A stretch of 64,000 nt of DNA, from assembly GCA_963843015.1 (NCBI GenBank), contig CAWJIR010000006.1:32763-96762 (forward strand), written 5' to 3'. This document shows positions 1-64,000 of this stretch, piece by piece. This DNA is from an uncultured Chloroflexia bacterium. GTDB taxonomy: Bacteria > Chloroflexota > Limnocylindria > QHBO01. Each line of letters begins with the position of its first letter. Positions within the stretch are counted from its first letter, which is position 1. The position numbers and the translations under genes are program-made. The notes under the pieces are model-generated. The model saw only the letters and a list, made by a program, of their open reading frames with translations. It did no database searches and had not been told where the DNA came from.

Positions 1-185
1 AGGTAGCCGAGGACGTACGGCACCGCCAACACCAGCAGCACGATCGCGAGCGCCAGGCCGACCCACGCGAAGATCTTCAGGTTGGGAGGCGCCGGATGCT
101 CGGGTGGCGGGGCGAGCCGCCGAGCGAGGCGGTCGGGTCGCCGGGGGGCCTGGTGCTCGTAGACGTTCGGCTTCAGCTCAGGCAT
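1..185 (-). CDS. Hypothetical membrane protein, N-terminal part (runs off window)
   Basis: ATG at 185 overlaps the transketolase stop; reads MPELKPNVYEH...NLKIFAWVGLALAIVLLVLAVPYVLGYL with a clear TM helix. Confidence 0.55.
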   Translation of the reverse strand, partial: MPELKPNVYEHQAPRRPDRLARRLAPPPEHPAPPNLKIFAWVGLALAIVLLVLAVPYVLGY

Positions 186-2553
186 CGGCGTCTAGGGTAG
201 CGGCCAGCGCCCGGAGGCGCCGATGGCGCTCGACGCGCTCGTTCGCGTAGCGCGTCACCCCGTCGATGATGTGCTGCGGCCCGAGATGGGCCTCGTCGAT
301 CACCTCTTCGACCGTTCCACCGGTCCGCCACCGCCGATCCCAGTCCGACGAGAGCGAGTACGTCTCGCCGATCGGGCCGGTCACAAAGTCGTGCATGAGC
401 TTGTAGGCCCGGTTCGTGATGGCCATCCCATCGAGCCGATCGGCCTCCGAGCAGATCCGATCGCGGTACGCCTGGTCCTGGAGATGGAACAGCTGGGGGC
501 TGATGCAGGCCACGATCTTCAGGTTCAGGTCCGCGGCGTCGAGCTCGGGGAGAACCTTGACCAGGTTGGCCGTGGTCGCCGTCCCCTGGACGTAGACCGT
601 GCCGCCGCGCGGCCGGTCAGGGTCCGGCTCGCGGATGAGGTACGCGCCGCGCGCGGCCTCGAGGTGCGAGGCCATGCCCAGCGCCTCGCGATCGGGGATC
701 TCGACCGCCGGCCGGGTCAGGTGGAGGGCGACGATCGGCGACCGGCAGGGCGAGCGCCGCGGCGAGGACGACCGGGACCTCGTTGTGCTCCCACGGATGG
801 AGGTCGATGACGTGGCCATCGGGGAAGAGCTGGGTCACGCCGGTCTCGTAGATCCCGAAGTGGGTCCGCGAGTCCTCGGCCGTCTCGGGCCCGGAGTGGC
901 CGGCCACCCAGATGACCTTGCCCACCTTGAGCTGGCAGTCCTGCGCCAGCTGCGAGAACAGCCGCATCGGTCCGTACTTGAGGTACGAGAACGAGCCGTA
1001 GGTCGAGCACGCGCCCCAGAACCCGTTGAAGGTGTTCATCGGGTCGTCGGAGAGGTTGACCGAGGCCAGGCCAACCGTCAGGCCGCTGTTCGTGAACTCG
1101 GTGATCTGCTGCGGCAGGAGGGCTCCGCGCAGGTTCGTCTCGCGGTTGTACCAGCCCCAGCCCGGGAGGTCCTCCCAGTCCTTGGCGAAGCCCGCGATGT
1201 TCGTCGACTCGGCCAGGTCGGCGGAGCAGACGATGAACAGCGGTCGGCCGTAGTCCGCCTTGGCCGTGGCGTTGACCCACGCGCCCCATGACGCCAGGGC
1301 GGCCCGGTTGGCAACCTTCTCGCCGGGCGCCTTCCACATGCCGGCGGGATAGGCCGTCGACGTCGGTGAACCGAGGATCATCGAAGATCGCGGCGCCGCG
1401 ACCACCCAGGTTGAAGCCGTCGACCCGCTCGGGGACGAGCCCGGCAACCTCGACCAGCCGATCGCTGATCGCGTCCACGACCTCGGTGTGCGAGCGGAGG
1501 ACGGAGATGGCGACCTCGAGGTTGTGCCGGGCCTGGGCAGCGACCTCGGCCTTGTCAGCGGGCGCGGCCTCATCCACGCCCGCGTAGGTCGACGCCGTGA
1601 CGGTCCATGAACTCGTGGCGGACGGCCCAGAACTCGGGGGCGTTCATCGGCCACGGCGTGCCGTGGCTCTTGTTGTCGTACTTCCCGTAGCCGCGGCCCT
1701 TGCGGGTCCGGAACCACGCCATGGAGGGCACGCCGTCGGGGTTCTCGCCGTGAGCCACTTCCAGCACGGCTCGGGTCACCGGCTCCCACTCCGAGCCCTC
1801 CATCGTCCCGCACCACCCGCCAGTGATACGCCTCGAACCAGCTCTGCGGTGTCCCGGGCACGACCGATGAGATCGCCGGATCGTCGATCCCGTAGTCATT
1901 CCAGTCGAGGAGGAAGACGAGGTTCGACAGGCCCAGGCCCCAGGCCGAGTTGCGCGTCTCGTGGCTGGCGCCCGGGGTCAGGCCGCCCTCGCCTTCGACC
2001 ACGAAGACCTTGACCTCGTCGCAGCCGGCCAGCTTCAGCGCGACCGCCTCGCCGGCCGACGGGGGCGAGCCGTGGCCCGAGGGACCGGTGTTCCACTTCA
2101 GGAACAGGGTCTTGCCCTCCATCTCGGCATGGCCGGGCAGGCCGCCGCGGCGCCGCAGGAGGAGCAGGTCCTCCCAGGTCAGCGCCCAGCGTCCGTCGTC
2201 GGGAAGGGCGAAACTCCGGTCGCGGGTCGCGCTCGTGCGCGGGCGCGCAGCGTCTCGTTGAGCACGGCCAGCGTGGCGTAGATGAGCGGGACGGTGTGTC
2301 CCGCCGACAGGACGAAGCGATCCGCGAAGGGCAGCCACGGACGCCGAAGGTCCCAGCGCATCGCGCCGGACAGCATCAGGGCCACGAGCAGGTGGACCTT
2401 GGAGCGCGACCCGCCGGGATGCCCGCTCTGTCGGTAGTTCAGCGGCAGGTCGATGCACTCGTCGATGACGTCGCGGAGCAGGTCCCAATGCGGGAATCGC
2501 GGCTCCGCCTCGGCGAAGAGCCGATCGGTCGAGGTCGGCTGAACGGCGGTCAT
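178..2553 (-). CDS. tkt: Transketolase-like TPP enzyme, single chain of about 790 aa, several frameshifts
   Basis: Fragments across frames: SGHPGGSRS, FVLSAGHTVPLIYA, GLPGHAEM, NTGPSGHG, TPP-motif variant EGEGG...DWNDYGIDD, SADLAESTN, STYGSFS, GHSGPETAEDSRTHFG, C-terminal GGTVEEVIDEAHL. Confidence 0.8.
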
Positions 2554-2563
2554 CCGGCGGTGG

Positions 2564-3760
2564 TCATCCGGCGGTGACCAGTTCGCCGCTCCGCTCCAGG
2601 CGCGCCAGCGAATCGGCGATTCGCTCCAGGGCCGCCGACAGGTTCTCGCGGCTGTTCGCGTAGCTGAAGCGCAGGTACCCCTCGCCGTGCCGGCCGAAGG
2701 CCGTCCCCGCCAGGCCACACACCCCGGCGTCGTACAGCAGGTGGGTGGCGATCTCGCTGCTCGGCCGCCCGAACGAGCTCACGTTGGGGAACACGTAGAA
2801 CGCCCCATGCGGCATGACGCAGCTCACCCCGGGGATGGCGTTCAGGCCGTCGACGATGAGCTGGCGACGGGCGATGAACTCGGTCCGCATGGCGTCGGCC
2901 GCGTCCTGGGGTCCGGTCAGCGCGGCGATCGCCCCGGCTTGCGCGAACGCGTTCGTGCAGCTGACCGAGTTGATCACCAACCGGCTGTAGCTGGGGACGA
3001 GCCATTCCGGGATCACGCCGTAGCCGAGCCGCCAGCCGGTCATGGCGAACGTCTTCGAAAAGCCGTCGAGCGTGATCGTCCGCTCCGCCATGCCGGGCAG
3101 CGTCGCGATCGAGAGCAGCTCGCCCTCGTACTGGAGGCGGCCATAGATCTCGTCGGCCAGGACCACGAGGTCGTGCTGAACCGCCAGATCGGCAATCGCC
3201 CGGATGTCGTCGGCGGTGAGGACCGAGCCGGTCGGGTTATGCGGGCTGTTGAACACGATCATCCGGGTGCGCGGGGTGACCAGGCTCGCGACCTCGTCCA
3301 CGTCCATCCGGAACTCGCGTTCCTCGCGGAGCGGGGCGGCGACCGCGACCCCGCCGACGTACTGGGTCATGGACTCGTAGATCGGGAAGCCGGGGTTGGG
3401 GTAGATGACCTCGTCGCCCTCGTTGATGAGGGCGAGCATCGCGTAGAACATGATCGGCTTCGCGCCGGGCGTCACGATCACCTGCTCCGGCGTCGCTTCG
3501 ATCCCTTTCCAGCGCTTCACGTCGTCGGCGATGGCCTGGCGCAGCGGGGCGATTCCCTCGGCCGCGGTGTAGTGGGTCATCCCCTGCTCGAGGAGGCCGC
3601 GCGCCGCCGCGTCCTTGATGTGCTGTGGCGTGTCGAAGTCGGGCTCGCCGATCTCGAGGTGGATGACGCTCCGGCCGGTCGCCTCCAGGGCTCGTGCCCG
3701 GGCCGCGGCCTCGAACGCGGTCTCGGTCCCGATGCGGGACATCCGCTCAGCGAGCTTCAC
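2564..3760 (-). CDS. Class I/II PLP-dependent aminotransferase (aspartate aminotransferase family)
   Basis: Intact 398 aa ORF; IHLEIGEPDFDTP, NSPHNPTG, ADEIY, PLP lysine in GFSKTFAMTGWRLGY, YLRFSYA. Confidence 0.92.
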   Translation of the reverse strand: MKLAERMSRIGTETAFEAAARARALEATGRSVIHLEIGEPDFDTPQHIKDAAARGLLEQGMTHYTAAEGIAPLRQAIADDVKRWKGIEATPEQVIVTPGAKPIMFYAMLALINEGDEVIYPNPGFPIYESMTQYVGGVAVAAPLREEREFRMDVDEVASLVTPRTRMIVFNSPHNPTGSVLTADDIRAIADLAVQHDLVVLADEIYGRLQYEGELLSIATLPGMAERTITLDGFSKTFAMTGWRLGYGVIPEWLVPSYSRLVINSVSCTNAFAQAGAIAALTGPQDAADAMRTEFIARRQLIVDGLNAIPGVSCVMPHGAFYVFPNVSSFGRPSSEIATHLLYDAGVCGLAGTAFGRHGEGYLRFSYANSRENLSAALERIADSLARLERSGELVTAG

Positions 3761-3806
3761 GCGTCGCAGTGTACCGATGGGCCATTGCGGCCGTGTGGCG
3801 CGGGAT

Positions 3807-3815
3807 TGCTATACT
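3807..3815 (+). promoter_or_regulatory. Extended -10 promoter element (TGcTATACT) for the Fe-S carrier gene
   Basis: Near-consensus TGnTATACT, followed by GGAGA SD before GTG at 3857. Confidence 0.55.
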
Positions 3816-3856
3816 TTCCGAAGCGAATTCCCAACCCGTGCTGGAGAACAGCCACC

Positions 3857-4273
3857 GTGACCCTTTCCGAGACGACTCCGACCCCGGCCTCCGCGCCGGC
3901 TCCCATGAGCGAGCAGCTGGTCAGCCTGACCGATGCTGCCGCGGCCAAGGTCCAGGAGCTCCGCGCCCGAGAAGGGAAAGCGGAAGCTTCCCTCCGCCTG
4001 TTCGTGAAGAGCGGCGGCTGCTCGGGGTTCAGCTACGGGCTGGCGTTCGACGACTCCCGCGCCGATGACGACCGGGTCGAGTTCCACGGCGAGGTCCCGA
4101 TCGTGATCGACGCCTACAGCGCGCAGTACGTCGACGGCGCCGAGATCGACTACGTCGACTCCCTGATGGGCTCCGGCTTCGCGATCAACAACCCGAACGC
4201 GGTCAGCAGCTGTGCCTGCGGCTCGTCCTTCAACACCGATGGGTCGCCGTCCAAGGCCGGGGGCTGCCACTAG
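3857..4273 (+). CDS. A-type Fe-S cluster carrier (IscA/SufA/ErpA, HesB family)
   Basis: LRLFVKSGGCSGFSY and C-terminal CACGSSF give three conserved Cys; start 3857 (GTG) or 3905 (ATG). Confidence 0.93.
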   Translation: MTLSETTPTPASAPAPMSEQLVSLTDAAAAKVQELRAREGKAEASLRLFVKSGGCSGFSYGLAFDDSRADDDRVEFHGEVPIVIDAYSAQYVDGAEIDYVDSLMGSGFAINNPNAVSSCACGSSFNTDGSPSKAGGCH

Positions 4274-4298
4274 GCGCCACGATTCCGAATACTCCCTG

Positions 4299-4332
4299 AC
4301 GACCCCGGTCCCGCCACCGGGGTCGTTTCCTA
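4299..4332. terminator. Probable bidirectional intrinsic terminator between convergent genes
   Basis: Perfect 11-bp stem acgaccccggt-cccgcc-accggggtcgt followed by ttcctatt. Confidence 0.6.
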
Positions 4333-5187
4333 TTCGCGGACCGAGGGCCCAGACCTGGCGGGCGCCGGTGATGCCCTTCAGCTCGTGCGACGCCCCGGTC
4401 CTCGAAGCGCAGCTCGGAGTCCGCCACCAGCTCGTAGGTCGTGCCCGAAACGAGCACTTCGCCCGGCTCGGCCAGCGCCATCACCCGCGTCAGCAGATGC
4501 ACGGCCACGCCGCGGATGTTGTCGGGGATCACCTCCACCTCCCCGGTGTGGACGCCCACCCGCAGGCCGAAGCCGAGGCGGGTCGCCTCTCCGCTGATGG
4601 CCGCGCCGCAGCGGATCGCGCGCTCGGCGCCGTCGAACATCGCGATGACCCCATCGCCCGTGGTCGTGGCCAGCTTGCCGCGGAACTTGTCGATCTGGCG
4701 TCGGCTCTCGGCGTTGAGGGTGGCCAGCATGGTCGCCCACGCCGCGGGCCCGACACGCTCGGCGGTGGCGGTCGAGTCCACGATATCGGTGCAGACCAGC
4801 GTGGCCAGCGTGCGCTCGCTCCGTGCGGCAGCCGGCAGGGCGAAGGTGCGCATCCCGGCGAAGTCGTACTGGATCACCGGCTCGTCGCCCACCACCCACG
4901 CGTCGTGGCCGGGGAGGATCTCGAACAGCATCCCGGGGCCGACCTCCATCTCCAACCCGTCGGGCGTGATGTAGTGGAGCTTGCCCTCGATCACCAGGCC
5001 CAGGTGGTGGTACTCGCACCAATCGGTCTGGGCAATCGGCTTGACGTCCTTCGACCATTGCCAGCCGGGCTGGAACGTGATGCGGCCCACCACGAAGTCG
5101 CCGAGATTCCAGATTTCGGTCTGCCCGTTGGGGAGCTGCGCGGGTCTCGTCCGGCAGGTCGAGCGACTTGCGCTGCATGTGGCCCAT
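4330..5187 (-). CDS. Cupin-domain class III nucleotidyl (adenylate/guanylate) cyclase, frameshifted
   Basis: N-terminal cupin (FQPGWQWSKDVKP...CEYHHLGLVIEG...PGHDAWVVGDE); cyclase motifs TDIVDST, TTGDG, RVGVHTGE, GVAVHLLTRVM, EVLVS. Confidence 0.85.
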
Positions 5188-5207
5188 CAGCGTCTCTCCA
5201 TGCGTCG

Positions 5208-6673
5208 TTACTCCCCTGAGCCGTCGTCGGCGAACGTGTCGTCACCGGCCCGGACCTGAGCCGTGGCCGCCCCGCCGAGCGCGGCCGGCATCGGGCGCGG
5301 CAGCGCCGGCGGCTGGACGAATCGGTCAACCAGGTCGCGGGTGCCGTCCACGCCAAGCCGATCGAAGAGCAGTCCGAACCGGGCGCCCAGGTTGGCGCCG
5401 ATCTGGGCCTCGGCATCGGGACCGATGGACCACAGCGCTTCCTTGAACGGGCCCAGCGCCTTCTTGCGGGTCTTGTACAGGAACTGCTCATCGGTCTCGC
5501 CGGGCTTGCGCTCATCGGCGCAGTTGGCCACGCACCACGCCATCATCTCGGCCCGCAGTTCCGGCGGGAGACCGCCGTCGTCGTACAGGATGTTCTGGAA
5601 GCCGGTGGCGAGATGGATCTCGGCGCAGCCGGCGGCCGGGAAGTGGCCGAACGCCTCCTCCGGCAGGGTGCTGGCCCCGTGCTGGACGCAGCCGGCCAGC
5701 CCGAACTCGTCTCGGGCGACGGTCGACAGCCGGCCGAGCGTGTCGAAGTCGAGCGCGACGGGGCGCCACGGAGCCGTCGGGCAGGACCACGCCGCCGTGC
5801 GACGTGCCGGTCTGGATGCTCACTTTGCTCAGGCCAGGCAGGTCGGTCCCGCCGTTGTCGTCGGAGCGCCGCCCGGTACTCGGCTACGTAGGCGCGGAGC
5901 TCAGCCTCGGTGGAGTTGACCTTGCCCACCTCCCCGATCTCGCCGCCGACAGAGATCGTCACGTCGTCGGGCCCCAGGTCGCGGATGAGCCGGGTCAGGT
6001 CCGCTGTCCGCTCGGCATTGACCCGCTGCTGCTCGGAGATGGTGGGCTGCGCGAGGTCGACCAGCGTGCTCGCGTCGATGTCGATGTTCAGGAAGCCCGC
6101 GCCGACGGCCTCGCGGACGAGGTCGCGGAGCCCGTCGGCCTCGGCGTCGGGGTCCGCCGCCCACCGCGTGGCGTTGAACTGGAAGTGGTCACCCTGGAGG
6201 AAGACCGGCCCCGACCAGCCTTCGCGCAGGGCGGCCGCCAGGATGACCGCGGTGTACTCGTCGGGGCGCTGGTCGGTATAGGCCATCTCACTCTTCGCGA
6301 TCTCGAAGACGAGGGCCCCGACCGCGCGCTCGCGGGCCGTGGCGAACGCGGTGCGGGCCGTCAGGTAGGCAGCAGCTCGGACGTTGATGGCCGGCACGGT
6401 GAACGCGGTCGGTGAGAACGCCCGTCGGCCGCGGGCGGCATACAGGTCCCGGATGGAGGCCGAGGGACAGCCGAGCGCCTGGCTGGCGGACCAGATCACC
6501 CAGCGCGCAGCGTCGCGAAGGTCCGGCTCGGGGTGGAAGACCGCGTCGCGCACCAGCCGGTCGGTGAGCGGGCCGCGAAACGCGGAGGGATCGGCGACCG
6601 ACAGTCCATCGGTTCCGATCGTCGCGGCCGGACGGAGGGCCTCCCGCAACGCGTCTGCCGAGGCCACGGTCAT
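5208..6673 (-). CDS. Class II fructose-bisphosphate aldolase, long form, frameshifted
   Basis: [34 protein letters not shown], then TSHGG and QHGASTLP in another frame; start 6673 or 6682. Confidence 0.85.
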
Positions 6674-6683
6674 GGGCCGCATG

Positions 6684-7050
6684 CTAGCCCAGCCACCCCA
6701 GCCCGGCGAGAATCGAGAAGGCCAGCAGCGGGGCGATGACCACGCCCACGATGGCGGCCACCACGTACCACTCGCGCCCGCCGTTGGGATCCGCTCCGGG
6801 ACGGCGGCGGAGGCGCGCGGCCCAGGCGACGACCGCGCTCAGCAGGGCCACGTACAGGATCGCGCCCAGACCGATGACGGCCAGGACGAGGTCGCGTGTG
6901 GCGCCACAGTCGACGCGCCAGCCAGCCGCCGGGCGGGCAGGGGGTCGCGAGCTCGAGTCCGATGACCGCCCCGGCCGCGACCAGGACGGCGGCGGACCAG
7001 CCGAGGTGGACGAGGAGCAGGCGGCGCAGGAGGTGGCTGGTCTTCCGGCC
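6684..7050 (-). CDS. Hypothetical membrane protein with about 3 TM helices, frameshifted, start unclear
   Basis: Hydrophobic segments LLLVHLGWSAAVLVAAGAVIGL, LVLAVIGLGAILYVALLSAVVAWA and WYVVAAIVGVVIAPLLAFSILAGLGWLG with GC-rich codon usage. Confidence 0.5.
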
Positions 7051-7629
7051 TCAGCCCGCAGCCCGCGCCGATGCCGCGGCCGCCTGCTGGGCTTCGCGCC
7101 GGCTGGCCCGACGGAACTCGTAGTACAGGTAGCCCAGCGCAAGGGTGCCCATGCCCGCGGTCATCGCCCCCAGCGCCAGCGCGATGAGCGGCAGCTCGAG
7201 CGGAATGAACGATCCACCGGCCACGTTGAACACGAGGTACGGGATCAGGAGCAGCATGACCGCGATGTAGTTGAGCAGGACGAACAGCCGGGTGAGCGTC
7301 CAGCCCGGGCCGCGCCTGCCGCGGGATGCCTGGACCAGCGCGGCGAGGATGACGACCAGCACCACGTTCGTCCAGGCCACCCCGTTGGCGATGATGAACC
7401 CAACCTCGGGCGCGAACGACAGGAACTCGATGTACTGGGTCACGCCGTAGTAGACCGAGTTCGGGACGTAGGTGAACAGCCAGTAGATGAACAGGAACAG
7501 GGGTACCGCCTTGAGGCTGGCGATGAGCCACGTCTCGCCACCGAACAGGAGCCAGTTCGTGAAGTCGTCCGCCTCACCGATGAGACGGGCGAGCACACCG
7601 CGGCGCCGGGGGAGGGCGTAGGTCGTCAT
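7051..7629 (-). CDS. Hypothetical integral membrane protein (about 4 TM) in the Rieske/cyt b operon
   Basis: Intact 192 aa ORF, aromatic-rich hydrophobic helices, ATGA overlap with the cytochrome c stop. Confidence 0.75.
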   Translation of the reverse strand: MTTYALPRRRGVLARLIGEADDFTNWLLFGGETWLIASLKAVPLFLFIYWLFTYVPNSVYYGVTQYIEFLSFAPEVGFIIANGVAWTNVVLVVILAALVQASRGRRGPGWTLTRLFVLLNYIAVMLLLIPYLVFNVAGGSFIPLELPLIALALGAMTAGMGTLALGYLYYEFRRASRREAQQAAAASARAAG

Positions 7630-8728
7630 GGGGTGTGGTCCCCCTCCAGGAGGAACGTGATCAGGGCCTGGAGCTGGGAGTCACTCACCTCGGTCTCGTC
7701 GAACGCCGGCATGGCGGTCGGGATTCCCGCCGTTGTAGACCGATGAGTCGCGGATCCAGGCCTGGAGGAAGGCCCGCGGATCCGCATCGTAGTCGGCCTG
7801 CATCTGTTCGAGATCAAGGGTCTGGGTCGTCAGGCCCTCGGTGACAAGCGAGGTGCCGATGGTCTGGATGTTCGGCCCGGTCACGCCCTCGAGCTCGGGC
7901 CCGTGGCACGCCACGCACCCGACCGTGGCGAACACCTCGGCCCCGGCCTCCACCGTGTCCGGCACCTCGACCGACGGCGGTGGGTTGTCGAGCGTCTCCT
8001 GTGCCCACTCCCCGATCATCGCGGTCAGGGCCTCGATCTGCTGGCGGGTGAGGGTGCCGCCGAAGTCCTGGCCCCACGCCGGCATCGGGCTGTTGATGTT
8101 GCCCGCCACCACGATCCCGCCCAGGGTGATGACCCACGACACGTAGTTGTTCAGGGTCTGCGGGCCACCGGTCTGGAGCCACTTGTTGGCCAGGCTCACC
8201 GAATGGAGGTTCGGGCCGATGAGGCCGGCACCGCCCATGCCATCGACCCCGTGGCACCGCGCGCAGTTCGCGCCGTACGGCTGGAGGTGGGGCGGACCGG
8301 CGGTGACGGTGAGCGTGCCCTCGATGCCGCCCGCGGTGACCGTCGTTTCGCCGTCTTCGTTGAACTTCACCGGCGCGGTCTTCTGCGGTTCCGATCTCGA
8401 CCTCGAACGACTCGATGCCGCTTCCCGCCACCGAGACGGTCGCCGCGGTGTCGTTCCGGAAGCTGATGGACGAGTTCACGAAGAGGTTGATCGACGTCAG
8501 TGGCACCAGCTGGGTGTCTCCCGCCTCCTGGGCGAAGCCGGTGTCGGTGACGATGACCTCGACGGTGTACGTGTCGTCGGGGAGGAAGACGACCGGACCG
8601 AACTCGAGCAGCTCCTCGTGCCGAGTCTCGGCCCCGACACCCCGCCGTGGCGCATCGGTGATCCAGTAGAAGGTGGTGAACGCGGCGAAGCCGACCATCA
8701 GCGCCACGCCAAGTGCCTTCATCCGCAT
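7626..8728 (-). CDS. Membrane-anchored dihaem c-type cytochrome (QcrC-like) with cupredoxin-like insert, frameshifted
   Basis: N-terminal TM; CARCH with distal SPMPAW; CVACH with distal TAMPAF. Confidence 0.85.
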
Positions 8729-8738
8729 CGGCGTGCTC

Positions 8739-9361
8739 CTAGATGGCGCAATGCGGGATGTCCTCGGGGAGGCGGTTATCGAAGGTCGCGGTCCCGATCG
8801 GCGGTCCCTTGATCAGCACCGCGGTGTTGACGATGTAGACCCCGTTCTCGATCCGGTGCTCGAAGCGGTCCATTCCGCGGGGCGCCGGCCCATCTCGCTT
8901 CTCGCCCAGGACCGTGTACTTCGACCCATGGCACAGGCACTCGAACCAGTTGCTGCGGTCGCAGAGCTGGGGGATGTTGCAGCCGAGGTGCGGGCACTTG
9001 CGGTACATGGCCAGGATGTCCATGCCCGGGTCGGCGGTCTCCTCCCCGGTGCCATTGACGCGCGCCTCGGCGGCGGGCACGTTGACGATGAACAGGCGGG
9101 CCTTGTTGAAGATGAATGGCACGCCGCGCACCCACTCCGGCTGCTGGGTGGTGATGTCCGCGGCGGAGCCGATGACCAGGTTCGGGTCGCCGAGGCCGCC
9201 GCTCAGGTTCGGCCACAGGAACAGCACCGTGCCGCCGATGAACTGGAGGGTCAGGAGGCCGACGCCGACGCCCACGGCGCGTCGCAGGAAGCCCCGTCGG
9301 CTGATCTCGCGGACCGGCGGGCCCGGCTGCTCCCCCAGCTCGGCGGCTGGCCGGCGGTCAT
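8739..9361 (-). CDS. Rieske [2Fe-2S] protein (QcrA/PetC-like), one frameshift in the N-terminus
   Basis: Tat-like ISRRGFLRR plus TM; box I CPHLGC; box II CLCHGSKY; GPAPRGMD. Confidence 0.92.
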
Positions 9362-9371
9362 GAGAGCAGGG

Positions 9372-9992
9372 TCATAGGGTGAAGAACAGGCCTTCCCACG
9401 GCCAGACCCAGATCCAGCCCGGCCCCCGGAAGAAGGCGCCGATGAGGGTCACGGCGATGCCGAAGAACATGATGCTCAGGAAGAAGATCCACGCCACCTT
9501 GCGGTCCCGTGCGGCGCGATACGGGGAGCGATCCACGTAGGCGATCAGGGCCAGGCCGATGAAGTAGACCGGCGGAATGAAGATCCCGGCCACCGTCGCG
9601 TTGAAGTAGGACAGGATCTCCTGCAGGCCGAGGAAGTACCACGGTGCCTTGGCCACGTGCGGCGTGACGTTGACCGTGGCCTGCTCCTCGAGCGGCGCCT
9701 GGATGAAGAACGACATGACCAGGAGCACGAAGGTGATCAGGCAGGCCATCAGGAACTCGGCCCGCAGCAGGTGCGGCCAGGTCAGGACCGTCTCGTCGGG
9801 CCGCTTGTCGACGCGGACCATGGACTCCTGGCGGACGTAGGCCAGCAGCCGGAAGCGCTCGGTGCCCGGAGCGCCGGGTGGTCCGGGCAGCTTGGGGCCC
9901 TGGCCCGGGACGGCGGGCGGAGCGACCGGGACCGGCGCCTGGGTCGGGGCGTTCTTGTCGGCCGTGGCGTTGGGTCGCTTCTCGATCGTCAT
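9372..9992 (-). CDS. Cytochrome b6 subunit IV-like (C-terminal half of a split cytochrome b)
   Basis: WPHLLRAEF, APLEEQA...TP..AKAPWYFLGLQEIL (PEWY-equivalent), 3 TM helices. Confidence 0.88.
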   Translation of the reverse strand: MTIEKRPNATADKNAPTQAPVPVAPPAVPGQGPKLPGPPGAPGTERFRLLAYVRQESMVRVDKRPDETVLTWPHLLRAEFLMACLITFVLLVMSFFIQAPLEEQATVNVTPHVAKAPWYFLGLQEILSYFNATVAGIFIPPVYFIGLALIAYVDRSPYRAARDRKVAWIFFLSIMFFGIAVTLIGAFFRGPGWIWVWPWEGLFFTL

Positions 9993-10002
9993 CGGTCAGT
10001 CC

Positions 10003-10746
10003 TCATACCGGTCCGCTGATGCCGCCGTCTTTCCGGATCCGCCAGAAGTGGATGACCATGAAGACGGCGGTGATGAGTGGGAAGGCGATGACGTGGAAGA
10101 CGTAGAACCGGATGAGCGTCTCCTGGCTGACCTCCACGCTGCCGAGCAGGATGAGGTTCGACTCGGTGGGCACGAGCGGGGCATAGGCCGCCATCTGGGT
10201 TCCGACGGTGACCGCCCAGAACGCGATCTGGTCCCACGGCAGCAGGTACCCGGTGAAGCTCAGCCACAGGGTGCAGAACAGCAGGAACGTGCCGACCGCC
10301 CAGTTCCACTCCCGCGGCGGCTTGTAGGCCCCGTGGTAGAAGACCCGCATCATGTGCAGGAACACGGTGAGCACCATGAGGTGGGCGCCCCAGCGGTGCA
10401 TGTTCCGCACCAGCGAGCCGAAGGCCACGCTGTTCTCGATGGCGATGATGTCCTGGTAGGCGCGATCGACCGAGGGGATGTAGAAGAACATCAGGTACAG
10501 CCCGGTCACGGTCAGGACCAGGAACAGGAAGAAGCTGACCCCGCCCAGGCAGAAGGTGTACGTGTAGCGCACCGCGTGGCGCTTGACGCGCACCGGGTGG
10601 AGGTGGAGGAACACGTTGTTCATCACCGCCAGGGCGCGGGTCCGCGACGTGGTCGGGTACGGCTGGCGGATCAGGGATCGCCAGAAGTTCGACTCCTTGA
10701 CGAGGCGGATGGGGAGCCAGTCCTGGCCGGGCGGCTTGCGGGTCAC
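10003..10746 (-). CDS. petB: Cytochrome b6-type N-terminal subunit (PetB/QcrB)
   Basis: FCLGG (haem ci Cys), MHRWGAHLMVLTVFLH, GYLLPWDQ, FHVIAFPLITAVFMVIH; 247 aa; GTGA overlap with the upstream flavoprotein. Confidence 0.93.
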   Translation of the reverse strand: MTRKPPGQDWLPIRLVKESNFWRSLIRQPYPTTSRTRALAVMNNVFLHLHPVRVKRHAVRYTYTFCLGGVSFFLFLVLTVTGLYLMFFYIPSVDRAYQDIIAIENSVAFGSLVRNMHRWGAHLMVLTVFLHMMRVFYHGAYKPPREWNWAVGTFLLFCTLWLSFTGYLLPWDQIAFWAVTVGTQMAAYAPLVPTESNLILLGSVEVSQETLIRFYVFHVIAFPLITAVFMVIHFWRIRKDGGISGPV

Positions 10747-12716
10747 CGCTCGACCACCACTCCGGCCTGCTGTCCGACCTGGCCGAGCACGTTGTCCTTG
10801 TAGCTCTCCAACAGGACCTTCCCGTCAGGGGTGAACCGCTCGAGCTCGAGCCGGTCCATGGTGATGCAGTTGGTGGGGCACCGTTCGACGCACAGGTTGC
10901 ATCGGATGCAGCGTTCCTCGTCGATGACCATCGCGATGCCCCGCGGCCACGCCTGGAACAGGTCAACCTCGGGGTCATCACCGCCCACCTGCGCCTTGTC
11001 GACCATGTAGATCACGCCCTCGGGGCAGACGTCAGCGCAGAGCCCGCACAGAATACAGCGGGGTCCGTCGATGTTGATGTTGTGGTTGCACTGGAGGCAG
11101 CGCGACCCTTCGGTGATGGCGCTCCGCGTGTCGTAGCCGATCTCGACCAGGCCGGTGAAGTCGCGCCGCATCTCGGGTGGGGCCATGGGAATGTGCTGAC
11201 GCGGGTATGCCTCGTAGAAGCGCGGCATGTCGTGGTCGAGGGCCTGGGTGATCGTTGCCCGGTTGATGACCGGCAGCTCGGCCAGCTCCTCGCCGCGGAC
11301 GCCGGACAGCCAGCGGTCGACCGCCCGCGCGGCGCGCCGGCCGAGACCCGCCGCCTCGATGATCGTGGCCGGGCCGGTGACGTAGTCCCCGACCGCGAAC
11401 ACGCCATCGACGGTCGAGGCGAAGGTGTTCCGATCGGTCACGATCTTGCCCCGCATCAGCTCGAACTCGAGCGCGTTCAGCTTCTTCCCGTCCGGCCCGA
11501 CGGGCGTCGAGCCGTTCAGCGGCTGGCTGCCCCAGGACGTGATCGAGCCGCCAGGCACGACCTCGCGGGTATCGGTCACGCCGATGTGGCGGTTCAGCGG
11601 CGACCCGTATTCGCCGAGGACGTTGTTGTCGGGGGACTGGCTGGTGCAGGGGATGACCATGTCGCACGGGATCACGAACTCGCTGCCGGGGATGGGCTCC
11701 GCCGTCCGGCGGCCGCTGGCGTCCGGAGGCCCAAGCTGCGTGCGCTGGAAGACCGCGCCCTTCACGTGGCCGGCCTCGTCGGCGAGGATCTCGACCGGCG
11801 CGGCGAAGTACTCGAAGCGCACGCCCTCGAACCGGGTCTCGTGCTGCTCCTCCTCGTCGACGACCATCTCCTCGGGGCCCCGGCGGTAGGCGACCACGCT
11901 GGTGGTGGCACCCAGCCGCAGCGCGGTGCGGCTGGAGTCCATGGCCGTGTAGCCGCCTCCGACGATCACGACGTGCTTGCCGACCCACTGTTCCTGGCCG
12001 AGGTTCGCGCGCTTCAGGAAGTCGACGCCGTAGATCACGCCATCGAGCTCCTCGCCGGGGACGTTCATGGCGACCGGGTACATGCAGCCGGTGGCGACCA
12101 CCACCGCGTCGTGCCGCGCCTGCAGCTCGTCCAGGGTCACGTCGCGGCCAACCTCGACGTTGTAGTGGAACTCGACCCCGTGCTTGGCCACCCAGTTGAC
12201 GTCGAGCTCGATGACGTCCCGCGGGAGCCGGAAGGCAGGCACGCCGATGAGGGTGGTTCCGCCCCCGGACGGCAGCGCATCGTAGACGTGGACCTCGTGC
12301 CCCCACCCGGCCAGCTCCTTGGCTGCGCTCAGGCCCGCCGGCCCGGCGCCGATCACGCCCACGCTCCGCCCGGTGGCGGGCGCAACCTGGATGTCGTCGG
12401 GCATGTTGTTGGCGTAGTGCCAGTCCACGAGGAACCGCTTCATGGCCCGGATGGCCAGTGGCTTGTCGATGTCCGCGCGGCGGCAGGCCTTCTCGCAGGG
12501 CGCGGAGCAGACGTAGCCGCAGATGGCGGCGACCGGGTTCGGGTCGCGGGCGAGGATGTAGCCCTCCTCGAAGCGGCCCTCGGCCGCGAGCATGAGATAG
12601 CCGCGGCAGTTGGTGTTGACCGGACACCCTTCCTGGCACTCGATGTTGCACTGGAGCCAGTCGACGCCGACCTCTGCGGTCTGGAAGCGCAGGGGCACCG
12701 CTTCCCGGGTCGTCAT
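10743..12716 (-). CDS. NAD(P)H-dependent flavo-iron-sulfur oxidoreductase (GltD/NfnB/DsrL-like) with C-terminal 2x[4Fe-4S] ferredoxin domain
   Basis: Intact 657 aa ORF; CNIECQEGCP, ICGYVCSAPCEKAC, GAGPAG (FAD), GGGYTAMD...YRR (NADP-type), GD..TGPATII.A, RCLQC, CILCGLCADVCP, CIRCNLCVERCP. Confidence 0.9.
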   Translation of the reverse strand: MTTREAVPLRFQTAEVGVDWLQCNIECQEGCPVNTNCRGYLMLAAEGRFEEGYILARDPNPVAAICGYVCSAPCEKACRRADIDKPLAIRAMKRFLVDWHYANNMPDDIQVAPATGRSVGVIGAGPAGLSAAKELAGWGHEVHVYDALPSGGGTTLIGVPAFRLPRDVIELDVNWVAKHGVEFHYNVEVGRDVTLDELQARHDAVVVATGCMYPVAMNVPGEELDGVIYGVDFLKRANLGQEQWVGKHVVIVGGGYTAMDSSRTALRLGATTSVVAYRRGPEEMVVDEEEQHETRFEGVRFEYFAAPVEILADEAGHVKGAVFQRTQLGPPDASGRRTAEPIPGSEFVIPCDMVIPCTSQSPDNNVLGEYGSPLNRHIGVTDTREVVPGGSITSWGSQPLNGSTPVGPDGKKLNALEFELMRGKIVTDRNTFASTVDGVFAVGDYVTGPATIIEAAGLGRRAARAVDRWLSGVRGEELAELPVINRATITQALDHDMPRFYEAYPRQHIPMAPPEMRRDFTGLVEIGYDTRSAITEGSRCLQCNHNINIDGPRCILCGLCADVCPEGVIYMVDKAQVGGDDPEVDLFQAWPRGIAMVIDEERCIRCNLCVERCPTNCITMDRLELERFTPDGKVLLESYKDNVLGQVGQQAGVVVER

Positions 12717-12818
12717 GGGCGTTCGCAGTTCATCGCGCGTCCCCTTTGGCTCCCCCAGCGATCGGCGTCAGATTCCTGCCGTGGACCGGCGTTTTCGAAG
12801 GCGAGTTTCGGCGATTCG

Positions 12819-12848
12819 ATGCTACCCGTCGCCCGCTCGCGGTGTCAA
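12819..12848 (-). promoter_or_regulatory. Sigma70-type promoter of the flavoprotein-Rieske/cyt b operon
   Basis: Minus-strand TTGACA-18 nt-TAGCAT, about 100 nt upstream of ATG 12716. Confidence 0.65.
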
Positions 12849-12887
12849 AGACGGACGAGCGTCAGGAAGCGGTCCGTCGGGCGTTCC

Positions 12888-14939
12888 TCAGCGGTTGAAG
12901 TAGGTCGCCATCACCCGGCGGACGAGGGGTGCGGCGTCGGAACCGCCGGTGCCCAGGTGGACGCGGGCGAGGAGCGTGGCAACCACGATCTCCGGGTTGG
13001 CGGCAGGCGCGAAACCTGGGAACAGGGCGTGGGGGTCGGGACCACCCGATTCGGCGGTTCCCGTCTTGCCGGCAACAGGGATCCCGAAGCCAGAAAAGGC
13101 GGGTGTCGCGGTCCCATACGAGTAGGTGGTCACCGCCTGGAGGGTGGTGACGAGGTAGTCGAGGTCGGCCCGCTCGATGGCGAACTGGTGGCGAACCCGC
13201 GGACGGGTGCGGTACAGGGCCTCGCCGTCGGGGCCGGTGGCGCTGGTCACGAGGCGCGGCGTCCACAGCGTCCCGCGGTTGGCGAAGGCGGCATAGGCCA
13301 TCGCCATCTGGAGCTGGGTGCCCTCGAACGAGCCCTGGCCGATGGCCAGCTGGACCTGGTCGAACGGCCCGAAGGGGATGTATTCGCCGGAGCCGCGGGG
13401 GTGGCCCTCGAACCACAGCGCGTCCGGGAGGACTCCCGGCGTCTCGTTGACCCATCCGATGCCGGTGAGCTGCCCGAAGCCGAAGTCGGCGAGGAGATCG
13501 GTCAGCGCATCGCGTGTCCTGCTCGTAGATGACCATCGACAGGGGCATGTAGGTCGTGTTGCAGCTGAACGCCATCGCTTCCTCGAGCGACACGAGCCCG
13601 GGCAGCTGGTGGAGCTCGAAGTTCACGAACTGCACGCCACCGAAGTCCCAGGTCGGCCGGCACGTCATGCGCGTCGCGGGCGTGGCCACGCCAGTCCACA
13701 GGGCCGCCGCGAGGGTGAACGGCTTGAATGAGGAGCCGGTCGGGTAGGCCGTCTCGAGCGCATGGTTCGCCATCTGGCTGTCGGTCGGGGCGGCGAGCGG
13801 TGCGCCGCCGTTGGTCGTTCCCAGGGTCATCGCGTTCGGGTTGAACGCCGGCGCCGAGGCCAGGGCCCAGACATCGCCGGTTCGCGGGTCCACGACCGCG
13901 GTCGCCGCCTCGGGATAGCCGGCGAGCGCGGCCTCGGCCGAGCGCTGGAGGTCGGGCTGGATGGTGAGGCGGACGTCCGCGGCGGGAACGAGCGGCCGCT
14001 CGACGACCGGTCGAGCGGGTCCCGCGCCGTGGGGATCCACGAGCAGGGTCAGGGCGGCCCGGCCGCGCAGGAGCCACTCGGCGCCGGCCTCGACCCCCCG
14101 GCGGCCGGCGACCTGGCCGGCCTGGTATCCGTCGACCACGGGACGAGCAGCGGCCTCCTCCTCCGTCAGCGGCGTCGCGTAGCCGATCGTCTGGCCGGCG
14201 AGCGCCTCCTGTGGGTAGACCCGCAGGCCGTCGGCGCGGTTCGTGGCCAGCACCGTGCCGTCGGCGGCGAGAATCTGGCCGCGGGCCGGGAGCGGTCCTT
14301 CCTCGAGCAGGAACGTGCCACCGGTCGCCCCGAGCTCGGGGAAGAGGAGCTCCGGGGTCCAGCGAACCTCCCAGCCGGCCGGCCCCTCGGTCAGCTCGAG
14401 GACCCGGTCGAGCACGATCTCGCTCGAAGAGCACGGAGTGGAACGTGAGCCGGACGGGGAAGGCGACGGCGGGGACTGGTCCGGCGACGATCCCGTGTGG
14501 ATCCGACCGGAGCCGGGGACCCGCTCGGCCGAGGCGCCGCGGTCGGGGCGGGAGACGCCGAGACCCCAGGCGGACGCGGCTCGGGCGATCGGGCAGTGGA
14601 CCGCGGGGAACCGATGGCGACGTCCATCCTGATCAGACCGATGGCATCCTCGAATGCCTCATGCAGGGCCACGAACCCGGCCCGCGTATACCGATCGCGG
14701 TCGGCCGCAGCCAGGACCTCGTACCGACGCGCGTGGTCGCCGATGCGCCACAGGGCGACAAATCGCTCGACCGCGGCGCGAGCCTCTCCCTGCGACGACG
14801 GCTCCGATGCCGCGGCGACCGGCGGTGGCAGGAGCGCCGTCAGACCGATGGCGAGAGCGAGCCCTCCGGCCAACAGCCGCCCGGTGCGGCCACCCGCGTG
14901 CAGTCCCGTCGAGCGTGGGTCGGTCGCGTCGATCGTCAG
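12888..14939 (-). CDS. Class B penicillin-binding transpeptidase with NTF2/MecA-like N-terminal domain, frameshifted
   Basis: SxxK (GSSFK), SxN (SCN), KTG (AGKTGTAE); RGQILAADG dimerisation-domain motif; N-terminal hydrophobic anchor; start 14873 (TTG) or 14939 (CTG). Confidence 0.85.
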
Positions 14940-17443
14940 CTCCCGCTTCCGACCACGATGACGTCAGGCGATACCCGCCCCGGCGTGTCCGCCGGGTCCG
15001 ACAGCCGGATGACCCGATGCCGTTCGCCGTGGAGATGGGCCTCCGCCCAGCCCAGCACGGCGTCGTCGTGGGTGAACAGGACGAGCTGCCGGTCGGAGGC
15101 CAGGGCGAGGAGCATGTCGAGGATCTCCCGCTCGCGCTCGTTGTCGGCCTGGGCCGTGACCTCGTCGAGGAGCAGCGGCGCCGTTTCGCCGGTGGTGACC
15201 AGGTGCTGGGCCATGGCCACCCGGAGCAGGAGGTAGATCTGCTCCCGCGTCCCGCCCGAGAGCAGGCGGGCCTGGCGCCAGGCGCCCGTGCTCCCCTCCT
15301 TGACCTCGATGGACAGGTCGGCGGGGTTGACGCCGGCGTCGACGTAGGCTCCGCCGCTGAGGACGGGCAGCCACTCCCGAATGGCGGCCGCCAGGATCGG
15401 CGCCAGGTCGCGGTGGACCTGGCGCTGGGCGGCCTCGAGCAGGCCGAGCGTCTCATCGATGACCTGCGCGAGCTCGGTCACCCGGGCGAGCCGCAGCTCG
15501 GCGGCTCCGGCGGCCTCCTCCGCGGACGCGACGTCGAGCAGGTCAGCCCGACGGACGTCCACCGCACCGGAAAGCATCGCCGCGGCCTCGCGACGTCGGT
15601 CCAGCTCGGCCGAGGCCGCGGCCTCGTCGATCTCGCTCGGGATCTGGACGTCGGGTCCGACGGCCGCTGAAAGTTGCAGGGCCACCTGCTCTGACCGCGC
15701 GGCGTCGCCGGCCAGGTCCTCGACGGCACGGCCGTTCAGCAGACCGGTCAGCTCCTCGAACTCCCGGATCGAGCGCTCCACCTCGGCGGTCATCGCGCCG
15801 CGTTCGCTCTGCCATTTCTGGAGCAGCTCGATCACGGCTGCCGGGGCAAGGTTCGGGTCTGGATCGGGGACCACCGCGGCCAGGGCCGCACGCAGCCCGC
15901 CTTCGGCCTGTGTCACGGCGCGAGACGCATCCGCCGCGAGGCGCTCCGCATCCCGCGCGGCGTCGAGTTCGCGTTGCAGCGCCGGCGCCCGGCCGGCGGC
16001 GACGGCCACCTCCGCTCGCTGGAGGCAGGCCGCTTCGTAGGCATCCGCGGCCGACGCGCGGGTCGTCCCCGGGGTCGACGCCGCACGCCAGCAGGGCGTC
16101 CGCGAGGGATGCCTGACCAGCCGCGACCCGCGCGGCGGCCTCGGTCAGGACGTCGGCCTGCGAGCGCGGCAGTCGGCGTTCGTCCGCCCGGGTCTTCCCG
16201 ACCACCGACCACGCGCCGAGGGCGATGGCCAGGAGCAAGGACGACAGCAGCGACCAGCGGCGCCCCGGCGACGAAGGCCAGCAGCCCCGTGATCGCCAGG
16301 ATGCCAGCGCCGACGAGTCCGCCGATCGACACCGACGCGGAGGGCCGCGGCCGTTCGGCCGGCACCTGAGCCGCTTCGTCCATCGCCCGCCTGGCTTCCT
16401 CGGCAAGCGCCAGCTCCTGGAGCGCGGCAAGGACGGCAGGGGCCGGACGGAGATCGCCGACCGGCTGGGCCGGCAGCGCGGCCAGGTCGGCGGCAATTTC
16501 GTGGACAGGGCGACTCGATCCGGCGGTCGCAGCCGGGCGGGCGCGCCAGGCGGCGAGGGCTGCAGCCACCACATCGGCCTGCTCGTCCCGATCCGCGAGC
16601 TGGGGCGGGGGGCTCGGATAGCGTTTCGCGAGCTCCGCCGCACGATCAGCTCTCCGCCGCGCGTCGCTCGCAGCCGACCGGGCGGTAGCCAGCCGAACCA
16701 CCGTCAGATCCCGCTCGGCCGCGGCAACGGCGCTGGCCGCGACTTCCGCTTCCGCCTGCGTGGCCAGGTACTCGTCGTGGCGTCGTCGGGCGTCGGCCAG
16801 TTCCGACTGCGCGGGCCGTGACGTCGCGCATCGCCGTCCGCAGCGGGCCCTTGGCGACCGCGGTGTCGGCACCGACCGCGTTGCGCCGGTAGTCGCGAAG
16901 CCGCTCGATGGCGCCGGCGGCGGTCGCATCGGTCCCGTGCGCCGCGGCCGCGCGCTGCATGTGCTCCTGAAGGGCGGCCGCGTTGTCGGCCACGGCCAGC
17001 ATCTCGCCCTGGCCGACCGCGAGAGTTGCCGCAAACGCGTCCCGGTCGAGGCCGAGCCAGATCGATGCGTCGGGCGTGCCGTCCGGCCGCGTGATCTCGG
17101 TCGAAACGTCGATCCCAAGGTCGATATCGGTCGCGCGGCAGGCGACCTTGCCCAAGAGGTCCTGGACGAGGTCGATCCGTCGATCACCGACATGCAGCCG
17201 TGCCTCGACTGCCCAGCGATCCCGGTCGTCCCACGGCCGGTGGCGATCCTCGACCGAGGAGGCTTCCTTCGTGGCGCTGCCGCGGCCGCGGCGCACGCCA
17301 GTGAGGGCCATCCGGATCGCGGCGTGCCAGGTGGTCTTGCCCGCCTCGTTCAGGCCGAAGATCACGTTCAGGCCAGGCCCGAGCTCCAGGCTCTCATCGC
17401 GCAGCGCCCCGAATGCGCGTGCGGTGACCCGCTCGATCCACAT
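14936..17443 (-). CDS. SbcC/Rad50-like coiled-coil ATPase (YhaN family), frameshifted
   Basis: MWIERV..FG.L, Walker A GLNEAGKTT, long Ala/Arg/Glu coiled coil, signature LLSGGTREQ, Walker B LLLDE, FTHD. Confidence 0.85.
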
Positions 17444-17446
17444 CGG

Positions 17447-18541
17447 TCAGGCGACCTCGAGGTCGCCGCGGTCCTCGAAGGCACGGAGACCGAGCATGAG
17501 GACCCGCCGTTGACGCTCGGGATCCGGGATCTCGAGTGCGGTGCGCACGAACTGGCCACGAACGGTGGACTCCTCCGCGATGGACGGCGAGGTCGTAGCC
17601 CACGGTCACCCGATCGCGCCGGACCACGAGCCCATCGAGATGGCCGCCCAGGCTCGACAGGTCGGCGCCGTCGACGCGGACGACGGGAGACACGCGTGCC
17701 GCTGAGCGTGACCCGAACCGAACCCCGGAGCGGCCCGATGGCGGCTGCCACCCGGTCCCGGACGTCATCGCCATGCTCACACCCGTCGAGCGGAACCTCC
17801 ACGTCGTGGACCTGGCTGACCGCGACCCGCCTCCGGGTGGTGGCCACCGACCCCATCGGATGACAGGGTGGCGAGGACGACCCCGCGTTCGCCGGTCTCG
17901 CCGAACTCGAGCGGATCCGGGTTGCCGGGGTAGGTGTGGCGCTCGGCATCCTTCGGCACGTGGAAGTGGCCGAGGAAGGCGTGGCTCAAGCCGGCGGCCG
18001 CGATCTCCTCGGCATCAAACGGGGCGTGCGGCTGCGTTCCGCTTTCCTGCGCTGTCAGCCAGCTCCGCTCGGAGGCGTGGGCGAGGGCCAGGTGAATGCC
18101 GCCACCGGTCGTTCGGAACCCGGCGAAGAACCCGTCCGTGTTGGCGGGAGCCCGGTGAGCGGCACCCCACAGCGTGACGCCCTCCGACAGCGGCACGGGC
18201 CGCAGCGCGGCCTCGGTGAAGACGTGGACGTTGTCGGTCCACGCGGTGACGGCGTATGGGCTGTGAGGCCCGTACCAGTCGTGATTGCCCGGGGCGAGAT
18301 AGACCGGGCGGGTGCTCCGGCCGAAGCTGGCCTGGAGGAACGCGACGGTATCGGGCTGAACGCGGTCGTGCTCGAACAGGTCGCCGGCGCACAGGATCGC
18401 GTCCACCGCCTCGGCCTCGGCCAGCGCGAGGATGCGGGTCAGGGTGTCTCGCCGATGCTGCCGCCGGCGTCGGGCGGCATCGGGCTCGAGCCAGGCGAAT
18501 GGGGCGTCGAGATGAAGGTCGGCGAAGTGCAGCAGCTTCAT
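17447..18541 (-). CDS. SbcD/Mre11-like metallophosphoesterase DNA nuclease (YhaO family), frameshifted
   Basis: FADLHLD, CAGDLFE, APGNHD, ALAHAS, FLGHFH, YPGNPDPLEFGE. Confidence 0.88.
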
Positions 18542-18588
18542 CGGGGTCAAGGATACGGGCCGGGACGTGACAGCTTGCGGCGTCGTGG

Positions 18589-18830
18589 CTACCACGCCTC
18601 CGTCCGGCGCACTTCGATCACGAGGAGAACGACGGCGGCCACGAGCAACAGATGGACAGCCGGGCCGACGTTCACCAGCAGCCCCAGCAGCCAGCCGACC
18701 ACGCACAGACCGATGCCGACCCAGATCACGGGATCGGCGAGGTGAGTGCCACGAGCCCCAGGACGGCGGCGATGATGCCAAGGCCGATGAGGGCGACCGC
18801 CACGGTGGCGGCGGCCTCGCGGCCCTTCAC
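18589..18830 (-). CDS. Small membrane protein, lmo0937/DUF5670-like, frameshifted
   Basis: MKGREAAATVAVALIGLGII... then VVGWLLGLLVNVGPAVHLLLVAAVVLLVI*; GTGA overlap with bcp. Confidence 0.5.
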
Positions 18831-19292
18831 CCGGTCAGGACCTCGACCAGCTTGCCCAGGTGCTCGGTTGGCTTGACGCGAGGCAGGACGTGCTCGATCC
18901 GCCCGTCGGCACCGACGACGAAGCTCGTCCGCTCGACGCCGTGGTACGTGCGCCCGAGGTACGTCTTCTCGACCCACGTGCCGTAGGCATCGGCCACCTT
19001 GTGGCCCTCGTCGGACAGAAGCCGGTGGTGCAGGCCGTACTTGTCGCGGAACTTCACGTGGCTGGCCACGCTGTCCGGGCGACACGCCGAAGATCTCGGC
19101 ATCCAGCGCCTCCGCGACGGACCAGTTGTCGCGCAGGGAGCAGGCCTGCGCGGTGCAGCCGGCCGTGTCGTCCTTCGGGTAGAAGTACAGCACGTAGCGC
19201 CGTCCGGCGAGGCTCTCGGAGGTGACGAGGCTGCCGTCGTCGGCATGCATGGCGAATGCCGGGGCCTTCTCGCCCGGCTGGGGATACGTCAC
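18827..19292 (-). CDS. bcp: Peroxiredoxin Bcp/PrxQ, frameshifted
   Basis: LYFYPKDDTAGCTAQACSLRD, GVSPDSVASH.KF..KY, VERTSFVV. Confidence 0.92.
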
Positions 19293-19304
19293 GGCCGGGC
19301 CATC

Positions 19305-20301
19305 CTAGCGCAGGCCGATGGAGAGCAGGACGGTGGGCAGGCGGCGTGGCTGGAGACGGGCGGCGAGATCGGCAGCCAGGTCACGGAACAGGTCGGACGG
19401 CGCCTCGGCCAGGTCGTGGTCGGCGCCGGGCACCACGATACGCCGCGGGGCGGACGTGGCCGCCAGGGCGGACATCAGCAGGTCGGCCTCCCCGATGTTC
19501 ACCCAGTCGTCGGTCGCGCCGTGGACGACGGTGACCGACCGCCGCTGGAGCGTGGCCAGCGCCCGGGTCGGGATCTGCAGGGCCTGCTCCCATCCGGCCA
19601 GGCCCAGGTGTACTCGTTCACCACCGGGCAGGGTCATGGTCATCTCCGGCTCACCTCGATCGCTCCGCTCGATCAGCTCCTCCAAGCCCCGATCGAACGC
19701 GAGGACGAAGGGATGCTCGGAGACCGGCCGGCTGTCGCCTGAAGGAACGGCGCCCCCGCGCCGGCGTGTCCGCTCCGCTGCCGCGCGCCGGAGCACGTCT
19801 CGAAGTCCACGGGCGGGGGCACCGACCAGGGTCAGAGGGCCGATCCCGGGATCGGCGGCGGCGGCGCTCAGGGACAGCCACGCGCCCTCCCCGTGCCCGA
19901 CGAGCCCGATCCGAGCCGGATCGATCGCCGCATGACCCCGGAGCGCAGCCACCGCGTCCCGGGCATCGTCGACGAGGGTGAACAGGCCGGCCACCGACCA
20001 ATCGCCGCCGGAGCGCCCGCAGCCGCGCTTGTCGTATCGCAGGCTGGCCACGCCACGCACCGCCAGCGCCGAGGCCAATCTGCCCGAGGATGCCCGGGTC
20101 GGGTTCCTCCGCGGATGCAAACCAGGTGGGGTGGCCCACTCGATCGAAGCGTCCATCGCGGTCACGCGGCAGCAGGCTGGCCAGCAGGAGTACCGCCGGC
20201 CAGCGGTCGTCGAGGTTGTCCCGGTGCGGATCGGGGAGGGTCAGCGTTCCGCTGAGGACGACCTCGCCGGCGGTGATGGACAGCTCCTCGTCGCGGGACA
20301 T
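19305..20301 (-). CDS. Alpha/beta-hydrolase-fold protein lacking the canonical nucleophile, frameshifted
   Basis: LSGTLTLP, ASLRYDKRGCGRSGG, GLVGHGEG, VHGATDDWV, PGADHDL. Confidence 0.75.
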
Positions 20302-20330
20302 GGTCGGGGCATCATGCCACCGCGCCCCGC

Positions 20331-21123
20331 TCAACCGAAGATGAAGGTCCAGCTCCCGAGCGCGACGCTGACGGCGACGGCCAGCGCCCCGAGGACGGCG
20401 GCTGCCCCGAGCAGGAGCCAGTCCGCACGACGCATCGTGGGCGGCCGGGCCAGCGTTCGTGGGGTGCCGCTGTCGAAGCCTCGCGCGTCCATCGCCAGCG
20501 CGAGCCTCGAGGCGCGGCGGATGGTCGACACCAGGAGGATGACCACGGCCGTGATCCCCAGCCGCGCGGCGACGAGCGGGTTGCGCCCCGCATCCACGCC
20601 CCGCGCCCGGCGGGCCATGCCGATGGTGCTGCCACTCGACGCCCAGGACCGGCACCAGCCGCAGCGACGCGAGCGCGCCGACCGCCAGCCGGGGCGGGAA
20701 ACGGAGATGGCCGATGAGCCCCGCCGCCAGGTCGGCGGGATCGGTCGTGGCCAGTGCCAGGCGTCCCGGCCAGGGCGATGGCGGCCACCCGGAGGCCCAG
20801 GCCCAGGCCGAGCATGACTCGATCCGTTCCGGGATCGGTGGACGGAACCGCCGCCGTCCCGGCCAGGAGCGCGTTCAGCGTCCCGAGCAGCGCGGCGACG
20901 GCGACGAGGGGAAGGAGGAGTCGGCCGAGGTCCCGGGGACGGATGCCGGTCCCGGCCAGGGCCGGCCAGCCCTTCCCCGGTGAGCAGGACGGCCGGGGTG
21001 ATCGGGATCCCGCGAAGCGAAGGCGACGGCCATGAGGATGACCGCGGCCCCGAGCTTGGCAATCGGATCGGCGGAGGGAAGGAAGGCCGTCGGGTCGGCG
21101 ATCACCGGCGGACGCATCTGCAT
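20331..21123 (-). CDS. ECF transporter transmembrane component T (YkoC-like), frameshifted
   Basis: DPIAKLG, hydrophobic helices, RRASRLALAMDARGF, MRRADW. Confidence 0.85.
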
Positions 21124-21126
21124 CGG

Positions 21127-22607
21127 TCAGGCCTCCGGCGCCCGCAGGCGTCAGGGTTCGGTCGGCCAGGGCATCGACCAGGGCCCGGTCGTGGGTGGCC
21201 ATGACCACCGCGCGGCCGCTGTCCACCAGCCCCGCCAGCAGCGACAGCATCTCGTCCCAGGTGCGGCGGTCCTGGCCGAACGTCGGCTCGTCGAGGATGA
21301 CGGCCTGCGGTGCCGTGGCCAGGGCGGTCGCGACCGAAAGCCGCCGCTTCTCCCCGCCCGACAAGGTGAAGGGGTTCGCCTCCCAGACGCCGTCGAGGCG
21401 CAGCCGCTCAGCCAGCTCCGCGGCGCGCTGCCTCGCCTCCGCCTCGGGCAGGCCGGTCCGGATCGGTCCGAGGGCAAGCTCGTCCGACACCCGGCCGGTC
21501 AGGAACTGGTGCTCGGGATCCTGGAAGACCGAACCGATGCGGGTAACCAGCTCGCGGGCCGGCCAGCGCCAGATGACCGACCCGGCGTGACCGGGCGCGA
21601 GGGCCTCGCTGGCGGTGACCTCACCGCCCTGCGGACGGAGGAGGCCGCCGAGCAGTCGGGCGAGCGTCGATTTGCCCGAGCCGTTGGGCCCGATCACGGC
21701 CAGGGCCTCCGAGGTCCGAACGGTCAGGTCGAGCCGGGTGAAGATCGGTCGGCTCGGCCAGCGGCGGGCGTGCGGAGAGCTGCTCGGCCACGATGAGCGA
21801 TTCGGCCGGCGGGGCCAGCAGCGGCCGCGCCGGCCGACGGCCCGCATGGTCCGGGGTCCAGATCCCGTGGCGGTCAAGCAGCTCGGCGTGACCGCCGAAT
21901 ACCTCCGCCGGCGGAGCCATCGAGGAGGATGCCAGCTCGCTTCGGCCATGACCACCACCCGGGTCACGAGCGGCAGCCACTCCGCAACCCGATGCTCGAC
22001 CAGGATCATCGTCATCGGGCGCGCGGCGACCATACGGGTCAGGGCGTCGCGGACCGCGGCCGCGCCCTCCGCGTCGAGGTTGGCCGTCGGCTCGTCGAGG
22101 AGCAGGAGGTCGGGCCGGAGGGCGAGGATGCCAGCCAGCGCCAGCCGTTGTTGCTCCCCGCCCGACAGCTGGTCGGTCGGGCGGTTCGGGCCGTATGGCC
22201 AGCCGACAGTCTCCAGTGCGGCCCGGACCGCGGGCCAGATCTCGTCGGTCGGCAACCCGCGATTCTCCAGGCCGAAGGCGACGTCGTCGCCGGCCCGGCT
22301 CATGACGATCTGGGACTCCGGGTCCTGCATGAGCAGCGCCGTCCGCGTCCGTACGGCACGCGGCGCCTCGCCGAAGACGCGGAGCTCGCCCTCCGACTCT
22401 CCCGCCACCACGATCGTCGGTCAGCCCCGCGACGTGCGTGAGCAGCGTCGACTTTCCTGACCCGGAGGCGCCGAGGAGCAGCACGCGCTCGCCCTCGGCG
22501 ATCCGCAGGTCGAGGTGGCGGACGGCCCAGCTGGTGCGGCCGGGGTGGCGCCAGCCCCAACCCTCGGCCTCGACGGCCGGTGGCGCCGGGTACGTCGCCT
22601 CGGTCAG
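21127..22607 (-). CDS. ECF transporter tandem ATPase (YkoD-like), frameshifted
   Basis: Two ABC cassettes: GASGSGKST/LSGGEQQR/LLLDEP and GPNGSGKST/LSGGEKRR/ILDEP; probable CTG start at 22607. Confidence 0.85.
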
Positions 22608-23176
22608 GTGGCCGCCTCGGCGGTGTCGCGGCCGGATGGGAACGCGGCCAGGACGCCGGTCGGCCGCAGGAGGCGGACGAGGTACCACGATCCGAGCCCG
22701 GCCGACGAGTGCGGCGCCGACCAGCATGAAGGCCCCGTAGGCGAGCTGGACGGGGACGGCGACGCCCGGCGAAGTACACGGTCATGTCGTGGAACCACAT
22801 CCCGACCGCGGCTCCACAGGCGGCCAGGACCGACATCGGCAGCGTCCAGCGGCGGTACAGGGCCAGGGCGAAGACGAGCTCGGCGCCGGCTCCCTGGACG
22901 AGGCCCGAGAAGATCGTGTCGAGCCCATACGGCGAACCGAGCAGCAGGGAGACCGACCGCCGCCATCGTCTCGGCCAGCAGCGCGGCGCCCGGCAGGCGA
23001 ACGATGAGCGGCGCCAGGACGGCGGGGATGAGCCACACGCCGGACAGGAGGTAGAGCGGTGGGGCGAACGCCGGAGCGGCCACCGCGTTGAACACCACGT
23101 TCCAGGCGGTGAAGACCACGCCAAAGGCCACACCGAGCGCGGCGGTGACCACGATGTCGACCGTTCGCCATCTCAT
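22604..23176 (-). CDS. ykoE: ECF S-component, YkoE family (thiamine/HMP), frameshifted
   Basis: MRWRTVDIVVTAALGVAFGVVF..WN, GVWLIPAVLAPLIVRLPGAA, GLVQGAGAELVFA; sits under a TPP riboswitch. Confidence 0.85.
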   Translation of the reverse strand: MRWRTVDIVVTAALGVAFGVVFTAWNVVFNAVAAPAFAPPLYLLSGVWLIPAVLAPLIVRLPGAALLAETMAAVGLPAARFAVWARHDLLGPRPGSRRRARLRPGPVPPLDAADVGPGRLWSRGRDVVPRHDRVLRRASPSPSSSPTGPSCWSAPHSSAGLGSWYLVRLLRPTGVLAAFPSGRDTAEAAT

Positions 23177-23832
23177 GGCAGCACGTCCTCGTTCGCGTGG
23201 CGCGATCTCGATGACGAGCAGCTGGCCCGATGCGACCGACACCGACGCGGGCGACTCGGTGACGATGTTCGCCAGGCCCCGCGACGAGCCAGCCTCCAGG
23301 CGGTCGTCGTCCAGCGGCCACTGCAGTCCTCGGGTCGTCACCCCGATCGGCCGGCCCGCCCACCGCGAAGCAGGCTGACCCGTGTTCCCGGCGGCCGGCA
23401 AGCTCGACGCGGGATGGGCCGGCCAGCTGTCGGGCGGTGGTCTGGTCATGGACCAGGCTGACGGGGCGGCCGGCGGCGAGATCGGAACCGAGGAGCAGGA
23501 GGTTCGCCGCGAGATGGTCGACTTCGCCCCCGAGTGCGCCGAGGATCACCAGCTCGTCGGCGCCGGCGGCCATGGCCGCGGCCACGCTCAGCTCGAGATC
23601 GGAGGCATCCTTGTCGACCGGGTGACGCTCGAGCGGCGACGCCGGCTCGCTCAGCTCGGTCGAGCAGGTCCGGATCGATCGAGTCGAAGTCGCCGACCAC
23701 GCGATCCGGGCTCCGACCGAGCGTGGCCAGCCAGTTCGCTCCGCCGTCGGCAGCGATCACGACGTCGGCACCGGCCAGGACGTCCCGATCCGTCGACGCG
23801 TGCGCTCCGTCGGCCACGATGACTGCCTTCAC
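23173..23832 (-). CDS. thiN: Thiamine diphosphokinase, frameshifted
   Basis: IAADGGA, VVGDFDSI, KDASDLE, GALGG..DH, GLQWPL, RGLAN. Confidence 0.9.
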
Positions 23833-23836
23833 GATG

Positions 23837-23925
23837 TCGACTCCCTACGCTGGCATGACCCAGGTCAGGTTCGAGGGTCTGCGGTGTCCCGCACTCTCAG
23901 CGCCAAGGCGCTCCCCTGTCGTGTC
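23837..23925 (-). ncRNA. TPP riboswitch
   Basis: Minus strand acAGGGGAGcgcc-ttggcg-CTGAGAgtgcgggacaccgcAGACCCTCGAACCTGACCTGGGTCATGCCAGCGTAGGGAGtcg matches TPP aptamer cores; extended -10 TGcTAGGCT just upstream (hexamer 23938-23943). Confidence 0.95.
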
Positions 23926-23966
23926 CCTGTCCACGGCAGCCTAGCACTCCGCGTACGATCGAACGG

Positions 23967-24451
23967 ATGGCGGGCGCAGACGAACGGGTCGCCGCCGCGG
24001 CGACGGCAGCCGGACTCGACGATCGTGGTCGAGCGCTTTCCGGAGGGAACCCGGACGGCCGCGGATGCGGCCCGGGCCGTCGGCTGCGAGGTGGGGCAGA
24101 TCGTGAAGTCGCTGGTCTTCATGGCCGACGGTCAGCCGGTCGTTGCCCTGGTGTCCGGTGCTGACCGGCTCGACACGGATCGCCTCGCCGCGACGCTCGC
24201 CGCTGTCACGGGTGGAGCGCGCCGACGGCGACGCCGTCCGGGCCGCCACTGGCTACGCCATTGGCGGCGTGCCGCCCTTCGGTCACGCCCAGCCGCTGCC
24301 GGTCCTCATGGATCGGGCGCTGCTCGCGTACGAGACGGTGTGGGCCGCGGCCGGTCGACCCGACGCGGTCTTCGCGGTCGCCCCGGAGGCACTCCGGCGC
24401 GCGAGCGGTGCCCGCGTGGCGGATCTCGCAGCCGACCGAGGCGCGGCCTGA
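23967..24451 (+). CDS. ybaK: YbaK/EbsC aminoacyl-tRNA deacylase, frameshifted
   Basis: TRTAADAARAVGCEVGQIVKSLVF, TGYAIGGVPPFGH, VWAAAG. Confidence 0.88.
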
Positions 24452-24458
24452 GTCGCGA

Positions 24459-25446
24459 TCACGGCTGCTGGCCCGAGTACACGTACAGCGGGATGTAGTA
24501 GCTGCCGAGCCGGGCATGGTCGAACCAGAAGATCGGTATCGACCTCGAGGTTGAACGCCTCGGTGTAGTAGCCCGTCGTGCTCGGCGCCCGAAGGCCGAA
24601 CGTGAATCGGCCGACGCCGTCGGGCGGAACTGCTGGCCGGATCCAGGTAGGTGGGGATCCACGAGGCGGGCCAGTCCGCGGCGCGAAACGCGCTCGAGCG
24701 CCAAGCCGGGTTCCAGGTCCCGAGCAGCAGCTGGCTGCCGGCCGCGTCGCGGAACCACGTTCGTCCGCCGGTATTCCGGAACTCCACCCAGTGGGTGATC
24801 GTCGTCAGCCGCTTGATGGCCACCGTGCTGCCGTTCGATTCGGCGTGATAGGCGGCCAGGTACGGCGACTCGACCGGGCCAGGTCGTCCACAGCCGACCG
24901 GCCATGGGATCGACGGAGACGCCCGATGACGGCTGAGCAGCTCGAAGTGGAGATGGGGCCCGGTGCAGTTCCCGCTGCATCCGGAGTGGCCGATGTGCTG
25001 CCCCGCCACCACGGCCTGGCCCAGCGAGACGAACGCTCCGTTCTGGGCCAGGTGGTAGTACAGCGTTTCGCGACCGTCGGCGTGGCGGAGCCGCACGAAG
25101 TTGCCAAACGACCCGTACTGGTAGGTCCCGAAGCCCTCCTGGAAGCTGACGACGGTGCCGTTGCGAGCGGCGGCGACCGGGGTCTGGACTGGCATCCCGT
25201 AGTCGAGCCCGGTGTGGTTGGTCGTAGACCCGGCCGAAGTGCGGCACGCTGTCGATCCACAGCTGACCCGTCCAGTCGAGCTGGTACCCGGCGCGCGGGT
25301 CGCGGTCGACGCCGTAGCTGAGCGCGATCGACGGGTTGTAGAAGGGCAGGGTGAAGTCGTCCGCCGCCGCGACCCGGGGCGCGAAAGCCTGGCTGACGAC
25401 AACGACGCCAACGAGACTGGCGATGAGCCGATACGCGGCGAGTCAT
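24459..25446 (-). CDS. Secreted M23 metallopeptidase with C-terminal Ig-like (NBR1-type) domain, frameshifted
   Basis: Signal peptide ending FAPRVAA-ADD; H-TGLDY, FGNFVRLRH, YYHL, SGCSGNCTGPHLHFE; C-terminal VEFRNTGGRTW...LGTWNP. Confidence 0.8.
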
Positions 25447-26456
25447 GGCCGGCACCCCCGCCCGCCACCGAGCCAGCAGCTCGACGAGCCGGCCTCGGTC
25501 AGGCGGCTGCCACTGACGTCGACGACCCCGGTCGTATCGGTTCCGAAGAGCAGGAGCAGCGTCCCGTCAGGGGAGAATCGAGCCGCCGACCCGGTGCCGA
25601 TCACGCGGGGCGGCGGACCGCTGCCGATCCGTTTCAGCCAGATGTCCCCGGCATCGGCCAACGCGAGCCGGTCTCCGACCGGACTGAGGTCGACGATCGT
25701 GCCGCGGTCCAAGCCGGTCAGAGGACGTCTCCGACCCGTCGGCGGCCACGCGCACCACGGACAGACCGCCCTCGCTCCGGTGGCGGGCCAGGACAAACGC
25801 CCCATCGGGGAGGGCCACCGCCTGGTACACGAGCTGGTCCTGCGCGGCGACCGACCCAGCGACCGACTCGGACCCCTCCCCTTTCCATGTCCACGATCTC
25901 GGCCGCGGCCCAGTACGGAGCCTCGACCGATGACAGGCGGAGGGCGAGGATGCGGCCGTCGGGCAGCACCGTGACATCGGAGCCGAATGGGCCGTCGGCC
26001 ACGAGGGCTGCGTCGCCGGTGGCCCGGTCAACGCGCCACAGGGAGCCGGCCTGGTCGACGACCGCGAGCCAACCGCCGCTGGGCGCGAATGCGGCGCCGC
26101 GCACCCCGGGAAGGGCAACCTCGATCTGCGTGCCGTCGGCGTGGGCGAGGCCCAGGGGCCCGATCTGGCCAGGGCCGACCGGCGTGAAGGCTACGGTCAA
26201 CCCATCCGGCGAAGCGGCCAGGATGCCAGGCCCGGGCGTGCGGTCGGCTGACTGGGCCTCGACCAGTCCCACGCCTTCAACCGCCCGGGTGGTCAGCGTG
26301 AGGATGCGGCCGCTGTCCCGCAGCGATGCGGCCTCGCGTACGGTGACCGGGGGCGGCGGGCCAGCCTGAACCGGGAGCGAGATGAGAATCCCGGTGATAC
26401 CGAGGCCGAGCGCACAGGGCGCCGGCGACGAGGAGCAGGGGAAAGCGGTGGAGCAC
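25443..26456 (-). CDS. Secreted or membrane-anchored beta-propeller (TolB/WD40-like) protein, frameshifted
   Basis: GGAGG plus GTG at 26456; N-terminal hydrophobic helix; repeated blade motifs ASPDG..VAF, FAPSGGWLAV, VLPDGRIL, LSPVGDRLA, FSPDGTLLL. Confidence 0.65.
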
Positions 26457-26626
26457 GACGAACCTCCGAACGATGCAAGGTGGAGAGGCGAAATCGATGC
26501 GGACGATTCAGGCGGCGGTTCGTTGCCTCGCTGGCGGGATACAGGCGTAGCCTGCGAGGTCTCACTTACCGGGCACGTACCGCATACTTCCCCGCCCATG
26601 AGCGCCGTCCACGTGACCCACTGGCC

Positions 26627-27386
26627 GTGACTGACCTCGCCATCTCGCTGGTGGCGGTGGCCCTCGGTGCGCTCGGAACGGTCGCCGGCGTCTGCGCTCA
26701 TCCGGGCCAGCGGCGCGAACACCGGCGCCGGTCGACGCTTGGCCGGGGCCCGCGGACATGGCCCTGCCTGACCTCCACGGCCTGGCCGAGCGAGAACGAG
26801 CTGCCGGGCGCTGCCGTGCGGGTCGAGGGCCGGGTGCGCTGCGCCGACCCCATCGTGACGCCCGACCGGCGAGCGGCTGGCCCTCCTCCATCGCGACATC
26901 GAGCTCCTGTCGGAGGACGGTCGGTGGCGGACCATCGAGCGGGTGCGCGACGCCCGGACGATCGACCTCTGGGAGCGGTCGGCCTCGGTCGGTCTGGACC
27001 TCGCGCACATCGCCGAGCCGCTGATCGCCATCCCCCACCTGTGGGAAGGCGACGCCGACGAGCTGGGCGCAGCCATGCAACCGGCTGTCGAGCGCGTCCG
27101 GGCAGAGCATGGAGCGCCGGGACCCGCCCGAGCCACCACCCGGCAGGTGCTGTTGGTGGATCAGCTCATCGTGCTCGCCGTGCCGGCTCGCGGCGACGAC
27201 GGGAAGCTCAGGCTCGATCCGCCGCCCGGTGGATTCCTGGTCACCAATGTGGACCTCGACGTGGCCATGCGCCTCCTCGCCGGTCCGCAGCGACGGCGGA
27301 TGGTGGCCGGCTACGCGGTCGCCCTGGGCGGCATCGTGGTCCTGGTGGCGGGAGCGGCCAGCGCGATCGTCACCCTCATGGTCTGA
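26627..27386 (+). CDS. Two-TM membrane protein with GIDE-like central domain, frameshifted
   Basis: N-terminal TM, VRVEGRVRCADPIVTP, W..IER, C-terminal LDPPPGGFLVTN then TM; family assignment by pattern recognition only. Confidence 0.55.
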
Positions 27387-27403
27387 GCGACCGCAAACCG
27401 CGC

Positions 27404-27439
27404 TTCGTACCAGCCACCTGGCCGGTGCGGTGGTACGAA
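27404..27439. terminator. Hairpin downstream of the GIDE-like gene, possible terminator
   Basis: ttcgtacca ... tggtacgaa 9-bp inverted repeat with an imperfect inner extension; no U-tract. Confidence 0.35.
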
Positions 27440-27538
27440 CGGGGCATGGAGACCCGCACCTGCCGTTTCTAGCATGGGCTGCACGCCGCCTACCAGATCC
27501 TCCATTCATCTCCTGGTGGCGGGGACAGCGAGGACTCA

Positions 27539-30376
27539 TTGGTTTCAGCGCCTTCCAGCGGATCCCGGCCCGACGCGCTCATCAGCGTGGCGCAGGCGGC
27601 TGCCCTGCTCGGCGTCCACCCGAACACGGTCCGAGCCTGGACCGAGAACGGCCGGCTTACCGCCTGGCGGATCAACCCCCGCGGTGATCGGCGCTATCGG
27701 CGGGCGGACGTGGAACGGCTGCTGGCCGAAGGGGCGGGCACGGCCGGGCTCGACAGCACGCCGACCGCGGGGACGCGGATCGCCGACACGGACGCGGAGG
27801 CCGCCGTCCTGACCCGAATCTCCCAGGGCACGGTGGATGCGGGCAGCGTGGCTGCCGTCTGCCGGGTCACGGTGGAGTCGCTCCGTACCGTCGAGGCCAT
27901 CGCCCGGGTCGCGGTGTACCTCGTGCGCGACGACCGGCTCGTGCTCGAGACCCACGCCGGGCACAGCGCACCTCCGCCGCCAACCCTGTCATGGCCCGCG
28001 GACGCTGACGACATCGCCCCCGATGGCAGCATCCGGCTGCCGTTGACCATCGGCCAGGAGCGCATCGGCGTGCTGCTGGCCGCCGATGACGTCGACGGCG
28101 CGTGGATTCGCAGCCGACGGCGGTTCATGACCGCGGCCGCCGCCACGGCCAGCGTGGCGCTCCGCCATGCCCGGACCATCGCCCGCGCCCGTCGCGAGCT
28201 GACGCGGGCCAGGGCCCTGGCCAGCGTCACCCGGGAGCTGACCGGGCAGCTGGAGCTCGGCGCGGTTCTGAGTGACATCGCCGATCGGACGCGCGGCCTG
28301 TTCGACGCCGACCGGGTGGGCCTGTGGATGATCAACGACGAGCGGGAGCATCCGTTCGACCTGGCCGCCGAGCGTGGGATCAGCCCCGCCTTCCAGGCGA
28401 TGGTCAGCCAGCTCACGTTCAACAGCCCCTCGCTCGGGACGCAGGCCGTCCGAGAGCGGCGGACGTTCGTGGCCCGCCACGCGGACACCGACCCGAGCGT
28501 CGGCGCGCTCCAGGCCGTCTACCGCGACGAGGGGGTCAAGACGGCATGCCTCGTGCCGCTGGTGAGCCACGACCGCGCGGTCGGCGTCATCGGCCTCTAC
28601 CACTCTCGCGACCGGGAATGGCCCGACGATGAGCTGGCCCTGGCCCAGGCCTTCGCCAACCAGGCCGCGGTGGCCATCAGCAACGCGCGCCTGTACCGCA
28701 ACACCGCCGAGCAGGCCGCGCGGATGCGGTCCATCCACGATCTGTCCGCCCGCCTGAACCGGCTGACCGATGTCCAGGCCATCGCCGACGCCATCGTGGC
28801 CGAGGCGAGCACCCTGGCCGCGTTCCACGACATCCGGATCTACACCGTCGACTGGGAGCACGGGACCTGCGAGCCGATCGCCTTCACCGACCGGCTGCTG
28901 GGGGACGGCGACTTCCGCGATCTGCTGCGGGTCGACATCGGTCCGGGCTCGTTCACCGGCTGGGTGGCCGCCAACGCGCAGCCCATCCTCAGCAACGACG
29001 CGCTGAACGACGAGCGGGGCCACACGATCGAGGGCACCGAGGAGATCGAGGAGTCGATGCTCGTCGTGCCGATGGTCTACGAGGGCCGATCGGTGGGCGT
29101 CATCGCCCTGTCGAAGCTGGGCGTGAACCAGTTCTCGACCGACGACCTGCAGACCATGATGATCTTCGCCGGCTACGCGGCCCAGGCCCTCGTCAACGCC
29201 CGCAGCTACCGACGGCTCGAGGAGCAGTCCAGCCAGCTCGCTCGCCAGCTCGAGTCGCAGCGGAAGCTGCTCGACGTCAGCACCCGGGTCACCGGCACGC
29301 TCGAGCACGAGGACGTCCTCGAGGTCGTGGCCGACGGCCTGAAGGCCGTGGTCTACGTACGACAACCTGTCCATCTATCGCGCGGACCTGGCGAAGCAGG
29401 TCCTCGTCCCGGTCCTGACCCGCGAGGAGCACGCCGAGGAGGTCGCCCGCTACATCATCCCGTTCGGGCGCGGGCTCATGGGCTGGGTGGTGGAGCACGC
29501 GCGAAGCGGTCCTCGCCAACGACGCCCTGGCCGACCCCCGGGCCGTGCAGATCCCCGGCACGCCCGCCGGACCAGGAGGCGCTGGTCGTCGTCCCCCTCA
29601 TCAGCGACGGCCAGGTCACCGGCATCCATGAACGTCGGCCGAATCGGCGGCGAGGACGTCTACTTCAGCGAGACCGATTTCGAGCTCGTCCAGCTGTTCG
29701 CCGCGCAGGCCGCGGTCGCGCTCCGCAACGCGGACGAGCACCACGCCATGAGCATGCGAGCGGAGACCGACGCCCTGACCGGCCTCGGCAACCACGGCGC
29801 GTTCCAGCGCGACCTGGCCACCGCGACCGAAGCGGCCGCCAGCGCCCCACCCGAGGCAGGTCAGCTCGGTCTGCTGATGATGGACCTCGACCGATTCAAG
29901 ACCTACAACGACCGCTTCGGCCATCCGGCCGGCGACGCGCTGCTCCACGCGGTGGGCGAGGCGCTGTACGCCGCCACCCGAAGCGACGACCGGGTGTACC
30001 GATACGGAGGCGACGAGTTCACGATCGTCCTGTCCGGGGTCGACCTGGCCGAGGCCCAGCGGGTGGCGGAGCGTGCCCGGCGGCTCGTGGCGGCGGTGTC
30101 GCTCGAGCGCGGAGCGGCGCCGGTCACGATCACGGTCGGCGTCGCCCTGTTCCCCGACCACGGGGCGACGAAGGATGCGCTCATCGCCGCGGCCGACGCC
30201 GCGATGTACGCCGGCAAGCAGGCGGGCGGGGACCGGGTCGTGGTCCCGGGCGAGGCCGACGCCGGCGGCCGCCGCGAAGCCGCCGAAGCCGCGCGACCGC
30301 GACACGGCCATCGTCCCCGACGGCGGCGGAGCGACGCGCCGAGCGACCCGCGAGCCCGAAGACCACCGCCGCCTGA
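27539..30376 (+). CDS. Diguanylate cyclase with N-terminal BldC/Xis-like HTH and four GAF domains, frameshifted
   Basis: GAGGA plus TTG start; SVAQAAALLGVHPNTVRAW..NGRL....NPRGDRRY; four GAF repeats ending AAVAL/ISNA; DALTGLGN, DLDRFKTYNDRFGHPAGD, RSDD (I-site), RYGGDEF; 3' end uncertain. Confidence 0.85.
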   Translation: MVSAPSSGSRPDALISVAQAAALLGVHPNTVRAWTENGRLTAWRINPRGDRRYRRADVERLLAEGAGTAGLDSTPTAGTRIADTDAEAAVLTRISQGTVDAGSVAAVCRVTVESLRTVEAIARVAVYLVRDDRLVLETHAGHSAPPPPTLSWPADADDIAPDGSIRLPLTIGQERIGVLLAADDVDGAWIRSRRRFMTAAAATASVALRHARTIARARRELTRARALASVTRELTGQLELGAVLSDIADRTRGLFDADRVGLWMINDEREHPFDLAAERGISPAFQAMVSQLTFNSPSLGTQAVRERRTFVARHADTDPSVGALQAVYRDEGVKTACLVPLVSHDRAVGVIGLYHSRDREWPDDELALAQAFANQAAVAISNARLYRNTAEQAARMRSIHDLSARLNRLTDVQAIADAIVAEASTLAAFHDIRIYTVDWEHGTCEPIAFTDRLLGDGDFRDLLRVDIGPGSFTGWVAANAQPILSNDALNDERGHTIEGTEEIEESMLVVPMVYEGRSVGVIALSKLGVNQFSTDDLQTMMIFAGYAAQALVNARSYRRLEEQSSQLARQLESQRKLLDVSTRVTGTLEHEDVLEVVADGLKAVVYVRQPVHLSRGPGEAGPRPGPDPRGARRGGRPLHHPVRARAHGLGGGARAKRSSPTTPWPTPGPCRSPARPPDQEALVVVPLISDGQVTGIHERRPNRRRGRLLQRDRFRARPAVRRAGRGRAPQRGRAPRHEHASGDRRPDRPRQPRRVPARPGHRDRSGRQRPTRGRSARSADDGPRPIQDLQRPLRPSGRRRAAPRGGRGAVRRHPKRRPGVPIRRRRVHDRPVRGRPGRGPAGGGACPAARGGGVARARSGAGHDHGRRRPVPRPRGDEGCAHRRGRRRDVRRQAGGRGPGRGPGRGRRRRPPRSRRSRATATRPSSPTAAERRAERPASPKTTAA

Positions 30377-30424
30377 CCTGCGTCCCGGGCGCGCCGCGGA
30401 CCGGATGCTATCCTCGCCTCCCCA

Positions 30425-31173
30425 ATGCGTGATCGACGCCGCGTCCCGCTGCGCGCTGCGCCGCGGACCGTCCTCCGCGGGCGCGGCGCGTGGTCCCTCC
30501 TTGCTCCTCGCTGGCCGTGGCGGCCGCGTGCGGCACCGTGACGCCATCGCCGTCGCCGAGCGCGTCCTGCCGCCGGCGACGCCCATCCCCACACCGACCC
30601 CGCTGCCCACCCCCGCTTCTCGAACGAGGACGATCCCGCGCTGTCGGCGCTCATCCCGGACGAGGTCACCGGCCTGGTGGTCGTGAAACCGCCGACTCAC
30701 CGAGTACGCGATCACCCCCGGTGACATCGGCCAGGCCGCGTACGGCGAGCTCGGGCGCGCGGTTCGAGACGCTCGTCATCGCCTTCATCCGCGACCCGCG
30801 GCTGAGCCTCTACGCGGTGCGGGTGGACGGCCCGCCGGTCCTGACCACGGACCTCGAGCCACACCTCGCCACCGCCGGCCGATACGTCGGCATCGCCGGC
30901 CTCGACCCGGAGCCGTGGGAGCTGACGGACGTGGCCGGCCACTGGGTCTGGGTCCGGCCGTCGGACAACGCGACCCTGCCCGGGACCCACGGTCTACACC
31001 TGGGCCGCGGACGACGTCGTGTTCCTCATGATCGGGGTCAACGACGAGCATCAACCGTGCCCTGCTCGCGCTGCTGCCCGGCGAGCCGCCGCCCACGCCG
31101 AGCCCGGCGCCGTCGACCAGCCCGGGCGCCAGCGCCAGCCGAGGAGCCATCGGCCAGCCCATCCGGCTCCTAG
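30425..31173 (+). CDS. Hypothetical lipoprotein with Pro/Ser/Thr-rich termini, frameshifted
   Basis: Basic N-terminus, lipobox-like LAVAAAC-G, PSPSP linker, globular middle region. Confidence 0.5.
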
Positions 31174-31184
31174 ACTGTCGGCGC

Positions 31185-32272
31185 GTGACGGACCGGCTGA
31201 CCGATGACGAGGACGCCGCTGGCCGACGACGATCGGCTGAGCGGCGACGACGTGAGACTCGACGACGAGCCGGCAGATGGCGCTGCAGCGGCTCCAGCCG
31301 GAAGCGGGACCGACTGGCCCGCCTGCTGTCGGTGATCACGATCCTCTACAGCCGTGGCGGCAGGGAGCAGGGCGTGGCGGTCGACGATATCGCCCGCCTG
31401 ACGGGGATGAACAAGCGGACCGTCTACCGCGACCTGAAGGCCCTCGAGGACGAGCTCGCGGTCCCGATCTTCCAGGCCGGGCGCGGCCGCTACGGCATCG
31501 AGCGGAAGTACTTCCTGCCGCCGCTCCAGCTGACCGTGCCGGAGGGCATCGTCCTGTTCCTCGCGTCGCGCCTCATCGCCCAGTGGTCCGACGAGTCGGA
31601 CCAGGCGGTCATCAGCGCGTTCACGAAGATCGCCTCCGAGCTGCCGCAGCCCATCGCCCGCCACGTGACGGCGACCATGCTCGCGGTCGGCGAGCAGGAC
31701 TCGAACGAGCCGTTCACCGCCATCTTCAACAGCGTCGCCCGCGGCTGGGCCGAGGGCCGGGTGGTCGAGATCACCTACGAGCCGGGGACGGGCGAGCCGC
31801 GGCAGACCCGGTTTCGGCCGTACTTGCTCGAGCCGTTCGCGGCGGGCCGGAGCATCTATCTCATCGGCCATGACGAGACCGCCGGCGCGATGCGGACCTA
31901 CAAGATCGAGCGCATCCGGCAGGCCGATCCTGACCATGGACCGATACGAGATCCCCGACGACTTCGACCCGGACCAGTTCCTCGCCAACTCGTGGGGCAT
32001 CTGGTCGTCGGACACCACGCCACCGGTCGACGTCCGGCTGCGCTTCGACGCCGGCGTCGCGCGACGCGTCCGCGAGACGATCTGGCACCGGTCGCAGGTG
32101 CTGACCGAGCTGCCCGACGGGCGCGCTCGAGCTGGCCGTCCGGGTGGCCGGGATCATCGAGATCCGGCCGTGGATCCTGTCGTGGGGCGACCAGGTCGAG
32201 GTCCTGGAGCCGCCGGAGCTGCGTGACGTGGTCGCGGCCGCCCTGCGGGGAGCGGCCGGCCGCTACGACTGA
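31185..32272 (+). CDS. HTH-WYL-WCX transcriptional regulator (YafY/PafBC/DriD-like), frameshifted
   Basis: RLARLL, IARLTGMNKRTVYRDLKALE, PPLQLT, YEP...RFRPYLL, YLIG, RTYKIERI, WILSWGDQVEVLEPPELR. Confidence 0.9.
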
Positions 32273-32972
32273 GGGTCGCCCAGCGGGAAGGCGCGAGGAG
32301 GAGGGCGAGGGTCGGGCGCGCGCGGGGCTCGGCCGGGCGTCACCGGCATCCGGAGCCACGCGTCGCCGGCCACGCCGGCGCGGTGGCGGGCGGACAGCCG
32401 CCGGCCGGAGAGCCCGTCGATGCCGAGCCGGGCCAGGGCCTCGGCCACCAGCGTCCCGTCGCCCACGTAGCCATGGCCGACCGTGATCCGATCGCCGGGC
32501 GCCAGGATCGCGCTCAGCCAGTCGCGTCGGATCCGGAAGGTGCGCTTCAGGACCGATTCCCCACCGGCCCACAGCAGGTCGGCGGCGACGTACGCCGCCC
32601 GGCCGGCGCCGGGCGCACCGCCGCTCAGCCTGGCCCGCAGCAGATCGGCATCGGGCCGGCCCTCGGCGTCGAGCACGAGCAGGGTCCCGTCGAGCGGCCA
32701 CGCCGTCCTCGGCCAGCTGGCCGGAAAGCTCGAGCCAGCTCGGGGAACGCAGCGCCGGCATCGGCCAGGCCCGCGACCTGGAGCCGGACGCGGCCGCGCT
32801 CGGCGAAGGCCACCGCCCGAGCGCCCGGCCACCACGGCTCGAACAGGTAGTCGGGGTCGTCGAAGGGCGCGTCGGCGTCCGCCGGCTGCATGGGCGCGAT
32901 CCGATCCGGCAGCCGGACCGGCGGGGCGTCGGTCGGCGCGGTGGCGGGGAGGGGGAGCTGCTCGGGCGGCAC
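32263..32972 (-). CDS. LigD-like ATP-dependent ligase adenylation domain with degenerate catalytic motifs, frameshifted
   Basis: PMQP...PFDDPDYLFEPWWPGARA, LDGTLLV, AADLLW, IDGLSGRR, AWLR; no OB-fold domain. Confidence 0.75.
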
Positions 32973-32980
32973 GCGGCCGC

Positions 32981-33890
32981 TCAGGCGGTCTTGCGCCGCC
33001 GGGTCTGGGGAGCTTCCTCAGCCTCGGCCGACTTCTTCGCCCGGCTCCGCCGGGCGGGCGTCGGCGTGGACTCTTCAGCTCGCATCGGCCCCTGCCGCCG
33101 CGTCGCGTCGCGCCTCGCGGGCAGCAGCCACGCTCGCTTCGAGGGCGGCCATCAGGTCGCCGATCTTGGTCGGCTCGGTGGCCGCGATCGGCGTCGGCTC
33201 CTCGCCGGCGACCTTGGCCTCGATGACGCCCATCAGCGCCTGGCGGTAGTCGTCACGGAACTCCTCGGCGTCGAACTCGCCGGTCATGGAGGCGATGAGC
33301 TGCTCGGCCATCTTCCGCTCCGAGGGCTTGATCTCGATCCCGCTGCTGTCCACCGCCAGCTCCTCGACCGACCGGATCTCGTCGGGCCAGTGGAGGGTGG
33401 TGAGGAGCATCGACTCGGAGTACGGGTTGATCGCGGCCAGCTGCTCGCGATCCTTCATGACCACCTTGCAGATCGCGGTCTTGCCTTCGTCGGCCAGGAC
33501 CTGGCGGAGCAGGAAGAACGCCTTCTTGCCGACCGGGTCGGGCTCGAGGTAGTAGGCGCTCTTCACGAACTCGGCGCCGTGGGCCTCCTTGTCGGCGTCC
33601 ACGAACATCGCGATCTCGATGGAGCGGACCGTCTTCAGCGGCACGGCCTCGAGGTCGTCGTCGGTGACGACCACGTACCGGCCCTTGCTCCACTCGTAGC
33701 CCCGAACGGTCTCGGAGCGCGGGACGACCTCGTCGTGGAACGGGCAGTAGATCTTCATCTGGATCCGGTTCAGGCAGCTGGCGTGCAGCATGTTGAAGCC
33801 GATCCCGCTCGACTCGGTCGCGAGGTAGAGCTTGACGGGGATGGTCACCAGCCCGAACTGGATGGCCCCCCGCCACATCGCGCGTGCCAT
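32981..33890 (-). CDS. ku: Ku protein (NHEJ); basic C-terminal tail in another frame
   Basis: MWRGAIQFGLVTIPVKLY, RGYEW, YYLEP, TLHWPDEIR, FRDDYR, DLMAALEAS; tail AKKSAEAEEAPQTRRRKTA* ends at 32981 (called ORF stops at 33075). Confidence 0.95.
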
Positions 33891-33958
33891 AGGGTGGCTG
33901 AGGATACACCGGGTCCGCCAGAGCGGTCGATCAGGAGGCCCGGGCCCGGATCGGCCGG

Positions 33959-34557
33959 TTAGGACTCGACCTCCGGCGGCAGCCAGCTCCGTGCTTCCTC
34001 TTCGGGGATGAGCTCCTCGAGGGCGGAGCCGGGACCCGCGTCATCGGTCACGACCAGCAGCTCCGCGAGCCTGCGCTGGATGGCCAGCACCGGGGCGTTG
34101 CGGTCGAACCCCGCGAAGGCGCCCGAGGCGACGGCGACATCGGTCAGGGGCAGGAACGGATCGGCCACGTTCAGGACGTCCACGGCGTGGCTGCCCTGCG
34201 CGACGTGGACCTTGCCGGTGAGCCAGAACGGGGGGAGGCCGACCTGGATCTGAACCGGGCGCTTCTGGACGATGAGGTCCTCGCTCGCGGCGTCGTCCAC
34301 GCCGCTGCTGATCCCGAACAGGACCGCTTCGACCGCCACCATCACCGTCTCGCCGCTGCGCGACGGCGCCCGCGTTGGCGTACTCGGACACGGTGGCGTT
34401 GTCGACGTTGAGGTGGGTCGAGCCGCTGAGGTTGAGGATGTCGGCGACCCGGCGAAACCGGGTCGCCATCTCGCCCGCTCACCCGATAGCCCGAGGTGTA
34501 CAGCTCGACCTGCACCCGGTTGACCGGGGGACCGATCGATCCCGCGTCCCAGCCCAT
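33959..34557 (-). CDS. Hypothetical protein with two similar beta-rich repeats (DUF6812-like), frameshifted
   Basis: VELYTSGYRVSG.M...RRVADILN..STHL and IQVGLPPFWLTGKVH...HAVDVLN..DPFLPLT. Confidence 0.6.
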
Positions 34558-34566
34558 GGGCCGATC

Positions 34567-35349
34567 CTAGCGCTTGCGGGCCTTCCAGACCTCTTCGCTC
34601 GGCCACCGGCGCGCCCACTCGATGGTGCGCGATGTTCGGCCACGCGTGGTCGCGGCCGGCCGGCGGCGGTCGGATCTCGACCAGGTCCATGACCTCGAAT
34701 CCGCTGTCGCGCAGCAGCCGAATCATGTCGCCGTGCGACAGGTGGAACTCGACGCTGTCCTCGTCGGGCCATTCGAAGCGATGCATCCCGAACTGCGGAC
34801 GCAGGAGCCGATCGGTGGCCGGTCCATCAGCCTCGAGCGTCGGGCACGGCCAGCATGACCAGCACGCTGTTGCCGAGGAAGATGAGATCGCCGCCGGGCC
34901 GGAGCAGGCGCGCCGCCTCCGGGATCCAGCGATATGGATCGGCCCAGATGGCCGCGCCGTACTCGGAGATCGCCAGGTCGAAGCTGGCGTCGGGGAGCGG
35001 CACATCGCTCGGCATAGCCGAGCAGCAGCGGGAATTCGAGCCCGTGCTCCTGCTGGAGCCGCGCGGCGGTCTCGAGCTGTCGCGGGGAGTTGTCGAGCCC
35101 GGTCACCCGCGCCCCGCGGCGGGCGAGCCAGGCGGAGACGTACGCCGTCCCGCAGCCGAGCTCGATGGCGTCCTTGCCCGTCGAGGTCATCGGGCAGAAG
35201 GTGAACGCTCCGACTCGGGGACGCCCCAGATGCCCCAGCTCGGGTCGGTCGAGGCCCACGCCCGCTCGCCGCTCTCGACGTACTCGGCGTGCGTAGCCGT
35301 CCCACGCTGTCGCGGTTGCGCTGGATGTGATCGGCACGTCGTCGCTCAC
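34567..35349 (-). CDS. Class I SAM-dependent methyltransferase, frameshifted
   Basis: IELGCGTAY, VTGLDNS, LPDASFDLAISEYGA, LLRPGG. Confidence 0.85.
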
Positions 35350-35373
35350 CCGGCCAGTGTGTACGATCGGTTC

Positions 35374-37707
35374 ATGGATCCGCGGCCAACGTGCTCGGCG
35401 CCGATGCGCCCGACTTCAGCGCGGCCGAAGCCGAGGACCTGGCCCGCGCCCTCTTCGGCGTCCGGGGCGCGGCCGAGCCGCTCGTCAGCGAACGGGACCA
35501 GAACTTCCGCCTGACCGATGAGGACGGCGTCGCCTGGGTCCTGAAGATCTCGAACGCGGTCGAGGACCCGGCGGTCGTCGACATGGAGGTCGCCGCCGTC
35601 CGTCACGTGGCACGCATGGACCCTTCGCTGCCGGTGCCCGTTCCGCGCCTGGCCGAGAACGGGGAGGCCGTCGTCCAGGTGCCCGGCCGTGCCGGTGGGC
35701 AGCACCAGGTGCGGCTGATCCCGTTCCTCGCCCGGCCGCCACGTCGAGCCGAGCAGCCTGAGCCCGACCGCGCTGTGGGAGATCGGCCGGGTGACGGCGC
35801 GCCTCGGCCGAGCGCTGCGCGGCTTCTTCCATCCGGCCGCGGGCCGGGTGATCCTGTGGGACCTGAAGCACCTGGACGCGCTGCGCCCGCACCTCGACGC
35901 GGTGCACGGACCCGGCGCGTCGAGCGATGGTCGAGCGCGCGCTGGCGCGGTACGACCGCCACGTGGCGCCGGTGCTGCCGACGCTGCGCTCGCAGGTCAT
36001 CCACAACGACATGACGCTCGACAACCTGCTCGTCGACGGCGACGCGGTGGCGGGCATCCTCGACTTCGGGGACATGGCCCACACCGCGCTCGTCCTGGAC
36101 CTGCCGGCCATGCTGCAGTCGGTGCTGCGCGGCCGGACCGATCTCTTCGACGCGGCCAGCGTCGGCGATCGGCGGATTCGCGGCCGTGACGCCGTTGGAG
36201 ACCGAGGAGGCTGACCTGCTCGCCGATCTGCTCGCGGCGCGGATGGTGCAGACCGTCCTCATTTCGGTGTGGCGAACCGCGGAGTACCCGGACAACGCCT
36301 ACATCGCCGGCTGGCTGGCGCCGGCCTACGAGCTGCTCGAGCAGCTCGAGGCGGTGGGCTGGGAGGAGGCGTCACGACGGCTGGCCGGCTGCGACCAGGA
36401 GGACCGTCTCCTACCCGCCGATCCCGACCCCGGAGCTGGCGCGCGCGGCGGGCGGTGCTCGGGTCAGCCCTCTCGCCGCTGACCTACGAGCGGCCGCTCC
36501 ACCTGGTCCGGGGCGAGGGCGTGTGGCTGTTCGATGCCGACGGCAACCGGTACCTCGACGCGTACAACAACGTGCCGGTCGTGGGCCACGCCCATCCGGC
36601 CGTGGTCGAGGCCGTCGCGCGCCAGGCGGCGGCGCTCAACACGAACACCCGGTACCTCCACGAGGCGGTCGTGCTGCTCGCGGAGCGGATCGTGGCCGGC
36701 ATGCCGCCAGGCCTCGACACCGTCATGTTCGTGAACTCGGGCAGCGAGGCGAACGACCTCGCCTGGCGGCTCGCGACCGCGTACACCGGAGGGACCGGGG
36801 GGATCGTCAGCGGCTGGTCGTACCACGGGCTCACGGCGGCCATCGCCGACCTGTCCTCGTCGGAGTGGCCGCGCGGCGAGCAGCCTCGGACGATCGAGAC
36901 CATCCCGGCCCCGAACCCGTACCGCGGCCCGCACCGCGACGACCCCGACCTCGATGCCGCGAGCGCCGCCGAGCTCGATGCCGCGGTGGCGCGGCTCGCC
37001 GACCGCGACGTGCGGGCCGCGGCGCTGTACCTCGACGGGATGTTCACCGCCGATGGCATCGTCCCGCCCAGCGAGCGCTACCTCGAGCTGCTGTCTCGGC
37101 GCGAGCCCGGGCGGCCGGCGTCGTGTTCGTGGCGGACGAGGTCCAGTCCGGCCACGGGCGTTCGGGCGAGGGGCTGTGGAGCTTCGGTCCCGCGGGCATC
37201 ACCCCGGACCTCGTGACGCTGGGCAAGCCGATGGGCAACGGCCATCCCATCGCCGCGGTCGTCGCCCGTTCCGAGATCGTCGACCACTTCGCGGCCGACC
37301 ACGAGTTCTTCAGCACCTTCGGCGGCAACCCGGTCGCCTGCGCGGCGGCGCTGGCGGTGCTGGACGTCATCGAGTCCGAGGACCTGGTTGCGAACGCGCA
37401 GGCCGTCGGCGGTCACCTCACCCAGGCGATTCGGGGCCTGATGGCGACGCACCCCGCCATCGGCGACGTTCGCGGGCGCGGCCTGATGGTGGGCGTCGAC
37501 CTGGTCGAGGATCCCACGACCCGCGCCCCGGCTGGCCGCACTTGCGAAGCGGGTCATGAACCTGATGCGGGAGCGGAACGTCCTCGTCAGCACGACCGGC
37601 CGCGAGGGAACGTGCTGAAGATTCGGCCGCCACTGGTCATCACCGCCGAGCAGGCGGAGATCATCGTCGCCGCCCTGGACGAGTCGCTGGCCGCCGCCGA
37701 CGCCTAG
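35374..37707 (+). CDS. Fusion of APH/hydroxylysine-kinase-like phosphotransferase and class III PLP phospho-lyase (AGXT2L/PHYKPL-like), frameshifted
   Basis: SERDQNFRL, VLKIS, IHNDMTLDNLL, GILDFGD; then YLDAYNNVPVVGH, NTNTRYLH, FVNSGSEANDLA, ADEVQSG, TLGKPMGNG, FSTFGGNP, NVLKIRPPL. Confidence 0.85.
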
Positions 37708-37731
37708 GGCGCGCTGCGCCCGAAGCGAGGG

Positions 37732-39457
37732 CTACTCGTCTTCCAGCTTCCCGGTGGCCGCGATCCGCGCCTCGCGACCGCCGCGGCCGGTGGCGAGCAG
37801 GATGCGCCCGCTGGCCTGGGCCTCGAACAGGCCCTCCACGGTCGCGAGGTTGTCGATATCGGCCGGGGTCTTGTCGTCGCGGATCCGCACGATCCGCGGG
37901 AATCGGAGGGCGAACCCGCTCCCGTGGCGCCCGCTGCGCATGATCCGGTCGAACGCGATCTCGACCACGACCTCGGGAACGACACTCCTGAACCGGCCGA
38001 AGTCGCGCACGGTCGTCCGCTGGAAGTGCTCGGTGAAGGCGGCGATCTCGGCATCGGTCAGACCGGTGTAGGCCTTGCCGATGACCTCCAGCGAGTCGCC
38101 GTCCGGTCCGCGCACCGCGAAGGTGTAGTCCGACAGCACGCCACGGCGCTTGCCATGGCCCCACTCCACGCCGACCACCACGCAGTCGAGGGTGGCGAGC
38201 GCCTTCTTCAGCTTCAGCCAGCCCAGGCCGCGGCGCCCGGGTTGGTAGACCGATGCCGGGTCCTTGACCATCAGCCCCTCGTTGTGCCGGTCGCGGGCCT
38301 CGTCGAATCGGGCATCCACCTCGTCGGCCGAGCGAGCCCGATCCAGCCGGGCGTAGAGGAACCGGGCATCGGTCCGATCGGGCAGCGCGAGGCGTTCAAG
38401 CGCCGTCCGGCGGTCTCGAAGCGGATGCTCGAGCAGGTCCTCGCCGTCAAGGTGGAGCAGGTCGAAGGCGACGAGCACGACCGGGACCTTCTCGAGCAGC
38501 GCGGATCGGGACGGACGCGCCCGAGCCGGGTCTGGAGGGCCGCGAAGTCGAGGACCACGCCCTCCCGGAAGGGCACCAGCTCGCCGTCGAGCAGGAGGGC
38601 ATGGTCGAGGCCGGCCGTGGCGGCGGCCACCTCCGGGAACGAGACGGTGATGTCCTTCAGGTCTCGGCTGAACAGGCGCGCCCGTCCCTCCGTGCAGGTG
38701 GAGCTGGGCGCGGATGCCGTCGTACTTGTCCTCGATCCAGGCCTCGTCGCCCACCCGACGCATGACCTCGTCCGCGTCACCGACCGGCGTGGCGAGCATG
38801 GGCCGGATCGGTCGTCCGAGGTGGAGGGTTGCCTGGTCGAGTGTCCCGCGGCGAGCCATGGCGGCCGCTTCGCCGGGCTCGCCGAGGAGCATGAGCGCGC
38901 GACGGACCGAATCCTGTGGAGCATCGAAGGCGGCCGCGATCGCCTCCTCCAGCAGCCCCTCGCGCAGGCCGATGCGCAGCTCGCGGGCCGCGATCCGAGC
39001 CACGTACCGGGCCTCGGCCGGCGTCGCTCGCCGAAACAGGTCGGCCATGAGCCCAACCCGGTCGTCGGCGCTCGGGGCAGCGGCCATCGCTCGATAGCCG
39101 GCGGCCACGTCGGCGACGGTCAATGGATCGGCCGACGGCTGCTGACCGGCGAGGAGGTCGGCGGCGACGTCCCCGAAGTCCGAGTGACGGAGCCACGCGG
39201 CCGACAGCGCGGCGTCATCGGCGCCGCTGGCCGCGGCGAGGGCCGCCGCCTGCTGGACCCAGCCGAGCCCCAGCCGGTCGGCGGCACCGGGGAGTGGGGA
39301 CCCGGCCAGGAACGTGGCCGCCAACGGCAGGTCCGCGGCAGGCAGCTGCGCGCAGGTAGGTCGCCAGCCGGTCGCGCTTGGCGATCTTGGAACGCGTCGC
39401 CCCGATGTCGTCGGCGGTCGACGCGAACGCCGCGAAGGGCGAGCTGCGGGGAGGCAT
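37732..39457 (-). CDS. ligB: ATP-dependent DNA ligase (LigB type), frameshifted
   Basis: Motif I EDKYDG, III LDGEL, IIIa FDLL, IV EGLMVK, V WLKLK, OB fold GKAYTGLTD, ALRFPRIVRIRDDK. Confidence 0.92.
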
Positions 39458-39516
39458 GGCTGGAGTCTATGCGCCCGCTTGACGGGCGCCATCGGTCCCG
39501 CCACGCTTGCTCGCGC

Positions 39517-40116
39517 ATGACCTCATTCCTCCGCAACGTGCCCCCGGCGGTCGCCGAGCGGCTGCCACCGGGCCAGGTCCTGACCGAGAAGTTTCCGGTC
39601 CTCCAGTTCGGCCAGGTGCCCGCCTACCCGGACCTCGCGGGGTGGGATCTCCGGGTCTGGGGAGCGGTGAGCAACCCCATCACCCTGAGCTGGGCGGAGG
39701 TCCGCCAGCTGCCGGCCCGCCAGGTCACGCTCGACATCCACTGCGTCACCCGCTGGTCGAAGCTCGATACCGCCTGGGAGGGCGCGCCGATCAGCCACCT
39801 GGCCGAGGTCGTCGCCGTCCAGCCCGAAGCGGGGCACGTGATCTTCCACTCCGAGTACGGCTACACCGCCAACGTCCCGCTGGCGATCGCCCTCCAGCCC
39901 GACGCGCTGGTGGCCTGGAACTACGACGGCAAGCCCCTCGAGCCCGAGCATGGCTATCCCCTCCGCGCCCTGATCCCGGGTCGCTATTTCTGGAAGAGCG
40001 CGAAATGGCTGCGGGGCATCGAGTTCAGCGTCGACGATCGCCCCGGGTTCTGGGAGCGAAACGGCTACAACAACAACGCCGACCCCTGGCGCGAGGAGCG
40101 GTACTCCGATGACTGA
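39517..40116 (+). CDS. Sulfite-oxidase-like molybdopterin oxidoreductase (YuiH-like)
   Basis: LPPGQ..TEKFPVL, DIHCVTRWS, LEPEHGYPLR, YFWKSAKW, GFWERNGYNN.ADPWREERY. Confidence 0.9.
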   Translation: MTSFLRNVPPAVAERLPPGQVLTEKFPVLQFGQVPAYPDLAGWDLRVWGAVSNPITLSWAEVRQLPARQVTLDIHCVTRWSKLDTAWEGAPISHLAEVVAVQPEAGHVIFHSEYGYTANVPLAIALQPDALVAWNYDGKPLEPEHGYPLRALIPGRYFWKSAKWLRGIEFSVDDRPGFWERNGYNNNADPWREERYSDD

Positions 40117-40482
40117 CCCCTACCCGCCCGCTGCCGCCGCGCCCAGCACCCGCGCCCAGCACCGAGCAGCCACGCCGCACGGGGCCCCTGTGGCAGACCC
40201 TGGTCATCTCCTTCGTGGGGCTGACCGTGTCGGGTGCGCTCGTCGCCCTGTCGCTGTTCAGCCGCAACCTGTTCGTCCCGCTCGTCCTGGCCGCGACCCT
40301 GATCGCGGTTGCGGTCGGGATCTACGCCGCGGTCCAGGGCTGGAGGGGGTCGCAGCGGGCGGCCGCCAGCGGGGCGCAGGGTCGCGCGGCCGCCATCGCC
40401 CTCGCTGTCAGGCGTGATGCTGATCGTCAGCGCGGTGGCGATCTCGGGAGCGATCTGGATCGTCCTGCTCTTCTTCTTCTAG
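40109..40482 (+). CDS. Hypothetical small membrane protein (about 3 TM), frameshifted
   Basis: Overlaps the upstream stop; hydrophobic helices ending AIWIVLLFFF*. Confidence 0.55.
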
Positions 40483-40509
40483 GGATCGGCCTACCATTGC
40501 GGCCGCGCC

Positions 40510-40586
40510 GCCCCCATCGTCTAGAGGCCTAGGACGCCACCCTTTCAAGGTGGAGATCACCGGTTCGAATCCGGTTGGGGGCGCCA
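40510..40586 (+). tRNA. tRNA-Glu (anticodon TTC)
   Basis: GCCCCCA acceptor stem, anticodon arm ccacc-ctTTCaa-ggtgg, GGTTCGAATCC T-loop, encoded CCA. Confidence 0.97.
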
Positions 40587-40607
40587 CTCCGCCGCCCCGC
40601 CCGCTCG

Positions 40608-40787
40608 TCAGACGTGATGGATCTCCATCCGCTCGCCGCACTCGGGGCAATACAGGAGGAGGAGCGTCGGTTCCTCGCGGGACGGGCGCCAGGTGTACAC
40701 GTCGGCCTCGGTCACGATCTCCCCGCAGGTCGGACACTCCGCGCCGATCTCCAGCCATTGGCTGCGCGGCAGCGACTGGCGACTCAT
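40608..40787 (-). CDS. 59-aa zinc-ribbon microprotein (not in the ORF track)
   Basis: MSRQSLPRSQWLEIGAECPTCGEIVTEADVYTWRPSREEPTLLLLYCPECGERMEIHHV*; ATGA overlap with the upstream ORF. Confidence 0.75.
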   Translation of the reverse strand: MSRQSLPRSQWLEIGAECPTCGEIVTEADVYTWRPSREEPTLLLLYCPECGERMEIHHV

Positions 40788-41290
40788 GGCGGCGCTACTC
40801 GCCTGCGGTGGCCGGATCGGCGCAGCGTCGGACGCACGTCGGGCGCACCGTCAGCGGATCCGGCCGGAGGCGCCTCGGCCGCCTGACCCGACTCGCCGTC
40901 GTCGACCGTTGGCGGGGGACCGGGCGGCTCCCACCCGGCCATCCGAGCTCGGTGGCTCGGCGAGCGCGGCCCGCGCGGCGGCGGCGTCTTCCGGGCTGGC
41001 CAGCAGGGAGTAGCGCATGGCGTCGTAGCCCGGCCAGTGACCGACGTCGCCCGTCGCGGATCATCACCGACCGGCGGAATACGACCCCGGTCACGTCCCG
41101 CGCGGATCGGTCCAGGACCTCGAAATCGCGCCCGGTGATGTCGCGCAGGGCGGCGCGGCAGGGTCTCGACCAGGTAGGCCGGATCGGGGTTGGCGGCGAG
41201 CGCCCGGTCGAGCGCCTCGACCACCTGGGCGTCCAGCAGGTCGCGAGGCAGCGGGCGACTGATGTAGCCGCATGTTGGTGTCCCGGCTGG
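40784..41290 (-). CDS. Hypothetical protein, frameshifted, start uncertain
   Basis: Protein-like fragments YISRPLPRDLLDAQVVEALDRAL, ALRDITGRDFEVLDRSARDVTGVVFRRS, WPGYDAMRYSLLAS. Confidence 0.45.
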   Translation of the reverse strand, partial: PAGTPTCGYISRPLPRDLLDAQVVEALDRALAANPDPAYLVETLPRRPARHHRARFRGPGPIRAGRDRGRIPPVGDDPRRATSVTGRATTPCATPCWPARKTPPPRGPRSPSHRARMAGWEPPGPPPTVDDGESGQAAEAPPAGSADGAPDVRPTLRRSGHRRRVAPP

Positions 41291-41462
41291 GACCCATCAG
41301 CGTGCGCCACAGGCTGCGAACCATCGGACGGCGATTGTACCGATGCCGCCAGCCGGACGGCCGCCCGCCCATCGGTATACTGGCCGCCGCGTGAGAGCGT
41401 CCGTCCACCCGCCCGGCAGGACCGACCCGCGTCGTTGACACCCGCCTCGGAGGAACCTTCGC

Positions 41463-42341
41463 ATCACTGCGCGCGTCCGTAAGGCGGTCGTCCCGGCCGC
41501 CGGCTACGGGACTCGATTCCTGCCGGCGACCAAGGCCATCCCCAAGGAGATCCTCCCGCTCCTCGACCGACCCGTCATCCAGTTCGCGGTCGAGGAGGCG
41601 GTGGCCTCGGGGATCGAGCAGATCGTCATCGTCGTGGGTTCGGGGACGAGCGTCATCGAGGAGCACTTCGACTCTCACCCTGCCCTCGAGCGCTGGCTGG
41701 AGGACCGCGGGGACATCGAGCTGCTCCGCGCCGTGCGCCGGCAGTCCGAGATCGCGGCCATCGCCTACGTCCGCCAGAAGGAGCCGCTCGGCCTGGGCCA
41801 CGCGGTGCTGATGGCCAAGGAGCTCATCGGCGACGAGCCGTTCGCCGTCCTCCTGCCCGACGACGTCATGGTCAACCCCGGCGGGGCTCCGGTGACCGCG
41901 CAGCTGGTGGAGGCGCACGCGGCGCATCGCGGATCGGTCATCGCCATCACCAAGGTGCCGCGGACCGACGTCAGCCGCTACGGCATCGTGGGAACCACGC
42001 GCGGCGAGGGACGGCTGTGGGAGCTGTCCGACGTGGTCGAGAAGCCGCCGGTGGACCAGGCGCCGTCCGACCTCGCCGTTCTCGGCCGCTACGTGCTCAG
42101 CCCGCGCGTCTTCGACATGCTCGAGCACACGCCGCCCGGGGCAGGCGGCGAGATCCAGCTGACCGATGCCATCCGCGCTCTCATCGCGGACCAGCCGGTC
42201 TACGGGTACGAATTCACCGGCTACCGGCACGACGCCGGCACCCGTCTCGGCTGGCTGGAGGCCAACGTCGCCCTGGCTCTGGAGTCGGACATGGCGGACG
42301 ACTTCCGCGCCTACCTCCGCGGACTCGACCTGCGAGACTAG
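41463..42341 (+). CDS. galU: UTP-glucose-1-phosphate uridylyltransferase
   Basis: KAVVPAAGYGTRFLPATKAIPKEILP, RQKEPLGLGHAV, VLLPDD, VEKP, GEIQLTDA; apparent start is ATC after GGAGG. Confidence 0.95.
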   Translation: MTARVRKAVVPAAGYGTRFLPATKAIPKEILPLLDRPVIQFAVEEAVASGIEQIVIVVGSGTSVIEEHFDSHPALERWLEDRGDIELLRAVRRQSEIAAIAYVRQKEPLGLGHAVLMAKELIGDEPFAVLLPDDVMVNPGGAPVTAQLVEAHAAHRGSVIAITKVPRTDVSRYGIVGTTRGEGRLWELSDVVEKPPVDQAPSDLAVLGRYVLSPRVFDMLEHTPPGAGGEIQLTDAIRALIADQPVYGYEFTGYRHDAGTRLGWLEANVALALESDMADDFRAYLRGLDLRD

Positions 42342-42357
42342 CCGGTCATGACAGCCG

Positions 42358-43923
42358 ATGCCCGAGGGCCGCGTGATCGCGGGACGCTATCGCCTCATCG
42401 CCATCGAGGGCGAGGGCGGGATGGCGACCGTGTGGCGCGCCATGGACGAGCAGCTCGAGCGGGAGGTGGCGGTCAAGATCCTCCGCCCCCAGTTCGGCGT
42501 CGACCCCGGATTCGCCACCCGCTTCCGAAACGAGGCCCGCGCGGCCGGAGCGCTCTCCCATCCCAACGTCGTCCAGGTCTATGACTTCGGGACCGATGTC
42601 GAGTCCAGCGACCAGTACATCGTCATGCAGCTGGTCGACGGCAAGGACCTCTCGACCGTCCTCAAGGAGCGCGGTCCCCTGGCGTTCGACGAGGCGGTGT
42701 CCATCGGCGCCGCCGTGGCCGATGCCCTCGACGCCGCGCACCGCCACGGCCTGATCCACCGCGACATCAAGCCCGGGAACATCCTGATCACCGCAAGCGG
42801 GCGGACCCTGGTCACCGACTTCGGCATCTCGCGCGCCATCGCCGATGCCTCGATGACCGTCACCGGCACGACGATCGGATCGGTGCACTACTTCAGCCCC
42901 GAGCAGGCGTCCGGGGAGGAGGTCGGGCCCCCATCCGACATCTACGCCCTCGGGATCGTCATCTACGAGATGCTGAGCGGCCGTCGCCCATTCGAGGGCG
43001 AGTCCGCCGCCGGGGTCGCGCTGAAGCGGCTCAACGAACCGCCGCCACCGTTGTCGACCGGAATCCTGCCCATCCCGCCCGCCCTGGAGTCGGTCGTCAT
43101 GCGGGCCCTGGCCCGCGACCCATCGGAGCGCTACCCCGACGCCGCCGCCTTCGCCCAGGCACTCCGCACCTGGCAAAGCCAGGAGGAGACCGCGGCCATG
43201 GTGGCCCCCGCCGCCGTGGCCGCGGCCGCGGTCGTCCCGCCTCCGCTCGCGCCGGAGCCGGTTCCCGCGACCGCGCCCCCGCCGCCGTACATCCCGCCCG
43301 GGCCGCCACCGAAGAAGGACCGGCCCTGGTGGATCTGGGTGCTCGCCTTCCTGGCCGTGATCCTGCTCGGAGCCATGGGCTTTCTCGGCGCCGAGCTGCT
43401 TGACGGAGGCCGGGATGAGCCGAGTCCCAGCGCCGACACCTTCGCCCTGCCCAACTGGGAGGGCGACCCGATCACCCAGGTTCGCCTCGAGGCGGACGAC
43501 CTCGGCCTTGAGCTGGACGAGCGACAGGAGATCAGCGAGGACGTGCCGGAGGATTCGGTGGTCCGGACCAATCCGGAAGCGGGGAGCGAGGTGAGCGAGG
43601 GCGACACGATCGCGGTCTTCGTCAGCTCCGGCGAGGAGACGGTCGAGGTCCCGACCCTCGTCGGGCAGACCCGGAGCGAGGCGAACATCACCCTGACCCA
43701 GGCGGGCCTCCGTCTCGGATCGGTCGACGAGGAGTTCTCCGATCGGCCGGTGGGGACGGTCATCCGCTCGGACCCAGCCACCGGCACGACGGTGCCGACC
43801 GATTCCCAGGTCGACATCGTCCTGTCCCGCGGCCCGGAGCCGACCCCCACACCGGCGCCGACGCCGCCGCCGACGCCGACCCCGCCTCCACCGCCGCCGC
43901 CGACGCCGTCCCCCAGCCCGTAG
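42358..43923 (+). CDS. pknB: Hanks-type Ser/Thr kinase with TM, two PASTA domains and Pro-rich tail
   Basis: GEGGMATVW, VAVKIL, HRDIKPGN, DFG, YFSPEQ, SDIYALG; TM WWIWVLAFLAVILLG; VPTLVGQT PASTA. Confidence 0.93.
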   Translation: MPEGRVIAGRYRLIAIEGEGGMATVWRAMDEQLEREVAVKILRPQFGVDPGFATRFRNEARAAGALSHPNVVQVYDFGTDVESSDQYIVMQLVDGKDLSTVLKERGPLAFDEAVSIGAAVADALDAAHRHGLIHRDIKPGNILITASGRTLVTDFGISRAIADASMTVTGTTIGSVHYFSPEQASGEEVGPPSDIYALGIVIYEMLSGRRPFEGESAAGVALKRLNEPPPPLSTGILPIPPALESVVMRALARDPSERYPDAAAFAQALRTWQSQEETAAMVAPAAVAAAAVVPPPLAPEPVPATAPPPPYIPPGPPPKKDRPWWIWVLAFLAVILLGAMGFLGAELLDGGRDEPSPSADTFALPNWEGDPITQVRLEADDLGLELDERQEISEDVPEDSVVRTNPEAGSEVSEGDTIAVFVSSGEETVEVPTLVGQTRSEANITLTQAGLRLGSVDEEFSDRPVGTVIRSDPATGTTVPTDSQVDIVLSRGPEPTPTPAPTPPPTPTPPPPPPPTPSPSP

Positions 43924-43994
43924 CCCGACCTGGGCCGTCGGCGGTGCTAGGATGGCCGCCGCTTACCGTCCATCGCGCTGAGGTTCACGTGCCC

Positions 43995-44315
43995 ATGTCC
44001 GCCGTCGCCGTCGACGAAACGACCTTCGAAACCGAGGTCCTGAACAGCGAGAAGCCCGTTCTCGTGGACTTCTGGGCGCCATGGTGCGGCCCCTGCCGCC
44101 TCGTCTCGCCGGTGGTCGAGTCGATCGGGGACTCGCACGCGGAGAAGATCGCGGTCGCCAAGCTGAACACCGACGAGAACCAGGACCTGGCCATGCGGTA
44201 CAGCATCTTCAGCATCCCCACCATGATCCTGTTCAAGGACGGCCGCGAGGCGGCCCGCCTGGTCGGCTACATGCCGCAGCAGGTCATCGAGGAGCGCCTC
44301 AGGAACTGGCTCTAG
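43995..44315 (+). CDS. trxA: Thioredoxin
   Basis: PVLVDFWAPWCGPCR, IFSIPT. Confidence 0.97.
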   Translation: MSAVAVDETTFETEVLNSEKPVLVDFWAPWCGPCRLVSPVVESIGDSHAEKIAVAKLNTDENQDLAMRYSIFSIPTMILFKDGREAARLVGYMPQQVIEERLRNWL

Positions 44316-44324
44316 GCAACCGCG

Positions 44325-44910
44325 ATGGAGGGACGGCCGCCACCCCGCCAGATCGTCGTCAAGCCCGAGCGCCGCGCGGGCTCCGAGCGGCGGCAGGCCG
44401 AGGCCGAGGCGCCGTCGGACCGGCGCCAGGGGGACCGGCGGACGATGTGCTGGGAGGTCGAGAACTGCGACCTCGCCATCCGGTACCGGTGTCCGGCGTT
44501 CATCCTGCGCCGACCCTGCTGGGAGCTGTGGGCGGTGGAGGGAATCGGTCCGGCCCGAGCCTGCTGCCACAACGACACCGATTGCGAGCCAGGTCGGTGC
44601 GCGATCGCCGAGAAGCGGTTCGCCAGGCACGGCCGAGCCGCTCGAGGTCCATGTCGGGCGGCGAGGGGCGCCACTGGGGTTCACGCGCCCGCGACGCCAC
44701 AGCTGCCCGAACTTCTTCGTCACCCACGGATCAGGCGGACGGATCCCGGTCGACGCTCCGCACCTCCTGCGCTCGCTGGCCAAGCAGGAGGGCACCGTGT
44801 CCCGCTGCCGGGTCCGCGGTGGCGTGCATCTCGACAGCGGGTACGTCACCGACCTCTGCCTGACCGGCCAGTATCGCGACTGCGTCTTCTTCGAGGACGA
44901 GCAGGACTGA
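44325..44910 (+). CDS. Cys-rich hypothetical protein (two-CW-like module plus C-terminal 4-Cys module), frameshifted
   Basis: ERRAGSERR/DRRQGDRR, CWEVENC...RCPAF...PCWE...CCH..DC...C, then SCPNFF...RC...LC...YRDCVFF*. Confidence 0.7.
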
Positions 44911-46268
44911 GCACCGCCCTCTCCTACCCGGCCGCGGTGGCGGCAATCCAGCGCCGGGGTCGGTTCGGGGTGAGTCTGGGCCTCGACCGCATCAACCACC
45001 TGCTGGAGGACCTGGAGCATCCGGAGCGCGAGCTGCGCGGGGCGCTCGTGGCCGGCACGAACGGCAAGGGCAGCGTGGTCGCCCTGGCCGGGGCCGTCCT
45101 CCGCGAGGCGGGGTACGTCGTCGGGGCGATGCCCAAGCCGCACCTCGTCACCTACCGCGAGCGGATCACGGTCAACGGCGAGGCGATCGGCCGTCGCGCC
45201 TTCGCGTCGGCCGTGGGGAGCGTTCTCGACGTCGCCGACCGCGCAGCCGGCGCCGACGGCCCCCCGACCGAGTTCGAGGTCCTCACCGCTGCCGGGTTCC
45301 TGGCCCTGTCGCAGGCCGCGGTCGGTATCGCCCTGGTCGAGGTTGGTCTCGGGGGCCGACTCGACGCCACCAACGCCGCCGATCTCGGCGTCGCGGTGAT
45401 CACCAACGTGGCCCACGACCACGAGCGTCATCTCGGCCGGACGCTGGCGGCCATCGGTCGGGAGAAAGCCGCCATCGTCAAGGCGGTCGAACCTGGCGGT
45501 GACCGGGCGCGACGGGCAGAGGGCTGGGACCGATCACGAACCGATGCACGACGCTTGGGGTCCCGCTGCGGCGGACGGGGCCGGGTCAGCCGTGGGAGGC
45601 GACGGTGATGGCCAGCGGATGGGAGGGCGTGACCGTGGACCTTCGCACGCCCGGACGGCACCCTGCGGGACCTGCGCGTGGGACTGCTCGGCAGCCACCA
45701 GGCCGCCAACGCCGCGGTCGCCGCAGCGGTCGTCGATGCCCTCCAGCGAGGACGGGGAGCGGCGCGGGCGACCGGTCCCGGTGAACGAGGCCGCGCTCCG
45801 GGCGGGAATGGCCGGCGCGCGCTGGCCGGGCCGCCTGGAGCTGTTCCGCGGCGCCGTCGACGGGCGGGACATCCTCCTCGACGGAGCGCACAACCCGGCC
45901 GGCGCGCGCGCGCTGGCCCGTGCCCTCGGCGAGCTCGGCGTGGCGCGATTCCCGCTCGTGTTCGGCGCCATGCGCGGGAAGCGGGTGTCCGCCGTCCTGC
46001 GCGCCCTCGCCCCACTCGAGCCGCGCCCCGTTTTCACCGCGGTGGCGGACCCGCACGCCCAACCTCCCGGAGCAGCTGCTGCGGACCTGGCGCCGGGTCG
46101 TCCCCACCGCCCGCGGGGCGGAGGCCGGGACGATCGTGGCCACCCCGGTCGACGCCGTGAGGCAGCGCGGTCGCGCTCGACGGTGACGGGCCGGTGGTGG
46201 TGGCCGGCTCCCTGTACCTGGTCGGTGCGATCCGCGCCGCCTTGACCGGTGAGGAACCGGACGCTTGA
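44907..46268 (+). CDS. folC: Folylpolyglutamate/dihydrofolate synthase, frameshifted
   Basis: SLGLDRI, VAGTNGKGS, PHLVTYRERI, TEFEVLT, EVGLGGRLDATN, DHERHLG, WPGRLE, LDGAHNP, GSLYLVG. Confidence 0.92.
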
Positions 46269-47153
46269 TGCCGCCCGAGACGCCGCGCCGGACGAAGCGC
46301 CTGACCTGGGGGGAACGGACGTTCGTGATGGGGATCCTGAACGTGACCCCCGACTCGTTCTCCGGTGACGGCCTGGCGCCAACCGGGCGGTCCGAGGCGG
46401 AGGTCGTGGCCGCGGCGCTCGACCAGGCGCGCGCGTTCGTGGCCGGCGGAGCGGAGATCCTCGACGTCGGGGCCGAGTCGTCGCGACCGGCCGCCGTCTA
46501 CGGCGAGCACCCCGCGGTCGACGTCGAGACGGAGCTGCGGTCTGGCGATCCCGGTGGTCGAGGCGCTGGACGCGGCGTTCGGCGAGGAGGTGCTGATCAG
46601 CATCGACACCACCAAGGGCGAGGTCGCGCGGGCGGCGCTCGCCGCCGGCGCGGGGATGGTCAATGACGTGTGGGCCGCCCGGCGAGACCCGGGCACGGCC
46701 GAGGCCGCGGCGGCGGCCGGCGCGTACCTCGTGGTGATGCACAACAAGGACGTGGCCGAGTACCCCGACGGCGTCCTGCCCGAGGTGATCGGCTGGCTGC
46801 GCTCGGCCGCCGAGGCGGCCGCAGAGGCCGGCGTCGCGCGCGACCGCATCGTGGTCGACCCGGGGATCGGCTTCGGGAAGACACCGGAACACAGCCTCGA
46901 GGTGCTCCATCGGCTGGGCGAGCTGAAGGCCGCGCTGGACCTGCCGCTGCTGGTCGGGACCAGCCGCAAGCGCTTCATCGGCGAGATCCTGGACGGCGCG
47001 CCGCCCGACGAGCGGCTCGAGGGAACGGCCGCCAGCTCGGTGCTGGCCATCGCCGCCGGAGCGGACGTGGTCCGCGTCCACGACGTGGCGGCCGTCGCCC
47101 GCGCGGTGCGCGTCGCGGACGCCATCGTTCGCGGAGGCCAGCCGGTCGAGCCG
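46265..47153 (+). CDS. folP: Dihydropteroate synthase, frameshifted, 3' boundary unclear
   Basis: MGILNVTPDSFSGDG, DVGAESSRP, SIDTTK, NDVW, VDPGIGFGK, GTSRKRFIG, VRVHDV. Confidence 0.92.
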
Positions 47154-47537
47154 GTGTCCGCGCTGCCGGGCCAGCGTCGCCGTCCTCGGCATCCGCGGCC
47201 GCCGGCCGGCACGGGGTGGGCGACGAGGAGCGGTCGCGTGAGCAGCCGTTCGAGGTGGACGTCGTCGCGCGCCTCGACGTCGGCCAGGCGGTTGCCGGCG
47301 ACGATCTCGAGCAGACCGTGGACTACGCCGCGGTCGCAGGCGCCTCGTCATCGAGCTGGTGCGCAGCGACGAGCTTCCGCCTGATCGAGACCCTGGCGGC
47401 CGCCATCGGCGACGCGATGCATCGGCCGGTGGGCGGTGGTCGACGAGGTCGAGGTCGCGGTCCGCAAGCTGGAGGCGCCCATGCCCGCGCCATTCGAGCG
47501 GGTCGAAGCCCGCGTTCGGCTGACGCGGAACGGCTGA
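47154..47537 (+). CDS. folB: Dihydroneopterin aldolase, frameshifted
   Basis: HGVGDEER...QPFEVDV, DDLEQTVDY, FRLIETLA, VRKLEAP. Confidence 0.85.
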
Positions 47538-47550
47538 GCGCGTGCCGCGG

Positions 47551-48821
47551 TCAGCGTTGAGCGGGCAGCGTCCCCAGCGTGATCTCGATGGTCAGCTCCT
47601 CGCCACCGCGAACGACCGTCGCTTCGACGACGTCACCCGGGCGATACGGGAGGAGCAGCGACGATGAGGTCATGGGCCTCGTCGACGGTTCGGCCGGCAA
47701 TCGGCGGTGATGATGTCGCCCTGCTGGAGACCCGCCTGCTCGGCCGGGCTGCCGGGGAAGACGGCCGGCGCGCCGTTGCGGGCCCTCGTCGATCAGCGCG
47801 CCCTCGTCGACCGAGAGGTCAAGGTCGGCGGCCAGCTGCTGGTCGATCATCGTGAAGTAGACGCCCGACCCACGGCCTCGCGATCTCCTCGCCCTCCAGC
47901 GCGAGGGCCATGATCGGTCTGGCGAAGTCGATGGGGATGGCGAAGCCGATGCCCTGCGCATCGGTCGACACCGCGGTGTTGATGCCGACCACCTGGCCGG
48001 CGCTGTTGACCAGTGGTCCACCCGAGTTGCCCGGGTTGATGGCGGCATCGGTCTGGATCAGGTTGTTCAGCTGCTCCAGGCTCGTGCCCGCCGCCCGCGT
48101 TCACGTGCCGGCTCAGGCCGGAGACGATCCCGGTCGTGACCGTGTCGGAGAAGTCACCGAGCGGATTGCCGATGGCAATGGCCAGCTGGCCGACCTCCAA
48201 CGCCGCCGATGAGCCGATGGGCGCGGTCGGCAGGTCGGTCGCATCGATCTTGATGATCGCCAGGTCGGTCAGGGTGTCGGTCCCGACCAGGGTTGCCTCG
48301 AACTGCCGGGAGTCGGCGAGGGTGACGACCATGCTCGAGGCGTCTCCCGCGACGTGGCGGTTGGTCAGGATCCAGCCATCGGGATCGAAGATGAAGCCCG
48401 ACCCGGACCCGGACCCACCGGTGGCCACCGTGACGTCGATCGTCACCACGGCCGGGGCCACGCTGGCGACGGCATCGATGACGGCCGACGTCTCGTCGAG
48501 GGTCACCTCGGAAACGGTGTCGCCGGGCGGCACCTCCGTCGTTCGCGGTTGGGTGATGCCCACCAGGTTGACGACGGCCAGCCCGGACAGCGATCCGGCC
48601 ACCACCCCGGCCGCAAGGGCGACGGCGAGGAAGCCGATCAGCCGCGGTCGGGTGGGAGCCGGTTCGACCGGCTCGGGCGGAAGATGGCGCCGCGTCGACC
48701 AGGCCGGGGCGGAGGACCAGCTGTCGGAGCGTTCAGGGATGGGCGCGGACGGATCGCTGGCGCCATAGCGGTCGGTCTCGACCGCGGCGGGCGGCTCGAC
48801 CTCGAAGTCGTTGTGGGTCAC
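47551..48821 (-). CDS. HtrA/DegP-family serine protease with TM and PDZ domain, frameshifted
   Basis: [50 protein letters not shown]...RPGDVV. Confidence 0.9.
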
Positions 48822-48899
48822 CGACGGAGTGTGCGCGTCGAACCGTTGCGGCCGTCGCCGGCGCCACGGTGAAGATTTGTTGATCAAGCGGGTGTCTCC

Positions 48900-50450
48900 T
48901 CGGTGGCCAGCTCGCCCGGCTCGACGGCCAGTGTCCCCGGTGCGGGGCCATCGGCGGGTCGCTCGCCCGAGGCGGCCGCGCCCTGTCGGGGCAGGATCGA
49001 CGCGGAACACCGCTCCCTCGCCGAGGACGCTGGCGACCTCGATGAAACCGCCGTGCATCTCGACGATCGACCGCGCGATCGCCAGCCCCAGGCCGCTTCC
49101 CGATGCTCGCGCCTCGCCCACGTTCGTACCGCGGTAGAACCGATCGAAGATGTGGGGCAGCTCGGCAGGCGGGATGCCCGGGCCGGTGTCGCTGACCTCG
49201 ATCACCGCCGAGTCGGCCTCGTCGAGCACCTGGACCGCGACCGTCCCGCCGTTGGCCGTGAACTTCAGCGCGTTGCCGACCAGGTTGTTCACGAGCTGCA
49301 CCACCCGCTCGCGATCGAATCGGATGGCCACCGTGGTCGACGGGGCGACGTAGGTCACGCTGATGCCGCGCGCCGCCGCGGTTTCGGCCGTCGCCTCGAC
49401 CGCGGCCCGCACCGGCTCCCGCAGGTCGCCGATCCGCACGTCCAGGGGGAAGATGCCGGCATCGATCCGCGACAGGTCGAGCAGGTTCGCGCTCATCCAT
49501 TCCAGCCGGCTCAGCTGCTCGCTCGAGCGGTCGAGGAATTCGTGACGCGTCTCGTCATCCATGGCCCCGTCGCGCTGGAGCTCGGTGTAGGTGCGCAGGG
49601 CGGCCAGTGGGGTCCGCAGCTCGTGGCTCACGTCGGCGACGAACTCCCGCAGCCGGTCGCGGTCCGATTCGAGGAGCCGGAGCGACTCGGTCAGCCGGTC
49701 GGCCATGAGGTTGAACTGGTCGCCGAGCTGGTCGATCTCCTCGACGCCGGCCGGCGGCACCCGGGCGTCGAGGTGGCCATGCGCGAGCCGGCTCGAGAAC
49801 CGCCCGAGCCGGCTCAACGGGACCGTCAGGCGGCGAGCGACCAGCACCCCGACGAGCATGGACACGATGAGCGCCAGGGCGCCGGCGCCGACCAGCGCGC
49901 CACGGACCTGGGTCAGGGTCGCGTCGCGCGCGGTGTACGGCACGGACACCACGACCTCCATCTGCGAGCGTGCCGTTCGGCGCCAGCGGCATTTCGGAGA
50001 GCGGCAGCTCAACCGAGAAGCCGACCCGGCTCGACGGGGCGAACGGATCGGGCGCGAGGTCCTGGGCCTCGGCCGCCTCGACGTCCTCCGGCTCGGCGAA
50101 GGCGGCCTCCGATCCGTCGACGACGTTGAGCACCTCGACCGTCACCAGCAGCCGATCCGCGGCCGCCTGGGCCGCGGGCTGGATGATCCGCGCCTCGCGC
50201 TGCTCGGGATCGTTGACGAACTCGCCCAGACCGCTCGTTTCCGAGCGGTTGACGGTGTCGATGATCAGCAGGGCGGTCGCCTGCGCCGCCGATTCGGTGC
50301 GCGCGCGTCCCTGCTCCTCGAAGTAGCCGGGCAGGATCTGGTTCAGGGCCACGCCGCTGATGAGCAGCGCGATGAGCGCGGTGCTGGCGAGCGCCACCAC
50401 CAGGCGAACATCCAGGCGGCGAACGAAGCGACGCAGGAACGTGGGCTCAG
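48900..50450 (-). CDS. HAMP-domain sensor histidine kinase, frameshifted, ends approximate
   Basis: Two TM helices, HAMP, VSHELRTPL, NLVGNALKF, DTGPGI, FDRFYRG, GSGLGLAI. Confidence 0.9.
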
Positions 50451-51147
50451 TCCTCGGCGAACGCGTAGCCCACGCCGCGCACGGTGCGGATGTACCGCGG
50501 CTCGGCCGGATCGGGCTCGATCTTGTCGCGGATGTGGCTGACGTGGACGTTGATCGTCCGCTCGTCCTGCTCGATCGCCGCGTCGTAGTCGCGGACCAGC
50601 TCGAGCAGCTGGCTCCGGGTGAAGACCCGGCCCGGTCGCGCGGCCAGGTGGCGGAGCAGGTCGAACTCGGTCGTCGTCAGGCTGATCCGCTCGCCGGCGC
50701 GGGTGACGCGCCGGCGCTCGAGGTCGATCACGAGGTCGCCGCGGCGGAGCGTGTCGGTGGCCTGCACGTCGGCCAGCTCCCCGTAGGCCCGGCGGAGGAG
50801 CGCCTTCACGCGGCTGATGAGCTCGCGGAGGCTGAATGGCTTGACGAGGTAGTCATCGGCTCCCAGCTCGAGGCCGACGACCTTGTCCACCTCATCGGTC
50901 CGAGCGGTGAGGAACAGGATCGGGTGCCCGGGTCTCGCGCCGCAGCCGACGGCAGACCTCGAAGCCGTCGATGCCGGGCAGGCGCACGTCCAGCAGGACG
51001 AGATCCGGGCGCAGCTCGGCGAATCGGCTCGACGGCCTCCTCGCCGGTGCCGATGACGTGCACCGCGTACCCCTCCCGCTCCAGCGCCACCTGGACGCCG
51101 TGGGCAACGGCGGGCTCGTCCTCGACGATCATGATGCTGGCGGCCAC
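50447..51147 (-). CDS. OmpR/PhoB-family response regulator, frameshifted
   Basis: [56 protein letters not shown]. Confidence 0.92.
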
Positions 51148-51270
51148 GACCCGCGATTCTAGACCGATGACCGCCGCAGGCCGGCGCCGGCCGTTTGCCC
51201 GTCCATCGGTCCGCCTGTACCATCCGGCTTCCCACATCCCGCCTCCCGCCACCTGGAGATCCTCCGACCG

Positions 51271-51969
51271 ATGACCCTCGAGCTGGCCGTTGACGCCCGC
51301 AGCGTGCTCGGCAAGCAGACCAAGCGCCTCCGCCGCGCCGGCGCGGTGCCGGGCGTCGTGTTCGGCAAGGGCACGGCCTCGATCGCGGTCCAGGTCGATG
51401 CCAGGCAGTTCGAGTCCCTGTACCAGGCCGCCGGTCGGACGACCATCTTCCAGCTGAGCGTTCCCGGCGGCGGCACCCGCAGCGCGATCATCAAGTCGGT
51501 GCAGCGCCACCCGTTGAGTGGCCGCGCCATGCACGTCGACTTCTTCCTGCCCGACCTGACGGCCGTGCTGCAGATCGACGTCCCGCTCGTGTTCGTCGGC
51601 GAGGCGCCGGCCATCGAGGCCACCGGCGGGTCGCTGTTCACCTCGCTCGACCATCTCAAGGTCAGCGCCCTGCCCGCCGACCTGCCGCACGAGATCACCG
51701 TCGACGTGTCATCCCTCGTCGACCTGGAAGCCGCCATCCACGTCCGCGACCTGGGCGTGGAGTCGGACACCGTCCACGTCCTGAACGACCTTGACGAGAT
51801 GGTCGCCCGGGTCATGCCGCCGCGCGTGATCGAGGTCGAGGAGCCCGTGGTCGAGGAGGGCGAAGAGGGCGAGGGCGAGGAAGGGGAGGCCGCGGCCGGC
51901 GAGGCGGGCGAGGCGGGCGAGGGCTCAGAGACCGGCGGCGAGTCGCCGAGCTCAGGGGACGAGGGCTAG
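51271..51969 (+). CDS. rplY: 50S ribosomal protein L25/Ctc
   Basis: LGKQTKRLRRAGAVPGVVFG, VQRHP, HVDF, acidic tail; intact ORF. Confidence 0.95.
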   Translation: MTLELAVDARSVLGKQTKRLRRAGAVPGVVFGKGTASIAVQVDARQFESLYQAAGRTTIFQLSVPGGGTRSAIIKSVQRHPLSGRAMHVDFFLPDLTAVLQIDVPLVFVGEAPAIEATGGSLFTSLDHLKVSALPADLPHEITVDVSSLVDLEAAIHVRDLGVESDTVHVLNDLDEMVARVMPPRVIEVEEPVVEEGEEGEGEEGEAAAGEAGEAGEGSETGGESPSSGDEG

Positions 51970-51982
51970 CTCCGAGGACCCA

Positions 51983-52925
51983 TCACCGCCGCCGCGAGGC
52001 GCGCGGGTCGAAGGCGTCGCGCATGCCGTCGCCGAGCAGGGTGAAGCCGACCAGCGCCACGGCGAGCGCGACCATGGGCGGGAAGACGAGCCATGGGGCG
52101 AGCGCGAAGCTGTCGATGCCCGCGTCGATGAGGCTGCCCCACGAGGCGCGCGGGATCTGGACGCCGAGCCCGAGGAAGGACAGGGTCGACTCGGCGAGGA
52201 TCGCCAGCGGGATGCCCAGGCTGATGGCGACCGCGATGGGGCCCATGGCCTGGGGAAGGATGTGGCGCCGCACGATCCTGCCCTCCGGCACGCCAACCGC
52301 CCGCGCCGCTTCGATGTCCTCGCGCTGCTTGAGCGAGAGGGTCTGGGCCCGGACCAGGCGCGCCGTGCCGACCCACGCGATGAGGCCGATGGCGACGAAG
52401 GTCGCGAGCAGCCCGTTCATGACCCCGAAGAACGGCGTCTCGACCACCGCGGCCGAGATCATGATGATGAACAGCAGGTCCGGGAAGGTGGCGATGACAT
52501 CGGTGAAGCGCATGAGCGCCGATTCGACCTTTCCGCCGCGCCAGCCGGCCAAGAGGCCGACCGGGACGCCGATGGCCAGCACCACCAGCTGGGCGACGAG
52601 GGCCACGGTCAGGGACACCCGGGCGCCATCGACCGTTCGGGCCAGCAGGTCCCGTCCGAGGGCATCGGTGCCGAGCAGGTGGCCCGGCGAGCCGGGGGGC
52701 AGCGCCCCGCCATAGGCGACTACGGCCTCGAGATCCTGCTCGTAGTAGGTGTACGGCAGCAGGAACGGACCGAAGATGGCAATCAGCGCCAGCGCGGTGA
52801 CGATCACCAGCCCGGCGATCCCCGCCGGCGTGCGGAGGAGGCGGCGGAACGCATCGGCCCAGAAGCCACGGCTCCGTTCCGACGGCCTCTAGCTCGGGGC
52901 GAGCCTCGACCCGTGCCTCAGCCAC
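51983..52925 (-). CDS. Oligopeptide/dipeptide ABC permease (OppC/DppC), N-terminal frameshift
   Basis: LLGTDALGRDLLAR..DGARVSL, IEAARAVG, RHILP, LSFLGLG. Confidence 0.9.
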
Positions 52926-53888
52926 GGGCCAGGTCCTCGCTGCCGGTCGGCGTCGCCATCGCGGATCCGTGGGTCGATGAAGCCGTAGGCGATGTCCACC
53001 GCGGCGTTGGCGAGGGCGACGAACAGCGCGTACATGACGGTGATCGCCATCAGCAGCGTGTAGTCGCGCCCGCGGATGGCCCAGTAGTAGAGGTTGCCGA
53101 TGCCCGGCACGTCGAACACGCGCTCGACCACGATGGACCCGGTGACCAGCAGGGCGAGGACCGATCCGGAGATGGTCACCACCGGAATCGCCGCGTTGCG
53201 CAGGAGGTGGAAGCGGACGATGTGCTCCTCGCGCAGCCCCTTGCTGGTCGCGGTGCGCACGTAGTCGGAGTGGAGGACCTCGAGCACGCTGGCCTTGGTA
53301 TGGCGCGCGATCTGGGCCATCGGCAGCGCGGCGAGGGCGATGGTCGGCAGGACCCACTGGGTGGTGGTCGCCCATTCCGGTGGCCGGGGCAAACCTCCGC
53401 CACGGGTGTACTGCGCCGGGACGAGGACCAGCTCGAGAAACGCGGCCAGGGCGAACGCCGGGCAGCGCCATGCCCAACATGGAAATCCCGGTGGCGGCCC
53501 ATCCGACCGGAGTCTTGTGGCGGAGCGCGGCGACGACGCCCAGGGGCAGGCCCACCGCCACGGCCAGGACGAAGGCGAGGGCGCAGAGGGCGAGCGAGGT
53601 CCCGATCGCCGGGTAGACGATGTCGGCGACTTCGTAACGCTGGGTCGTGGTGCCGACCCCGAAGTCGCCCTGGAGCATGTGCCCGAGCCACGCGAGGTAC
53701 TGGACCGGGAGGGGCTGATCCAGGCCGAGCTCTTCAGTCAGGCGCTCGACGAGCTCCGGCGGGAGCTGCCGGCCTTCCCGATTCCACGGCGAACCGGGGG
53801 CGGCGTGCATGATCGTGAACGCCACGATCGAGGCCCCCAGGACGACGGGGACCACCCAGGCAAGTCGACGAATGATGTAGCCGATCAG
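52889..53888 (-). CDS. Oligopeptide/dipeptide ABC permease (OppB/DppB), frameshifted
   Basis: IGYIIRRL, LGLDQPLPVQYL.W, GDFG, DYVRTATSKGL, ERVFDVPGIG; AGGAGG plus CTG start. Confidence 0.9.
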
Positions 53889-53921
53889 ACGCGGATCCTC
53901 CTGCCTACTAAAGCCTGACCG

Positions 53922-54975
53922 ATGGCGCGGGGTTCAGAAGTCCGCGCTCAGGCCTGCTGCGAGACCGTCCGCAGCTCGGCGCTGGGACCGGTCACCACGA
54001 TGGACTCGCCCGGGGCGAACGCCCGGTCATCGGGTGGGTGGGCCTCATGCCGTTCCTCGCCCAGGAAGACGGCGAGGGTGAACACGCCGAGCGAGCGGAG
54101 CTCGCCCACCGTCCGGCCGGCGAGCCAGCCCCCAGCTGGTCACCGGCAGCTCCTCGATCGAGAAGGTCAGCTCCCCGTGGGAGAGAGCGGCGTCGATGAA
54201 GTCGATGACCCGGGGGCGGATGGCCAGCTCCGCGATCCGACGTCCGGCCGTCCCGTAGGGGGACACGACGCGGTTCGCCCCGGCGCGCAGGAGCTTGGCC
54301 TCCGAGTCAGCGCTGTTGGCGCGGGCGACGATGAACAGCTCGGCGTTGAGCTGGCGCGCCGACAGCACGATGAACACGTTCTCCGAGTCGGAGTCCACGC
54401 AGGCCACCAGGCCCCGGGCCCGCCGCACGCCAGCCGTCTCGAGCGTGGCATCGAGGGTCGCGTCGCCCGGGACGATGAGGTGGCCCTCGGCGACGGCCTG
54501 CTCACGCGACGCCTCGTCGGTGTCGACCACCACCACCGTCTGCGCGGCATGCGCCAGCTCGCGGGCCACCGCGGCTCCGACCCGGCCGTAGCCACACAGG
54601 ATGAAGTGCTCCTTCGCGGCATCCACCGATCGCATCATGGACCGCGCCTCGCGCCGCCCGCTGGCGACCTCGTCGACGAGGTACTCGCTGACGATCCCGA
54701 TCGAGCCGAAGATGATCGCGACCCCGGAGATCGCGACCACCATCGCCCAGGCGCGACCGAGCGGTGTCGAGCTCGTGGACCTCGCGGAACCCGACCGTGG
54801 TCAGCGTCGTGACGGTCTGGTACAGGGCGTCCTCGACCGACCATCCCTCGAACACGACGAACCCGGCCGTGCCGATCACGAGGGCCGCCACGGCTGCCCC
54901 GAGGAGCCAGCGGACGTGGCGGACGGTGACGCGCGACCGCGCTCTGCGGGGAGCGGCCGCTCGGGTCTCGGTCAC
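53922..54975 (-). CDS. Potassium channel with TrkA-N/TrkA-C (RCK) domains, frameshifted
   Basis: DALYQTVTTLTTVGFREV pore, HFILCGYGRVG, GDAT, LLRAGANRVVSP. Confidence 0.88.
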
Positions 54976-55202
54976 TGCCCGATCCTACGCGACAACGTGC
55001 CCGGAAAGCCCGGCGTCGCGAGGTTGCGCGGGGATATAGTCCTCCGCGGTACGCCGCCTGCGGGCACCCGGCGCCGCTCTCCGCCGAGATGTCCGCGCTG
55101 CGGCAGAAAGGAGACGGCCAGCCCGCATCCGTCACCCCTCGCAATGCTCGCGTCGGCCCGCTCGGGTTCGTCGCCCTCGACTGAAGCAGTAGTGAGGCAC
55201 CG

Positions 55203-56827
55203 ATGTCGCAGATGTCCAGCAGGGAAGACGTCATCGCGCAGGACCGGCAGGACCTGCACGGTCTTGGCTACGCCCAGGAGCTCCTCCGGACCATGGGCGG
55301 ATTCAGCAACTTCGCGATCAGCTTCTCGATCATCTCGATCCTGACCGGCGCGGTCATCCTCTACAACTACGGCCTCAACCTGGCCGGACCGGGGGCGGTC
55401 GGGATCGGCTGGCCGCTGGTCACCTTCTTCACGCTGATGATCGCGGCCACCATGGCCGAGATCGCATCGGCCTATCCCACGGCCGGCGGCCTGTACTACT
55501 GGGCCAGCAAGCTGCGCAACAAGAACTGGGGCTGGTGGACGGCCTGGCTCAACCTCGGCGGCCAGATTTCGATCGTGGCCGGCATCAACTATTCCGCGGC
55601 CTTCTACCTCACCGCGACCATCATCAATCCGCTGCTCGGCGGCACGTTCGACCCGACCGCCGATACGTTCGGCGTCCAGAACGCGATCTGGGTCACCGGC
55701 ATCCTCATTGCGATCGAGGTCGTGTTCAACGTGGCCGGGACGAGGGTCGTGGCCTTCATGAACGACCTCTCGGTGTGGTGGCACATCTTCTTCGTGGCCG
55801 CCATCGCGATCGCCCTGCTGGCCCTCGGCACCCAGCCGACCAACGACATCGGCTTCCTGTTCACGATCGAGCCGGCCGGCACCGCCGCCGATGGAACGCC
55901 CTGGGCACAGATCATCCCGTTCGGCATCGCCGGCGCGTTCGCCCTGAGCCTGCTCCAGTCGCAGTGGACGTACACCGGCTATGACGCGTCGGCGCATGTG
56001 GCCGAAGAGACCGTCTTCGCCCGTCGGGCATCGGCCTGGGGCGTGTTCCTGTCGGTCGCCGTCTCGGCCGTCGCCGGCTACGTTGTGCTCGATGGCGCTG
56101 AACCTGAAGATGCCGGCTCCGGCGGACGTGATGGCCAACAGCGGCGGGTACGGCGTGGCCTATATCCTCGGCGTGAACCTGGGATCGGGCCTTGACCAGC
56201 TCGGCGGCCTGCTGTGCGGCGGGCGTGGCCATCGCCATGACCTTCTGCGGCTTCTCGTCGATCGCCTCGGCCGGTCGAATGCTGTTCGCCTTCAGCCGCG
56301 ACGACGGCGTGCCCGGCAGTCGCTGGCTGAAGAAGGTCAGCCACCGATTCCGGACTCCGGCCAACTGCGGTGATCGCGATCAGCGTCCTCAGCTGGCTGC
56401 TGATCATGCTGGTGTACGTCCTGTTCAAGCGCCTTCGGCGGCGATCCGGTGTTCCTGATCGCCGGCATCACGACCGTGAGCACGGTCCTGCTGTACTGGG
56501 CCTACGGGCTGTGCATCTGCCCTCGGCCTGTGGGGCAACCAGGAATGGCGGTCAAAGCAGACCTGGAGCCTTGGGGGCTGGAGCAAGCCGCTGGCCGTGA
56601 TCTCGGTGATCTGGATCATCCTGCTCACCCCGGTGTTCCTCTACCCCTTCGAGCTCAACGTCGCCTCCCTGGCGACCGTGGGCGGGTTCCTGGTGCTGCT
56701 GGCTGATCTACTACCTCGTGTGGGCCCGGACCCGGTTCCATGGACCCGTCCCGCAGGGCACGCACGCGAGGAGCTGGCGGCCATCGAGCGCGAGTTCGAG
56801 GACGCCGCGGAGGCCCTGACCGCCTGA
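55203..56827 (+). CDS. APC-family amino acid/amine permease, frameshifted
   Basis: LGYAQEL.R.MGGFSNFAISFSIISILTG, AEIASAYPTAGGLYYWA, WTYTGYDASAHVAEET, RMLFAFSRDDGVPGS. Confidence 0.9.
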
Positions 56828-56913
56828 CGACGCTCCTCGCCCCGCCTCACGCGACGGGTCGGCCGGGCCACCGGCCGGCCCGTTGACCATCGGTCCAATC
56901 ATCGGAGCGACAC

Positions 56914-58295
56914 ATGACCAAGCCCCAGACCCACCCCAAGCGTGACGAGCTGACGGCGGCCATCCGCGACGGCCGGATCGACACCCTGGTCGTGGCCCTG
57001 ACCGACATGCAGGGCCGGCTGATGGGCAAGCGGGTCCAGGGCCAGGCCTTCCTGAACGGGGCCATCGACCACGGCGCGCACTTCTGCACGTACCTGCTGG
57101 GCACCGACATGGAGATGAACACGCCCGACGGGTTCGAGCTCATGAACTGGGAAACGGGCTATGGCGACTGGATCGCGGACCCGGTGTGGGACACCTACCG
57201 CGAGGTCCCGTGGCTGGAGAAGACCGCGATCGTCCTCTCGGACACCGTCGACCACCACGGCAACGAGATCCCCGTCTCGCCCCGCACGCTCCTCAAGAAG
57301 GTCATCCGCCAAGGCGGCGGGCCTCGGCTTCCGGGTCATGGCCGGCTCGGAGTACGAGTACTACCTGCTGACCGATACCTACGAGCAGGCCCACGCCAAG
57401 GGCTACATCGGGCTCGAGCGGTTCGGCTACTACAACGAGGACTACCACCTCCTGCAGGCGACCAAGGGCGGAGCCCATCCACGGCCGGCTGCGGAACCTC
57501 ATGACCCAGGCCGGGATCCCGGTCGAGTTCAGCAAGGGCGAGGCGGCGCCGGGCCAGCACGAGGTCAACATCCATTACACCGATGTCCTCGAGATGGCCG
57601 ACCAGTCGGTCCTGTTCAAGCACGGGGCCAAGGAGATCGCCTGGCTGAACGGGTTCGGCCTGACCTTCATGGCCAAGCCCGATCACACCTGGACCGGGTC
57701 GAGCGGCCACCTCCACATGTCGCTGTGGGACAAGGAGGGCCGTGAGCCGCTGTTCTACGACGCCAAGGCGAAGCAGTACGGCATGTCCAAGACGATGCGC
57801 CACTTCCTGGGCGGGATGATGAAGTACGCCCGGGAGCTCGCGATCTTCTGGGCCTGGAACGTGAACTCGTACAAGCGGTACGCGGTCGCGTCGTGGGCGC
57901 CGGTCAACGTGGTGTGGGGTCGCGACAACCGGACGACCGGCTTCCGGATCGTGGGCGACGAGGCCGGGTTGCACATCGAGAACCGGTTCCCCGGCGGGGA
58001 CATGAACCCGTACCTGACCTACGCCGCGGTGGTCGGGGCCGGGCTGCTGGGCATCGAGCGCGAGATCGAGCCGCCGGACGAGTACCACGGCAACGGTTAC
58101 GTGGCCACCGGCTGCGACCGGATGCCGCGGGCGCTCCACGAGGCCATCCGCGAGCTCGAGGCCAGCCAGGCTGCGGTGGACATCTTCGGCGCCGATGTCG
58201 TGGCCCACTACCTCAATGCCGCGCGGGTCGAGCAGGAGCAGTACGACGCGATCGTCCATCCCTGGGACCGCGAGCGGTACCTCGAGCGCGGCTGA
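56914..58295 (+). CDS. Glutamine-synthetase-like gamma-glutamyl ligase (GlnA4/PuuA type), frameshifted
   Basis: DMQGRLMGKR, GYGD, GSEYEYY, KGEAAPGQHE, TFMAKP, GSSGHLHMSL, NSYKRY, WGRDNRT, IENRFPGGDMNPY. Confidence 0.9.
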
Positions 58296-58305
58296 GGATC
58301 GACCG

Positions 58306-59073
58306 ATGCGGCTCGCGGACAAGGTCGCGATCATCACCGGCGCCGGCAGCGGCATGGGCCGGGTGGCGGCCCAGATGTTCGCTGCCGAGGGAGCCAAGGT
58401 CGTCGCCGCCGAGTTCGACGAGGCCGGGGGCACCGAGACGGTCGAGCTCATCCGGGCCGCCGGCGGCGACGCGACGTTCGTCCGGACCGATGTCTCCGAG
58501 GAGACCGATGCGGCGGCGATGGTGGCCGCCGCGATGGATCGGTATGGCCGGGTCGACGTCCTCTACAACAATGCCGGAGTCATGCCCGAGCCCGACCACT
58601 CGGTCATCGACACCGACGTCGCGACCTGGGACCACGTCATGGCCGTCAACGTCCGCGGCGTGTTCCTGAGCTGCAAGTACGCCATCCCGCGGATGCTGGA
58701 GCAGGGAGCGGGATCGGTCATCAACATCAGCTCGTTCGTGGCGCTGCTCGGGTGCTCCGTCCCGCAGGACGCCTATACCGCCTCGAAGGGGGCGGTGCTG
58801 TCACTGACCCGATCGCTCGCCGTCCAGTTCGGACCGCAGGGCGTGCGGTCGAACGCCATCTGCCCCGGACCGATCGAGACGCCCATGCTCATGGAGTGGC
58901 TGGTCAAGGACGAGGCCGCGCGGAAGCTGCGCCTGGCCCGGAACCCGACGGGGCGGTTCGGGAAGCCCGAGGAGATCGTGAACGTGGCGATCTACCTCGC
59001 CTCGGACGAGTCCCGCTGGACGAACGGCGCACACTTCGTCATCGATGGGGGCATCAGCGTCAACTACTTCTAG
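58306..59073 (+). CDS. Classical short-chain dehydrogenase/reductase
   Basis: TGAGSGMG, YNNAG, SVINISS, YTASK, NAICPGP. Confidence 0.93.
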   Translation: MRLADKVAIITGAGSGMGRVAAQMFAAEGAKVVAAEFDEAGGTETVELIRAAGGDATFVRTDVSEETDAAAMVAAAMDRYGRVDVLYNNAGVMPEPDHSVIDTDVATWDHVMAVNVRGVFLSCKYAIPRMLEQGAGSVINISSFVALLGCSVPQDAYTASKGAVLSLTRSLAVQFGPQGVRSNAICPGPIETPMLMEWLVKDEAARKLRLARNPTGRFGKPEEIVNVAIYLASDESRWTNGAHFVIDGGISVNYF

Positions 59074-59099
59074 CCGCGGCGGCGCCGAGCGAACGTTCG

Positions 59100-59486
59100 G
59101 TCCTGACCGATGTCGCCGCCCTGCTGCTGCTGGCCTGGGCCGGCCTCATCGCCTACGTCAGCGTTCCGACCCTGCTGAGCGACGATCCGCTGTGGGATGG
59201 GGGCGTCTCCGTCCTCGGCGCGTTCCTCGCCGGCGGGCATCTCGTCGCGGCGGTGGGGATCCTGCGACGGATCGGCTGGAGTCGCCGGCTCGGCCTGGCC
59301 CTGGGCGTCATCGGTCTGCTCGGCAGCGGCGCGGTGCTGCTCACGCTGGCGGCGAACCTGGGAAACGGTCCGCCGGTCATGGGTGAGGTTCCGCTCACGG
59401 TCCTCGCCATCCCGGCCGGGATGGCGGCGACGTACGCCGTCATCGTCGTCGCCCTGCTCCGGGCCAGGGCGGAGTTCGGCGCCTGA
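59100..59486 (+). CDS. Hypothetical membrane protein (about 4 TM), start uncertain
   Basis: Four hydrophobic helices between the SDR and ALDH genes. Confidence 0.55.
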   Translation, partial: VLTDVAALLLLAWAGLIAYVSVPTLLSDDPLWDGGVSVLGAFLAGGHLVAAVGILRRIGWSRRLGLALGVIGLLGSGAVLLTLAANLGNGPPVMGEVPLTVLAIPAGMAATYAVIVVALLRARAEFGA

Positions 59487-59559
59487 ATCCTGGCGGAGGG
59501 CAGTTTGAGGCACCGGGGATATACTCGGCCCGCTCCCAAGGTGTGCCGAGGACCATGCG

Positions 59560-61054
<1,495 letters not shown>

Positions 61055-61055
61055 G

Positions 61056-62490
61056 GTGACGACGCCGCCGTTCCGCCTCCCCGCTCCCCGCTCGGCACCG
61101 CCACTGACCGTCCGCCGATTCGCCGCGCTCATGGCCGGGAAAGCGGCCGCGGTTGGCTCGCGGGCGATGGGTCGCGGGGGCGGGACCTCGCTGCCGGGCA
61201 TGGTTGCTCGACGGCTGGACCCCGGCATCCTTCGCGCCCTCGTGGCCGACCAGGGCGTCACCGTGGTGGCGATCACCGGCAGCAACGGGAAAACGACGAC
61301 CGCGCGGTTCACCGCGGCCATCCTGCGGGCCGCCGGCCTGCCGGTTGCGCACAACCAGTCGGGCGCCAACCTGGTCCAGGGCGTCACGTCGCTTGCGGTG
61401 TCCGCCGCCGACCTGCGCGGGCACGTGGAGCCGGTCGTGATGGTCACCGAGATCGACGAGGGTGCCCTGCCACTGGTGGCACCCGAGATCCGGCCGCGGG
61501 CCGTCCTCGTCACGAACCTCTTCCGCGACCAGCTCGACCGCTACGGCGAAATCTACGCGGTCGCCGACGCGTTCGAGGTCGTGGCCGCTGCCCTGCCACC
61601 GGACAGCGTGCTGGTCGTGAACGCCGATGACCCGATCGTCGCCGGCCTCGCCCCGGCACGTGACGGGCGGCGGGTGACGTTCGGCCTGGACCTGTCCGGC
61701 GTCGACCGATGTCATCACCCGCGCCGCGGACACCATTCGCTGCCCGTCGTGTCGGGCCAACCTCGAGTACGAGCATGTCTACCTGTCCCACATGGGAGCG
61801 TGGCGCTGCCCGTCCTGCGGCCTGGCGCGCCCGCCGCTCGACGTGGCGGTGACCGCGGTCGAGGTGAAGGGCCTGGCCGAGACACGGTTCACCGTCCGGA
61901 CGGCGTTCGGCGACCACGAGTTCGCGATCCCGCAATCGGGCCTCCATGTCGCCTATGACGCGGCGGCTGCGATCGCGTTGGCGGTTGGCCTCGGCGTCCC
62001 GTTGGACGGCGCGGCGGCGGCGCTGGCCGAGGTGGGACCGGCCTTCGGCCGGTTGGAGCGCATCACGGCCGGCGAGCGGCAGATCGTGCTGGGCTTTGCC
62101 AAGAACCCGACCTCGTACAACGCCACGCTGCGCGCCCTGGCGAGCGAGGAGCTGCCCCGCCACCTCCTGATCGCGGTCAGCAACACCCTGGTCGACGGAG
62201 AGGATTTCGGCTGGCTGTGGGACGTCGACTTCGAGGCGAGCGTGCCGCGGATCGAGACGGCCACGGTCTCCGGCCTTCGGGCCGATGAGCTGGCCAACCG
62301 CCTGAAGTACGCCGGTCTCGACCCGGTCCGCATGACGGTCATCGCCGAGCGCGTCCCCGCCCTCGACGCCGCGCTGGCCACGACCCCGCCGGGGGAGCCG
62401 CTGACCATCGTCGCCGGCTACACCCCGACCATCGAGCTCCGCGAGGAGATGCGCCGCCGGGGCTGGGTTGGGCGATACTGGGAAGCCTGA
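61056..62490 (+). CDS. murT: MurT, lipid II isoglutaminyl synthase Mur-ligase subunit, frameshifted
   Basis: GTSLPG, ITGSNGKTTT, SGANL..G, TNLFRDQLDRYGE, Zn motif CPSC...CPSC, KNPTSYN, WLWDVDFE. Confidence 0.9.
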
Positions 62491-63281
62491 TGGAATACCC
62501 CACCCTTCGGATCGCCCACCTGTACCCGTCCCTCCTGAACGTGGCCGGAGACGGCGGCAACGTGATGGCCCTCGTCCAGCGCTGCGCCTGGCGCGGCATC
62601 CCGACCGAGGTGGTCGAGGTCGAGCAGGGGGAGACCCCGGACTTCACGACCTTCGACCTCATCCTGTTCCACGGCGGCCAGGACGTCGAGATGGACGTCG
62701 TCGCCCGCGACCTGGGGCTGAAGATCCCGTCGCTCCGGGAGGCCGCGGACCAGGGCGTCCTGATCTTCGCCGTGTGCGCCGGACTGCAGCTGCTCGGGCA
62801 TCGGTACATCCCGTCGGTGGGCGAGCCGATGGAAGGCGCGGCCATCCTGGATCTCGAGACCCACGGTGGCTCGCAGCGCTTCATGCAGCACGCCGCGGTG
62901 GAGGTCACGCTGAACGGGCAGACGGGCACGGTCGTGGGATTCGAGAACCACTCGGGCCAGACGGTCCTCGGACCCGGGGCCAAGCCCTTCGGCACGATCG
63001 TCGCCGGCGCCGGCAACAACGGCCAGGACGGGACCGAGGGCGCGGTCCGGGATCATGTCTTCGCGACGTACCTCCATGGCCCGGTTCTGCCCAAGAACCC
63101 GTGGCTCACCGACCAGCTGATTTCGATCGCCCTGGAGCGCCGAATGGGCCACCCGGTCGAGCTCGCGCCGCTCGACGACACGGCCGAGGATCGCGCCCAC
63201 GAGGTGGCCCTCGCCAAGGCGATGCGCAACAAGGGCCAGTACACGGCCCTGACCCCGGCGGAGCTCGTCCGCAACCGCTGA
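62490..63281 (+). CDS. gatD: GatD, CobQ-like class I glutamine amidotransferase
   Basis: LYP.LLN..GDGGN, GGQD, VCAGLQLLG, GFENHSG, TYLHGPVLPKNP. Confidence 0.93.
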   Translation: MEYPTLRIAHLYPSLLNVAGDGGNVMALVQRCAWRGIPTEVVEVEQGETPDFTTFDLILFHGGQDVEMDVVARDLGLKIPSLREAADQGVLIFAVCAGLQLLGHRYIPSVGEPMEGAAILDLETHGGSQRFMQHAAVEVTLNGQTGTVVGFENHSGQTVLGPGAKPFGTIVAGAGNNGQDGTEGAVRDHVFATYLHGPVLPKNPWLTDQLISIALERRMGHPVELAPLDDTAEDRAHEVALAKAMRNKGQYTALTPAELVRNR

Positions 63282-63291
63282 AAAATAGTCG

Positions 63292-63321
63292 TTGACGCGG
63301 CCGAAAGGCCGCGCCCATACT
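63292..63321 (+). promoter_or_regulatory. Sigma70-type promoter with palindromic spacer
   Basis: TTGACG-18 nt-CATACT preceded by an A-tract; spacer contains cgcggcc-GAAA-ggccgcg. Confidence 0.6.
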
Positions 63322-63418
63322 CGCCGCCGATTACGCCCCGCGGCTGCTGCCGCGGGCCGCTGATCCTGGTGTCCCTTGCGTCTGTGCAATCGCCCAGAAA
63401 CGGATGGAGGAGGCTCGC

Positions 63419-64000
63419 CTTGACTGCGGATCAGACCCACTGCCGATCAGGTCGCGCGCGACGACGCCCACCTGGAATCGCTCGGCATCAAGCCCCAGCT
63501 CAATCGGTCGCCTCGGCTTCTTCTCCAACTTCGCGCTCGCGTTCAGCTTCATCAGCGTCTCCACCGGATCCTTCGGCAACTTCGGCGTACGGATTCGGGA
63601 TGGGCGGACCGATGATTCTTCTGGACCTGGTTCGTCGATCATCATCGGCCAGACGCTCGTCGCCCTGGAGTTCGCCGAGCTGGCGAGCCACTTCCCGGTC
63701 GCCGGGTCCATCTACCAGTGGTCGAAGCGACTCTCGAACCGGACGTTGGGCTGGTTCACCGGCTGGTTGTACTTCTGGGCCCAGGTCTTCACCGTGTCGG
63801 CCGTGGCGGTCATCGTGGCCTTCGCGGTCGACGGACTGCTGGGCAGCCCCGTGGTCGGCGAGACCGCGTTCCTCGACTCGCCCGACCCGACCGGTCTCAC
63901 CACGATGTTCACGTTCATCTCGATCGTGGCCCTCGTGCTCACGACCCTGATCAACGCCTTCGGCGTACGGCTGCTGGCGCTCCTCAACAACATCGGGGTG
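63419..64000 (+). CDS. Second APC-family amino acid/amine permease, frameshifted, truncated by window end
   Basis: GGAGGAGG plus TTG; GFFSNFALAFSFIS..TG, FAELASHFPVAGSIYQWS, GWFTGWLYFWA. Confidence 0.88.

Follow-up and report, generated by a model that had tools for sequence, protein, structure and literature searches.

Within the window analysed here, a 64,000-nucleotide stretch of DNA from an uncultured freshwater/soil bacterium of the Chloroflexota (class Limnocylindria), a flavoprotein gene lies directly ahead of genes encoding a cytochrome b6, a subunit IV, a Rieske protein and a dihaem cytochrome c. The questions raised by this locus are whether the flavoprotein belongs to the membrane complex encoded behind it and, if so, in which direction electrons would pass between NADP(H) and quinone. 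The reading that we favour, and hold to be probable, is that the operon specifies a b6-type Rieske/cytochrome b complex in which an NADP(H) flavoprotein subunit on the n-side is wired to the haems of cytochrome b6.

Organization of the operon

The seven genes of the original prediction were all found on the minus strand where they had been placed (Table 1), and the identity of each is backed by Pfam or NCBIfam matches, PDB sequence searches and fold searches. Their packing is tight, with 4-nucleotide overlaps or 10-nucleotide gaps, save that membrane protein 2 is preceded by about 90 nucleotides and not by the 10 that had been described. The stop codon of the flavoprotein gene and the start codon of cytochrome b6 share the nucleotides GTGA, an arrangement that points to translational coupling and counts in favour of a common complex. 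At the opposite end, the start of an aldolase-like gene 1 nucleotide past the last stop leaves the 3' limit of the operon open, and this gene, whose intact 488-residue orthologue in genome G012 matches F_bP_aldolase at 1e-11, may be co-transcribed with it.

Table 1. Features of the flavoprotein-cytochrome b6 locus (window positions).
Feature	Position	Strand	Remarks
Sigma-70-like promoter, TTGACA-18-TAGCAT	12819..12848	-	-35 TTGACA 12848-12843; 18-nt spacer; -10 TAGCAT 12824-12819
Upstream ORF, six codons (MNCERP)	12713..12733	-	AGGGGA Shine-Dalgarno 7 nt before ATG
Flavoprotein, cytoplasmic flavo-iron-sulfur, 657 aa	10743..12716	-	Fer4_20 + Pyr_redox_2 + 2x[4Fe-4S]
Cytochrome b6, 247 aa, four helices	10003..10746	-	GTG start
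Subunit IV, 206 aa, three helices	9372..9992	-	10-nt gap after cytochrome b6
Rieske iron-sulfur protein	8739..9361	-	10-nt gap after subunit IV; assembled ORF 9275-8739
Dihaem cytochrome c, membrane-anchored	7626..8728	-	10-nt gap after Rieske
Membrane protein 1, polytopic, 192 aa	7051..7629	-	ATG overlaps cytochrome c stop (ATGA)
Membrane protein 2, two-helix, ~90 aa	~6957..6684	-	~90-nt gap after membrane protein 1
Class-II aldolase-like gene	5208..6682	-	start 1 nt past membrane protein 2 stop

The promoter proposed ahead of the flavoprotein gene proved to be the sole consensus match in 6.7 kb (positions 6400-13100), where shuffled sequences lead one to expect 0.3 matches. In nine genomes of the genus the block TTTGACA..GGGCGACGGGTAGCATCGA does not vary, while its upstream flank does; its -10 part, GGGTAGCAT, is preserved across the family, and GGGTAGCATCG is also present in the family's other genera. 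Downstream of the promoter, the TGA of a short upstream ORF, as read from the sequence, overlaps the ATG of the flavoprotein gene (ATGA). The ATG and frame of this ORF are held in nine of nine genus genomes, with variation at codons 2-3; it is absent from the family's other genera, where GGAGAG-N12-GTG stands instead. Its putative role is one in translational coupling.

As assembled, the operon carries four frame breaks, a point against our reading. A 1-nucleotide deletion near 9333, relative to genomes G012 and G005, cuts off the RRGFLRR Tat signal of the Rieske protein, which the corrected frame restores from an ATG at 9361; frame changes near 8378 and 7723 interrupt cytochrome c, the intact 363-residue G012 orthologue of which spans three window frames; and a 1-nucleotide insertion near 6915 divides membrane protein 2, the G012 orthologue of which spans two. 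Four breaks in a single operon might be taken to mean that it is decaying into a pseudogene cluster in the source organism, an explanation that we regard as very improbable. The breaks are single-base indels, and the flanking housekeeping genes, encoding a PBP and the aldolase-like protein (the intact G012 orthologue of the latter spanning three window frames), are broken at similar density. The affected genes are intact in every relative, at 75-98% identity; the source genome is 64% complete in 13 contigs, compared with about 90% for close relatives of equal genome size; and the cytochrome b of the operon is the only one in the genome. The similar density of breaks in the flanking genes, together with the intact state of the relatives, indicates that assembly errors rather than decay are most likely responsible.

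The cytochrome b6-type core

The cytochrome b6 matches Pfam Cytochrome_B at 5e-43 and NCBIfam cytb_ExtP with 289.4 bits (cut-off, 290), and contains the four haem-b histidines, the CxGG (FCLGG) cysteine of haem cn, an N-terminal LHLHP and a C-terminal WRIRKDGGISGP, motifs that are invariant in the alignment. Subunit IV, identified by Cytochrom_B_C (1e-6) and ExtQ (7.5e-15), has a Pro/Ala-rich N-terminal extension, the Qo motif APWY and, within WPHLLRAEF, a glutamate at the position of the haem cn axial-ligand type; motif and glutamate are each found in 83 of 85 clade members. In the Rieske protein (Pfam Rieske, 2.5e-7) the cluster motifs are CPHLGC and CLCHGSKY, and its best PDB matches, 9rk4 and 9rk3, are anammox Rieske proteins, to judge from their titles and from their near-identity with the Brocadia ORF. 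The cytochrome c consists of an N-terminal helix, a beta-rich domain of about 110 residues and two CxxCH class-I haem domains matching Cytochrom_C and Cytochrome_CBB3.

The two small membrane genes, originally counted as subunits of unknown type, are indeed present, yet both are conserved solely inside the family of the window and nothing shows that their products are subunits. Membrane protein 1, for which no Pfam or NCBIfam match was found, is syntenic in every locus of that family (48-83% identity) and missing from other families, while membrane protein 2 has a weak DUF6223 match below cut-off.

Because the cytochrome b6 is the only PF00033 match in each of five genomes (G000, G012, G013, G020 and G026), no NrfD/ACIII-type subunit was found in the genus of the window, and a haem-copper oxidase (COX1) is present there, the operon encodes the cell's only complex-III-type enzyme, a putative quinol:cytochrome c oxidoreductase. 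In the proposed mechanism, a core of cytochrome b6 (haems bp, bn and cn), three-helix subunit IV, Tat-exported Rieske protein and membrane-anchored dihaem cytochrome c would carry out a Q cycle and pass electrons on to the haem-copper oxidase. The quinone substrate is putative, as MenA, MenB and MqnA/D were not found in the genus, a result that counts against our reading.

The flavoprotein

The flavoprotein opens with a two-cluster domain of GltD/NfnB type, followed by an FAD/NAD(P)H domain with a YRR motif, a family-specific insert of about 45 residues and a C-terminal 2x[4Fe-4S] ferredoxin domain (Fer4_20, 3e-17; Pyr_redox_2, 4e-29; Fer4_7, 5e-11). PDB sequence searches returned NfnA (9n5u, 4e-98; 9bov, 2e-95), NfnB (4ylf, 3e-84) and FwdF (5t5i, 5e-11). 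A fold search with the AF2 model (pLDDT 81, pTM 0.82) gave StnC (8oh5_C) and NfnA (9n5u/9bov) as best matches at TMq 0.65, and NfnB and GltD at TMq 0.56. Fifteen cysteines are invariant across 37 homologues. Between genera of the family, conservation amounts to 84% for the flavoprotein, 77% for cytochrome b6, 58% for the Rieske protein and 53% for cytochrome c; the flavoprotein is thus as conserved as cytochrome b6 and more so than the other two, indicating purifying selection. A paralogue fused to a NuoG N-terminus lies in the complex I operon of the same genome.

In the proposed complex, the flavoprotein would sit as an extra subunit of NfnB/GltD type on the cytoplasmic (n) side and bind NADP(H) at its FAD. 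The two N-terminal [4Fe-4S] clusters and the C-terminal 2x[4Fe-4S] domain would connect this FAD with the n-side haems of cytochrome b6, and the C-terminal domain may serve as the docking and electron-transfer module.

Conservation of the linkage

The original prediction had named the absence of conserved linkage in relatives as a refuting outcome, and the result was the opposite. The order flavoprotein-b6-subunit IV-Rieske-cytochrome c is preserved in each of the five class families sampled, which supports our reading, and the seven class genomes that lack the flavoprotein also lack a real cytochrome b6 (positive controls, G000 and G020). Beyond the class, at least four further phyla have the linkage too, the anammox cluster included: it was found in Planctomycetota, Acidobacteriota and Verrucomicrobiota, plus other Chloroflexota, with examples in Brocadia (a Kuste4569-4574-type cluster), another Planctomycetota MAG, Terriglobia, Bryobacterales, Verrucomicrobiia, Ardenticatenales and the G378/L046 lineage. 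The Brocadia locus represents the anammox clusters, with an NAD(P) oxidoreductase gene, that the original prediction had named. Of the three phyla proposed there for a synteny search, Chloroflexota and Planctomycetota show it, but the related Actinomycetota keep the ferredoxin part only: in this sister clade a stand-alone 2x[4Fe-4S] gene, homologous to flavoprotein residues 545-623, lies directly upstream of cytochrome b6. In G378, a flavoprotein-cytochrome b6 pair occurs without Rieske or subunit IV genes, in a genome without a haem-copper oxidase, which again speaks for a partnership of the two proteins.

These distributions bear on the proposal that the flavoprotein is no subunit at all, and instead a soluble oxidoreductase passing electrons from NADPH to ferredoxin or another acceptor and merely sharing a promoter with the cytochrome genes. 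Its nearest solved relatives (StnC, NfnA, NfnB and GltD) are soluble, and flavoproteins of the same domain order mostly stand alone among unrelated neighbours, as in other Chloroflexota, Nitrospinota and the nearest outgroup, P0123; the fold by itself therefore implies no cytochrome b partner, a point against our reading. We nonetheless consider a separate soluble enzyme rather improbable, given the 4-nucleotide overlap with cytochrome b6, a class-wide linkage that has also arisen or been retained in four or more further phyla, the joint loss of the two genes, and the two-gene and ferredoxin-only variants that adjoin cytochrome b6. In addition, the anammox complexes migrate together as a single complex, with their flavoprotein placed on the n-side by AF3 (PMC12954380, PMC5600118).

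Relation to known systems

The operon belongs to a known kind, that of cytochrome b subfamily G (Dibrova et al., 2013/2017; PMC5600118), which is the APWY clade of Kao and Hunte (2014; PMC4122944) (Kartal, 2013; Dibrova, 2013/2017). The traits of this group, namely a short CxGG cytochrome b, a split subunit IV with APWY, a patchy distribution over several phyla and reported co-occurrence with a large Cys-rich NAD(P)-binding oxidoreductase, are all displayed by the proteins of the window, although Limnocylindria lie outside the coverage of both works (PMC5600118, PMC4122944). The system is accordingly less poorly described than had been implied, the gene association having been published since 2011-2013.

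Several similarities tie the locus to the anammox systems, Kuenenia Kuste4569-4574 and Kustd1480-1485, and the Brocadia orthologue (locus L097). Homology of the flavoprotein extends over the whole protein (36-38% identity to that of the Brocadia cluster); the ten C-terminal and five N-terminal cysteines that are invariant are shared, its nearest solved folds are identical (NfnABC 9bov/9bp5 and FwdF 5t5i), and it adjoins a b6-type cytochrome b with CxGG. Also shared are the LHLHP histidine (His43 of Kuste4571, His48 here), the arginine of WR(V/I)RKDG, a subunit IV with APWY and a glutamate before TM1, and a Rieske protein with CHGSKY. Despite these similarities, the flavoprotein gene comes first here and Rieske follows subunit IV, whereas the Brocadia cluster begins with Rieske; the part of exit subunit is taken by a dihaem class-I cytochrome c rather than by a hexa- or octahaem protein, with no HAO-like partner; subunit IV has three helices and 206 residues, not five and 240; the Limnocylindria flavoprotein has two extra cysteines (C23 and C37) in its N-terminal cluster domain; and the host organism is aerobic, with a haem-copper oxidase, a sole cytochrome b complex and no anammoxosome.

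With NfnB, GltD and StnC/NfnA(Bfu) the flavoprotein shares the Fer4_20 two-cluster domain and the FAD/NADPH domain with YRR, and with StnC/NfnA also the ferredoxin-type domain that follows; in contrast to those systems, the operon holds no NfnA, GltB or NuoE/F-like partner gene, and the neighbour is a membrane cytochrome. Cyanobacterial and chloroplast b6f with FNR offers a split b6/subunit IV, haem cn and an n-side NADPH-flavoprotein proposed to feed Qn, but here cytochrome f and the small Pet subunits are missing, APWY replaces PEWY, and the flavoprotein is operon-encoded and of GltD/NfnB type with four FeS clusters, not a plant-type FNR.

Direction of electron transfer

That NAD(P)H might exchange electrons with the Qi/haem ci side, as originally suggested, is reasonable and agrees with anammox proposals (PMC12954380, PMC5600118). 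The anammox literature favours quinol bifurcation to NADP+, which counts against the direction that we prefer. In the Kartal model for anammox, the complex makes NADPH and one electron is not recycled to quinone: after bifurcation at Qp, the first electron would pass to Rieske, cytochrome c and O2, and the second through bp, bn/cn, the FeS chain and FAD to NADP+. The cluster described here is homologous to the one behind that proposal (PMC12954380), and shares with it the Qo motif APWY (PMC4122944) and the Rieske Ser/Tyr pair (CHGSKY), found in Kuste4569 with a potential of +303 mV in a menaquinone organism (PMC12954380), a combination from which a very low-potential bp would follow; His48 and Arg238 of cytochrome b6, moreover, correspond to His43/Arg247, the extra-haem ligands in the AF3 model. 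These residues are equally present in flavoprotein-free clade members and are therefore not specific to the mechanism. Indeed, no residue was found that marks the flavoprotein-linked cytochrome b6, as LHLHP, Arg238, the subunit IV glutamate and the Rieske Ser/Tyr are all clade-wide, which weighs against our own reading as well. If menaquinone is placed at about -70 mV and cytochrome c at about +250-300 mV, only about 80-130 meV per quinol remain as net driving force, from which the electrogenic step working against the membrane potential has still to be paid. Strong competition would come from menaquinone reduction at the Qn site, as the authors of the model acknowledge (PMC12954380), and it is not evident why an aerobic heterotroph should need the reaction. 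Quinol-driven NADP+ reduction thus appears unlikely in this organism.

The direction that we prefer, with a confidence a little short of even, is the passage of electrons from NADPH to haem cn/Qn, which would be downhill by about 250 mV. Same-clade relatives without the flavoprotein keep identical Qn-side residues, indicating that the core is a working Q-cycle enzyme, and the genomes with the operon also carry a GltD-type NADPH module in their complex I operon; both observations are consistent with this direction. Reverse operation has been suggested for APWY complexes by Kao and Hunte (PMC4122944), yet the complex described here, as the sole quinol-oxidase link of its host, must run forward. 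Under the preferred direction it would also serve as a non-pumping NADPH:quinone reductase and in this way supply its own Q cycle, much like FNR bound to b6f.

Operon organization and assembly quality

The operon is real and belongs to a known but functionally uncharacterised type of complex. Its seven tightly spaced genes encode a flavoprotein, cytochrome b6, subunit IV (SUIV), a Rieske protein, a dihaem cytochrome c and two membrane proteins, and the coordinates of these and associated features are collected in the table. The original prediction described all seven genes as packed with overlaps of 4 bp or gaps of about 10 bp; this description stands for the two overlaps and the three short gaps, whereas the seventh gene follows only after a longer interval. 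A scan for terminators found none above chance within the operon. The proposed promoter has fared well, being the sole consensus match in 6.7 kb, where 0.3 would be expected. The promoter block does not vary among nine genomes of the genus, although the sequence immediately upstream is not conserved, and its core, GGGTAGCAT, is retained in other genera of the family.

Between the promoter and the flavoprotein gene lies a six-codon upstream open reading frame (uORF) encoding MNCERP, which is preceded by a well-spaced AGGGGA Shine-Dalgarno sequence and whose stop codon overlaps the flavoprotein ATG. The uORF is kept in nine of nine genus genomes, is absent from other genera of the family, and points to termination-reinitiation as the likely mode of flavoprotein translation. 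At the other end of the operon stands a class-II, GatZ/KbaZ-like aldolase gene (488 aa when intact), whose close spacing is found also in G012, a complete genome of the same genus, and which may be co-transcribed with the respiratory genes.

Several reading frames in this region are broken when compared with their intact orthologues in G012, namely those of the Rieske, cytochrome c and seventh (small membrane) genes as well as the flanking aldolase-like and PBP genes, at a density of ~0.7 breaks per kb; all are intact in close relatives. A pseudogene reading of the operon was rejected because the frame breaks are equally dense in the flanking housekeeping genes. Judged by these alignments, the breaks read as single-base assembly indels and not as decay, and their density points to an error-prone assembly of the long-read type. 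The genome completeness score is 64%, versus ~90% in relatives of the same size, a shortfall that the indels probably explain.

Location of features of the operon, its flanks and the compared loci
Feature	Position	Strand	Detail
Operon, seven genes	6684-12716	-	
Promoter	12848-12819	-	TTGACA-18-TAGCAT
uORF MNCERP	12713-12733	-	
Family-specific flavoprotein insert	11457-11591		residues ~376-420
Flavoprotein/cytochrome b6 junction		-	cytochrome b6 GTG overlaps flavoprotein stop by 4 nt (GTGA)
Cytochrome b6/SUIV junction		-	10-nt gap
SUIV/Rieske junction		-	10-nt gap
Rieske/cytochrome c junction		-	10-nt gap
Cytochrome c/sixth gene junction		-	ATGA overlap with cytochrome c stop
Sixth/seventh gene junction		-	~90 nt
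Frame break, Rieske gene	near 9333		one base missing
Frame changes, cytochrome c gene	near 8378 and near 7723		
Frame break, seventh gene	near 6915		one additional base
Aldolase-like gene	5208-6682	-	start 1 nt after seventh gene; frame broken twice
PBP gene	12862-14415		frame-broken
Complex I module, genome G000	C5:116487-118148		NuoD at C5:121812-122550
Complex I module, locus L044 (genome G026)	7198-12099		
Two-gene module, locus L027 (genome G378)	6184-8860		
Ferredoxin-only loci, Actinomycetota			L084, L095, L096, L103, L105, L109 (ORF ending 8894), L117, L118, L123, L125, L127, L128

Proteins encoded by the operon

The 657-aa flavoprotein combines a GltD/DPD-type two-cluster domain (Fer4_20, 3e-17), a Pyr_redox_2 domain (4e-29) and a C-terminal 2x[4Fe-4S] domain. 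In 37 homologues, five cysteines in the N-terminal part and ten in the C-terminal part do not vary. The Fer4_20 and FAD/NADPH domains that define the NfnAB/glutamate synthase small-subunit family are thus both present; no partner NfnA or GltB gene was found in the operon or its flanks, which excludes the flavoprotein as a subunit of either Nfn or GOGAT. An AlphaFold2 model (pLDDT 81, pTM 0.82) most closely resembles StnC (8oh5_C) and NfnA of NfnABC (9n5u/9bov), with a TMq of 0.65 over ~650-700 columns, followed by NfnB, GltD and DPD; the sequence also matches FwdF (5t5i). A Y-R-R motif after the second Rossmann strand, typical of GltD, NfnB and DPD, is invariant and argues for a preference for NADPH. 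An insert of ~45 aa, placed after the NADPH domain and before the chain re-enters the FAD domain, is specific to the window's family; its residues 376-405 have a pLDDT below 50 in the model.

Cytochrome b6 (247 aa) matches Cytochrome_B (PF00033, 5e-43) and reaches 289.4 bits with the NCBIfam family cytb_ExtP, the cut-off of which is 290. It has four helices, two histidine pairs for haems bp and bn, and the cysteine for haem cn, the additional haem on the cytoplasmic (n) side, within a CxGG motif; the histidine pairs and FCLGG are invariant in our cytochrome b6 alignment, and CxGG is present in nearly all loci of the clade. SUIV (206 aa) is encoded by a separate gene and carries the Qo motif APWY, as defined in PMC4122944, within KAPWYFLGLQE at residue 116; the motif is found in 83 of 85 aligned SUIV sequences. 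The Rieske protein contains CPHLGC and CLCHGSKY, while its Tat signal, RRGFLRR, is missing from the called ORF because of the absent base and appears only once this 1-nt deletion is corrected. The exit subunit is a cytochrome c with two CxxCH class-I domains, frame-broken in the assembly. Domain searches assigned no family to either membrane protein.

With its four-helix cytochrome b, separate APWY-bearing SUIV, Rieske protein and c-type exit cytochrome, the complex is, on the evidence of its sequences, of the b6-type Rieske/cytochrome b kind, belonging to the APWY clade, or subfamily G. Cytochrome f and the PEWY motif of cyanobacterial-type b6f complexes were not found, their places being taken by the class-I dihaem cytochrome c and APWY. 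Among the markers checked in cytochrome b6, SUIV and the Rieske protein (the LHLHP histidines, the KRH histidine, Arg238, the SUIV glutamate, APWY and Rieske CHGS-x-Y), none discriminates by presence of the flavoprotein or by direction of electron flow. All are clade-wide and occur equally in relatives lacking the flavoprotein, including the Rieske Ser/Tyr pair, and therefore bear on clade placement only and say nothing of the role of the flavoprotein.

Conservation and distribution of the flavoprotein-cytochrome b6 linkage

By the source names attached to near-identical proteins, the window belongs to Candidatus Limnocylindria, phylum Chloroflexota. The linkage on which the original prediction depended is indeed conserved: the order flavoprotein-cytochrome b6-SUIV-Rieske-cytochrome c is identical in loci from five families of the class. 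The flavoprotein family was found in all 31 relatives searched, with an orthologue in every family of the class, and across genera of the window's family the flavoprotein (84%) is conserved as well as cytochrome b6 (77%) and better than the Rieske protein (58%) or cytochrome c (53%). Within a 400-genome sample of the phylum, 39 genomes of the class carry the orthologue and seven, from two genera, do not. A real cytochrome b6 is likewise absent from all seven (G000 and G020 serving as positive controls), so that flavoprotein and cytochrome b6 are kept and lost together.

Elsewhere in the Chloroflexota, same-architecture proteins occur widely (37-42% identity), yet as stand-alone genes. Among 20 such homologues from other families, a neighbouring cytochrome b6 was found only in G378, a genome from outside the Limnocylindria, in which the flavoprotein gene overlaps a CxGG cytochrome b6 gene to form a two-gene module. 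No SUIV, Rieske or cytochrome c gene lies near this module, and the genome lacks a haem-copper oxidase. A metagenome contig related to G378 (L046) carries the full five-gene order together with an EB_dh haem-domain protein. The Nitrospinota homologue P0273 and the two closest representatives from outside the class, P0123 and P0139, were considered as cytochrome b-linked candidates and rejected as stand-alone genes.

A cytochrome b6 profile was additionally used to scan one genome per species, yielding 80 loci from many phyla, the flanks of which were searched. The linkage recurs in other phyla, anammox bacteria included, with a full flavoprotein adjoining cytochrome b6 in Brocadia sp. WS118. 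The same arrangement was found in all Limnocylindria-type loci, another Planctomycetota MAG, two Terriglobia, one Bryobacterales, one Verrucomicrobiia, one Ardenticatenales and one MAG of doubtful label. In twelve Actinomycetota loci (Acidimicrobiia and relatives), a small 2x[4Fe-4S] gene lies immediately upstream of a cytochrome b6-SUIV-Rieske cluster of the same clade; its product, of ~120 aa, is homologous to flavoprotein residues 545-623 and is likely an n-side FeS subunit without the flavin part. Neither flavoprotein nor ferredoxin was found in the flanks of loci from Thermomicrobiales, Dehalococcoidia, Dormibacterota, Ktedonobacteria, Phycisphaerae and several Acidobacteriota. A quick FastTree phylogeny of cytochrome b6, whose support values were not inspected, has the Actinomycetota loci with the ferredoxin as the sister group of the Limnocylindria and disperses the remaining flavoprotein-linked forms.

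Three flavoprotein-linked loci from Acidobacteriota and Verrucomicrobiota (L116, L119, L122) encode a cytochrome b without the CxGG cysteine (YYLGS, LGLGL, FYLGG), and the linkage is thus independent of a covalently bound haem cn.

Comparison with anammox complexes

Association of a subfamily-G short cytochrome b with a large NAD(P)-binding FeS protein has been described previously (Kartal 2011/2013; Dibrova 2013; as cited in PMC5600118), and Dibrova et al. (2017; PMC5600118) note it 'in many other cases'. Our literature searches turned up no paper on the operon in Limnocylindria, nor did they yield an experimental structure or a measured activity of any flavoprotein-bearing Rieske/cytochrome b complex.

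The Brocadia locus was found through the profile scan of genome contigs; the 20 named clusters drawn from the best 150 representatives did not include the anammox flavoprotein. It encodes, in order, a Rieske protein, a 589-aa flavoprotein, a 256-aa cytochrome b6, a 240-aa SUIV, a multihaem cytochrome c and an HAO-like octahaem protein, and corresponds to the Kuste4569-4574 arrangement of Kuenenia (PMC12954380). Several similarities to the window are evident. Firstly, the flavoproteins share the 15 invariant cysteines and 36% identity over residues 18-623 by tblastn (38% in the flavoprotein alignment), and the flavoprotein gene adjoins cytochrome b6 in both, with a 4-nt overlap in the window; matches to the same structures, NfnABC and FwdF, were reported for Kuste4570 by Hauser et al. 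Secondly, the best PDB matches of the window's Rieske protein are two anammox Rieske domains. Thirdly, His43 and Arg247 of Kuste4571, proposed ligands of an extra haem b between monomers, correspond (numbering checked on the Brocadia orthologue) to His48 (of LHLHP) and Arg238 of the window's cytochrome b6; both are invariant in our alignment and present also in clade members without the flavoprotein. Additionally, the SUIV glutamate before helix 1 and the APWY motif are common to both. A proposed equivalent of Kuste4570 Arg511 was rejected: its likely Brocadia counterpart, R514 (CGRC), the numbering of which is uncertain, aligns with Leu559 in the window and is not conserved.

Despite these similarities, the two systems differ in gene order and in the exit cytochrome c, which is a class-I dihaem protein in the window and a 362-aa multihaem protein in Brocadia, and the window lacks a counterpart to the 588-aa HAO-like partner. 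The window's SUIV ends directly after the third helix, whereas that of Brocadia has a two-helix tail of ~70 aa, giving five helices as counted by inspection and not by a predictor. The window's flavoprotein has two additional cysteines in its N-terminal cluster domain, and its host is aerobic.

Respiratory context

The sole PF00033 match in genomes G000, G012 (complete), G013, G020 and G026 is the operon cytochrome b6, and all five encode haem-copper oxidase subunit I. Complex I is present. No NrfD-type protein was found in the window's genus, which therefore lacks an alternative complex III. With a sole cytochrome b, an oxidase and no alternative complex III, the complex must pass quinol electrons forward to cytochrome c, and such forward operation speaks against a general reverse running of APWY complexes (PMC4122944).

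The complex I operon encodes, between nuoH and nuoJ, an 866-aa fusion of a NuoG N-terminus with a GltD-like flavoprotein and a 2x[4Fe-4S] domain. This fusion follows NuoE-like and NuoF-like genes and is a 40%-identical paralogue of the operon flavoprotein, so that complex I and complex III of the class both carry GltD-type NADPH modules. Neither MenA and MenB (above the curated cut-off) nor MqnA/D was found in G000, G012, G005, G013, G016, G018 or G026, genomes which nevertheless encode a haem-copper oxidase as well as complex I and the Rieske/b6 complex; in G020, of the same class, MenA and MenB lie next to each other. Uptake or an unrecognised pathway are possibilities for the quinone source of the window's genus.

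Proposed mechanism and direction of electron flow

The conserved, translationally coupled linkage, the joint loss and the variants described here suggest indirectly that the flavoprotein is part of the membrane complex, and the homologous Kuenenia complex is reported to co-migrate as one unit. The flavoprotein would sit on the n-side of cytochrome b6, with its C-terminal ferredoxin domain as the probable contact, since this is the sole part retained in Actinomycetota. The electron path would link NADP(H) to haems cn and bn by way of FAD and four FeS clusters.

For the direction of flow we prefer, with confidence falling slightly short of even, transfer from NADPH to the n-side quinone site, Qn. 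Such transfer would be downhill by ~250 mV; flavoprotein-free relatives possess a normal Q-cycle core, and fitting this core with an input is easier than with an output that competes; the two-gene module of the oxidase-less organism resembles a membrane-anchored NAD(P)H dehydrogenase, an idea proposed by Dibrova et al.; and the same genomes carry the paralogous GltD module in complex I. The Acidimicrobiia ferredoxin-only form and the two-gene module fit the published idea of an origin of cytochrome bc complexes from membrane-anchored dehydrogenases. The opposite direction, in which quinol bifurcation would drive electrons onto NADP+, appears unlikely: with menaquinone and an oxidase-linked cytochrome c, little energy would be left after the electrogenic step, and quinone reduction at Qn would have to be suppressed.

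A more speculative suggestion, to which we attach a low probability, is that Limnocylindria respiration is built around NADPH, with complex I and the sole complex III both bearing GltD-type NADPH modules. As an NADPH:cytochrome c oxidoreductase complete in itself, the b6 complex would then supply its own Qn site, and its Q cycle would draw on a quinone pool that is small or tightly bound. No less bold is the alternative that abundant aerobes commonly respire by quinone-based bifurcation onto NADP+, which would then be no anammox curiosity.

Significance

Few respiratory enzymes are understood as well as complex III. To our knowledge, its APWY (subfamily G) clade has never been characterised, and what we know of the flavoprotein-bearing form comes solely from genomes, a single complexome study and AlphaFold modelling in anammox bacteria. 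The Limnocylindria, abundant soil and lake bacteria, are aerobic and of small genome size, and with their sole cytochrome b complex they offer a simpler setting than the anammoxosome in which to address the role of the flavoprotein, which may be to let NADPH into the Q cycle, to generate NADPH at the expense of quinol, or to act as a redox valve. An NADPH-centred respiration, if true, would account for how the window's genus maintains a complete respiratory chain although no genes for menaquinone biosynthesis are recognisable in it, and either NADPH entry or NADPH generation, if true, would represent a new input or output for the textbook Q cycle.

Follow-up and report, generated by a model that had tools for sequence, protein, structure and literature searches.

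In the textbook view, bacterial NHEJ needs two proteins, Ku and LigD. What, then, is the function of a gene that directly follows ku, has the scaffold of the LigD ligase domain and lacks every catalytic motif of a ligase? This question was raised by a 64,000-nt stretch of DNA, referred to as the window, from an uncultured Chloroflexia bacterium (Limnocylindria; QHBO01; assembly GCA_963843015.1, contig CAWJIR010000006.1). The pseudo-ligase gene located directly downstream of ku, and its product, are called pLig. Family f1 is the window's own family of Limnocylindria (Chloroflexota), and f2 is a sister family within the same class. The locus is arranged as follows:

31185–32266, plus strand: convergent gene for an HTH-WYL-WCX (PafBC-like) regulator, whose 3′ end abuts or overlaps the pLig stop
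32263–32972, minus strand: pLig, GTG start at 32972, coding for about 234 aa once five 1-nt insertions are taken out; its sole domain is an NTase of the LigD type
32973–32980, minus strand: 8-nt spacer from the ku stop to the pLig GTG start (TGA GCGGCCGC GTG)
32981–33890, minus strand: ku, open reading frame as assembled 33075–33890, stop TGA at 32983–32981
37732–39504, minus strand: LigB-type three-domain ATP-dependent DNA ligase with a KYDG motif

Profile searches identified the window Ku by TIGR02772, at 270 bits (cut-off 150), and by PF02735 (E 4e-41). An insertion of 1 nt near position 33078, which the DNA alignment shows as an extra base, introduces an early TGA. Ku's basic C-terminal tail (...PTPARRSRAKKSAEAEEAPQTRRRKTA) runs on in another frame to the TGA at 32983–32981, and it was recovered in frame -1, at 33118–32984, by tblastn using the Ku of a related genome (G016) as the query. 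Both the beta-barrel core, which scores above the cut-off, and the basic C-terminal extension are present, the latter after frame correction. The initial annotation had placed the start of the next gene 8 nt past the reconstructed ku stop, and the TGA at 32983–32981 and the GTG at 32972 agree with this placement.

The pLig copy in the window is spread over three frames by five 1-nt insertions, located near 32736, 32695, 32337, 32295 and 32287. Indels were found throughout the part of the window that was compared (about 24–40 kb), and those aligned at the DNA level were all insertions. The convergent regulator gene is also frameshifted in the assembly; its orthologues carry the Pfam domains WYL and WCX, and its synteny holds at every locus from the same genus. 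The LigB gene had been described as intact. This holds for its orthologues, which are 574–576 aa long and have the domains PF04675, PF01068 and PF04679, but not for the assembled copy at 37732–39504, which contains compensating frameshifts. Judged from the sequence comparison, the frameshifts in the window are assembly noise, from which hardly any nearby gene is free.

The frame-corrected pLig protein was compared with known ligases. Matches were obtained with NF007210 (E 3e-24, model positions 470–657 of 781, 85.3 bits against a cut-off of 989), TIGR02779 (E 2e-18, model positions 2–182 of 302, 66.9 bits against 227.75) and PF01068 (18–22 bits against 26.2). pLig is therefore below every curated ligase cut-off tested. 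An AF2 model built on a 136-sequence alignment had a pLDDT of 90.4. Foldseek matches of this model were solely to NTase domains of ATP-dependent DNA ligases, including 6NHX and 1VS0 (TMq 0.64–0.68, 28–31% identity) and archaeal ligases (about 0.71). pLig has the fold of a ligase NTase (adenylation) domain. A residue-by-residue alignment to the ligase domain (LigDom) of Mycobacterium tuberculosis LigD (1VS0/6NHX) located the remnants of the catalytic motifs, all on the minus strand:

32817–32843, minus strand: motif I remnant FEPWWPGAR, in place of FEGKWDGYR of M. tuberculosis LigD; Lys to Trp and Asp to Pro
32683–32694, minus strand: motif III remnant LDGT, in place of LDGE; Glu to Thr, with Thr in 112 of 119 members
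32569–32592, minus strand: motif IIIa remnant YVAADLLW, FWAFDLL having become YVAADLL; the adenine-stacking Phe is Ala
32398–32424, minus strand: motif IV remnant GIDGLSGRR, EGVIAK having become DGLSGR; Lys to Arg (R190, in all 119 members)
32344–32361, minus strand: motif V remnant AWLRMP, WVK having become WLRMP; both Lys replaced

The alignment confirmed each of the substitutions that the initial annotation had read as a LigD-type scaffold with every catalytic motif lost. The annotation had also taken these for substitutions and not indel noise; they are indeed genuine, although indel noise, in the form of the five 1-nt insertions, affects the window copy as well. Among the 119 members, the motif I columns are nearly uniform (F 119, E 119, P 118, W 117, W 119, P 119, G 119 and R 119), and the replacements at motifs III, IIIa, IV and V are themselves fixed across the pLig homologues. 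All nucleotide-binding and adenylation residues have been replaced and the replacements are fixed. Lysine is entirely absent from 86 of the 119 members, and the alignment has no column with a conserved Lys. The protein stops about 25 residues past motif V and therefore has no OB, Pol or PE domain, as originally noted; a profile search for the OB domain (PF04679) gave no match in pLig.

The segments at both ends of the protein are flexible in the model and conserved in sequence:

32946–32963, minus strand: N-terminal peptide EQLPLP (residues 4–9), a QLxLP motif within a variable, low-confidence segment
32266–32336, minus strand: C-terminal tail, PAEPRARPTLALLLRLPLGDPQ in the relatives; the window copy is garbled by three 1-nt insertions

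The N-terminal peptide, PEQLPLPV in its extended form, has the QLxLP motif in 81–90 of 97 full-length members, and Q5, L6 and L8 are invariant in group A1. The region carries a coding signature (GC3 0.84, omega 0.40), with a pLDDT of about 65. The C-terminal peptide is RPTLALILRLPLG. The tail motif RPTLAL(I/L)LRLPL is nearly invariant in the homologues, and the omega of the tail is 0.16 despite a pLDDT of only about 68.

The motif FEPWWPG is found in 117 of 119 homologues, all of them at least 64% identical, and the FEPWWPG clade is monophyletic in the tree. Close orthologues with an intact KxDG motif, named by the initial annotation as evidence against a retained pseudo-ligase, were not found. 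A match at E ≤ 1e-30 was present in 207 of 301 genomes of the class, and the pLig open reading frame is intact in nearly all family f1 genomes. The value of omega was 0.07–0.25 in close pairs and about 0.16 for the pLig core, the same as for the tail. Purifying selection, which had been proposed as a check, thus acts on both parts, and the reading of pLig as a retained protein and not a product of decay stood up to these comparisons.

Linkage to ku, whose absence would have spoken against the idea according to the initial annotation, also extends across genomes. The two genes are adjacent in all 20 family f1 loci in which the region downstream of ku is on the contig, as well as in one genome of another family (G028). 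The pair is kept even in two members that are only 42–46% identical and lie in unrelated neighborhoods. In 17 of the 20 orthologous family f1 loci, exactly 8 nt separate the two genes (9, 16 and 17 nt in the remaining three), and the junction string TGAGCGGCCGCGTG is identical in the window and its relatives. The ku stop of the divergent members overlaps the start of the downstream ligase-like gene by 4 nt or 1 nt. Such overlaps, seen in two of the divergent members and in Dormibacteria, suggest co-translation with Ku. There is one exception in family f1: genome G062, which is 95% complete, has kept ku and has no space for pLig. Ku can therefore persist without pLig. Furthermore, a related clade with the motif FEPxWGG, which lacks the catalytic lysine and bears the tail, is found away from ku; the tail and the fold are therefore not bound exclusively to Ku.

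The origin of pLig can be approached through its relatives. The slot downstream of ku in family f2 is occupied by a stand-alone ligase of about 350 aa with an OB domain and an intact KxDG. Its motifs are FEVKWDGIR, LDGE, FDLLY, EGxVAK and WLKCH, and its C-terminus reads RPRLxVLxSLPF. This enzyme is presumably active, because it has kept its OB domain and, within the motifs, the catalytic lysine and most of the remaining residues. The f2 ligases cluster in the tree with the superclade lacking the lysine, apart from LigD. They share with pLig the position directly after ku and the type of C-terminal tail; unlike pLig they keep the lysine and the OB domain, and the identity is only 33–38%. No published name was found for this Ku-adjacent ligase. 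Dormibacteria have an operon of the form LigD-HNH-Ku-(NTase+OB), in which the NTase is without the lysine. The active f2 form, the OB-retaining form of Dormibacteria without the lysine, and the OB-less pLig would make up a natural series for a repair enzyme becoming a pseudoenzyme.

Canonical LigD is encoded elsewhere in genomes of the same genus, as PE-Lig-Pol proteins of 880–916 aa with all motifs. The MAG that contains the window (13 contigs) is 64% complete, and in it only contig C3 showed pieces that distantly resemble Pol and ligase domains. pLig coexists with a complete LigD (in the same genus) and with a LigB-type ligase. The possibility that pLig replaces a missing LigD was rejected in view of the full LigD in same-genus genomes.

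One of the closest known systems is the ligase domain of LigD (M. tuberculosis Rv0938 residues ~450–759; 1VS0, 6NHX, 6NHZ; TIGR02779, NF007210). It has in common with pLig the NTase fold, the order of motifs I to V and the genomic association with ku. pLig differs from it in the missing adenylation lysine and the substitutions at motifs I, III, IIIa, IV and V, and from the whole of LigD in lacking the other three domains and having extra conserved N- and C-terminal peptides. The C-terminus of Ku was mapped onto the NTase part of LigD, with M. tuberculosis contacts at D522, K579 and L580 (PMC13717202). pLig retains the region that aligns with these residues, which correspond to E88, D150 and W151; only one of the three mapped positions is chemically conserved. 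Other comparable enzymes are the stand-alone ligases of the LigC or LigD type from Actinobacteria and Agrobacterium, which are small, belong to the same superfamily, have no Pol or PE domain and are found alongside NHEJ genes (PMC1920237; PMC5124664). Unlike pLig, these ligases are active and have KxDG and OB.

Taken with the homology and synteny described above, the reading that we favor, with a probability of roughly 0.6, is that pLig descends from a stand-alone NHEJ ligase linked to Ku, has lost both catalysis and the OB domain, and has been kept as a non-enzymatic Ku partner in double-strand-break repair. That pLig is dead, conserved and linked to ku comes from direct comparison; its role beyond this is inferred from synteny and homology. 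On these grounds pLig is most likely not a ligase in decay but a so far undescribed helper, without enzyme activity, of DNA break repair in bacteria. The folded domain would keep the surface by which the LigD ligase domain meets the C-terminal arm of Ku, and the flexible, conserved peptides at the two ends of pLig (QLxLP at the N-terminus, PxLALIxRLPL at the C-terminus) could serve as docking motifs. Positioned on Ku-bound ends, pLig would be a scaffold or gatekeeper that organizes or times the entry of LigD and LigB, and would itself seal no DNA. The initial annotation proposed the recruitment of another ligase such as the nearby LigB; pLig may do so, as only one option.

A bolder extension of the same idea, which we regard as rather unlikely, is that Limnocylindria and Dormibacteria, and perhaps other lineages with LigD-like proteins devoid of the lysine, may have a three-part end joining system in which a ligase-derived pseudoenzyme such as pLig is a subunit in its own right. 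Its docking site for Ku-bound ends would be a C-terminal peptide of the LxLxQxLP type, shared with the LigD C-terminus, and the N-terminal QLxLP, possibly on the sliding clamp, would organize which ligase or polymerase gets the end.

The same retained surface could serve the opposite end. pLig might fill the ligase-docking site on Ku, or cover the DNA 5′ end, and hold off LigD and LigB until a signal arrives, as a built-in dominant-negative ligase domain. Dead enzyme fragments often act as competitors. The portion of LigD that touches the C-terminus of Ku is preserved in pLig, other loci of the genomes code for active ligases, and the tight coupling to ku suggests that pLig is made alongside Ku. 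Nevertheless, an inhibitor that is constantly co-expressed with its target must be released in some way, and no mechanism for this is apparent. The Dormibacteria operon, which groups the form without the lysine with LigD, fits cooperation as well as inhibition. We consider an inhibitory role, in place of a helping one, unlikely.

Quite unlikely is the possibility that pLig is an adaptor for the beta sliding clamp, with the N-terminal QLxLP(V/A/L) acting as an Hda-type motif that tethers Ku-bound ends or pLig to DnaN. Q5, L6 and L8 are invariant inside an otherwise variable N-terminus of low pLDDT, and the coding signature indicates that this region is translated. The clamp-binding consensus is QL[S/D]LF, and the peptide QLSLPL of Hda binds the clamp tightly (PMC12309361). 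However, the likeness is a pattern match only, and where a large hydrophobic residue would be expected at the last position, many members have Pro, Ala, Thr or Gly. In addition, the same place is occupied by TLIDV, without Gln, in the f2 ligases and by PLDLS in LigD linkers, so the QLxLP segment may be an inherited linker.

The former active site could also have been repurposed for the non-covalent binding of a nucleotide, a 5′-phosphate or 5′-adenylated end, or a flipped base, which would make pLig an end sensor or protector. Isolated ligase NTase domains contact the 5′-phosphate of a nick, residues E45, R52, D94, G95, D131, R190 and R207 are invariant or nearly so beside W47 and W48, and the exchange of Lys for Arg at motifs IV and V preserves the positive charge. 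We consider this improbable: the Phe that stacks on adenine, the Glu that contacts the ribose and the Asp of motif I have all been lost, and the DNA-clamping OB domain is absent. The overall pI of about 5.1 also speaks against it. A comparison of pI with the LigD ligase domain (about 5.7) did not discriminate DNA binding from protein binding. Finally, a decaying pseudogene, in the lineage or in this genome alone, was rejected as barely credible despite the broken pLig and the premature stop in ku, since all six indels (one in ku, five in pLig) are 1-nt insertions of the kind that breaks nearly every neighboring gene in comparison with the G016 orthologues, and the pLig orthologues are uninterrupted with an omega of about 0.16.

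The non-enzymatic Ku partner that we favor has analogues outside bacteria. The eukaryotic factors XRCC4, XLF and PAXX are non-enzymatic and act at DNA ends together with Ku and a ligase, in part by means of short peptides at their termini that bind Ku. The analogy to pLig is functional only, as kinship in sequence or fold is absent and the Foldseek matches were all ligase NTase domains. Literature searches turned up no relevant account of a DNA pseudo-ligase, nor of an inactive ligase that partners Ku. PADLOC gave no matches for pLig, Ku or the Dormibacteria form, and a reading in terms of anti-phage defense was dropped for this reason. If the favored reading is true, a selected, ku-linked pseudo-ligase across a whole class would be a third, non-catalytic component of NHEJ and an echo of the eukaryotic scaffold factors. 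JGI annotations label pLig proteins as "bifunctional NHEJ protein LigD", and surveys that count LIG-domain hits will consequently mis-score the NHEJ capacity of these soil and freshwater lineages.

The window lies on contig C6 of a MAG (1.93 Mb, 13 contigs, 64% complete, ~72% G+C) that belongs, according to the database names of close homologues, to the Chloroflexota class 'Candidatus Limnocylindria'. The region around ku was found to contain the following features.

33075-33890, minus strand: ku, open reading frame as assembled (TIGR02772, 270 bits against a cut-off of 150; PF02735, E 4e-41)
near 33078, minus strand: 1-nt insertion in ku (DNA alignment with two intact orthologues)
GTG 32972 to TAG 32265-32263, minus strand: pseudo-ligase gene, spread over three frames, starting 8 nt after the ku stop
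near 32736, 32695, 32337, 32295 and 32287, minus strand: five 1-nt insertions in the pseudo-ligase gene (same alignment)
31185-32266, plus strand: HTH-WYL-WCX (PafBC-like) regulator gene, convergent with the pseudo-ligase gene and overlapping its 3′ end by a few bp

The initial annotation placed the start of the ligase-like gene 8 nt past the ku stop codon, and this was borne out: the basic C-terminal tail of Ku resumes in another frame and ends at TGA 32983-32981. When ku and the pseudo-ligase gene were aligned with the two intact orthologues, the 1-nt insertions were the sole differences. Nearly all neighbouring genes are broken likewise when compared with their orthologues in a genome of the same genus (G016). 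Since these neighbours and the 'LigB' gene at 37732-39504 are broken in the same way, the frameshifts in the window were treated as assembly noise and not as biology. Between 24000 and 40000 (e.g., 27539-30686, 31185-32266 and 37732-39504), nearly all genes fall into two or three frames when compared with the same-genus orthologue, and all differences are 1-nt insertions of G or C where the sequences were aligned at the DNA level. The insertions look like the consensus error of a long-read assembly, an error that probably explains the low completeness despite the small number of contigs.

The reconstructed pseudo-ligase has 234/235 amino acids and is matched by two LigD ligase models, NF007210 (E 3e-24, model positions 470-657 of 781) and TIGR02779 (E 2e-18, model positions 2-182 of 302), with scores far under their curated cut-offs and under the Pfam PF01068 threshold as well. 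A residue-level alignment to the ligase domain (LigDom) of M. tuberculosis LigD (1VS0, 6NHX) gave these correspondences.

Motifs of M. tuberculosis LigD and their counterparts in the pseudo-ligase (LigDom alignment)
FEGKWDGYR: FEPWWPGAR
LDGE: LDGT
FWAFDLL: YVAADLL
EGVIAK: DGLSGR
WVK: WLRMP

Each substitution claimed at first sight was seen in this alignment, so that loss of every catalytic motif was confirmed; the added statement that these changes are not indel noise holds for the substitutions, but the window copy also carries the five insertions. The OB, Pol and PE domains are absent, as had been proposed: the protein stops ~25 residues beyond motif V, and its AF2 model, which was confident with a deep alignment (pLDDT 90.4, pTM 0.82), has structural neighbours only among NTase domains of ATP-dependent DNA ligases. 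The pseudo-ligase folds as a ligase NTase domain but cannot carry out the known lysine-adenylate chemistry; it is a LigD-type ligase domain that has become a pseudoenzyme.

Searched against 5.8 billion proteins, it had 944 matches, the best 120 of which have 203-239 amino acids and share 64-89% identity with the pseudo-ligase. Intact KxDG motifs in close orthologues, a sign of lineage-specific decay, were looked for; instead, among the 119 of these 120 proteins used for motif counts, at least 117 have FEPWWPGxR. The other degenerate motifs are kept too, LDGT in 112/119 and R190 in 119/119, with the motif V remnant conserved as AWLR(A/M)P. The window protein has a single lysine, K142, and 86 of the 119 homologues have no lysine whatever; as none of the columns conserves lysine, no relocated nucleophile is apparent. 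Purifying selection was detected, with dN/dS values of 0.07-0.25 between close pairs. By region, the value was 0.16 in both the core and the C-terminal tail and 0.40 in the N-terminal 27 residues, a segment whose coding signature (GC3 0.84 vs GC2 0.57) supports the GTG start. Of 17 same-genus genomes, 16 have the gene as an uninterrupted open reading frame, as do nearly all genomes in the window's own family (f1). Matches at E ≤ 1e-30 were obtained for 207 of the 301 genomes of the class; a library of representatives clustered at 50% identity gave 42 matching clusters at that threshold and ~45 representatives with FEPWWPG. The family is conserved and selected for, not decaying. Decay into a pseudogene was rejected on the conserved dead motifs, the low dN/dS and the uninterrupted frames in relatives.

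Adjacency to ku, expected of a functional partner in the initial annotation, proved to be conserved. In family f1, 20 loci extend beyond the 3′ end of ku, and in all of them the next gene on the same strand is the pseudo-ligase; stop and start codons are separated by exactly 8 nt in 17 loci (9, 16 and 17 nt in the remainder). Two divergent pseudo-ligases (46% and 42% identical) are surrounded by wholly different genes and are still encoded directly after ku, one of them with a 4-nt overlap of ku stop and pseudo-ligase start. In G028, which belongs to a different family of the class, Ku is followed by the pseudo-ligase and then by a full PE-Lig-Pol LigD. The usual order in the window's lineage is LigB, DUF6812, hypothetical, OsmC, Ku, pseudo-ligase and the convergent regulator. 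LigB had been described as intact; a three-domain protein of 574 aa does belong to this neighbourhood, but the window copy is frameshifted. Every same-genus locus shares the convergent arrangement with the regulator gene, and in other genera the regulator lies within ~4 kb; this WYL gene is a possible hint of a tie to DNA-damage regulation. In one family-f1 genome that is 95% complete (G062; locus L046, C77:29500-35500), ku runs straight up to the convergent WYL regulator gene and leaves no space for the pseudo-ligase, which can therefore be lost, apparently secondarily. A second seeming absence, in G291, is a contig end just after ku.

The tightly ku-linked pseudo-ligase coexists with real ligases. 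Elsewhere, same-genus genomes encode a canonical LigD (880-916 aa) in which KWDG, DGE, FDL, EGVVAK and WVKIK are all intact. An orthologue of this three-domain protein was not found in the window's incomplete MAG. Contig C3 of the MAG, outside the window, has only distant pieces: a Pol-domain-like stretch at ~12200-13200 (plus strand, 28-41% identical to LigD PolDom) and, on the opposite strand, a ligase-NTase-like stretch at 16480-17180 (28-30% identical).

Two quick, unrooted trees (FastTree and IQ-TREE) both nested the FEPWWPG clade (support 99-100) in a superclade wholly without the motif I lysine (support 94-96). A second member of this superclade, of ~350 aa and including one protein named Candidatus Dormibacteria, keeps the OB domain; its genes lie directly after ku with a 1-nt overlap, in an operon LigD-(hypothetical)-HNH-Ku-pseudo-ligase. 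In the operon as seen in Candidatus Dormibacteria and on a forest-soil contig (loci L037 and L038), the LigD is PE-Lig-Pol, the HNH protein is an endonuclease and the Lys-less NTase+OB gene encodes 358-365 aa. The third member (~245 aa, no OB, FEPxWGG) retains DGE and FDLL. It is not adjacent to ku; in five loci (L018-L022; G038, G036, G034, G030 and G026), these tail-bearing genes adjoin an ABC transporter, polyphosphate kinase, S9 peptidase or ammonium transporter. The sister family f2 has a ~350-aa ligase immediately after ku, with FEVKWDGIR, LDGE, FDLLY, EGxVAK, WLKCH and an OB domain.

Family-f2 ku-adjacent ligases (intact KxDG, OB domain, tail RPRLxVLxSLPF)
L040, genome G029
L043, genome G049
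L044, genome G031
L045, genome G039

A full LigD is on the same contig as the pair in G029 and G039, the two genomes checked. The f2 ligase clusters with the Lys-less superclade and separately from the canonical LigD domains, though the branch is short (SH-aLRT 93); it seems to be an active equivalent of the pseudo-ligase.

A C-terminal peptide is common to the FEPWWPG (RPTLALILRLPLG), FEPxWGG (RPVLALIQRLPLD), active f2 (RPRLIVLQSLPFP) and OB-retaining Lys-less (FAPTVIPNLPLL) forms, and at the N-terminus most forms carry a hydrophobic-x-hydrophobic-x-hydrophobic peptide (QLPLPV, DQLSLSL, LPLDLP, TLIDV). Both terminal peptides of the pseudo-ligase have low pLDDT (~65-70), yet the C-terminal tail is constrained as strongly as the core, a combination characteristic of short docking motifs. 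The N-terminal QLxLP could be a clamp-binding peptide of the Hda type, as it resembles Hda QLSLPL (PMC12309361); yet its sixth position varies and Gln is missing from the homologous segments of LigD and the f2 ligase, and this was kept as a minor rival reading. The tail also resembles the extreme C-termini of PolDom-terminated LigDs (GDLFAPVLSLVQALP, ...LTLRQELPPLG), and its pattern is rare, occurring at only 2 of 11,383 ORF C-termini in the window's genome. PolDom-ending LigDs finish in GDLFAxVLxLxQxLP, compared with PxLALIQRLPL in the pseudo-ligase (C-termini from L032 4180-6930, L034 3234-5882, L023, P0153, P0176, P0218 and P0251). Docking of the pseudo-ligase and LigD on the same partner through these tails may be taken as a lead only.

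The simplest history would start from a Ku-linked stand-alone ligase with terminal docking peptides. Catalysis would have been lost in lineages that also have LigD and, in Limnocylindria, the OB domain afterwards as well, with position, fold and peptides kept throughout. The order of losses is provisional because the trees are quick and unrooted.

We infer that the pseudo-ligase works alongside Ku on DNA ends but does not seal them. A recent study placed the contacts of the C-terminal arm of M. tuberculosis Ku on D522, K579 and L580 of the LigD ligase domain, all in the NTase half (PMC13717202). In the LigDom alignment, these residues correspond to E88 (invariant), D150 (variable) and W151 (invariant) of the pseudo-ligase, and a binding surface for the Ku arm may plausibly have been retained. 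The protein may either help or gate ligation. In full-text literature searches, neither a DNA pseudo-ligase nor an inactive ligase that partners bacterial Ku was found to have been described. One comparative survey of NHEJ scores genomes by domain presence and ignores catalytic residues, and the pseudo-ligases are labeled LigD by JGI and hypothetical by NCBI.

Lys-less ligase paralogues may be far more widespread than the ku-linked clade. Many other LigD/LigC-like clusters (330-400 aa) are without the motif I lysine but have an OB domain (FEVLWDG, FEVRWDG, FEPAWDG, FEVNWAG and others). Such metagenome representatives are P0144, P0154, P0157, P0163, P0168, P0170, P0184, P0187, P0188, P0192, P0195, P0256 and P0270, and several of them have similar N- and C-terminal peptides.
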